This document shows, piece by piece, positions 1-39,455 of a stretch of DNA of 39,455 nt (position 1 is the first letter of the stretch; the number at the start of each line of letters is the position of its first letter). The DNA comes from Candidatus Hydrogenedentota bacterium (lineage in GTDB: Bacteria; Hydrogenedentota; Hydrogenedentia; Hydrogenedentales; GCA-2746185), in the NCBI GenBank assembly GCA_046583315.1, contig JAYGCN010000316.1, positions 1-39,455 of the forward strand, in the 5' to 3' direction. Below the pieces are notes generated by a model. The model was not told the origin of the DNA, did not search any database, and saw only the letters and a list, made by a program, of their open reading frames with translations. Both the position numbers and the translations under genes were made by a program.

Positions 1-2
1 TG

Positions 3-737
3 AGCATCTGTGTGGCCCTTCTCGCTGCGTTATTTGTGCGCGACACACCCGAACAGCTTGGACTTTCAAGAGACGGCACTCCTCCTCAACCCGATCCTGA
101 TTCAAAAACCGGATCCTCCATGACGTCGGAACATCTGTGGACAGCGCGGCAGGCTATTTTCACCGCTCAATTCCTCCTCATTTCCATCGCTGGTATTGCA
201 TACGCGACACCCTGGGGAGTCGTAGTTTCTCAAATGACGTTGCATCTTACTGAAAAAGGTTTTGAAATTGACGTAATCGCGTCGCTCCTTGGTTCACTCG
301 CCCTGGTGAGTATCCTTGGACGCCTCACCGGTATTCTTGGCGACAAGTTAAATCCGCGTTACGTGATTATAGCGGGCCTTATCGTCGAAGGTATTGGCAC
401 TGCGGGCTTCTATTTTGTAGACAGTAAGCTCACCGCCTCCATATGCCTTTTGTTGATAGGTATCGGATTTGGCTCTACCTATGTGTGTATTCCAGCGCTC
501 TTCTCCGATTATTTCGGACGTAAAGCGTTCGGCACGACCGCAGGAACACGCATGCTCATCACCGGCGTGTTCAACGGTGCCGGTCCGTGGGTCACTGGAC
601 TTGTCGCGGACAAAAGTGGTTACTTCATTCCATTCATGGCACTGGCTGTACTTTGCTTTATCGGTTCGTTCGCGGCGGCTGTCTGCACCGATCCCGGACC
701 GCCTCCCGGATCCAAATCTGAACCGGAACCCGCATAA
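3..737 (+). CDS. MFS transporter, C-terminal part (5' truncated by window edge)
   Basis: Frame is open back to base 3; many hydrophobic helices; MFS loop motif GRLTGILGDKL and 'DYFGRKAFG'. Confidence 0.85.
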   Translation, partial: SICVALLAALFVRDTPEQLGLSRDGTPPQPDPDSKTGSSMTSEHLWTARQAIFTAQFLLISIAGIAYATPWGVVVSQMTLHLTEKGFEIDVIASLLGSLALVSILGRLTGILGDKLNPRYVIIAGLIVEGIGTAGFYFVDSKLTASICLLLIGIGFGSTYVCIPALFSDYFGRKAFGTTAGTRMLITGVFNGAGPWVTGLVADKSGYFIPFMALAVLCFIGSFAAAVCTDPGPPPGSKSEPEPA

Positions 738-776
738 CCGCTTGTGAACTCTGTGCGTTTTTTGGAACAATACCCC

Positions 777-1799
777 ATGCAAAAAGACAAATACGGCATA
801 TTGCTGATCAACACGGGTTCACCGGACGCGCCAGAAACTGGGCCAACGCGTAGCTACCTGAATCGTTTTCTTTCCGATCCGCGCGTGATCGATCTCCCTG
901 CGTGGAGGCGTTGGTTATTGGTCAAGCTGATATTGATTACACGTCCCAAGGAATCGGCACACGCCTACAGCCAGATCTGGACCGATCGTGGGTCACCCCT
1001 CGTGTTTCATGCGGAGGATTTGCGCGATGGACTCCGTGCCCAACTGCCCGATGCGCTCATCGAAACCGGCATGGCCTATGGATGTCCTTATGTGCCCGAC
1101 GCGCTGAACAGCCTCCTAAAGCAGGGTGCCACGCGCATTGTTCTGGCACCTCTATTTCCTCAGTATGCATCAGCGACCATCGGTTCAGTGCTCGAACTTT
1201 CGTACAAGACGCTGGCGGATTTACCGAACGTACCGCCGATTACAACGCTCTCCCCCTTTTACGATCACCCGGCTTTTCTGGATGCGTGGGTTGCGTTGAC
1301 CAAGCCGAAACTGGATGCATTCAAGCCGGACCACATTCTGCTCAGTTATCACGGTCTGCCTGAGCGACAGGTACGAAACTGCGACCCGACGGGCTCGCAC
1401 TGCTTGCAGAGAGACGACTGCTGCGAGCACTATCTGGAGGCCAACCCGTATTGTTATCGCGCGCATTGTGTGGCGACTACGAAGGGCATTGTCGAAGGTC
1501 TTGGACTCGGAGACGACGACTACAGCTTCGTATTCCAGTCCAAACTGGGACGCAGCGCGTGGCTCACTCCGGCGACGGATGCAACGGTTGAGAAACTGGC
1601 AAAAGACGGCGTGAAAAAACTCGCGATCCTCTCCCCTGCGTTCGTCGGCGACTGCATTGAGACCATCGAGGAATTGGGCATGCAGGCGCGGGACAGTTTT
1701 CTGAAAAATGGCGGGCAGGAACTTGAGCTGTTGCCGTCACTCAACAGTGAAGCGGCGTGGGTATCGGCCTTCGCGGAAATTCTGCAAGACACGATGTAG
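777..1799 (+). CDS. hemH: Ferrochelatase with Cys-rich insert
   Basis: GILLINTGSP, FLSDPRVID, LFPQYASAT, SYHGLP, FQSKLG..WLTP, DCIETIEEL motifs; ATG at 777 preferred over GTG at 744. Confidence 0.95.
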   Translation: MQKDKYGILLINTGSPDAPETGPTRSYLNRFLSDPRVIDLPAWRRWLLVKLILITRPKESAHAYSQIWTDRGSPLVFHAEDLRDGLRAQLPDALIETGMAYGCPYVPDALNSLLKQGATRIVLAPLFPQYASATIGSVLELSYKTLADLPNVPPITTLSPFYDHPAFLDAWVALTKPKLDAFKPDHILLSYHGLPERQVRNCDPTGSHCLQRDDCCEHYLEANPYCYRAHCVATTKGIVEGLGLGDDDYSFVFQSKLGRSAWLTPATDATVEKLAKDGVKKLAILSPAFVGDCIETIEELGMQARDSFLKNGGQELELLPSLNSEAAWVSAFAEILQDTM

Positions 1800-1808
1800 A
1801 GAGGCTGA

Positions 1809-2264
1809 TTACCCTTTGATGTTCAAGACTGAGGCGCCGTGGGGATTGATGGCCGGGCGTTCGATGGGCATCTCATTTTCATGGGCAAGTTTCCCAAACA
1901 GTTCTTCCCAGGTGTCGCGGATGACGGTCATCAGGGGGATGCATTCTTCGAGGAAGACCGAATCTTTCGAGATATTCGCCTGCACCAGCAGATGGTGAAA
2001 GTATTCATAAGACCGATCAAGATTTTCCGCCACGTCGCCGGCAGACATATCCAACGCGCTCCTAAGCTCGCTGACGATGTCCTGGGCCCGGATCAAGGTG
2101 TTGTGAATCGCAGGAACATCGAGCGGCGTGTCCTGCATAAGCCGCTTTGCCTCTTCAGCGCGCTGAATCGCTCCGTTAAAGAGTAAAACGATCAGTTTGC
2201 CTTGCGATGCGGTTTCCACATCAACCTGCTTATACGCACTAGACGGTGTAGCGTTTGTACCCAT
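1809..2264 (-). CDS. fliS: Flagellin export chaperone FliS
   Basis: AYKQ..VETAS.GKLIVLLFNGAI, RAQDIVSEL..ALDM, NL...YEY, IRDTW; directly downstream of fliD. Confidence 0.95.
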   Translation of the reverse strand: MGTNATPSSAYKQVDVETASQGKLIVLLFNGAIQRAEEAKRLMQDTPLDVPAIHNTLIRAQDIVSELRSALDMSAGDVAENLDRSYEYFHHLLVQANISKDSVFLEECIPLMTVIRDTWEELFGKLAHENEMPIERPAINPHGASVLNIKG

Positions 2265-2295
2265 TGCGACTTACCCTTTTCTTGAAAAGAACCAT

Positions 2296-4020
2296 CTAAA
2301 ATCCGCCGAGACCTTGTCCCAAACTGAGCAGCGAACCTGCCTGTGACTGAAATGTTGCCACCAACTGCTCCATTGCGACAAAACGCGAACGCAACCGAGC
2401 CTCTTTCAACTCGAGACGTCGCTCCATGGCCTCAATGCGCTCGTTAAGCGAGCGAATTTGCGAATCAATAGTACCATTTGAGCGGGCGCGATCGTTCAGA
2501 AAGCCTCCCGTACTGGAAATTTCATCCAGGTAGGCAAACAGTTTATCTGCGATGCCTGTTTCGGCATCGTTTGAGAATATCTCTTCGATATTGGTGACGT
2601 TTTTCCCGATGGCAGCGCTAAGCTTCGTCTCATCAATCTCCAACTGAAAGACAGCCGAGGCGCTAAAGTTTTCCCCGGTGCTGATACCGATTTCCAGAAG
2701 ACTTTCGAGACCTCCTGACAAGCCGGGCACCCGGTCAAATATCGTGGAGGTCAAAAAATTCTTGATACTGCGTATGCTTCCGTCGCCGGATAGTTCGCCT
2801 TTGTCCCCAACGAGCTCGGCAATGGACATCACCGACTCATTGAAACTGTCCACGAACTCCTGAATCACGCTGATGACCGCGTCCTGATCTTGCGAGACGG
2901 TCAAAGTCGTTGTTCCGATACTTTTGAGATTGATTGTGAGATCGCCAATGACGGTGGAGACATTGTTGCTGTTGCGGGTCAATACCGGACCGCCATCCAC
3001 AGAAAACTGAGAATCCAATCCTACGCTCTGGTTGGCCGATGCCAGATTCATGATGTCCAGGAAATTGCTGGTGCCGCTCGCAAACGAGATGGTTCGGCTG
3101 CCAAGGTTGTCGGATACAACACGTATCCCATCCGTTGTCGGATCATAACTTGCCGTCACGCCGGCATCGGAGTCATTGATACGGGCAATCACGTCGCTCA
3201 CAGCATCGACCGTCGGGTCCACCGTGATAGCGATACCGTTGATGAAGAAGCTACCACCCGTGATGGCACCACCTACATAGTTTTGCGTATCGAGGGTCTT
3301 CCCTTCGTCTATTCGGCCCAGTCCCACCGAAGACACGACCTCTGTCGATCCGTTTCCGTTTGTAAACTGGGTAGCATCGGTGATATTGATGATGTCCCAA
3401 AAGTTGCTCGTGTCGCCGGTACCGCCAAAGTTGATAATACTTGTGTCACCGGGCGTTGAATTCTCGATGGTGACCTTGTCCGTCGCGGCATCGTAGGTAG
3501 CGGTCACACCAATCCCGGCGACGTTTATTTGATCCATCACCGCTTTAAGCGTCGATACGGAGAAATCGAAATTAAATTGCGCTCCGTTGATCGTGAATTG
3601 TCCAGAGGTAATTTCCCGGTTGACGCCGGAGTTTTCGAGTGGGACACCGATGGGAGTGATGGAAGCCCCGATTCGACCAATGCTCGTAGCCACTGTCGCA
3701 CTTGCAAGTTGCGTTACGTCGATTACGAACGCACCCGCCGTGGGGTTTGGTCCGGAAGGCGTCGCGGTGCCGACGGTCTCATCACTGGAAGAGACCGTAA
3801 ACTGATTGAAGTCAAGGCCAAAGCGGAAATCCTGAAGCGTGGTGCGAAGAGTGAGCAGCTGTGTACGCAAATCCGAGACCGCGTCGCGTTGCTTTTCCAG
3901 AGTGCCGATTCTGCTCTGAAAGCGTAGGAGGGGTATCCGCTCAATTTGCATCAGCTGAGCGACAAGGTTGTTTGTATCCAGCCCTGTAATCAGTCCTCCT
4001 GATGAAAATGTACCTGACAT
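2296..4020 (-). CDS. fliD: Flagellar filament capping protein FliD
   Basis: N-terminal GLITGLDTNNLVAQLMQIERIP, VTQLASA, FVDSFN, C-terminal coiled coil RLRSRFVAME; GGAGG RBS at 4026-4030. Confidence 0.95.
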   Translation of the reverse strand: MSGTFSSGGLITGLDTNNLVAQLMQIERIPLLRFQSRIGTLEKQRDAVSDLRTQLLTLRTTLQDFRFGLDFNQFTVSSSDETVGTATPSGPNPTAGAFVIDVTQLASATVATSIGRIGASITPIGVPLENSGVNREITSGQFTINGAQFNFDFSVSTLKAVMDQINVAGIGVTATYDAATDKVTIENSTPGDTSIINFGGTGDTSNFWDIINITDATQFTNGNGSTEVVSSVGLGRIDEGKTLDTQNYVGGAITGGSFFINGIAITVDPTVDAVSDVIARINDSDAGVTASYDPTTDGIRVVSDNLGSRTISFASGTSNFLDIMNLASANQSVGLDSQFSVDGGPVLTRNSNNVSTVIGDLTINLKSIGTTTLTVSQDQDAVISVIQEFVDSFNESVMSIAELVGDKGELSGDGSIRSIKNFLTSTIFDRVPGLSGGLESLLEIGISTGENFSASAVFQLEIDETKLSAAIGKNVTNIEEIFSNDAETGIADKLFAYLDEISSTGGFLNDRARSNGTIDSQIRSLNERIEAMERRLELKEARLRSRFVAMEQLVATFQSQAGSLLSLGQGLGGF

Positions 4021-4105
4021 CCCGTCCTCCTCGAATCCCCTAACCTGCTTATTTACAGCGAGTTACGAATAATTGAGAGTCGATTCCAGTCGACTCATAT
4101 ACTTT

Positions 4106-4132
4106 TTATCGGCGATTCTGGCGTGAACTTTA
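4106..4132 (-). promoter_or_regulatory. sigma28 (FliA) promoter of fliD-fliS
   Basis: Minus strand reads TAAA-gttcacgccagaatc(15 nt)-GCCGATAA, the exact sigma28 consensus, 86 bp upstream of fliD. Confidence 0.9.
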
Positions 4133-4165
4133 GGACGTTGTGAAATAAATACCTTACTTTGGGAC

Positions 4166-4198
4166 AAAAAAACCCCGGCATCGCGCTCGATGTCGGGG
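4166..4198 (-). terminator. Rho-independent terminator after the pilC-family gene
   Basis: Minus strand CCCCGACATCG-agcg-CGATGCCGGGG hairpin followed by T7. Confidence 0.8.
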
Positions 4199-4222
4199 CT
4201 CGCAAATGGTATTGCAGGTTGT

Positions 4223-5431
4223 CTAAACGATGGTGGAAAGGTTCATGATAGGCATGAACAGGCCGATGATGATTCCGCCCACAACAATCCCCATAAACAG
4301 CAGGAGGACGGGCTCAAGCATACTGGTCATATTGTCTACCAATGCTTTCACTTCTGAGTCATAGAATTCCTGAATTTTGAACAGCATCACCTCCAGTGCG
4401 CCTGTCTTCTCGCCCACCCCGATCATCCGCGTGACCATTGGAGGAAATTCGCCACTACGCGCTAGCGGATCAGCGAGCGATTCACCATTGCGTACACCTT
4501 CTGCAGCCTCTCGAACGACTTTGGAGAACACCATGTTACCTGCGGTCGATTCGACAATATCGAGAGCCTGGAGAATGGGAACGCCGCTGCGCGTCAATGT
4601 CGCGAGTGTACCGGTAAAACGGCTCACGCAGACCTTTCGAATCAACATGCCGAATATGGGCAACTTCAATTTCAAGGCGTCCAGATTATAACGCCCGGTC
4701 GGCGTTTTATTGTAGGCCTTCAGTCCAATCACAATGCCGATAATCGTACCGATAATAATCAATATTCTCCAACTACGCAGCCAAGTGCTTATCGTAATCA
4801 GGAGCTGCGTCGACTGTGGAAGTTCCGCACCCATGTCATTGAATATTTTCTCGAATTGCGGCACAACAAATATGATAAGACCGGAAGCAATAAGCATCAC
4901 GATGGAGAAAGCGGCAGCCGGGTACATCATGGCCCCTTTGACGCGGCGGCGCAATTCTGCCGAGGCTTCCATGTAATCGGCAAGCTGAACCAGAACGCTG
5001 TCGAGTTCACCACTGGCTTCGCCGGAGCGCACCATACTGACGAACAGTTCAGGGAACACGCGCGGGTACGATCGGATGGCACCGGAGAAGGTTTCGCCCC
5101 CTTCTACACTTGCCGCGATATCGGAAATGACTTGAGAGAAGTGGTCGGTTTCCGCTTGTTCGGCAAGAATATCCAAGCTCTGCAACAAAGGCAACCCTGC
5201 ATTGACCATCACCGCCAACTGACGTGTGAAGATTAGTACCTCTTTGGTCTTAACCTTTTTGCCCACATGTGACTTGAGACTACCCAAGCCCTTTTCTTTA
5301 ATTGATGAGGCATCGACCGTGAGCCCACGAATCTTCAGCTTCTGAGTCAGTTCATTATGACTCTTGGCACTCAGGCTACCCTTTTTCGGGCGTCCGTCGC
5401 GTCCCCGCGCAACATAAACGTACGTTGGCAT
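4223..5431 (-). CDS. pilC: Type IV pilus / T2SS inner-membrane platform protein (PilC/GspF family)
   Basis: FTRQLAVMVNAGLPLLQSL, SGEASGELD, AMMYP, GVPILQAL, GEKTGALE, LEP motifs; ATG at 5431 has a GAGGGG RBS. Confidence 0.9.
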   Translation of the reverse strand: MPTYVYVARGRDGRPKKGSLSAKSHNELTQKLKIRGLTVDASSIKEKGLGSLKSHVGKKVKTKEVLIFTRQLAVMVNAGLPLLQSLDILAEQAETDHFSQVISDIAASVEGGETFSGAIRSYPRVFPELFVSMVRSGEASGELDSVLVQLADYMEASAELRRRVKGAMMYPAAAFSIVMLIASGLIIFVVPQFEKIFNDMGAELPQSTQLLITISTWLRSWRILIIIGTIIGIVIGLKAYNKTPTGRYNLDALKLKLPIFGMLIRKVCVSRFTGTLATLTRSGVPILQALDIVESTAGNMVFSKVVREAAEGVRNGESLADPLARSGEFPPMVTRMIGVGEKTGALEVMLFKIQEFYDSEVKALVDNMTSMLEPVLLLFMGIVVGGIIIGLFMPIMNLSTIV

Positions 5432-5548
5432 AGATTTCCCCTCCACCGCCATTCCATTATCGCTGAATTACTTGACGCATTGTAACGCGAATCATCCAAG
5501 ATAACAACTTTTAGCTGTATTTCCACTTATTTGGTAACGACGTAGCCA

Positions 5549-6523
5549 CTACTTCTTCGGCTTGTCTGCGGCCTCTCCGTAGGGCCCACGGATTCCCTCG
5601 TGCCCTACCGGATGCGCGGCCTCATGACTCTCCGGTTCTATATGCGTGGTCATTTGCACGCGATACGTTGGGAAAAGTTCCATCACGCGTCGCTCAACCA
5701 AGGTGGCGCGCGCATGGGCATCAAGATTGACCATGCCGTCCGGCAACAGTACATGCACCTCAATCCACATCACCGAATCGATCGCACGATGGCGAAGTTG
5801 ATGGTATCCGCTGATTGTCTGACCCGCTACGGCTTCATCGAGACACTTCAGTAATTTTGACGTGTCATCTTCGGCTACTTCGTCCAGTAACCCCCGGACG
5901 GATCGCCGAATCAGCAATATTGCGCTCACCAAGATATTGACACCGACAACGATGGCCATAACAGGGTCCAGCCATACAATGCCGGTAAAATATACGAGGA
6001 TTATTCCGATCACGACACCCAGACTCGTCCACATATCGGTAAGCACGTGTTTGCCGTTCGCCACGAGAATCAATTGATTGGTTTGTTTACCCACGCGAAT
6101 CAAGAAAAGGCCGAGCATCAAATTGATGAAACCGAGCCCCGCAGTGATGGCGATTCCGACATCCAACTGGTGTAACTCGACACCGTATACCAACCCGCGA
6201 ATGCCGACACCGATGACGACGATCGATGCAATTAGAATCAGCGCGCCTTCGAAACCAGCGGAAAAGTAGGCGATCTTTCCGTGACCGTAGGGGTGATTCG
6301 CATCGGCCGGGCGACTGGCATACCAAAGGCTGGCGGCGGCGAGACTGGTCGCCACGATGTGGATGACCGACTCTGCCGCGTCCGACAAAATCGCCGTACT
6401 ACCGGTTATCCATGTTGCCCAGAACTTTCCGACCAACATGAGCACGGCGACCGCAAGACTTGTTGCCATTGCGATCTGTGCCACACGACCGTGCGCGGTC
6501 GCTTTTGTTTCTACCTCACTCAT
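5549..6523 (-). CDS. Cation diffusion facilitator (CDF) family transporter
   Basis: SDAAES..H, PADANHPYGHGK, ANGKHVLTD, WLDP, HIEP; start overlaps upstream stop (ATGA, 6520-6523). Confidence 0.9.
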   Translation of the reverse strand: MSEVETKATAHGRVAQIAMATSLAVAVLMLVGKFWATWITGSTAILSDAAESVIHIVATSLAAASLWYASRPADANHPYGHGKIAYFSAGFEGALILIASIVVIGVGIRGLVYGVELHQLDVGIAITAGLGFINLMLGLFLIRVGKQTNQLILVANGKHVLTDMWTSLGVVIGIILVYFTGIVWLDPVMAIVVGVNILVSAILLIRRSVRGLLDEVAEDDTSKLLKCLDEAVAGQTISGYHQLRHRAIDSVMWIEVHVLLPDGMVNLDAHARATLVERRVMELFPTYRVQMTTHIEPESHEAAHPVGHEGIRGPYGEAADKPKK

Positions 6524-7413
6524 ACGAAGATGGACTCCCAAACTTGTTCGATGTCAGGATACACGAAATGAAATCCCGTCCGTTCTAACACCCCCGGCGC
6601 TACATTGGCTCCGTTTAACAACAATGCCTCGCCCATCTCGCCCAAGGCAAGTCGAATGACAAAACCAGGTACCCGAAACCAGCAGGGACGATGTAGCGCG
6701 GTTGCCAACGAGTGACTGAAATCCTGGTTGCTAACCGGATTCGGCGCGACGACGTTTACGGCCCCTTTCACATCGGCATCATCCATCAAATGCAGAATCG
6801 CCCCAACAGCATCCTCCAGCGCGATCCAGCTCATCGATTGTTCTCCGTTTCCCAACGGGCCTCCAAAACCCACGCGAAACACCGGAAGCATTCGGGCCAA
6901 CGCGCCTCTCGATGGTGTAAGCACGACTCCGAGGCGTGCATGCACTACCCGCGTGACGCTTCGAGCCATCTCGGCAGCCTCTTCCCACGCGCTACACACG
7001 CCTGACAGGAAATCGTCGCCTGGTGGACTCGACTCATCGAAGGCTTCTTCTTGATTCGTCGTTCCATAGATTCCAATCGCAGAGGCGCAAATGAAAACCG
7101 CGGGCGGCTTCGAAACTTCCGCGATGCGCCTGGACAACAGCTCGACCGTGGACACCCGACTCTCCAGAATTTCTCGTTTGATTCGGGGAGTCCAACGTCC
7201 GTCGGCGATACCCTTGCCCGACAAGCAAATAACAGCGTCGACCCCTTCCACGCTCGACGCATCCAATTCGCCGGATTCAGGATGCCATTGGAGCTCGCTA
7301 TCATCGGCAGGATCATGCCGCACAAGCCGCCTCACCGTGTCCCCCCGGCTTTTCAGCGCGGAAACCAGTGCGGTGCCTATAAGTCCAGATGCCCCTGCGA
7401 TTACGACGTTCAT
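6520..7413 (-). CDS. TIGR01777 family NAD-dependent epimerase/oxidoreductase (YfcH/SDR39U1-like)
   Basis: GASGLIG Rossmann motif, RWTP..K..ILESRV, ASAIGIYG, FL..VC.AWE, GNGEQSMSWI; start at MNVVIAG. Confidence 0.9.
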   Translation of the reverse strand: MNVVIAGASGLIGTALVSALKSRGDTVRRLVRHDPADDSELQWHPESGELDASSVEGVDAVICLSGKGIADGRWTPRIKREILESRVSTVELLSRRIAEVSKPPAVFICASAIGIYGTTNQEEAFDESSPPGDDFLSGVCSAWEEAAEMARSVTRVVHARLGVVLTPSRGALARMLPVFRVGFGGPLGNGEQSMSWIALEDAVGAILHLMDDADVKGAVNVVAPNPVSNQDFSHSLATALHRPCWFRVPGFVIRLALGEMGEALLLNGANVAPGVLERTGFHFVYPDIEQVWESIFV

Positions 7414-7561
7414 GGGTTCCCCTAAGACATAATTCAGTGCAACTTTATCACATAAAAACGCATAAAAAGGAAGCATTAAGCATCGAATTAACTATTTTTA
7501 AATCTGCTTGACTACAAACAATCTCCTGTGCTTCAATTTAAGTCCTAACAAAGGAGCCTGT

Positions 7562-8029
7562 ATGAGTTTACAAGACGAGTTGGGATTGCAAAATCCTTTC
7601 AACGACATCCGGCATGAAGCGGTTCTCAATATTGTACGAACGGCGAACCTCTTCTCGGCGAAGGCAGCCCAACTTTTCCGAAACTATGATCTCACCGAGG
7701 CGCAGTTCAACGTGCTCTTCGCGTTGAAATTTGCAGCGGGCGATATTACCCAGGCGGAACTGGGCAAACGGCTCGTGGTGACGCGCGCGAGCATCACTTC
7801 GGTACTCGACAAACTTGAATCAAAAGATCTCGTCAAGCGGGTCAATGTTCCGGACAATCGGCGCATTCATCACGTGGAATTAACGATCAAAGGGCGCGCG
7901 CTCATCGACCAGGTTGAACCGCGTTACCGGGACGAAATTCATCTCGCGCTTTCGGATATGGAGATTGACGATTGCCACCAGCTTATCAACCAGTTGGAAA
8001 AAGCACGCGGGCGCGTACAAAATTTATAA
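7562..8029 (+). CDS. MarR family transcriptional regulator
   Basis: LTEAQFNVL, QAELGKRL.VTRASITSVLDKLE, DNRR, LTIKG; AAGGAG RBS at 7551-7556. Confidence 0.9.
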   Translation: MSLQDELGLQNPFNDIRHEAVLNIVRTANLFSAKAAQLFRNYDLTEAQFNVLFALKFAAGDITQAELGKRLVVTRASITSVLDKLESKDLVKRVNVPDNRRIHHVELTIKGRALIDQVEPRYRDEIHLALSDMEIDDCHQLINQLEKARGRVQNL

Positions 8030-8080
8030 CGACATTTTCGCGACGGGACTCCACCTCTTGTCACGATCAGGAGCATCCCC

Positions 8081-11000
8081 ATGGGGATCACATACGATAA
8101 ATCGAGCTACAAGAAGGGCTACTGGTATCTGATAGCGACGTTGTTCCAGGGTGCCTTCAGCGATAACTTTTTCAAGTATACCCTGATCTTCCTACTGATC
8201 GACTCCGCCGTCACCGATACCGCACAAAACTCCGGCGCGATCGCGGCCTATGCAGGAATGCTCTTCGCCATCCCCTACATTCTCTTCCCCGGAATATTTG
8301 GTGCGCTTTCTGATCGCGTTCCCAAAAAACAAGTCGTCGTGTGGACGAAGTATCTCGAAATCGTCATCATGGCTCTCGGCTTTTTCGCCATACTCAACGG
8401 ACAACCCATCTTCCTCGCAGCCGTCTTCTTCATGATGGCCACCCAGAGCGCGATGTTCGGCCCGGCGAAATACGGAATCCTGCCTGAAGGCCTGCCCGAG
8501 TCCCGCCTATCCTGGGGGAACGGGGTTATGCAGATGATGACCATGGTCGCCATCATCGCCGGGGTTGGATGCGCCGGCCCCCTCTACCAGATGCTCAGCA
8601 AGGGCGGCAATGTCCAGTATTCCTCTTTCATTCTGGTGGCTCTCGCGTTTCTGGGACTCACCTTCGCGCGCAAAGTATTTAATCCACCCGCCGCTGATCC
8701 ACAACGAGCCATACCCGCCAATCCATGGTCCGGCATGGGAAAAGTCTTCAAAATTTACAAGGCTGATAAATGGCTGTGGCTCACAGTAGTCGGTTACGTA
8801 TATTTCTGGTTCGTCGCAGCATTGCTTCAAGCCAATCTGATTCCCTTTGGCAATAATATTTTGAATCTTTCCGAAATCCAGATGAGCATGCAGGCGGTCG
8901 CACTATCACTCGGCATCGGTGCGGGGGCGGTCTCGGCTGGATATCTTTCACGCGGGAAAATCGAAGTAGGACTCATTCCCCTGGGCGCATTCGGTATGGC
9001 CGTCTTCTGCGGATTGTTGGCGTGGCCAATTTTCGGATTCCAGGGCTCACTCGTACTGCTCACGGGACTCGGATTCTTCGGCGGGGTATTTGATGTGCCC
9101 TTGGCCGCCACCATTCAGTCCCGCAGCCCATCGAACATGCGCGGCGCCATCATGGCAGTCACCAACATGCTCACCTTCGTCGGCATGTTTACCGCCGGCG
9201 CGTTGATGCTGTTCTTCAGCACACAATCCGTCAGTCCCTACACCATCTTCGCCATCTGCTGCGTCATGACCTTTGCGATGGCCATCTACGTTAGCCTCTT
9301 GCTTCCAATTTTCGTTTTGCGCCTCGGACTGTGGTTCCTCGCGAACACCATCTATCGAGTGCGCGTCATCGGACGTCGCCATATCCCCGAACACGGCGGT
9401 GCCTTACTCGTAGCAAATCACACCTCCTTCCTCGACGCGCTCATCATCGTCGCCAGCATTGATCGTCCTGTGCGATTCCTCATGTACCGCGGCATCTACG
9501 AAGTCCCCTGGATAAAACCGCTGGCAAAACTCGTCGGGGCCATCCCCATCGCCCCCGGTGGCGGACCGCGTGAGGTCATGCAATCGCTCCAGAGTGCGAC
9601 GGACGCGCTCAAGGACGGCGAACTCGTTTGTATTTTTGCCGAGGGGCAAATCACGCGCACGGGCCAGATGCTTCCCTTCCGGAAAGGCTTCGAACGCATC
9701 ATGGCCGGCACGGATGCCCCGATTATTCCCGTGCATATCGACCAAATCTGGGGCAGTATCTTCAGTTTTTCTGATGGCAAGTTCTTCTGGAAGTGGCCCA
9801 AGCGCATCCCCTTCCCCATCACCATCGGCTTTGGCGAGTCCATGCCTTCGGATTCCAACGCCTATGAATTGCGGGCCGCCATCCAGGAACTGGGCACCGA
9901 AGCCTACAATCGCCACGACACCAAAGCACCGCTGCTGCATGAACTCTTCATCAAGAAAGCGAAACGCCACCCTTTCAAACTCGGCGTTGCGGACGCACGC
10001 TCGGGCGCACTGAGCAATTTCAGAACCCTCGTGGGTGCCATCATTCTGGCGCGAAAACTCAAACCCCTGCTCGCGGACGACGAAAAAATGGTCGGGCTGC
10101 TTCTGCCACAATCCGTCGGTGGCACACTGGCCAACATCGCGCTCACGATGATCAACCGTGTGCCGGTAAACATGAATTACACGACCTCCGACGAAGCACT
10201 CGATTCGGCCGCGACGCAGTGCGACATGAGACACGTGATCACGGCCAGGGCTTTCCTCGATCAGGTGCCCGTGACCCCGCCGCGCGACATCATTTACGTC
10301 GACGACATACTTGCAGGTGTCGTCAAGAAAGATCGCATCCAGGCGATACTGATGGCTTACCTGTTGCCGATGAAAGTACTCCTCAAAAAACTCGGCGGAA
10401 ACGAAAAACGATCCATTGATGATACCGCCACGATCGTATTCTCCAGCGGCAGTGAAGGCGAACCGAAGGGCATTATCCTCACCCATTACAACATCACCAA
10501 GAATATCGAAGCCGCCCTGCAAGTGTTCCCCCACCAGAAAGGCGACATCATCATGGGCATGCTGCCGTTCTTCCATGTCTTCGGATACACGGCAACGTTG
10601 TGGCTGGTGCTCGTCCACCAAAATTTCGGTGCCGTTTACCATCCCAACCCGATGGAGCCACGCGCGATTGGCGGACTCATCGAAAAATACAAAGCCACCA
10701 TCATGTTCAGCACGTCTACCTTCCTGCATGGATTCGTTCGACGCTGCACCCCGAAACAACTCGGTTCAATCCGCTTTATCATCACGGGGGCCGAAAAACT
10801 CTCGCCGCGTGTGCGCGATGCCTTCAAGGAAAAATTCGGCGTGGAGCCGCTCGAAGGCTACGGCACCACCGAGTGCTCGCCCATCGTATCACTCAACGTG
10901 CCGGACTTCCGTGCGCCGGGTTTCTACCAAAAAGGAACGAAACGGGGTTCGATTGGACATCCCCTGCCGGGCATCAGCGTGCGCATCACCGATCCCGACA

Positions 11001-11509
11001 GCCACGAAATTCTCCAGAACGGCGATTCTGGTCTGCTCTGGGTGAAAGGTCCCAACGTGATGGAAGGCTATCTGGGTATGCCTGAAAAAACGGCCGATGT
11101 GCTACGGGAAGGCTGGTACCAGACCGGGGATATCGCGAATATTGATGAGGACGGCTTCATTACGATCACCGATCGCCTGGCGCGTTTCAGTAAACTCGGC
11201 GGCGAGATGGTCAGCCACACGAGAGTGGAAGAAGCCCTGCACGAAGTTCTTGAAGAATCCGAAACCGTGCTCGCGGTTACGGGCGTACCCGATGATGCCA
11301 AAGGGGAACGGCTCATCGTGCTGCACACCTTGGCGGACGACGACTTCGAAAATCTGCTCACGCGCATGGATGAAACCGGACTGCCGAATCTATGGCTACC
11401 GAAACAGAAGGCCTTCTACAAAGTCGATGAGATCCCTATCCTCGGTACGGGCAAACTCGACATCAAAGGCGTCAAAACCCTCGCACACAAACTCGACGTG
11501 GGCGAGTAA
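8081..11509 (+). CDS. aas: Acyl-[ACP]--phospholipid O-acyltransferase: LplT-like MFS + PlsC acyltransferase + acyl-ACP synthetase fusion
   Basis: N-terminal MFS (AFSDNFFK, FGPAKYGILP); NHTSFLD and FAEG acyltransferase blocks; FSSGSEGEPKG, EGYGTTE, WYQTGD AMP-binding motifs. Confidence 0.92.
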   Translation: MGITYDKSSYKKGYWYLIATLFQGAFSDNFFKYTLIFLLIDSAVTDTAQNSGAIAAYAGMLFAIPYILFPGIFGALSDRVPKKQVVVWTKYLEIVIMALGFFAILNGQPIFLAAVFFMMATQSAMFGPAKYGILPEGLPESRLSWGNGVMQMMTMVAIIAGVGCAGPLYQMLSKGGNVQYSSFILVALAFLGLTFARKVFNPPAADPQRAIPANPWSGMGKVFKIYKADKWLWLTVVGYVYFWFVAALLQANLIPFGNNILNLSEIQMSMQAVALSLGIGAGAVSAGYLSRGKIEVGLIPLGAFGMAVFCGLLAWPIFGFQGSLVLLTGLGFFGGVFDVPLAATIQSRSPSNMRGAIMAVTNMLTFVGMFTAGALMLFFSTQSVSPYTIFAICCVMTFAMAIYVSLLLPIFVLRLGLWFLANTIYRVRVIGRRHIPEHGGALLVANHTSFLDALIIVASIDRPVRFLMYRGIYEVPWIKPLAKLVGAIPIAPGGGPREVMQSLQSATDALKDGELVCIFAEGQITRTGQMLPFRKGFERIMAGTDAPIIPVHIDQIWGSIFSFSDGKFFWKWPKRIPFPITIGFGESMPSDSNAYELRAAIQELGTEAYNRHDTKAPLLHELFIKKAKRHPFKLGVADARSGALSNFRTLVGAIILARKLKPLLADDEKMVGLLLPQSVGGTLANIALTMINRVPVNMNYTTSDEALDSAATQCDMRHVITARAFLDQVPVTPPRDIIYVDDILAGVVKKDRIQAILMAYLLPMKVLLKKLGGNEKRSIDDTATIVFSSGSEGEPKGIILTHYNITKNIEAALQVFPHQKGDIIMGMLPFFHVFGYTATLWLVLVHQNFGAVYHPNPMEPRAIGGLIEKYKATIMFSTSTFLHGFVRRCTPKQLGSIRFIITGAEKLSPRVRDAFKEKFGVEPLEGYGTTECSPIVSLNVPDFRAPGFYQKGTKRGSIGHPLPGISVRITDPDSHEILQNGDSGLLWVKGPNVMEGYLGMPEKTADVLREGWYQTGDIANIDEDGFITITDRLARFSKLGGEMVSHTRVEEALHEVLEESETVLAVTGVPDDAKGERLIVLHTLADDDFENLLTRMDETGLPNLWLPKQKAFYKVDEIPILGTGKLDIKGVKTLAHKLDVGE

Positions 11510-11511
11510 TC

Positions 11512-12558
11512 GTGGCGGATTCTGAAGAAACCACTACGCCGGAAACCGCCAAGGACGACGAGCCTGAACCTCGTTCTTTCTTCTTAGGAAAGAAGAAAGA
11601 ACCAAAGAAGAACCGGCGGATACTTCGTATCCTTATCTTCGTTGTGTTTATTCTTGCGATTTATGATCTTTCTACCGCCAAACTTGCCACCAAATACGAC
11701 TTGAAACAGCCTCGCGATCCGGAAACGGGTATTCTCGTCGGCGCGGAACCTCGGCTGCTCGGTCCTGAAGATGCGGACACGGCCATCCTCTTTGTACACG
11801 GCTTCGTCGGCGGCTCGAATAACTTCAACGATATCCCCGATCTGCTCGCGGAAAAGGAAGGCTACCGTATCAAGATGATGCTGCTACCCGGACACGGCAC
11901 CTCCCCGAAGGATTTTGCCGAGACGACCGCCGAAGAAATGCTCAACGCTGTGCTCGATGAAGTCAACGCGCTCAAAGAAAAACACAAACGCGTCATCCTC
12001 GTTGGACACTCCATGGGCGGCGCACTCAGCACCATCGTCGCCTCCACCGAAGAGCTCGACGGACTCATCCTCGCCGCGCCTTACTACCGCGTCACGCACC
12101 AATGGTATTACGGCCTGCCCGTGGAAACCTGGAACGCCCTCACCGGCCCCGTCATTCTCCGGGTTTACAAAGGCGATGCCTTCATCCGCGTCGCCAAGAA
12201 AGAGAATCGACCCAACATCCTGTCCTACCGCTGGATACCGTCCAAAGGCTCTGCAACCCTCACCGCCATCGGCAAACAAGCCCGCGATCCCGAAACCCTC
12301 GCCGCCATCACCGAACCCACCCTTGTCCTGCACGGTCGCCACGACTTCGCCGCCTCGCCAAAAGCCTCCAAAGAAGCCCTCGACCAAATGAGCTCCGAAT
12401 CCAAAACCTACGTCGACCTTCACCACTCCGATCACCACATCTTCTGGGATTATGATCACCTGCATGTCTACAAAGCGTTTGTGGCGTTCTTGAACGAGCT
12501 GAATGCCGACGAAGCCCGCGCCGAAGAGTTGTACGAGAAAGTCGGTATCATTGAATAG
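11512..12558 (+). CDS. Membrane-anchored alpha/beta hydrolase (carboxylesterase/lysophospholipase-like)
   Basis: VHGF, LPGHGT, GHSMGG nucleophile elbow, HGRHD, SDHH; one N-terminal TM helix; GTG 2 nt after the aas stop. Confidence 0.85.
   Translation: MADSEETTTPETAKDDEPEPRSFFLGKKKEPKKNRRILRILIFVVFILAIYDLSTAKLATKYDLKQPRDPETGILVGAEPRLLGPEDADTAILFVHGFVGGSNNFNDIPDLLAEKEGYRIKMMLLPGHGTSPKDFAETTAEEMLNAVLDEVNALKEKHKRVILVGHSMGGALSTIVASTEELDGLILAAPYYRVTHQWYYGLPVETWNALTGPVILRVYKGDAFIRVAKKENRPNILSYRWIPSKGSATLTAIGKQARDPETLAAITEPTLVLHGRHDFAASPKASKEALDQMSSESKTYVDLHHSDHHIFWDYDHLHVYKAFVAFLNELNADEARAEELYEKVGIIE
11572..11633 (+). repeat. Palindromic repeat family A, copy 1 (inside hydrolase CDS)
   Basis: 41-nt core CGTTCTTTCTTCTTaGGAAAGAAGAAAGAACCAAAGAAGAA matches 28373-28413 with 1 mismatch; followed by GATACttcGTATC. 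Confidence 0.85.
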
Positions 12559-12629
12559 AATCACGCCCCGATTTTGTTCAATATCGTGTACCATTAGTGC
12601 AGAGCCGACACACAAAGGGGGAGTGTCCA

Positions 12630-14687
12630 ATGCCAAAACATCTACTATTCGCACGCCTATTTATCATTGCAGTCGCATTCAGTCTGTGCGGGTGTTCCTC
12701 TGACGACAACCCGGACGCGCCCGCGAACGACGCTGGCCCGGTTGCTGTCGCAAGACTCACCCCCGAGGAAACCGCTACCGCCTTCATAGAGGCGGGCATG
12801 GCTGGTGATCGCGAGGCGATTGAGTCGCTACTCACGGCCAAGGCGCTCGAAGGGATGAACTCGGGCGACTCCGGCATGAACGTCAACGAGATGTCCTACG
12901 AGGAATACACGGTCGGCGAATCTGAATTGACCGACGAGGGCGCGGACGTTTCGATTGAGGTTACCGAGAACGGCGAAACGCAAACCATGAAACTCAAAAT
13001 GCGTGATGAGGACGGTGCCTATCGCGTATTCGCCGTGGGTGTCGTGCTTGGCGAAGGCATGGAGTTCACGATCAACCTTGAGGAAATCGGCGAAATGTTG
13101 ACCTCGATGGTCGAGGGCTTTGGAGAGGCCCTTGAGGAGACTTTCAGTTCCGCGATGCAATCGTCCATGATGGGCGGCACCGAAGAAGAAATCGCCGAGA
13201 AGAAAAAACGATACGACGCCATTCGTGCACTGAGCAACGATGAATACGAATCGACCCAGAAGAATGCCGTTGACTACAGAGGCAAGACCGCCGGCGACGC
13301 GCTCGCCGATTCGGCCGAAGGACTTTCGCTGACCATACACGGCGTTGGATTTGAATCGGAGTTGCAACAGGAAGTCACCGTCTCTGTAGAAGGTTTGTCT
13401 CGACTGCAGGCCATCGAATCCATCTGTGAACAACTCGGTCTCTATCCGGTATTTCCTGACATGAATGACTACATGGGCGGATTCGGCGGCGCGATGGTCA
13501 GCGCACTGGCAGAGGGCATGGAAACGATGCTGGCCGAGACCCTCGGCGGGCTACCGGACGATGCGCAAGCAATCGAAGCGCCAGCGGAACCGGCCACAAA
13601 CGCGATTCAGTTCGCGAAAGGTCCGAGACCCTACCCCATCGCGTTCAACGGCCCGTTTTTGTTCGAGATTACAGAGCTCAAAGAGAATGCCCCCGTGCCG
13701 ACGGGTCGTATCCAGATGACCGTGCGATCTTACGGACTCGATGTCGGGCTACTTACGCTACTGCAGGGGCTGAATGATGCTCTTCTCTTCGACGGTCTGG
13801 TCGATGCGCAGGAGCGCAGCCTAATCGAAGAAAATGTTTTCTACTTGAGTAGCGGCGATGTGACCGGGAAGGCCTACTCAGACTCCTACGGCCTCGGTCT
13901 AATAAATCTGATTCGCGAAGTAACCGAAATCAAACGATTCAGCGGAAAACAGAAACTCGTCGTGCCTTCGATCGTAGAGGAAGTTGTATTTGATGGAGTT
14001 GAAGAAGGTCAGACGAAAAATCTAGGCGATCTCGTGCTCGAAGTGAAAGGAGTGGGCACCCATACACGAATCGAAATCGTGGGTCCGGAATCCTCTACGG
14101 AAAACCTGTTGGTTCAGTTCTGGGCCGAAGATGCGGACGGCGCATCACTCGGCATCACCTTCGAGAACACGAGCCGCTGGCAACCGGGCAAGGTACAGGC
14201 GGAAATAAATACACAATCGCCACCGCATACGGTGCGACTAAAGCTAGTCACAGAGTCGCAGGCCCTGGAATTCCCCTTCTCCTTCGAACACATTCCGCTC
14301 GAAAAATATGCACAGACCCCAGAACGAATCGAAGAATTGAATTTTGGAAACCATGAAACACCCCTGACGATTACGCTGAAAGAAATTACGGATCGCGACC
14401 CCAGTTTTGCGAAGGTCGATTTGAATATCGTCAACCACTCCAACAAGGACGTGCTCAACGTGTCGACCAATATGGAATATCTCGACGCATCCGGCACAAA
14501 ACTCGAAGACTTTCAGACCATGGTCACCGGCCCGTTCACATCTGAAGGCACACAGACGCTCGTCGGGAAAAACGGGACTTCGACTCAGGAATCGACCGCC
14601 TTTAACATGCCCGAGGCGACAAAAGACATCCTCGTCGTGGTGCAGCGAGTTCAGTTTCTGGACGGCACGAAGTGGGATGAATACTAA
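12630..14687 (+). CDS. Large acidic lipoprotein of unknown function
   Basis: Signal peptide with lipobox-like SLCG-C; long ORF with protein-like composition; GGGGGAG upstream of ATG at 12630. Confidence 0.75.
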   Translation: MPKHLLFARLFIIAVAFSLCGCSSDDNPDAPANDAGPVAVARLTPEETATAFIEAGMAGDREAIESLLTAKALEGMNSGDSGMNVNEMSYEEYTVGESELTDEGADVSIEVTENGETQTMKLKMRDEDGAYRVFAVGVVLGEGMEFTINLEEIGEMLTSMVEGFGEALEETFSSAMQSSMMGGTEEEIAEKKKRYDAIRALSNDEYESTQKNAVDYRGKTAGDALADSAEGLSLTIHGVGFESELQQEVTVSVEGLSRLQAIESICEQLGLYPVFPDMNDYMGGFGGAMVSALAEGMETMLAETLGGLPDDAQAIEAPAEPATNAIQFAKGPRPYPIAFNGPFLFEITELKENAPVPTGRIQMTVRSYGLDVGLLTLLQGLNDALLFDGLVDAQERSLIEENVFYLSSGDVTGKAYSDSYGLGLINLIREVTEIKRFSGKQKLVVPSIVEEVVFDGVEEGQTKNLGDLVLEVKGVGTHTRIEIVGPESSTENLLVQFWAEDADGASLGITFENTSRWQPGKVQAEINTQSPPHTVRLKLVTESQALEFPFSFEHIPLEKYAQTPERIEELNFGNHETPLTITLKEITDRDPSFAKVDLNIVNHSNKDVLNVSTNMEYLDASGTKLEDFQTMVTGPFTSEGTQTLVGKNGTSTQESTAFNMPEATKDILVVVQRVQFLDGTKWDEY

Positions 14688-14740
14688 ATACTCGCCGATA
14701 GGCCTATAAACAGGAGCGAAATCGAGTCTTGATAACATCT

Positions 14741-14757
14741 ATTTAGACAGCCTTAAT
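14741..14757 (+). promoter_or_regulatory. Possible PadR autoregulatory operator overlapping a putative leaderless promoter
   Basis: Imperfect palindrome ATTTAG-ACAGC-CTTAAT 6 nt before the ATG, with TTGATA at 14729-14734. Confidence 0.3.
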
Positions 14758-14763
14758 ACCCCT

Positions 14764-15109
14764 ATGGACAAAATAGATGGCAATAAGCTGCGCGGGCATC
14801 TCGATACGATGGCACTCTCTATTCTCGAAAAGAATAAGGCGCACGGTTTCGAGATCATGCAACAAATCGACGAATTGGGATCGGGCGCGTTGCACATGAA
14901 CGAGGGTACCCTCTTATCCCGCCTTGTATCGCCTCGAAAAAGCAGGGCTACTCCATGCGCAATGGGAAGATGGCACCACGCCCAGACGTGGTCCACGCAG
15001 ACGCATTTACAGCATCACCGCCAAAGGTATAAAAGAACTCGTCCGTCGTCGCGAAGACTGGCGACAGTTCGTAAATATCATCGGACCCGTCGTGGAGGCA
15101 ACAACATGA
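14764..15109 (+). pseudogene. PadR family regulator with +1 frameshift
   Basis: LRGHLD..ALSIL..HGFEI..EGTL, then frame changes; deleting one T at 14914-14915 restores EGTLYPALYRLEKAGL...RRRIYSIT..G. Confidence 0.85.
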
Positions 15110-15843
15110 AAGAACTCGACATATTGGTGGAACGTGTGGTGCGGCCCATTCGCGCCAATATCACACGTAAGTTGCAGATGCGCGAAGAGTTGTTGGCCCA
15201 CGTTACGTCGGCCTATGAACAAGAGATTCAATATGGCCGCTCGCACGAAGAAGCGATCACCCGTACACAGGAACGCTTTGGCGACGCGGATGCACTCCGA
15301 CAGGATCTACAAGCCTCTGTCCCCACATTTGAGAAATTGGGCCATACGTATATATTCAATTCGGAAACGCGTTGGGGATTTCGTCGTGTCGGTGAGGAGC
15401 GTTCACGGTACGCCCTGAGAATTGCACTATGGCACTGTATTTTCAGCGCGCTATACTTCTCCTTAGTACCCCAACTTGGACTGGCATTCTCGGGAGCCGG
15501 AACACTTCCCCTGACCACGCAGTTTTCGGGTACGATCATTTTCGCAGCGTTCCAGGCCACGTCGATGTACGTCATGCACCGGTGCGGACCATTACTACTC
15601 GACAAGGTCAATGAGACTCAACGTGCCAAGTATCAGGCAATAGGCTTACTCTTCATGACAGCAAATATGCTCACACTCTTTGCTGTGGTCTATGTGATTC
15701 TCGGCGGCTACTTCACGAACCCAATGCGATTCGCACTCACCGGTCCGATTGTCGGCATACCCGGACTCTTCGCCCCACTCTTCGGTTACCAGTTCTGGCC
15801 CGCAAAACTGGACAAGTGGCGTCATCTCGACCTCGAAGACTAG
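15106..15843 (+). CDS. Membrane protein with N-terminal permease-prefix-like domain (PadR-associated)
   Basis: REELLAH...G.S.EEA......FGD motif then about 4 TM helices; ATGA overlap with the PadR stop and GGAGG RBS. Confidence 0.8.
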   Translation: MKELDILVERVVRPIRANITRKLQMREELLAHVTSAYEQEIQYGRSHEEAITRTQERFGDADALRQDLQASVPTFEKLGHTYIFNSETRWGFRRVGEERSRYALRIALWHCIFSALYFSLVPQLGLAFSGAGTLPLTTQFSGTIIFAAFQATSMYVMHRCGPLLLDKVNETQRAKYQAIGLLFMTANMLTLFAVVYVILGGYFTNPMRFALTGPIVGIPGLFAPLFGYQFWPAKLDKWRHLDLED

Positions 15844-15868
15844 CCCTCTCCGTTCCGTCCCGCAATGA

Positions 15869-16999
15869 CTACAACGACTTCGTGGAAGTAGAGGTCCCGT
15901 CGCCCCTCCACTCATTCACCTCGAAGCGTTCTCCCCAAGTCATAATGAGCGCACGCCGCGCCCTAATTCTCGGAAGCAGGTGTCGGTAAATGTCACCGAG
16001 TTTATTCACGTGGCCATTCGGACGGTGGCCCAATTCATGCTCGTGGCCTTTGATGATCAGCGGCTTTACGAGGGTATCGACATCCTCCGTTACGCTGCGT
16101 GGCCAGCCCATAATATGGAACCAGACATCGACCGTCCATCCATCTTTGATCGCCTCGCGCAACCAGGGTGTGAAAGGCCTTCCACGGTTGTCATCGTTAT
16201 GCAAAAACGTCGGCCCGTCACCAACCTTCACCAGATATACATTATTCTCCGCATCATGTTTGCTGACCGCAAAATCGTTATTCTCGTCTCGCCCCATGTA
16301 TTGAACGCCGTCAAACACTCTTACCGGCTATGCCGAAAAGGTGTGGTCCTTACCCGCATCGAGCGTCACGATACGGTCATAAAAAGAAGTCTTTTTGAGC
16401 ATTTCCTTGATTTCTTCGGGAACGATGATCTGTTTACCTGCCTTGGCCAAACTCTCCGTAAGTGCAAACGAGAAATGATCGTAATGCCGATGCGAAACGA
16501 ATGCTATATCTACCAGATCCGCGAATTGTTCGCGCATGGCCGGAGTCCATTTAAAAAGATAATCAAGTACCGCCGCAGGAGAACGCTTGATATCCTTGAA
16601 TGGTCCTTCTGTGGCATCGAATGAAAATGTTGTGCTCGGCGTTTTGACCAGGAAACCAGATGAATAAAGTTTCCAGATCACTGCTCCGCTCTCGACAGAT
16701 GTTGAAGCGGCTTCATCCAATGCTTTTTGGATTTGACGCAAATAATACTGATGGAAATCCACATTGCTGGTTTCTGGATTCCTGTCCCAATACACGACAT
16801 CGGGCGCATAGATCCAGGCATCAAGAGCTTCGAACAAATCGGCGCGAGTCGCATCCTCTCCGAGATGAGGAGGATATTGCGCGAGGCCCAGTTCGATTTT
16901 ATCTAGAGGTCTAAGCGTTTCGGCCCATGCGATGCCAGATAACAGGCCGACAAAAATCGTTACCCTGGAAAGCCGATGTAAATCCATAATGCGTTCCAT
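15869..16999 (-). pseudogene. Exported metallo-beta-lactamase-fold hydrolase with one in-frame TAG
   Basis: Signal peptide, WKLYSSGFLVKT, SHRHYDH (HxHxDH); the two listed ORFs share a frame, separated only by TAG at 16328-16330 (HTFSA*PVRVFDG). Confidence 0.8.
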
Positions 17000-17421
17000 T
17001 ATACAGTCTCCCCCCGCTCTTTCGCCTTGGCAACTTCCCATGCTTTGACGGCGTCTTCGGCGGACTGTGCTTTCACGTCTCCGAAGACGTGATCGTGTCG
17101 ACGGATCATTTTTGCGTGGATGGCTTCGAGTGCGTCCTTCAACTGGAAGCGTCCCTCTTCTTCAGCGGCGGCAGCTGATGCCAATAACGTAAAAAACGCA
17201 TCCCCGAATTCCTCAGCTATGTGCGCGTTATCGTTGTGTTTGATCGCGTCAATGAATTCTTCAACTTCCCCCTTCGCATAGCCCGCGAAATCCCCGGACG
17301 ACTGCTCGCGATCCCAGGGGCATCCTTCCGGTGTACGCAGAAATCGCGCTAGGCTCATCAACGCCTCAAACCACTCATTTTCAGTCTCGGCGCTACAATT
17401 TACGTGGGGATTTGTGTCCAT
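16999..17421 (-). CDS. MazG-family nucleoside triphosphate pyrophosphohydrolase (single domain)
   Basis: LRTPEGCPWDREQ, EVEE, EEFGD, KMIRRH.HVFG, WE..K..E; AGGAG RBS; stop overlaps next start (TAATG). Confidence 0.9.
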   Translation of the reverse strand: MDTNPHVNCSAETENEWFEALMSLARFLRTPEGCPWDREQSSGDFAGYAKGEVEEFIDAIKHNDNAHIAEEFGDAFFTLLASAAAAEEEGRFQLKDALEAIHAKMIRRHDHVFGDVKAQSAEDAVKAWEVAKAKERGETV

Positions 17422-17436
17422 GGGGCTCCTTCGGGC

Positions 17437-17463
17437 TAAAGATTCCATACTTTATGTCGATAA
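17437..17463 (+). promoter_or_regulatory. Putative sigma28 promoter
   Basis: TAAA-gattccatactttat(15 nt)-GTCGATAA, one mismatch to consensus; shares CTAAAG with the fliD promoter. Confidence 0.7.
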
Positions 17464-17505
17464 TACTATACAACGGGGGACATTACAGACAAGGCGGTCT
17501 GCACC

Positions 17506-17691
17506 ATGATTATTTCATGCAAAACCTGCAAAAAGATCCACTCGGACGGAAAATGGACCAACGAATTCTCACAGGACAAGAAGGTCGGCTACTATACCTT
17601 CTGCCCGACCTGCCTGTCGGACATCAACGATGGCCACGAGACGTTCAACTCGCCAGCCGGATTGCCCAGCACCTACATCACCGCGAATTAG
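17506..17691 (+). CDS. Small CxxC...CxxC (zinc-ribbon-like) protein
   Basis: CKTCKKIHSDGKW...YTFCPTC; fills the mazG-surE gap without overlap; AAGGCGG upstream. Confidence 0.7.
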   Translation: MIISCKTCKKIHSDGKWTNEFSQDKKVGYYTFCPTCLSDINDGHETFNSPAGLPSTYITAN

Positions 17692-17696
17692 GGCGA

Positions 17697-18377
17697 TCAG
17701 ATACTCAATTTGGATACGGCGATATTCCCGGAAAAACACACGTCCGCGTCTTTCCCGGGGTCGCGCAACCGTTCCGAATAGACACCCGCATAGGTAAAGC
17801 GATTTCCATCCACCCTGTAAGCAACCGGTAGCGATTGCTTGCAGGGTTCGCATTTTATGAGTTCCGGTTCCGGCGCATCGGCTTCGAGATGCGGAAAATT
17901 CACGTTCCAGAATGTATGCGGCTCCGGCTCCTCCGCAAGGATGAAATCCAACACGCGACGCGTCCACGCTTCGGTGCGCTCCCATGTAAAGGTCATCTTC
18001 GGGCGCAAAAACTGTGAAAACGAAATGGCCGGCTTGCCCAGAAACACCGCCTCACGCGCTCCGGCGACCGTGCCTGACAAATAAATATCGTGCCCCATGT
18101 TCCCGCCGAAGTTTACGCCGGACAACACCCAGTCCGCATCCTCCGCCAAATGTTTTAAGCCAATTCGCGTGCAGTCCGCCGTGCGTCCGTCCACCGCGTG
18201 CACATCGAGAAATTTCTCAGTGACTTCAAGGTGTTCACCGTACATCGTCACCCGATGGCTGCAACCCGACTGATGCTCCAGCGGCGCGACGGTCACCGTC
18301 TCACCGTTCACCGCGCGACGCAGCACGTTAATTCCCTCCGCGTCATACCCGTCATCATTCGTAAGCAGGAATTTCAT
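17697..18377 (-). CDS. surE: 5'/3'-nucleotidase SurE
   Basis: LLTNDDG, VAP...QSG.SH, SGVNFGGN, YLSGTVAGAREA, NVNFP. Confidence 0.92.
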   Translation of the reverse strand: MKFLLTNDDGYDAEGINVLRRAVNGETVTVAPLEHQSGCSHRVTMYGEHLEVTEKFLDVHAVDGRTADCTRIGLKHLAEDADWVLSGVNFGGNMGHDIYLSGTVAGAREAVFLGKPAISFSQFLRPKMTFTWERTEAWTRRVLDFILAEEPEPHTFWNVNFPHLEADAPEPELIKCEPCKQSLPVAYRVDGNRFTYAGVYSERLRDPGKDADVCFSGNIAVSKLSI

Positions 18378-18380
18378 GGA

Positions 18381-18989
18381 TTAAGCAACAAATCCGTTTG
18401 ACTTGAGATAGTTCACGACAGTCGAAACGGAATCCCCCAAGGAAAGTTCGCCGGTATCCACAACAATTTCCGGATTTTCAGGCTCCTCATACGGCGACGA
18501 AATGCCGGTGAAGTCTTTTATCTCACCGGCGCGCGCCTTTTTGTAGAGCCCCTTCGGATCGCGACTCTCGCACACCTCCACCGAAGCGTCGACGTGTACC
18601 TCCACAAAACGATCGCCTATCAACTCACGCACCAACGCGCGGTCTGAGCGAAAAGGACTGATGAATGCCGTTAACGTCAATACGCCCGCATCCGAAAACA
18701 AGCGCGACACCTCGCCGATGCGTCGAATATTCTCTTGCCGATCTTCGTCTGAAAAATTCAGGTCGCCGTTTAAGCCATGCCGCACGTTATCGCCATCCAG
18801 CACGTAGGTGTGACATCCCATCTCATGCAAGGCCAGCTCCACACCATTCGCCACGGTCGATTTACCCGAACCCGACAGCCCCGTAAACCACAACACAGCA
18901 CCCTTATGCCCCACCAACGCCTCACGCTTCGCACGGTCCACTTCACCCAAATGCCAAACCACATTCGTACTCTTCGATTCCTCAGACAT
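18381..18989 (-). CDS. cysC: Adenylyl-sulfate (APS) kinase
   Basis: [50 protein letters not shown]. Confidence 0.96.
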
Positions 18990-19063
18990 AACGGCTCCAA
19001 ATACAGAAGGGATTAGCTAAAAAGGAAGTATAGCAAATAAGGCTGGACCAACGATTGAGCACC

Positions 19064-20436
19064 CTATCGCGGTCGAACGGTCGCGCGAATTCTGACCTCA
19101 GGAAGGTCTCCGATTAGTTCCAACAAATTGGTAGTCTGCTCGCGATAAGTCGCATCAGGTGAGGATTCCAAGAGATGCTCAAGAACTGGAATCACGGCTT
19201 CATTCGGCAACCATCCGAGAAGTTCAACCCCACTAATAGGAATATACTGGAGAAGCCCTCATACGAATATTCTTATGGGGCGGTCGCAGTGCTATCAATA
19301 CGGATGCTTCTGTGTCCGGATGACCGATTATGACGTTCATAGCACGTTCGAACTCTACCGGGGAAGCTGTTCACCGCGCCAACGACTGTTTTCACCGATG
19401 GCTTTTTCTGCCAAGAGTAGCTCCGGGGGCAACGGATTCCCCCTCAATTCCCGCTGGGTCACCATGCACATCACATGATCGGAAATTCTGTGTGGCATCT
19501 TCTCTAATTCCTACAAGAGAGGTAAGGCTTCTAACCAGCTATACTCTTGAACCGCAATTATCGACTGCATGTTATAGGAATCTTCCGAGACACGGAGATA
19601 AACTTGCTTAAGTTCTCGTCTCGGCTCCCAAGGCAGGTTATTCCGGACAGTTTCATGATACTCGGTGTTCTCAAGTAAGGAAAACAGGGTATCCACGACC
19701 TCTTTGCCTCGAATTCTGGATAGAGGATGTATTGCCCGAAGATTTTCCTGCTCTATCCCTTGCTTCAAAAAAGGGATGGCTTGTTCTTCCGCAATCCCGG
19801 CGAGCAAACTGATCCTGTCATTTCTTTCGCGTAGTTCCTCCGACTCATCGCAATAACTCACAAGCATGTCATACAGGTCATCCGCCCCTTCCAGATTGAA
19901 ACTCTTTCGCAGCCTGGCCCGGGCCGCGATGTTCATTCGCCCGTACCAATAATATCCTTCACCTTTGCCAAGATAGACTGGATCAGCTGTGGGGATCGGA
20001 GTGATCTTATCCTACGCAATCTCTGATCGGGCCGCAGTGGCTTTGAACGGCGGGACGGGAACAACACAAGGTCTACAGTGTATCTCATGTCGAACTCGGT
20101 ATCGTTATCCCGAAGGTTATGAGGAATCTCGTGTCCTAAGAGAATTCTGTATCCTCTTTTCCACCCGACTCGCACACTGGGAACACCATCATATTGAAGA
20201 ATTTTCTCTCCTACCGCAATCGAAATCGTTCGTGCGAACTGATATTTGGGAGATTGTTTATCATTCGGTCGATCTTCGGCCTGTTGCTCTTCAAGTAGCT
20301 CCGCACCCGGAAGATACTGTTGGAGATACAATGCAATGAAGACCGTTACAACAAAAAGTATAGAAATAGCGAAAATTCGTCGTACCAAGATCATTTTACC
20401 CGTAATACTTGTCATCAATAAATCCGATTCCAACAT
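19064..20436 (-). pseudogene. Degraded gene for a membrane-anchored protein with HEAT-like helical region
   Basis: Protein-like reading continues across frames: ..DLVLFP / ..SEIA*DKITP..PVYLGKGEGYYWYGRMNIAAR..LPLL*ELEKMP.. / ..EFERAMNVII.. / ..LPNEAVIPVLEHLL..; TAGs at 20012-20014 and 19511-19513 plus about 3 frameshifts; lower GC. Confidence 0.6.
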
Positions 20437-20525
20437 ACAATCAGAATTAAACTATTACATCAGTCTATACTATCAAAAATAGTTTGGCAATCGTTTTTAA
20501 GAACGAGGCAAAGCCTTGGCACGAA

Positions 20526-20600
20526 GTCATGAGATTCCCGCTCACCATCTGCGGGAATGACAAGTTAGGCGGTTGCAGTTCTCTGCGTCTCTGCGTTAAA
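20526..20600. repeat. Intergenic palindrome ATTCCCGC-N9-GCGGGAAT(GAC) plus CTCTGCGT tandem
   Basis: Stem 20534-20541/20551-20558; CTCTGCGT twice at 20581-20596; resembles widespread GTCATTCCCGC-type intergenic repeats. Confidence 0.55.
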
Positions 20601-20616
20601 AATGCCCTTGCCCTTT

Positions 20617-21825
20617 TCACTCCAGTCGTCGATTCCAGCTTGCGCCTTCGGGATCCATCGATTTGATGTCGGTGGTGAGCGAAATTCCGTTTGCGCGGAG
20701 TCGCTCTTTGAAGTTCAATCCCGGCAAGCGATCGAAACATTCGACTGTAATGCGGTAGCGTTCATCGCGACTGCCCGACGCGAGTGCGGCGCGTTCTTTT
20801 TTGGCTTCCTTGAAGAAATCTTGCCAGAAATTTGGGCCGTACTCTTGCTCGCATTGCCACAGCAGGTAGGCGTGAATCCGGTCGACCTGATTGGGCGGCA
20901 CATCGCTGGGAAAAACATGTCCCGCTGCTTTGTAACGCCGAAACGTTTCGGTCTGCCCCTGTCGCGTGGCGTTCAATGACCGCTCAAATAGGGGATTATC
21001 CGCTACCTGCTGACTCGCCTTGATGCCGATTGACCACCCGATCATTTCCCACCCGAACTGGGTGTACGCAAAATTGTGGGCCATTTCTTCGATATAGCCG
21101 GACACATGTGGCAACTTGTACTGCGTCCACTCATCGTGCTGATTCAGTCGCAGGTTCGTATCGTCATACCAAATCGTACAATTGCTCGTGCCGCCAAAGG
21201 CATCCCCATGCCCCTTCGGAAAATTGTACACGGCGACGATGTAATCCGTGTGCACGCCGACCATGTCATACAACGCGTCGTAGGCCTGCTCCAGAACCGG
21301 ATGCACAACGCGCGCGCCCTGCTCGACCGATGTCGGCGCAAAGAGCCAGACGTGTTCGCCTTTCAGTAGCACCGCGGGCCCCCCGATGGCCGTCTCGAAA
21401 CTCAGCTTGTTCGGATACTTCAGCGAAGGGTTGAGTATCTGCTCGCCATCCGAGACGGGTGTTACCGATGCCAACACCGCCGCGGTCCCGTTATGCCCAT
21501 TCAGATTCGCCAGTTGATGTGCCGTCCTCCCCTTGTCATCCCGAATCGCTGCATTGGCGCCATACTTCAGCAGCTCCCCCACCGTGCCGCCATGACCATT
21601 CTCAGCCGCGTAATGCAAGGCCGTGCGCCCGAATTCATCGCGCGCATTGATGTCCACGCCCTTTTCCATGAGCATCGGAACATCCGACATCTTTCCTGCC
21701 TGGCCAGATTGATGAAGCGGTGAATCATCAAATACGACACGCTCGCCTCCCTGCAACATCATAAGAAGAACGGGTATCGCCAACACGAGCAACACCGCAC
21801 CGAGCACAACCACTATTCGCGACAT
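20617..21825 (-). CDS. Membrane-anchored ankyrin-repeat protein with C-terminal metallopeptidase-like domain
   Basis: N-terminal TM; GRTALHYAAENGH, GRTAHQLA ankyrin repeats; YIEEMAHNF; AAGGAG RBS before ATG at 21825. Confidence 0.75.
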   Translation of the reverse strand: MSRIVVVLGAVLLVLAIPVLLMMLQGGERVVFDDSPLHQSGQAGKMSDVPMLMEKGVDINARDEFGRTALHYAAENGHGGTVGELLKYGANAAIRDDKGRTAHQLANLNGHNGTAAVLASVTPVSDGEQILNPSLKYPNKLSFETAIGGPAVLLKGEHVWLFAPTSVEQGARVVHPVLEQAYDALYDMVGVHTDYIVAVYNFPKGHGDAFGGTSNCTIWYDDTNLRLNQHDEWTQYKLPHVSGYIEEMAHNFAYTQFGWEMIGWSIGIKASQQVADNPLFERSLNATRQGQTETFRRYKAAGHVFPSDVPPNQVDRIHAYLLWQCEQEYGPNFWQDFFKEAKKERAALASGSRDERYRITVECFDRLPGLNFKERLRANGISLTTDIKSMDPEGASWNRRLE

Positions 21826-21889
21826 GATAATTGACTCCTTATCCTTCCACCATATAAACAACTGTTCGTCAGATCAAGTTACTAATCCA

Positions 21890-22951
21890 CTAACTCTCCA
21901 CGGTATAGTTTCCTTTCATGATCCACGGCTCGTAGGCAGGATCATCACCATTGTCCCCGTTTTTCTTGCGCTGTGTCACGCTTTCATGCACGACGGGATC
22001 GCCAAGTTTGTCATTGGGCCACGTTCGTTGCAACTCGGCAAATAGACTCTTTTTGGCATCCGTGTTACGCGAATCGTGCATCGTACCATCGGGATCAGGT
22101 TTCAAAATGACCTTGTGGTTCGAGTAGGTCAACAAACCCGCGGTTGTCGCTTCATGCACCATCCATTCCAGTGCATTATCCGACAGTTCCTGCTCCTCAT
22201 AACCGCCCCCGACATCCGAATGCATACCCGCAAACCAGACTTGTTTCATGTCCAATTCCAATTCCGAGTCGGGATCCAAATCTGCTTTCGCGAGAGGATA
22301 GTAGAAGGTTGGATGAAAAAGCTCACGGACATCGTCAATCGCGAGCGCGTGACGGACAGTCTTTACGTTGGATTTCAATGTGAGTTCATGATATTTGTGC
22401 CGAAAGAAAGGGATTCGGTTCACCCAAGAGTCAATCCACTTAGTAGGTATCCCCTTCACCTTGTGTGGAAAACACAGTGCACTCACCGTATCCCAGACTC
22501 CGATAAACTCGATATCAACCCACATAGAATGATGTCGCTCAACGAACGCCTCCGCGCGTTTCCTGCGGTCCTTTTTTTTGCGATAGATACTGTAGGCTTC
22601 CTTGATCAACTCTGGGCGCGACTTCGGGAGAATGCGAAACAGCCGAATGAACGAAGCCAGACTCCGTATCGTTGTCGCCCCGCGGCTGAATCCGAAAAGA
22701 TAAATCTTGTCTCCAGCCTCATAGTGCTCAAAGATAAACTCGTAACACTCTCGAATATTCGTAGAAATGCCCATGCCGCCAGCATTTCCTGTGATTTTAC
22801 GAAAGCCAGTACCCAATCCCCGATCGTAAAAGGTCACCTGCCGCGCAGATCGATCCTCCAACATGTTGAACAGCTTGTACACATTCGTATTGTTGCCCGT
22901 ACCACCTTCTTGACCAGTACCATCAGAAAACACCACGATATTTTTTGGCAT
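21890..22951 (-). CDS. DUF2235 (Tle1-like alpha/beta hydrolase) protein
   Basis: FSDGT, TNVYKL, GFSRGA, VWDTV, HALAID, WFAGMHSDVGGG. Confidence 0.9.
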   Translation of the reverse strand: MPKNIVVFSDGTGQEGGTGNNTNVYKLFNMLEDRSARQVTFYDRGLGTGFRKITGNAGGMGISTNIRECYEFIFEHYEAGDKIYLFGFSRGATTIRSLASFIRLFRILPKSRPELIKEAYSIYRKKKDRRKRAEAFVERHHSMWVDIEFIGVWDTVSALCFPHKVKGIPTKWIDSWVNRIPFFRHKYHELTLKSNVKTVRHALAIDDVRELFHPTFYYPLAKADLDPDSELELDMKQVWFAGMHSDVGGGYEEQELSDNALEWMVHEATTAGLLTYSNHKVILKPDPDGTMHDSRNTDAKKSLFAELQRTWPNDKLGDPVVHESVTQRKKNGDNGDDPAYEPWIMKGNYTVES

Positions 22952-23040
22952 GATATGTCTCTCCCGAAAAAAGGTTCCTGTATCCCTAACTATTTAGCAC
23001 ATAAATGTCGTTCTAAATAAAACCAATTTCGTTCAGAAAC

Positions 23041-23069
23041 TGGACATCTAAGGCTTTATTTCGTACACT
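23041..23069 (+). promoter_or_regulatory. Putative sigma70 promoter
   Basis: TGGACA-17 nt-TACACT, 32 nt before the ATG at 23102. Confidence 0.4.
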
Positions 23070-23101
23070 CGTTTTCCGAAACAAAAATAGGGAAACACAC
23101 C

Positions 23102-23764
23102 ATGCCCAAAGAACCCGTAATCATCGGCTGGAGCGGCGGAAAAGACAGCTCACTCGCCTTACAAGCAGTCCTGAATGCCGGCGATCTCGACGTCCGCGCA
23201 CTCGTGACCACCGTCACTGATGAATACGACCGCATCAGCATGCACGGCGTTCGACGCAGCCTCCTTCACACCCAAGCCGAATCCCTCGGCATCCCCCTGC
23301 ACGAAGTCCACATTCCGCCCAGCGCCAGCAACGACACCTACGAAGCCGCCATGACGGAAGCCTTCAATCACTTCTATTCAAAAGGCATTCGGCGTTGCAT
23401 CTTCGGAGACCTCTACCTCGAAGACATCAGGGAATACCGGGATCGCCTGATGAAAAACGTAGCCATGGAAGCGATTTATCCCGTCTGGGGACGCGACACG
23501 AAACAACTCGCACGGAATTTCATCGACGACGGCTTCAAAGCGATCCTCGCCTGCGTAGACCCCAAACAAATCGACCCCTCCTTCGCCGGAAGAGACTTCG
23601 ACGAATCCCTGCTCGACGATCTGCCCGACACCGCCGACCCCTGCGGCGAAAACGGCGAATTCCACACCTTCGTCCACAACGGCCCCATTTTCAACACACC
23701 CGTCCCCGTAACCAAAGGCGAAATCGTGGAGCGCGGTGGGTTCGTGTACGCGGATATTCTATAG
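23102..23764 (+). CDS. PP-loop ATP pyrophosphatase (Dph6/MJ0570-related)
   Basis: WSGGKDS, RISMHGVR, FGDLYLED, DPCGENGEFHTFV..GPIF. Confidence 0.9.
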   Translation: MPKEPVIIGWSGGKDSSLALQAVLNAGDLDVRALVTTVTDEYDRISMHGVRRSLLHTQAESLGIPLHEVHIPPSASNDTYEAAMTEAFNHFYSKGIRRCIFGDLYLEDIREYRDRLMKNVAMEAIYPVWGRDTKQLARNFIDDGFKAILACVDPKQIDPSFAGRDFDESLLDDLPDTADPCGENGEFHTFVHNGPIFNTPVPVTKGEIVERGGFVYADIL

Positions 23765-23780
23765 CCGAAGAATGGTACCC

Positions 23781-24761
23781 CTACGCTACACTCACGCTCC
23801 ACTTACCGTTTTGATTGCGCGTCTTCACCAGACCCCGTTTCTCTGCATCAAGGATAAGTTTTTTCAACTGGGAGTAGTTGTAGTCCTTAATCTGCACTTT
23901 ATTGGACACCAGCTTGTTTCCCACGGCCGAGAAACTCACCCATACGTCATCGCCCGGAGCCGCCTTCACCGCTTTCAGCAATTTCTGCATCACCTTAGGA
24001 ATTTCCTCCGTCGCCTTCTGTTTTCCAGGCACGGCAAGCACGATCCCCTTTTCGCTATCCTGGCGCTTGACAATCTCATGCTTCACCGCATCATTGATAA
24101 ATTTGTTCCAGCTCGAAAACCCTTCGACGTCCCCCGAAAAGTTTTCGTTCAGCAGTTTCATGCGCACCTTGACGCCACCCGGGTTCGCAACCTTCTCTTC
24201 TCCATGCAGAATCCGCACCGTCTCGGCCAGCATCATGAATGCCGCTTCCTTCTTAATGGGTCGCGGCTCCTCGGTATCATTCGACTCTTCCGCGCCATCA
24301 TCAGGCAGGAGATCGCGATAGTCCAGATACTCATCTGCCAATTCCAGGAGATTCTCCGCTGCGTTTTTTGCGTCACAGATAATAATGATTCGCTTCCCAT
24401 GCTTCTTCAACGTCTGTAACAACGCCCGGAAATCGATGTCGCCCGTGAGAATAATGTACGTCTCAATATGCGGATACTGAAACACCATCTCTGTCGCCTT
24501 CGTGATGAGGGCAAAGTCTGCGCTGTTCTTTTTCGCGCGACCCTTCTTTTCCGGCTGAGGAATATGAATCAGTTCGAAGCCGTTCTCTGAAAGGTTCAAC
24601 GCCAGATCATTGCTCAACTGCTTCTTCCAGTTGCCGATTGCCGTCGCCGAGGAGATGCTCCCCTCCTTGCGCGCATACTCCAACAGCCCAACCGTGAAAT
24701 ACGCATTCATCGACGGCGTAACATTCTCAATATCCCACAGAATAGATACATTCGGTTTCAT
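23781..24761 (-). CDS. NYN-domain (PIN-like) protein with C-terminal OST-HTH/LOTUS-like repeats
   Basis: LWDIENV, KNSAD, LTGDIDF, L...ADEY; C-terminal GFSSWNKFI.DA and YNYSQLKKLI.DA repeats. Confidence 0.85.
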   Translation of the reverse strand: MKPNVSILWDIENVTPSMNAYFTVGLLEYARKEGSISSATAIGNWKKQLSNDLALNLSENGFELIHIPQPEKKGRAKKNSADFALITKATEMVFQYPHIETYIILTGDIDFRALLQTLKKHGKRIIIICDAKNAAENLLELADEYLDYRDLLPDDGAEESNDTEEPRPIKKEAAFMMLAETVRILHGEEKVANPGGVKVRMKLLNENFSGDVEGFSSWNKFINDAVKHEIVKRQDSEKGIVLAVPGKQKATEEIPKVMQKLLKAVKAAPGDDVWVSFSAVGNKLVSNKVQIKDYNYSQLKKLILDAEKRGLVKTRNQNGKWSVSVA

Positions 24762-24897
24762 CAGGTAGGTCTCCGACTGGACTCAGACACGTAGCACCCC
24801 GATGGCGCTCCCGGGTCACCAGCACGAAACCATACTACACGAACCTGATCTGATTACGAAGGACTGAATGAGTCCGAGGTATTACGCGACGGCGCAA

Positions 24898-25304
24898 TTA
24901 GTTAAGCGAGAATCTAATTGAGCCACCATTCTCAAGTCCATAGAACTCTGCGGCATGCGTGTCCTCAATAGTGACGACCTTATATCACTTCAAATCCAAC
25001 TTCGACCAGCCGCGCAGCTTCAGAAACTAATCCACCACTCGTGAGTCGATATAGATCGCACTCATGCCCGCTTGCGGATGGCGGTTTGGGCCGTCCTTCT
25101 TGACCCCGGAAATCCAATAGGCATCTCCGGTTTCCAGGTCTTCATGATTCCCGCATCCGTATCCCCCTTTGACCCGCTTCAACGCCTGACCATTAAAATA
25201 TACCGTGCGCCCGGTCTTGGATTTTTTCACTCGACCAATCCAGCCGGGCCGTTGTCGCTATATCCAGACTTCAACTCGACATACATTATTTCTTCGGACG
25301 ACAT
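24898..25304 (-). pseudogene. Small conserved-looking hypothetical gene with frameshift and two stops
   Basis: MYVELKSGYSDNGPA / WIGRVKKSKTGRTVYFNG...YWISGVKKDG.NRH; 1-nt deletion near 25243, TAG at 25027-25029, TGA at 24985-24987; GAGGAG RBS. Confidence 0.7.
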
Positions 25305-25533
25305 GGCCTGCTCCTCATCATTTGCACTGTTTACTACTGGAATCAACATCCCCCCTCTGAATATGCGCATTACGCCGTTATATGACATCAGCCCCCAAAA
25401 CATGCTATATTATTGCCCCTGCGGTCGAAGTTTTCCGAGAAAACCCGGTGCATTCATCATCGCGCGTAACGGCGGTAACGCCTTTAACGCCATATAGTTA
25501 CCGCAAATATAGCACAAACCAAGGAAAGTCGGC

Positions 25534-26415
25534 ATGAACCAACTCGACGAACTCGAAGCCAAGAGCGTACACATTCTTCGCGAGGCCTACCGCGAATTCA
25601 AGAGCCTCTGTATGCTCTGGTCCATCGGCAAAGACTCAACCGTGATGCTCTGGCTCGCACGCAAAGCCTTTTTTGGCCACGTGCCCATTCCCCTCGTGCA
25701 CGTCGATACCTCCTTCAAAATCCCCCAGATGATCACCTACCGCGACGAACTCGCGATGGAGTGGAATCTCAACATGGTCGTCGGTCAGAACAAAAAGGCC
25801 ATCGCCGAAAAACAGACTTTCCCGGATGGAGCCATCGGTCGTATCGACTGCTGCAAGGCCCTCAAGTCCGAAGCGCTCAAACATACGCTCTCCGGCGAAT
25901 GGGAACGCATGCGTCTCAATCACAAAACCGGCAAATATGACATCGACACCAACACAGAACCCTACACCGGTGTCATCGTAGGTGTGCGCTCCGACGAAGA
26001 AGGTTCGCGCTCCAAAGAACGTTACTTCTCACCACGCGATAAACAAAACGACTGGGACGTGGACGATCAGCCGCCGGAATTGTGGAGTCAATACAAGACC
26101 GCATTCGCCGCCGGTACGCACGTCCGCATTCACCCACTACTCGACTGGACCGAGCTCAATTTGTGGGAATACATTCAACGCGAAGAAATCCCCCTCGTCG
26201 ATCTCTATTTCGATAAAGGCGAAGGCACGCGCTATCGTTCACTCGGTTGCGGACCGTGCACGGCCTGTGTCGATTCGACCGCGGTAAACGTGGCAGAAGT
26301 CGTTGAAGAACTTCGTAGCGGCAAATTTGCGAACATTGCCGAACGTTCCGGTCGCGCACAAGACAAAGACGACGGCGGCGGACTCGAAACACTGCGTCGC
26401 GACGGATATATGTAG
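25534..26415 (+). CDS. cysD: Sulfate adenylyltransferase subunit 2
   Basis: [61 protein letters not shown]-terminus. Confidence 0.95.
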
Positions 26416-26460
26416 ACCCTTAAGCGGATTTACTTTCAATCAGGAAAGAGATCTCATAGC

Positions 26461-28263
26461 ATGAGCACTGCAGCAACACTCGATCGTCAGCAAATGGATG
26501 TCGTCATCGTCGGCCACGTCGACCACGGGAAATCCACCGTTATCGGACGCCTCATGGCCGATACCGGCTCCCTTCCCGAAGGTAAACTCGACCAGGTCAA
26601 AGCCATGTGCGCAGCGAATTCGCGCCCCTTCGAATACGCCTTCCTGTTGGATGCGCTGAAAAACGAGCAGGCCCAGGGCATTACCATCGATGCGGCACGC
26701 TGCTTTTTCAAGACCGAGAAACGCAATTACATCATTCACGACGCTCCCGGCCACATCGAGTTCCTCAAGAACATGGTCACTGGTGCTGCCCGCGCTGAAG
26801 CCGCCCTGCTCACCATCGATGCCAAAGAAGGCGTACGCGAAAACTCCAAACGCCACGGCTACCTCGTCTCCATGCTCGGCCTCAAACAACTCTGCGTACT
26901 CGTCAACAAAATGGACCTCGTGGATTACTCCGAAGAAACATTCGACGCCATCAAAGCCGAATATACCGAATTTCTCGGACAACTCGGCGTCACACCCACC
27001 TGCTTCATCCCCGTATCCGCCATGGAAGGCGTCAACATCGCCAGAGGTTCAGAAAAAGAAATGCCGTGGTATGACGGAATGACCGTTCTCGATCAGGTTG
27101 ACGAATTCACAAAACTCAGCGGCAACGAAGACAAAATATTCCGCATGCCCGTGCAAGACATCTACAAATTCACCGCGGACAACGACGAACGACGCATCAT
27201 CGCCGGCACCATCTCCACCGGAACCATCAAACCCGGCGAAGACGTCGTATTCCTGCCCTCCGGCAAAGAATCCACGATCACCTCCATCGAAGGATTCAAC
27301 ACGCCCGAAAAATCTTCTGCACAAGCCGGATTCGCCACAGGTTTTCAAATGGCCACGCAAATCTACATCAAACCCGGCGAACTCATGGTTAAAAAAGCCG
27401 ACCTGCAACCCCACGTCGGACGACGATTCCGCTGCAACATGTTCTGGATGGGACGTCCGCCCATGGTCCCCGGCAAAGAATACAAACTCAAAATTGGCTC
27501 GTCCAACGTACCCGCAGAACTCATCACCATTCACCAGATCCTCGACGCATCCGAGCTCAGCACCGTCGAAAACAAAGGTCAGGTAGACCGCCACGATGTC
27601 GCAGAATGCATCCTCGAAACCGGCCGCCCCATTGCATACGACCTGCGCAACGACGTCGAAACCACAGGCCGATTCGTTATCGTCGATGAATACGAAATCG
27701 CCGGTTGCGGCATCATCCTCGAAGCCATGGACGACTCCGACGAAGCCGGCAGCTCGGAACTCGGCAGCCAACAAACCTGGGAAACCGGACACGTCACCCA
27801 CAACGATCGCGCCGAGAAAAACGGCAACCAGGGCAAACTCATCATCGTACACGGTGAATACGGATGCGGAAAACGCCGCGTCGCCAAAGAACTCGAACGC
27901 CAACTCTTCGACCAGGGATACCGCACCTACTACTTCGGCATCTCAAACTTCTTCGAAGAACTCGACCACGACACACGCACCCGAGACCTCGCCCGGGAAC
28001 ACCACATCGACCGCCTCGGCGAACTCGCTCGCGTCGTCACCGATTCCGGCACACTGCTCATCACCACCGTCACCGACGCCGACGATTTCGACCTCGAAAA
28101 ACTCAACCGCAGCACCCCCGAAGATGTCTTCGTCATCAACATGGGCGAAAACAACTTCAACCACTACAAACTAAACGTAGAACTAAAATACCGCCTCGAC
28201 GAAACAGAAGCCGCCAAAGAAATCATCGAAAAATTGAAGAGCGACGGCATCCTGCTACGGTAG
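26461..28263 (+). CDS. cysN: Sulfate adenylyltransferase subunit 1 fused to a degenerate APS-kinase-like domain
   Basis: [34 protein letters not shown] GTPase motifs; C-terminal CysC-like domain with altered P-loop. Confidence 0.92.
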
Positions 28264-28285
28264 CCGCTTCACTACAACGAACTGC

Positions 28286-28330
28286 AAACGCGCTTGTGTG
28301 AAAGATTTTCACACAAGCGCGTTTTTTGTT
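28286..28330 (+). terminator. Rho-independent terminator of cysDN
   Basis: Perfect 18-bp inverted repeat AAACGCGCTTGTGTGAAA-gat-TTTCACACAAGCGCGTTT followed by TTTGTT. Confidence 0.85.
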
Positions 28331-28372
28331 GCAGTGAACCACCCGGAAACGGCGAACCGCCAAGGGCAAGAC

Positions 28373-28433
28373 CGTTCTTTCTTCTTGGGAAAGAAGAAAG
28401 AACCAAAGAAGAATCGATTGGTACCGCGTATCA
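28373..28433 (+). repeat. Palindromic repeat family A, copy 2
   Basis: GTTCTTTCTTCTT-ggga-AAGAAGAAAGAAC hairpin + CAAAGAAGAA + GGTACcgcGTATC. Confidence 0.85.
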
Positions 28434-28458
28434 CTAGCCCATCAATTTGGCTCAATCC

Positions 28459-28517
28459 AAAAGTTTTTTAGAAGAGGGTCCGGGGGAAACCTTTTTCGAA
28501 GAAAAGGTTTCCCCCGG
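28459..28517. repeat. GC-rich REP-like hairpin, possibly also terminator of the minus-strand gene
   Basis: Perfect 16-bp stem CCGGGGGAAACCTTTT (28480-28495)/AAAAGGTTTCCCCCGG (28502-28517), 4 nt from the stop at 28522. Confidence 0.65.
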
Positions 28518-28521
28518 GCGG

Positions 28522-30027
28522 TTAATTCCCTTTCAAAACTCGAACTTTAAAGCCTAGCGCTTTGCTCAGTGCGACCATCTCCTCGAAGATGTCGCCGTAT
28601 GAGACGGCGATGTGGTTGGACATGTAGTGAGCCATGAGGGTGTCTCGGGTGATGCCTAGGTCTGCCGCCATGAAGGGCCATTCGCGGGTGGTGCCTTCCC
28701 ACCATTCATCGCGTTTGGCTTCGGGCAGTTTGACGACTTCGCCTTGCCCGATATCCATCCAGAGTTCATTGTCGCGGATGTAGGCGCGGGACCAGGTGAT
28801 TTCGCCGGGCAGACTTTCGCCAGTAAAGGTGCCGCCGGGATTGGGGAAATATTGCGCGGGCTGACGATAGGAATGCACACCATTGAGCGTATCGGGATCG
28901 TGGTTGAAGGCATACGCGCCCGCCGACCCGGAGTTCAGGAGAACCCACACAAAGCGGCCGTCATGTTCCCCCCCCCACCGTACATCATGAAACGCGACGG
29001 ACTGATGCAGGCCTTTCACTTTCAAAAGGCGTTTCATCATTTCCTGCGGCACGAGGTTGCCTTGATCCGCTTCGGTTGCAGTGGTAATCGTGTCGCCGTT
29101 GGATTCTGGACGACATGTGGAGTTAAACAGACCTTCGCAAAAATCGGAAGGTGGACGAAGCGGAATCATGCCGAGCTGGTATTGCCATCCCAGGCAGTCC
29201 GCTTTGAATTCGTGAATCATATCAAGCACAACAAGGTAATCGCGCAACTGTTCCTTCGTCGCGGAAGCATCAAAATCGTCGCCATAATGAAACTCGATGC
29301 CGTTGGCATTGACAAAGTCGAAGGCCGAATCAATACGTGACTGCTCGATACCTTTGCCACGATCGATAATCCATGCTTGATCGACCTTATGCTCCGTAAA
29401 GCCGATCGGGTTCAACAAACGCGGTCCGAAGTAACCGTTGATCATGCCCATTGACGTGTCGCCCAGCATCAACATCAACACACGTCGTTCCTGAATACCT
29501 TTGTGGACACCGTCAGCAATCGCCCGCGCTTCGGCAGATACAGAAACGTCGGTATGAATCTCATCTTCCGCGTACGATGTCGATCCCGTCGAGCACCATT
29601 CCTCCAGATGCGTCATGAAGAAGTCGTCCGTCGTCCAGTCATCCTTGTCCGTCCACGCGCGGGAGAATTTTCGGTTCACCGACTCCAGACACGCGCCGGT
29701 ATTGAGCAGTCCGACCAATCCAGGCCATTCCCCAGAGAAGTTACTCGCCAGCAGCAACGGGTTGTCCTTGCCGACGACGCCATCGGTCGTGTGCGGTCCG
29801 TAGAACCAATGCACACACACGCCGATCATCGGGTCCTGCACCGGCCCGAGCTTCTCGATGGACTCGTGCGGCTTGGTCAGATAGCCCTCAATCCGGTAAG
29901 ACTCGCGCCCGATCTTGCCCAGCGCCTTTTCCAGCTGCAACGTCGCTTCCTGTATATTGGGTAGCGCGGTCTCATTGGGCAACGCCCGATAGTCCCCCGG
30001 CCAAAACAACGCAATCTTGTCACTCAT
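28522..30027 (-). CDS. L-fucose/L-arabinose isomerase-like family protein
   Basis: NFSGEWPGLVGLLN, MGMING, GWQYQLG, TEADQG, HDVRWG, NSGS, NHIAVSYG; start taken at MSDKIAL. Confidence 0.65.
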   Translation of the reverse strand: MSDKIALFWPGDYRALPNETALPNIQEATLQLEKALGKIGRESYRIEGYLTKPHESIEKLGPVQDPMIGVCVHWFYGPHTTDGVVGKDNPLLLASNFSGEWPGLVGLLNTGACLESVNRKFSRAWTDKDDWTTDDFFMTHLEEWCSTGSTSYAEDEIHTDVSVSAEARAIADGVHKGIQERRVLMLMLGDTSMGMINGYFGPRLLNPIGFTEHKVDQAWIIDRGKGIEQSRIDSAFDFVNANGIEFHYGDDFDASATKEQLRDYLVVLDMIHEFKADCLGWQYQLGMIPLRPPSDFCEGLFNSTCRPESNGDTITTATEADQGNLVPQEMMKRLLKVKGLHQSVAFHDVRWGGEHDGRFVWVLLNSGSAGAYAFNHDPDTLNGVHSYRQPAQYFPNPGGTFTGESLPGEITWSRAYIRDNELWMDIGQGEVVKLPEAKRDEWWEGTTREWPFMAADLGITRDTLMAHYMSNHIAVSYGDIFEEMVALSKALGFKVRVLKGN

Positions 30028-30103
30028 ATCTAAGAGCTCCCGAAAGGTCAAACTATACGCAAGGGTCTATAGTAAGTAATTAGCGAAGGGCTTTCCAAGT
30101 ACC

Positions 30104-30162
30104 CTTACTTTTTCTTTTAGAAAAAGTAAGCAAAAAGAAAACCGACTGATACTTCGTATCCT
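30104..30162 (+). repeat. Palindromic repeat family A, copy 3 (covariant)
   Basis: CTTACTTTTTCT-ttt-AGAAAAAGTAAG + CAAAAAGAAAA + CCGACT + GATACttcGTATCCT (last 15 nt identical to copy 1). Confidence 0.75.
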
Positions 30163-30202
30163 CGATTGCTTTGTTGGGGGTTCACTCGCTACAGTAACGA
30201 GC

Positions 30203-32395
30203 ATGCGAAAACTTGTTTTACTGGGCGGTGGACATAGCCAGATTGAGGTGTTGCGGCAGTTCGCGATGCACCCGGTTGATGACGTGGCGATTACGTTGGT
30301 GACGCGTGAACTGATGGCGCCGTATTCGGGTATGCTGCCGGGTTTCATCGCGGGACATTACACGCACGGCGAGGCCCATATCGACTTGAGGAGTCTTGCC
30401 GAAGCGGCGGGTGCGCGCGTGGTGTTTGCTGAAGCCTGCAAAGTCGATGCAGAGAAGAAAGCAGTGCTTTTTGACGACCGTCCAGCGCTCGACTACGATC
30501 TGCTCTCGATCAACATCGGCTCCCGTCCCGTCATGACCGATATTCCCGGTGCACGCGATTACGCGTTGCCGTCCAAGCCGGTCGACCAGCTCATCGAAGG
30601 CTGGGAACGGATTCAGCAGGATGCGCTTGCCTCGAACGATCCTTACACGATTACGATTGTCGGCGCGGGTGCGGGGGGCGTGGAACTGGCGCTCACCATG
30701 CAGTATCATCTGAAGACGACCCACACGCAGAGCACGGATACACCTTTCAATGTGCGTATTAACGTCGTCACCGATGACGATAAAATTCTTCCCACGCATA
30801 ATGAGGGCGTACGCACACGCATTATGCGGCTCATGCACGAGCGCGACATTCAAATTCATCTGTTGCAGCGCGTTACTGAAGTCGTGGAGGGATCGATTGC
30901 TACTCAAGAGGCAGACCGCTTCGACTTCGACGCGCTCATCTGGGTCACGAACGCCGCCGCGCCATTCTGGTTGCGCGAGTCGGCTATACAGACGAACGAC
31001 GAGGGATTTATTCTGATTGATCAGACCTTGCGTTCGACGTCGCACAGAGAAATTTTTGCAACGGGTGACATCGCGACACTGGAAAATTTTTCGCGTTCCA
31101 AGTCCGGCGTGTTCGCGGTTCGTCAAGGCCCTTACCTGGCCAAAAACATCCGTCACGCACTCACGGGCGAGTCCCTCGAAGAGTATGTGCCGCAAGAAAA
31201 ATTCCTTTCCCTCATCGGCACCGGCAACAAGAGCGCGATCGCATCAAAAGGGAATTTCTCCGCGCAGGGTCCGCACATCTGGGCCTGGAAGGATTACATC
31301 GATCGCAAGTTCATGAACATGTACGGCATGGTCACGATGAATTCCGGCGACTCTCAGGATGACATGGCCATGTCCCCCATGCACTGCGCGGGTTGCGGCT
31401 CCAAAGTAGGCGCACGTGTCTTGAGCCAATCGCTCTCCAGACTGCGCGAGGCGCACCCAGAAGCGGGTGAGCGCATCAGTTATGGGGACGATGCCGCTCT
31501 CGTAGCCTATCCCCAAGGCAAACAAGTCGCCATCACGGTCGATCACTTCAAGTCCTTCATCGACGATCCCTATCTACTCGGCAAAATCACCGCGACGCAT
31601 TGCCTGAGCGACATCTACGCCATGGGTGGACGGCCCCATAACGTGCTCGCATCGGTCACCCTGCCTCACGCGCTCGAAGACCACTACGGCGACGTATTAT
31701 ACGAGCTACTCGAAGGCACCTTCGCGACGCTTGAGGCCGATGGCGCAGCATTGGTCGGTGGACATACTGCGCAGGGTGAAGATTTTTTTTACGGACTCAC
31801 CGTAAACGGAGTCATGGACGATGCGCCCATCGAAAAACACGGTGCTTGCACGGGAGACGTAATTATTCTCACGAAGGCCATCGGTACCGGCACCGTACTC
31901 GCGGGCGACATGCGCAGACTCACGCAGAACACCTGGCTGCTCGGTGCGATTGATTCCATGACGGCCTCCAACCGCGAGGCCACCGCAATTTTTCGCGAAC
32001 ACCATGCCACGGCGCTGACCGACATCACGGGATTTGGTCTGGCAGGCCATCTGCTCGAAATGTTGGGCGATCAAACGACGGCCGAGGTCGCACTGGAAGA
32101 CGTGCCGCTGCTGCCCGGTGCATTGCGACTGAGCCGCGACGCAATTCGAAGTACGCTGTTCCCGGAAAATGTCCGTGTCGAAGATCAGATTACGAACGCG
32201 GCCGACTTCCAGAAATTCGATTGCTATCCCCTGCTTTTTGATCCGCAAACCTCTGGCGGACTACTCGCTACCGTACCCGAACATAACGCTCGGGCCTGTG
32301 TCGAAGCGTTACAGGAAACAACGGGACAATGCGCTACCATCATCGGACACATCACCAACGACTCGTCCGCGCCCGGCACGATCACCTTAAGTTAA
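30203..32395 (+). CDS. selD: Selenide,water dikinase fused to N-terminal FAD-dependent (NDH-2/AIF-like) oxidoreductase
   Basis: LGGGHS, YSGMLPG, GAGAGGVE, FATGD, KSGVFAVRQG, WKDYIDRKF; SelD part MHCAGCGSKV, GDDAA, LSDIYAMGG, GGHT, LTKAIGTG, TDITGFGLAGHL, DPQTSGGLL. Confidence 0.93.
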   Translation: MRKLVLLGGGHSQIEVLRQFAMHPVDDVAITLVTRELMAPYSGMLPGFIAGHYTHGEAHIDLRSLAEAAGARVVFAEACKVDAEKKAVLFDDRPALDYDLLSINIGSRPVMTDIPGARDYALPSKPVDQLIEGWERIQQDALASNDPYTITIVGAGAGGVELALTMQYHLKTTHTQSTDTPFNVRINVVTDDDKILPTHNEGVRTRIMRLMHERDIQIHLLQRVTEVVEGSIATQEADRFDFDALIWVTNAAAPFWLRESAIQTNDEGFILIDQTLRSTSHREIFATGDIATLENFSRSKSGVFAVRQGPYLAKNIRHALTGESLEEYVPQEKFLSLIGTGNKSAIASKGNFSAQGPHIWAWKDYIDRKFMNMYGMVTMNSGDSQDDMAMSPMHCAGCGSKVGARVLSQSLSRLREAHPEAGERISYGDDAALVAYPQGKQVAITVDHFKSFIDDPYLLGKITATHCLSDIYAMGGRPHNVLASVTLPHALEDHYGDVLYELLEGTFATLEADGAALVGGHTAQGEDFFYGLTVNGVMDDAPIEKHGACTGDVIILTKAIGTGTVLAGDMRRLTQNTWLLGAIDSMTASNREATAIFREHHATALTDITGFGLAGHLLEMLGDQTTAEVALEDVPLLPGALRLSRDAIRSTLFPENVRVEDQITNAADFQKFDCYPLLFDPQTSGGLLATVPEHNARACVEALQETTGQCATIIGHITNDSSAPGTITLS

Positions 32396-33820
32396 CACGC
32401 CAACATCGTCAAACCAATGCTCCAGAGATGCGGCGTAAAAATTGAGCAGGACGACGCTGTCCGGATTCGCAGAGAAGTGACCGTTCGATTCGAGAATCAT
32501 TCCATGATGCGCCATCATCTGTAGTCCACGCTCAATGGTCGCCTCCTTCGGCTTTTCGTGATCCCGAATCGGCGCGCCAAGAGCCTGAAGTTGTTCGACA
32601 ATCTCCATTGTCTGGCTCTTCAATTCAAAGGCTGTGAATTCCGAATCGAGGTTGTCCAAAAATACCTTCGAGAGAACCGGCACCGGCAGAATCGGCATCA
32701 CGAAACCCACTTCACCCATCAGAAAATCGGCCAGATCCTTGGTCGCCTCGAATCGTTCATCGTCCGACACACCGTCAAAGCGCGTATCGTGCGACGCGCA
32801 GTAATCCCGTATCGAAATCGGTCTTCCAAAATTGACCCCGGCATAACCAAACCGCGAGTGGCGGCGTTTCGTCCCCCACGCGAGATGCTTTCGATAGAAT
32901 CGAAACCCGTCACGAATCATCGACCATTTGGAGGGGCGCGGCTCGTCTTTGTTTCGACGTCGAATCAAATTGCGGTCCTCGACGATGCGGTCGTAATTGA
33001 TCGCAATGGGTACGAAAACAATATCGCGATCTGTGTCCGGTTGATAGTGCCTCAACATATAGTTCAGAAATCCCATCCGTGGTTCACGCATTTTTCCGTC
33101 GTGACTGAGTCCGCCTTCAAGAAAGACCGCCTGGCACACGCCTTCCTTCGTCGCCATGTGCACGTATCGCTGAAGAATGCGACGATACAATGTGTTGCCA
33201 GAATTGCGACGCACGAAGAAGGCGCCCATCGCGCGTATCAAGACGTTCAGCGGCCACACCTGCGCCCATTCCCCGACGGCATAGGACAAGGTTGATTCAC
33301 GCGCAACGAGATACGACACCAGCATGTAGTCCATGTTGCTGCGATGATTCATCACAAAGACGACGGTGGCCTCAGGATCGATCGCCTCGATGGCCTTCTG
33401 ATCAAACACCCGGACGCGCACTCGATAAAGAAGTTTTGAGAATTTGCGCGAGATCCAGTAGCCCACGCGAAAATACACATAGGCATTAAAGGCCGGCACG
33501 ATTTCCCGAGCATACTCAACGACTTGCGCCTGAGCGACATCGCGCGGCATGCCTTTTTCGTCGGCATATTGCTGCATGGCGAGCAACACTTCCGAGTCAT
33601 AAACCAGACGATCGATCAAGACTTGCCGCTTGGTGAGATGAAAAGGGCGTACGGTTATCCGTAAGCGAATGTTGAATTCTGATATGGCACGATTCACCTT
33701 GCGACGGATATACCAGCGAACACTGGGAATGAGCAAGCGGTCAAAGGCTGCCCACGCGGAAAAGACACCCAATAGGATGAAGGCCCAAAACGGTATAACA
33801 ATCGGCTCATTCAAAAACAT
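32387..33820 (-). CDS. Glycerol-3-phosphate O-acyltransferase-like (PlsB family) protein
   Basis: NHRSNMDY (HxxxxD), GAFFVRR, FLEGGLS.DG, PIAINYD, FGRPIS; start uncertain. Confidence 0.8.
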   Translation of the reverse strand: MFLNEPIVIPFWAFILLGVFSAWAAFDRLLIPSVRWYIRRKVNRAISEFNIRLRITVRPFHLTKRQVLIDRLVYDSEVLLAMQQYADEKGMPRDVAQAQVVEYAREIVPAFNAYVYFRVGYWISRKFSKLLYRVRVRVFDQKAIEAIDPEATVVFVMNHRSNMDYMLVSYLVARESTLSYAVGEWAQVWPLNVLIRAMGAFFVRRNSGNTLYRRILQRYVHMATKEGVCQAVFLEGGLSHDGKMREPRMGFLNYMLRHYQPDTDRDIVFVPIAINYDRIVEDRNLIRRRNKDEPRPSKWSMIRDGFRFYRKHLAWGTKRRHSRFGYAGVNFGRPISIRDYCASHDTRFDGVSDDERFEATKDLADFLMGEVGFVMPILPVPVLSKVFLDNLDSEFTAFELKSQTMEIVEQLQALGAPIRDHEKPKEATIERGLQMMAHHGMILESNGHFSANPDSVVLLNFYAASLEHWFDDVGVLT

Positions 33821-33989
33821 GGTGTATAACCCCTGCCAATCAGGCATCGTCCCAAGACTCCACGATACAAGAAGCACTGAAACCCATGCAAGATTCGAAA
33901 CCAATGCCCTTGACCTCGCGTCACACTTCGTGCAGACTGAATATAATTCCGTGGGCGCGGTATACCTTATATATGGAAAGGTTCTAAAC

Positions 33990-34805
33990 ATGTCTGACGA
34001 AGAATCGCAATCCGAAACAACCGAAGCTCCGGCTGAAGCAGAACCGGAAGCGACTGAGACCCCCTCCGAGACCGTAACAACGCCTGAAGCGTCGACCGCA
34101 CCCGTGCGCGAACCCTCACGCCTGGAGGTCTATTTTCCCCGTTCGGTCGAAGGCGATCGCACCGCCATCCACGTCGCTTCCTTCCCGTCCATCGTGTACT
34201 TCTGGCCCACCATCTCGATGTTTTATCTGTGCGGCATCCTTCAAAGTCTCGAATGGGTCAACCCCGGCACACTCGGCTGGATGGCCATCGGTACGTTTTC
34301 GCTCAATGTACTCGTGATCGTTCAAGATTTCGACCAGAAAAAATTCGTTATCCTGATGCTTGTAATTGTTGTGGGAGGATTGGGCGCGTGGATCGTTGAT
34401 ATGAAAGGCTTCGAGTTTCTACGCAACATCACCAATTACCTAATCGGCCTCAGCCCGAACATGAGCACCTCCGCCTACCTGCTATTCGGCGTTACGCTCA
34501 CCCTACTTTTTTGCTGGGGCATGATACGCCCACTTTTTGATTACTGGCGACTCGAGCACAACGAGTTCGTCCACTACATCCAACCCTTCGGCCGCGACAT
34601 GAGCATTCCCAGAATGGGCAGCACAGTCAGTAAGGGCATTCCCGACATCCTGGAATTTATCCTGACCTTCGGCGGCGGCTCACTGATCATTCGAAGAGAA
34701 GGCGAAGTCGTCGCCACCATCCCCCACATCCCCTTCCTCGGACGCCGCATGAAAGTCATCGAGAAAATGCTCTCCGAACAACGCGTGACGACCTACGATA
34801 ATTAG
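33990..34805 (+). CDS. Hypothetical membrane protein
   Basis: Acidic low-complexity N-terminus, about 4 TM segments, soluble C-terminus; the longer ORF start overlaps the opposite-strand gene. Confidence 0.75.
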   Translation: MSDEESQSETTEAPAEAEPEATETPSETVTTPEASTAPVREPSRLEVYFPRSVEGDRTAIHVASFPSIVYFWPTISMFYLCGILQSLEWVNPGTLGWMAIGTFSLNVLVIVQDFDQKKFVILMLVIVVGGLGAWIVDMKGFEFLRNITNYLIGLSPNMSTSAYLLFGVTLTLLFCWGMIRPLFDYWRLEHNEFVHYIQPFGRDMSIPRMGSTVSKGIPDILEFILTFGGGSLIIRREGEVVATIPHIPFLGRRMKVIEKMLSEQRVTTYDN

Positions 34806-34822
34806 ATACGAGAATATATACC

Positions 34823-36235
34823 ATGACGTTTTCAGATGCTTCGACAAGTCTAGTCATTGGGCTGCTCGTCGCGCACATACAGCCAGCCGCATTGGCTGCC
34901 CCTTCGGATTCCATCACTTATTACCGCGACGTAGCGCCGATTTTTGAAGCGCATTGCGTCACCTGCCATCGAGCCAACGAGGTCGCACCGATGTCGCTCA
35001 TGGAGTACGATCAGGTGCGCCCCTGGGCGAAGTCAATCAAAGAACAGGTGTCCAAAAAGATTATGCCACCGTTCCATGCCGACGGCCCCATCGGTCGATA
35101 CGAAAACGACTTGCGCCTCACAGATGATCATATTTCCACCGTGGCCGACTGGGTGGACCAGGGCGCACGCCGAGGAAAGCCCTAAGAGTTTCAACGAGAA
35201 AGAACATGGGAGTCACAAGAATGGCCGGCAGGCGTGCCCGATCTGATCGTCAATTTTCCGCGTCACGAATTGAAAACCGACGGCTTCGATCCCTACGTCT
35301 ATTTATTCACTGAGCATGAATTTACTGAGCACTTGTGGATTCGAGGATTCGACTGGAATTTCACGAACAAAAAATTCATACATCACGCCATCGCATTCGA
35401 ACTGGGGCCAGGATTCCCCAAGCCACCGGGTAAAATTTATGACGCGCTCAAAGTAGGCTTTCCCGCACGCCGAAGCGGCGCAGGTGCCGCCGATTACCTG
35501 CCCGGCTCAGGCCCGCGATTCTATCCCAAGCACGCCGCAATGCTGATTCCCAAGGGCGCTGTCATGTACGGAGTGTTTCATTATGCGCCGACTACTCAAT
35601 CCGACACCTGGGATCGGCCACAACTCGGACTCTATCTCGCGAACGGTGCCGTCAAGCGCCCTTACATGCGCCTCGACCTCACGTCCGATGACATCTTGAT
35701 CCAGCCCGGCGATTCCACGTACACGCAAATCATTTCGGGCATATTCCCGATGGATGCCTACGTGTCCGACTTTCATATTCACATGCACAATCGCGGGAAA
35801 AGCGGCACGATAAATATCACCTACTCCGATGGAAAAAAAGAAAACCTGTTCAGCATTCCCAACTTCAATTTCGATTGGCAGCGGCACTACTACCTGAAAG
35901 AACCGAAATTGATTCCCGCAGGAACCAAAGCCGAATTCATAGCCGTCTGGGACAACAGCGCGGACAATCCGAACAATCCCGATCCGACGGCAACGGTCGA
36001 ATACGGATCACTCACGCAAAACGAAATGGGCAACGCCAACATTACCTATACCTCAACAACCGACCTCCCCAACACGATCGCCGTGGAGAACGATCGAAAA
36101 ATCGGCCTCGCCCAATTGGCGGATAAAGTGCGCGTTATGTACCGAGCCGAAGTTCTCGCATTCCTCCAAAGCCTTAGCGCCGATCAGGCCGTGAGTATCC
36201 GAGGCATCTGGGAAAAAGCGAATGGGGAACTCTGA
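34823..36235 (+). pseudogene. Exported cytochrome c + copper type II (PHM/DBM-like) monooxygenase-domain protein with one in-frame TAA
   Basis: CVTCH heme motif, APMSL, IMPP; HHA, HIHMH.RGKS, FNFDWQRHY, WDNS..NP.NPDP, NEM; both ORFs share a frame across TAA at 35183-35185. Confidence 0.8.
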
Positions 36236-36297
36236 CACGAGTCATTCACGAATGCCAGATTCAATAAATCCACTTTCACCGAAAAGTGAAGGCAAAA

Positions 36298-36393
36298 TGG
36301 CGGAAGTGGATGGGAATCGAACCCACCGCGCGAGCTCACACCCGCGCCACTGGTTTTGAAGACCAGGGCCATCACCAGATGACAATCACCTCC
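36298..36393 (-). tRNA. selC: tRNA-Sec (anticodon UCA)
   Basis: 96 nt; 6-bp D stem GTCATC/GATGGC with 4-nt loop, CTGGT-CTTCAAA-ACCAG anticodon arm, long variable arm, GTGGG-TTCGATT-CCCAT T arm, GCCA end. Confidence 0.95.
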
Positions 36394-36430
36394 GTGTAAA
36401 ATCAAGCTATTCTTTCGTATTTGGATCTCC

Positions 36431-36439
36431 ATTTTAGCA
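36431..36439 (-). promoter_or_regulatory. Putative extended -10 promoter of selC
   Basis: TGcTAAAAT about 38 nt upstream of the tRNA 5' end, unchanged in the duplicate at 37917-37925. Confidence 0.5.
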
Positions 36440-36888
36440 GATCCGCGAAGAAATCAAAAATTAGTGTGACAAGAGTGTGACATTTCGATCTGCGTGTATG
36501 ATTCATTTCGCGCGGCGCGGTTGAACACTTTCTTGGTGAGCGGAATAATCGGAAAGTAGACAAACTGAATTCGAGTTTATCAGTCGACAAAAAAATTACG
36601 CATTCAGAGAGAGAGATCCGTAGTAAATGAAGAGTATTCCGATGATGACTCCGGCCAGGCCCTCGTATGTAATTCATGACTCCGGAGGTGTCTTCGGGTA
36701 TGATTGATTCGACCATGGCCCAGTACGGGCACAACTCAATAACGGCAAACGGAAGTATTGCCGCATAGAAGCCATAAAAAAGTGAATATTCAATCAACTA
36801 AGGGGTATATAGTTGAATAACCTCTGGTTTTAGGGGCTTTTGAGACGTGCTTGTGAAATGCGCAGGCCGCTCGCACAGGAGAAATTCA

Positions 36889-37254
36889 ATGATAGAATTT
36901 GCGCTCGTACTCACCTGTTTGTTCGCCGGAACAATCGTGTTCTTCGCGGTGAGAGCGGAATTTTTTTTCGAGATGGTGGATTCCTTGACGCTGAGGCGGC
37001 TTCTCGTCGCGGGTGCGATTCGCATCGTGTTCGGGGTTGTTCTAATTGGAGCAGCGGCGGCGTCAGGCATGCCAACGTTTTTGAAGATTCTGGGTGTCTT
37101 GTTCATATTGGGTGGAATCTCCACTCCGATAATTGGCGTAGATAATATTCGTGCGATGGCTGCGATATATCAGCGTAATGCCTGGATTTTCAGGATGGTT
37201 TGCGTGGTTCCCCTCCTATTGTTTGGATTCGTTGCGTACGCGCTTGGACGATGA
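36889..37254 (+). CDS. Small multi-TM membrane protein (paralog 1)
   Basis: AGGAG RBS; AIRIVFGVVLIGAAAASGMPTFLKILGVL. Confidence 0.75.
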   Translation: MIEFALVLTCLFAGTIVFFAVRAEFFFEMVDSLTLRRLLVAGAIRIVFGVVLIGAAAASGMPTFLKILGVLFILGGISTPIIGVDNIRAMAAIYQRNAWIFRMVCVVPLLLFGFVAYALGR

Positions 37255-37317
37255 AACGAAGTTGATCCGGACGCGGTTCGCGCGTTCTAAAGAATCACTA
37301 CTGACGGGAGAGATCGA

Positions 37318-37725
37318 GTGAGAAAATCAGCCTTTCTATTTACGTCGTTCTATGCAGTTGTCCTGTTCATCCTCCTGCTGAAACCGGGCCTGTTTATTCA
37401 AGCCCTGGAGTCCATGTCGTGGCGGTGGATCATGCTCGAGGAAGCCATTCGCGGCGGCTTCGCGGTGAGCCTGTTTGGAGCCGCATCCACTTCACGCATG
37501 CCGGTGTTCCTGCGGGTTATCGGTGTACTGACGATCGCTGAGGGGTTCTGCTACGTCATCATTGGGAGTGAAGGTCTCCTCGCAATCAATGATGCGATGA
37601 TTGGCGAAAACATTGCGCTCTTCAGGGCTGCGATAGTGGGTACTTTGATGCTCATGGGCGTTATCGCGTTCGGGCTTATGTCGCCTCGCGAGGACGAAGC
37701 AGTGCCGCAGGGAATACCCCAGTAG
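37318..37725 (+). CDS. Small multi-TM membrane protein (paralog 2)
   Basis: GGGAG RBS; AIRGGFAVSLFGAASTSRMPVFLRVIGVL aligns with paralog 1. Confidence 0.75.
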   Translation: MRKSAFLFTSFYAVVLFILLLKPGLFIQALESMSWRWIMLEEAIRGGFAVSLFGAASTSRMPVFLRVIGVLTIAEGFCYVIIGSEGLLAINDAMIGENIALFRAAIVGTLMLMGVIAFGLMSPREDEAVPQGIPQ

Positions 37726-37837
37726 AATCGGCATAGGAAGTAGATCGAAGGGCAGAAAAGCGGGCTAGGCGGGAGCACTCAACTAGAGATCATACGGTGG
37801 ATGAAATGGGGCTCGAAAGCACGAAAACAAAGTCATC

Positions 37838-37879
37838 GGTTTTGAAGACCAGGGCCATCACCAGATGACAATCACCTCC
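37838..37879 (-). repeat. Duplicated 5' half of tRNA-Sec (att-like fragment)
   Basis: Identical to tRNA nt 1-42 (GGAGGTGA...CTTCAAAACC); identity stops 3 nt past the anticodon loop. Confidence 0.9.
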
Positions 37880-38328
37880 GTGTAGAATCAAGCTATTCAT
37901 TCATATTTCGATCTGTATTTTAGCAGATTCGGGTATAAATCTAAAATTAGTGTGACAAAATTGTGACACGAAATTCAAAGTACGGACCAGCACACTTCAT
38001 GAAATACATATTCAGCGATTGGTTTCAATAGTGAAAGTTCATGTAGCCCCATGTTAGTCAAAACAGTTAGCGTGAAAGATTTTAAACAGAGAATCGAAGA
38101 AGGTGTTTAGGTAGGCCTCTTATGGAACAAGGATTTAATTTGAACACAACCCAGGGCAGAACCTTTGCTACCCCGAAAACTCAGTCTACTCCACCAGTGA
38201 TACTACACTTTTCCTTTGAATTATTCGTACCTGTCTGCTATGATTCTGCCGTGTATTGGTCGGCGTGTTCGGAGATCCCATTGATGTACCAGGTACAATT
38301 CCTATGGCAACGAAACCGCATTGAAAAT

Positions 38329-39455
38329 ATGACCACTCAAATGGTTCTTCCGCTTCACTGGACATTCGCCGTATTGGGGCTTACATTATTATTGACGGGT
38401 TGTACCGAACAGTCAAAACCAATCGATTATGATCTCGCGTATATTTCCCGAACCGATGCAATAACACGGTCACGCGAAGCAATAGTGCATGAAATCCAGG
38501 CGAATGGTGGGTGGGCTTCTTGGGTGGAGGCTACGCAGTCCTTTCGACTTGACCTTAAACGATACAATCAAGCGAAGCCGACACTCCCTACGAAAAACCG
38601 CTTGATAAAAGGATACGAGGGATTCTGGGTGCATCCCGCCAGTGTTCGCGGATACAGTATGCCTATCGTATTGAGGCAGGAATCTCCAAGAACGATACAA
38701 GAGTCAGAGGCCGTTGTCGATTCTATCATTGGGTTCAACACCTTTCTAAATGAATTAGGAATTGACCTAATCTTCGTCCCCGTTCCGTCTCGTGTAGATG
38801 TGTACCCGGAACACTTCTCAACGGCCGCCCAGCGTGATATTCATCCTGACCCGTACACCAAAGCAGTAATGCTGCGCCTATTGGAGGAAGACATTGAGGT
38901 AGTTGACCTCTACGACGAACTCATCAGTGCAAAAAAAGAAGCAGGTGAAAAACTTATCTACTACAGGGCAGATCCTCATCCCCGGTCGATTGCAAAAGAC
39001 ATCATCGCTTTAGAGATCGCGAGCCGATTGATGAGATATCCATCGGTTCGGAACGGCTATCTTGGACGTCCGATATACCGCACCAGACAATTACCGGGAC
39101 CAAAGATTCTCGAATACAACATCGCGCCGGATGATCCGGATGCGTTGTCCGCGTGTACCGAATGCGGGTACACGGAGATTCTGGATGAACACGGTGAAAC
39201 TCTTTTCGCGAAAGACGCCAGTCGAATTATCATTACGGGAGACAGCTTTGTGTTCGCCCCACTACGGCGTGTCAACAAACAGCCAGCCGCCGGTATAAGC
39301 CTGTACAGTCATATCGCGCGAGCGATCCGTATGAAGTCCGCCGTAATTTGTCAACAGGCTGGAGGCCCCAAAGCCCCTCTAATGGTGGCAACATCTCGAG
39401 ATTATTCACTTGAAGACAGGGACGTAGTCGTTTGGATAATGAGCGCCTACTTTAT
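38329..39455 (+). CDS. AlgX/AlgJ-like SGNH O-acetyltransferase lipoprotein (3' truncated; absent from ORF track)
   Basis: Manual translation is open from ATG 38329 to the window end: lipobox LLLTG-C, GIDLIFVPVPSRVDVYPEH, VVDLY, YYRADPH (DxH), IITGDSF, DVVVWIM. Confidence 0.75.
   Translation, partial: MTTQMVLPLHWTFAVLGLTLLLTGCTEQSKPIDYDLAYISRTDAITRSREAIVHEIQANGGWASWVEATQSFRLDLKRYNQAKPTLPTKNRLIKGYEGFWVHPASVRGYSMPIVLRQESPRTIQESEAVVDSIIGFNTFLNELGIDLIFVPVPSRVDVYPEHFSTAAQRDIHPDPYTKAVMLRLLEEDIEVVDLYDELISAKKEAGEKLIYYRADPHPRSIAKDIIALEIASRLMRYPSVRNGYLGRPIYRTRQLPGPKILEYNIAPDDPDALSACTECGYTEILDEHGETLFAKDASRIIITGDSFVFAPLRRVNKQPAAGISLYSHIARAIRMKSAVICQQAGGPKAPLMVATSRDYSLEDRDVVVWIMSAYF

Follow-up and report, generated by a model that had tools for sequence, protein, structure and literature searches.

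Islands that hold a 5' fragment of their target tRNA gene, and tandem island remnants, are already in print (PMC4383910, PMC8371274, PMC7563491). Of the 3919 islands counted by Islander, which requires an integrase and a length of 2 to 200 kb, 159 carry a 5' fragment and 125 are tandems (PMC4383910). Integrase-less remnants of 1.2 to 13 kb, the CIMEs of streptococci, also lie in tandem, according to the accessible text (PMC7563491). The pTN3-like integrases of the Thermococcales target the 5' half of tRNA genes, and the available passages describe the rebuilt tRNA as expressed from the promoter of the element (PMC8371274, PMC5495485); in bacteria, by the same account, a rebuilt tRNA nearly always keeps its own promoter, and the element-promoter case is seldom met (PMC8371274).

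We analyzed a window of 39,455 nt, the whole of contig C299 in a 4.65-Mb assembly of a Candidatus Hydrogenedentota bacterium (355 contigs, 96.7% complete, 5.4% contamination). Its selC locus resembles the 5'-fragment islands of Islander in having an intact tRNA gene, an upstream fragment in the same orientation, an apparent anticodon-loop crossover and a tandem arrangement, but the unit measures only 1.49 kb and has no integrase, so it would be filtered out; the elements of two relatives, G113 and G007, would qualify if assembled on one replicon (PMC4383910, accessible part). As in CIMEs, no recombination or conjugation genes were found, cargo is present, the size falls in the same range, and the units lie in tandem at a target gene with the apparently newest one adjoining it (PMC7563491, as far as its text is accessible). 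Of the att sites, both of which a CIME retains, the unit has a core at either end along with a single arm pair; a second pair was not found. The accessible text places CIMEs at the 3' ends of genes and derives them from ICEs or IMEs, whereas here the stack would grow on the 5' side, each end has a predicted promoter, and one arm pair is missing (PMC7563491). The tRNA's 5' half is targeted as in pTN3-like systems, with a promoter swap that is here a prediction; those systems are archaeal with the att site inside the integrase gene, whereas the related integrase genes considered here are whole and flanked by arm-like pairs (PMC8371274, PMC5495485, accessible parts). The additive flexible genomic islands of Alteromonas likewise form a marine tRNA hotspot with variable cassettes and partial tRNA repeats, but their repeat lies downstream of the cassette, and the accessible text describes no promoter replacement (PMC4898812). 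Three further papers contributed nothing decisive to the comparison (PMC10865867, PMC9897764, PMC5812530). A search of titles and the starts of abstracts returned no 5'-side stack at selC.

Integrons are defined by IntI, attI and attC. The locus is like an integron in presenting a row of small gene units with the newest probably nearest the anchor, but it has no IntI and no attC, and its junctions consist of a tRNA core and an arm pair. We regard the arrangement as an uncommon mirror image of a known process and not as an integron. It offers a clean example of a bacterium whose only intact selC probably owes its promoter and front half to DNA from mobile elements, and the hotspot concerned would escape island finders requiring an integrase. 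The orphan repeat is tied to one integrase clade with both layouts in one phylum, so the layout switch and the Ser-to-Sec target switch can be studied. Each ingredient is known, and the gain is therefore modest unless the units prove mobile.

The repeat at selC and its upstream block

The sole tRNA gene in the window is a tRNA-Sec (ARAGORN; Rfam RF01852, 78.3 bits). A preliminary description had reported a 131-nt ungapped direct repeat with 13 mismatches at an offset of 1486, and alignment and blastn bore this out (36352-36482 versus 37838-37968; E 1e-45 in the genome). The repeat consists of nt 1-42 of the tRNA and 89 upstream nt. The copies do not differ over their first 47 nt, comprising tRNA nt 1-42 and 5 nt upstream, and all of the mismatches fall within 36399-36475. 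Identity stops, as had been described, at the symmetric GGT-TTTGAAG-ACC, 3 nt beyond the anticodon loop (36355-36361 and 37841-37847), and the same stop is found on contig C5. The reported absence of an integrase between the copies also held: Pfam gave no family for the two cargo ORFs (E<=0.1), and a six-frame search with a profile built from 30 related integrases had no match there. Because the assembly encodes selA and selB, on contig C271, and the window a SelD-like fusion, selC is probably in use.

Features of the selC locus (window coordinates)
Feature	Position	Strand	Remarks
Intact tRNA-Sec gene (selC)	36298..36393	-	nt 1-42 probably from the newest element, 3' half probably from the host
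Symmetric att core GGT-CTTCAAA-ACC	36352..36364	-	7-nt loop 36355-36361, presumed strand-exchange region
Proximal 89-nt upstream block	36394..36482	-	putative attP P arm, directly fronting selC
Extended -10-like motif TGCTAAAAT	36431..36439	-	~37 nt before tRNA; predicted selC promoter
TGTCACA-N4-TGTCACA pair, 11-bp period	36465..36482	-	118 nt from core; predicted arm-type integrase binding sites
Frameshifted small membrane-protein gene remnant	36605..36782	-	paralogue of C196:272-679 (tblastn in two frames, E 8e-5)
Cargo ORF A, small membrane protein	36847..37254	+	ATG 36889, 121 aa; DUF2065-like lead only
Cargo ORF B, 135 aa	37318..37725	+	ORF A paralogue, 34% over 116 aa
Decayed tRNA 3' half behind distal core	37787..37837	-	closest to tRNA-Ser(TGA); putative P' end of 1486-bp unit
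Displaced tRNA-Sec 5' half (nt 1-42)	37838..37879	-	identical to intact gene
Distal 89-nt block	37880..37968	-	76/89 identical; putative P arm of older element
-10-like motif, distal block	37917-37925	-	sequence match
Distal arm pair	37951-37968	-	within distal 89-nt block
AlgX-like SGNH gene	38122..39455	+	truncated by contig end; probable cargo of older unit, pointing away from tRNA

The arm-type role of the TGTCACA pairs is a reading based on lambda-family integrases. A pair stands at -118 in three blocks of this genome, the two in the window and one on C5, with 14/14, 14/14 and 10/14 matching positions; among random 200-nt windows, 170 of 3000 reached at least 10/14 and none exceeded 12. 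The three blocks align ungapped with the same spacing. The window blocks share 76/89 positions, and the C5 block shares 48/89 and 46/89 with them, while 2000 shuffles for each comparison gave at most 41. Because the selC island of G113 shows the same layout at both of its ends, the block is most likely the attP arm of an integrase of the G113/G007 clade. The motif TGCTAAAAT is kept in both window blocks, and similar motifs front selC at loci L008, L009 and L014 and on contig C196. A promoter scan called the distal copy (TTTAGA-17-TAAAAT with TG, 9/12) and did not call the proximal one, and it returned 5 sites in total versus 2.4 +/- 1.4 in shuffles; the selC promoter in the block is thus a prediction from a motif match.

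The preliminary description had suggested searching for more copies of the repeat, and this yielded the third block, on C5, with a tRNA-Sec 5' half behind it (7674-7715, 41/42), as well as further selC pieces on C5 and C196; a profile of the three blocks detected no fourth one in the assembly. A decayed tRNA-Sec half (C5:6270-6312, 81%) lies 1.4 kb upstream of C5:7674-7715 and adjoins a pilM-type operon that is present in 13 of the 14 family genomes. Behind C5:7715, the unit seems to run into contig C120 by way of a 93%-identical overlap and to extend at least 3.5 kb, so not all units would be small. On C196, nt 1-71 of a tRNA-Sec (2857-2927) are preceded by a -10 motif of native appearance and followed, 380 nt further on, by a diverged tRNA 3' piece; there is also a P'-type pair at +105 (2991-3008, 11/14) that is near-identical to one in an island of genome G017. 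These pieces may represent the outermost junction, a separate scar of the standard layout or another strain. C196 does not fit a single linear stack, and no assembled sequence connects C5 with the window. The same stretch of C196 (L002, G000:C196 2857-3336) also contains a fragment of a ResIII/helicase gene.

Outside the genome, the block had no meaningful match among plasmids and phages. An exact 32-nt pattern of the tRNA half had 0 matches in metagenome contigs, and two degenerate tRNA-Sec patterns had 0 and 2 matches in viral contigs, neither of them a tRNA-Sec call. A pattern of arm plus core matched GTDB contigs eight times, four times at tRNA-Sec, and no second core was present at the eight loci; this pattern missed G113, whose pair falls outside the allowed spacing.

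Related islands and their integrases

The tyrosine recombinases of the assembly are XerD (C68), XerC (C207) and one fragment on C121. The last is a C-terminal integrase fragment near a contig end (G000:C121 9720-10067, L005) and probably belongs to another island. No integrase or remnant of the G113/G007 clade was found in the assembly (96.7% complete, 355 contigs), with a profile of the clade included in the search.

G113, a member of the same order, has a displaced tRNA-Sec 5' half followed by a GTCACA pair at about +86 and then by the gene of a 383-aa integrase (phrog_1, E 2e-72), and on another contig an intact tRNA-Sec whose GTCACA pair lies at about -130. The two ends (L176 and L177) belong to an apparently intact island with the 5' layout. 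Among the 26 intact tRNA-Sec loci fetched from relatives, only the one in G113 has such a pair. The Ser loci of the phylum were examined as well, since tRNA-Ser(TGA) shares the core save for one base. In G007, a member of the same family, we found two elements of the clade in the layout of the window, one of 6.7 kb at tRNA-Ser(TGA) and one of 9 kb at tRNA-Lys. In the Ser element, the intact tRNA stands behind an 11-bp-period pair at -113 with a 367-aa PF00589 integrase encoded just beyond the pair, and the far end carries a displaced 43-nt front half with the host -10 and a second pair. The distances of the P-side pair from the core are -118 in the three blocks, about -130 in G113 and -113 in G007, and in the elements of both relatives a second pair lies on the P' side, 86-105 nt past the core. 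The integrases of the two G007 elements (L134 800-7600, Ser-TGA; L178 3815-12877, Lys-TTT) are 70% identical, one of them with an internal TAG, and weak matches to DnaG zinc-finger and Toprim domains were seen in this relative.

Relatives of the G007 integrase occupy 28 loci in 24 of the 135 phylum genomes. ARAGORN placed a co-oriented tRNA upstream of 23 of them, a divergent one upstream of 2 and none upstream of 3 (one being G113). By layout, the 23 with a co-oriented tRNA would be standard, as judged from tRNA orientation alone, while three have the 5' layout and two have no tRNA in reach. An 11-bp-period pair occurs within 600 nt of the integrase start at 18 of the 28 loci versus 20 of 2000 random windows, as counted with a pattern that was chosen post hoc and misses the TGTCACA type. 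A single-sequence model of the N terminus of the G113 integrase gave three strands and a helix (pLDDT 66), with fold matches at Z 5-6 that are not above background, such as the GCC-box domain 2gcc (Z 5.6, rmsd 2.8, 52 aligned). The same integrase is a long branch in a quick, unfinished tree, which was not used for the order of events. Queried against viral contigs, the G007 integrase had no relatives, and the 80 matches kept for the G113 integrase were mostly distant, the top five without tRNA-Sec.

An exact core scan of the 135 phylum genomes gave second matches in G007 and G109 and a match in G001, all of which lie inside genes and were discarded as chance; the scan missed the displaced half of G113, which ends 1 nt earlier. 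No empty site was found in G001. The genus has a single further genome (84% complete), in which no tRNA-Sec exceeds the cut-off and synteny does not extend past 34805.

Probable origin of the tandem units

We put the probability at roughly 75% that both copies of the repeat are attP-derived ends of islands that were stacked in the anticodon loop of selC and have since lost their integrases. On the model of G113 and G007, a circular element whose attP held the arm pair, the promoter, tRNA nt 1-42, the core and then P' would have recombined at the anticodon loop, with the tyrosine integrase crossing over in the 7 nt of the loop. The front half of the host would thereby be displaced upstream, and that of the element would be joined to the 3' half of the host. 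Later arrivals would hit the intact rebuilt gene, leaving the newest unit next to the 3' half and moving older ends upstream, so that each junction would read old P arm, front half, core and new P'; the window would hold one junction and the current end. Transcription of selC would then start from the block of the newest element, at the predicted promoter. Deletions would have stripped the integrase and the second arm pair, both of which are absent, while the block next to selC would have been retained because its loss would silence the only intact selC of the assembly. The usual excision through two arms would not work for such a unit, but recombination between the repeats could remove it and would place an intact selC behind the distal block. 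The island ends in G113 and G007, the C5 block and the variant blocks in public runs all support what the preliminary description had proposed, namely, that crossover took place in the anticodon loop with a 5'-restoring layout, that the DNA preceding selC derives from an element and that the distal copy marks the end of an older element. The best reading of the locus is as CIME-like tandem remnants of 5'-restoring islands. Counting against it are the lack of a clade integrase in the assembly, the location of the G113 ends on two contigs, the long branch of the G113 integrase in the quick tree, the lack of an observed empty site, the unassembled connection to C5 and the poor fit of C196 to one linear stack. 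Additionally, the cargo genes stop 20, 43 and 112 nt from the cores in the three units, which is tidier than random deletion predicts and speaks against pure decay.

Behind the distal core lie 60 nt that can be aligned with the 3' half of the genome's tRNA-Ser(TGA) and with its displaced fragment on C252. No shuffle in 1000 matched the alignment to either, while 138 of 1000 did so for tRNA-Sec, and the mean scores of this vestige were 33.7 against 18 Ser halves and 27.4 against 26 Sec halves. The comparison suggests descent from a Ser-targeting element that restored the 3' half. A Ser origin could not be assigned to the C5 vestige, which is tRNA-like but ambiguous (mean 35.1 for Ser and 36.2 for Sec), and neither G007 nor G113 has a clear tRNA 3' vestige behind the core. 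The displaced hybrids were rejected as working tRNAs (29.2 and 40.8 bits versus a cut-off of 47; the MFE structure gives no cloverleaf). As a tentative extension, to which we give rather low odds, selC may anchor a live, integrase-free array: a visiting integrase, or recombination, would add or exchange compact units with a single arm pair, a promoter and a front half, and the host could not delete the newest without losing selenocysteine. The Ser(TGA)-like 3' half would then be a fossil of a switch of the clade from 3' to 5' rebuilding, by way of an attP that once held the whole tRNA gene and a one-base loop switch from Ser (TGA) to Sec (TCA).

The contents of the units bear on an explanation that we consider unlikely, in which they are purpose-built nonautonomous cassettes, moved in trans by a visiting clade integrase with a single arm pair or swapped by homologous recombination anchored in the block. 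Two units are compact (1486 and ~1404 bp), the full-length cargo genes all point away from the tRNA and stop close to the core, the displaced halves remain 41-42/42 identical although the blocks diverge, and public runs contain variant blocks that have different DNA behind them; each of these would suit cassettes. However, no second arm pair lies within 200 nt behind the distal core or C5:7715 (best 8/14 and 9/14, at background level), in contrast to the elements of G113 and G007, a unit encloses a pseudogene, and the C5:7715 unit seems to be larger. No IntI exceeded the cut-off in the incomplete assembly (TIGR02249, best 89.7 bits versus 265, XerC/XerD only), and the pattern RYYYAAC...GTTRRRY found no attC-like site in 36300-38200 and one match on C5, inside an esterase gene. 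The terms "integron-like" and "mobilised in trans" of the preliminary description find no support, given the lack of IntI, attC, a clade integrase and a second arm pair and the frameshifted gene remnant in the unit. Regarding the cargo itself, the DUF2065-like lead rests on 13% of one atlas cluster, and a homologue search returned only the query. The tetranucleotide profile of the AlgX-like gene is atypical (0 of 200 random stretches were as low). The cargo membrane genes have a third paralogue, behind an ABC-transporter-like operon (G000:C277 1928-2263).

Parts of the unit occur in public marine runs from three studies, of which X1 may be the source sample of the window; no RNA run was among those listed. 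One X1 contig of 1499 nt matches 36369-37867 with 2 differing letters and ends inside each tRNA half; one of its ends carries the block, the other the decayed 3' half. A contig of X2, from another study, spans 36370-37646 and starts inside the proximal half, and one of X3 spans 37152-37867. Another X3 contig carries a variant block and departs from the window exactly after 36482, and one X2 contig departs after 36399; these contigs may originate from sister species. None of the run contigs listed bridges the 47-nt identical stretch, so the order of units across the junctions rests on the window assembly. The tandem order would be an artifact if the assembly were a mosaic of strain variants with one unit each at selC, for which the contamination level, the divergent C5/C120 overlap and the lack of a public contig across the 47-nt core could be cited. 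We hold this to be highly improbable, as the X1 contig spans from one tRNA half to the other; its end needs an upstream block plus half, or a host half, in any strain, so the reading as island remnants would survive a different order. Joints of 36327 to ~37836 in run contigs were rejected as excision products, since other letters lie between the sides and the sides are near 30 nt, and we read them as tRNAs of other organisms.

That the native selC promoter and 5' half were duplicated locally long ago, with no integrase involved, has very little probability and is largely refuted already by G113: the assembly does lack an integrase, and the -10-like motif does resemble the native selC promoters of relatives, but the same loop-symmetric breakpoint recurs in three copies, the arm pair matches the integrase-linked selC island of G113, and the pair is missing at 25 of 26 selC loci of relatives.

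Some further features were seen near selC and at Ser loci. The oxidoreductase-SelD fusion (30203-32395, plus strand), about 4 kb from selC, scored over the cut-off for TIGR03169 and for selD TIGR00476 and under it for TIGR04369. Between this gene and the tRNA lies a gene with a heme-binding-like N terminus (34823-36235, plus strand), split by an in-frame TAA at 35183-35185 and from a family with many paralogues in relatives. The tRNA-Ser(TGA) gene of the genome is at G000:C128 237-320, and the C252 fragment (3572-3632) is a damaged 3' part of the same tRNA; the sequence that follows it recurs in G006:C81 (L122), pointing to a common island end at Ser. Displaced tRNA-Ser(TGA) 3' fragments with a common upstream end were also found at L087, L088, L114, L115 and L140 (family f10). 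They have an 11-bp-period pair at -131 to -135, and G043:C123 holds two of them, 30 kb apart.
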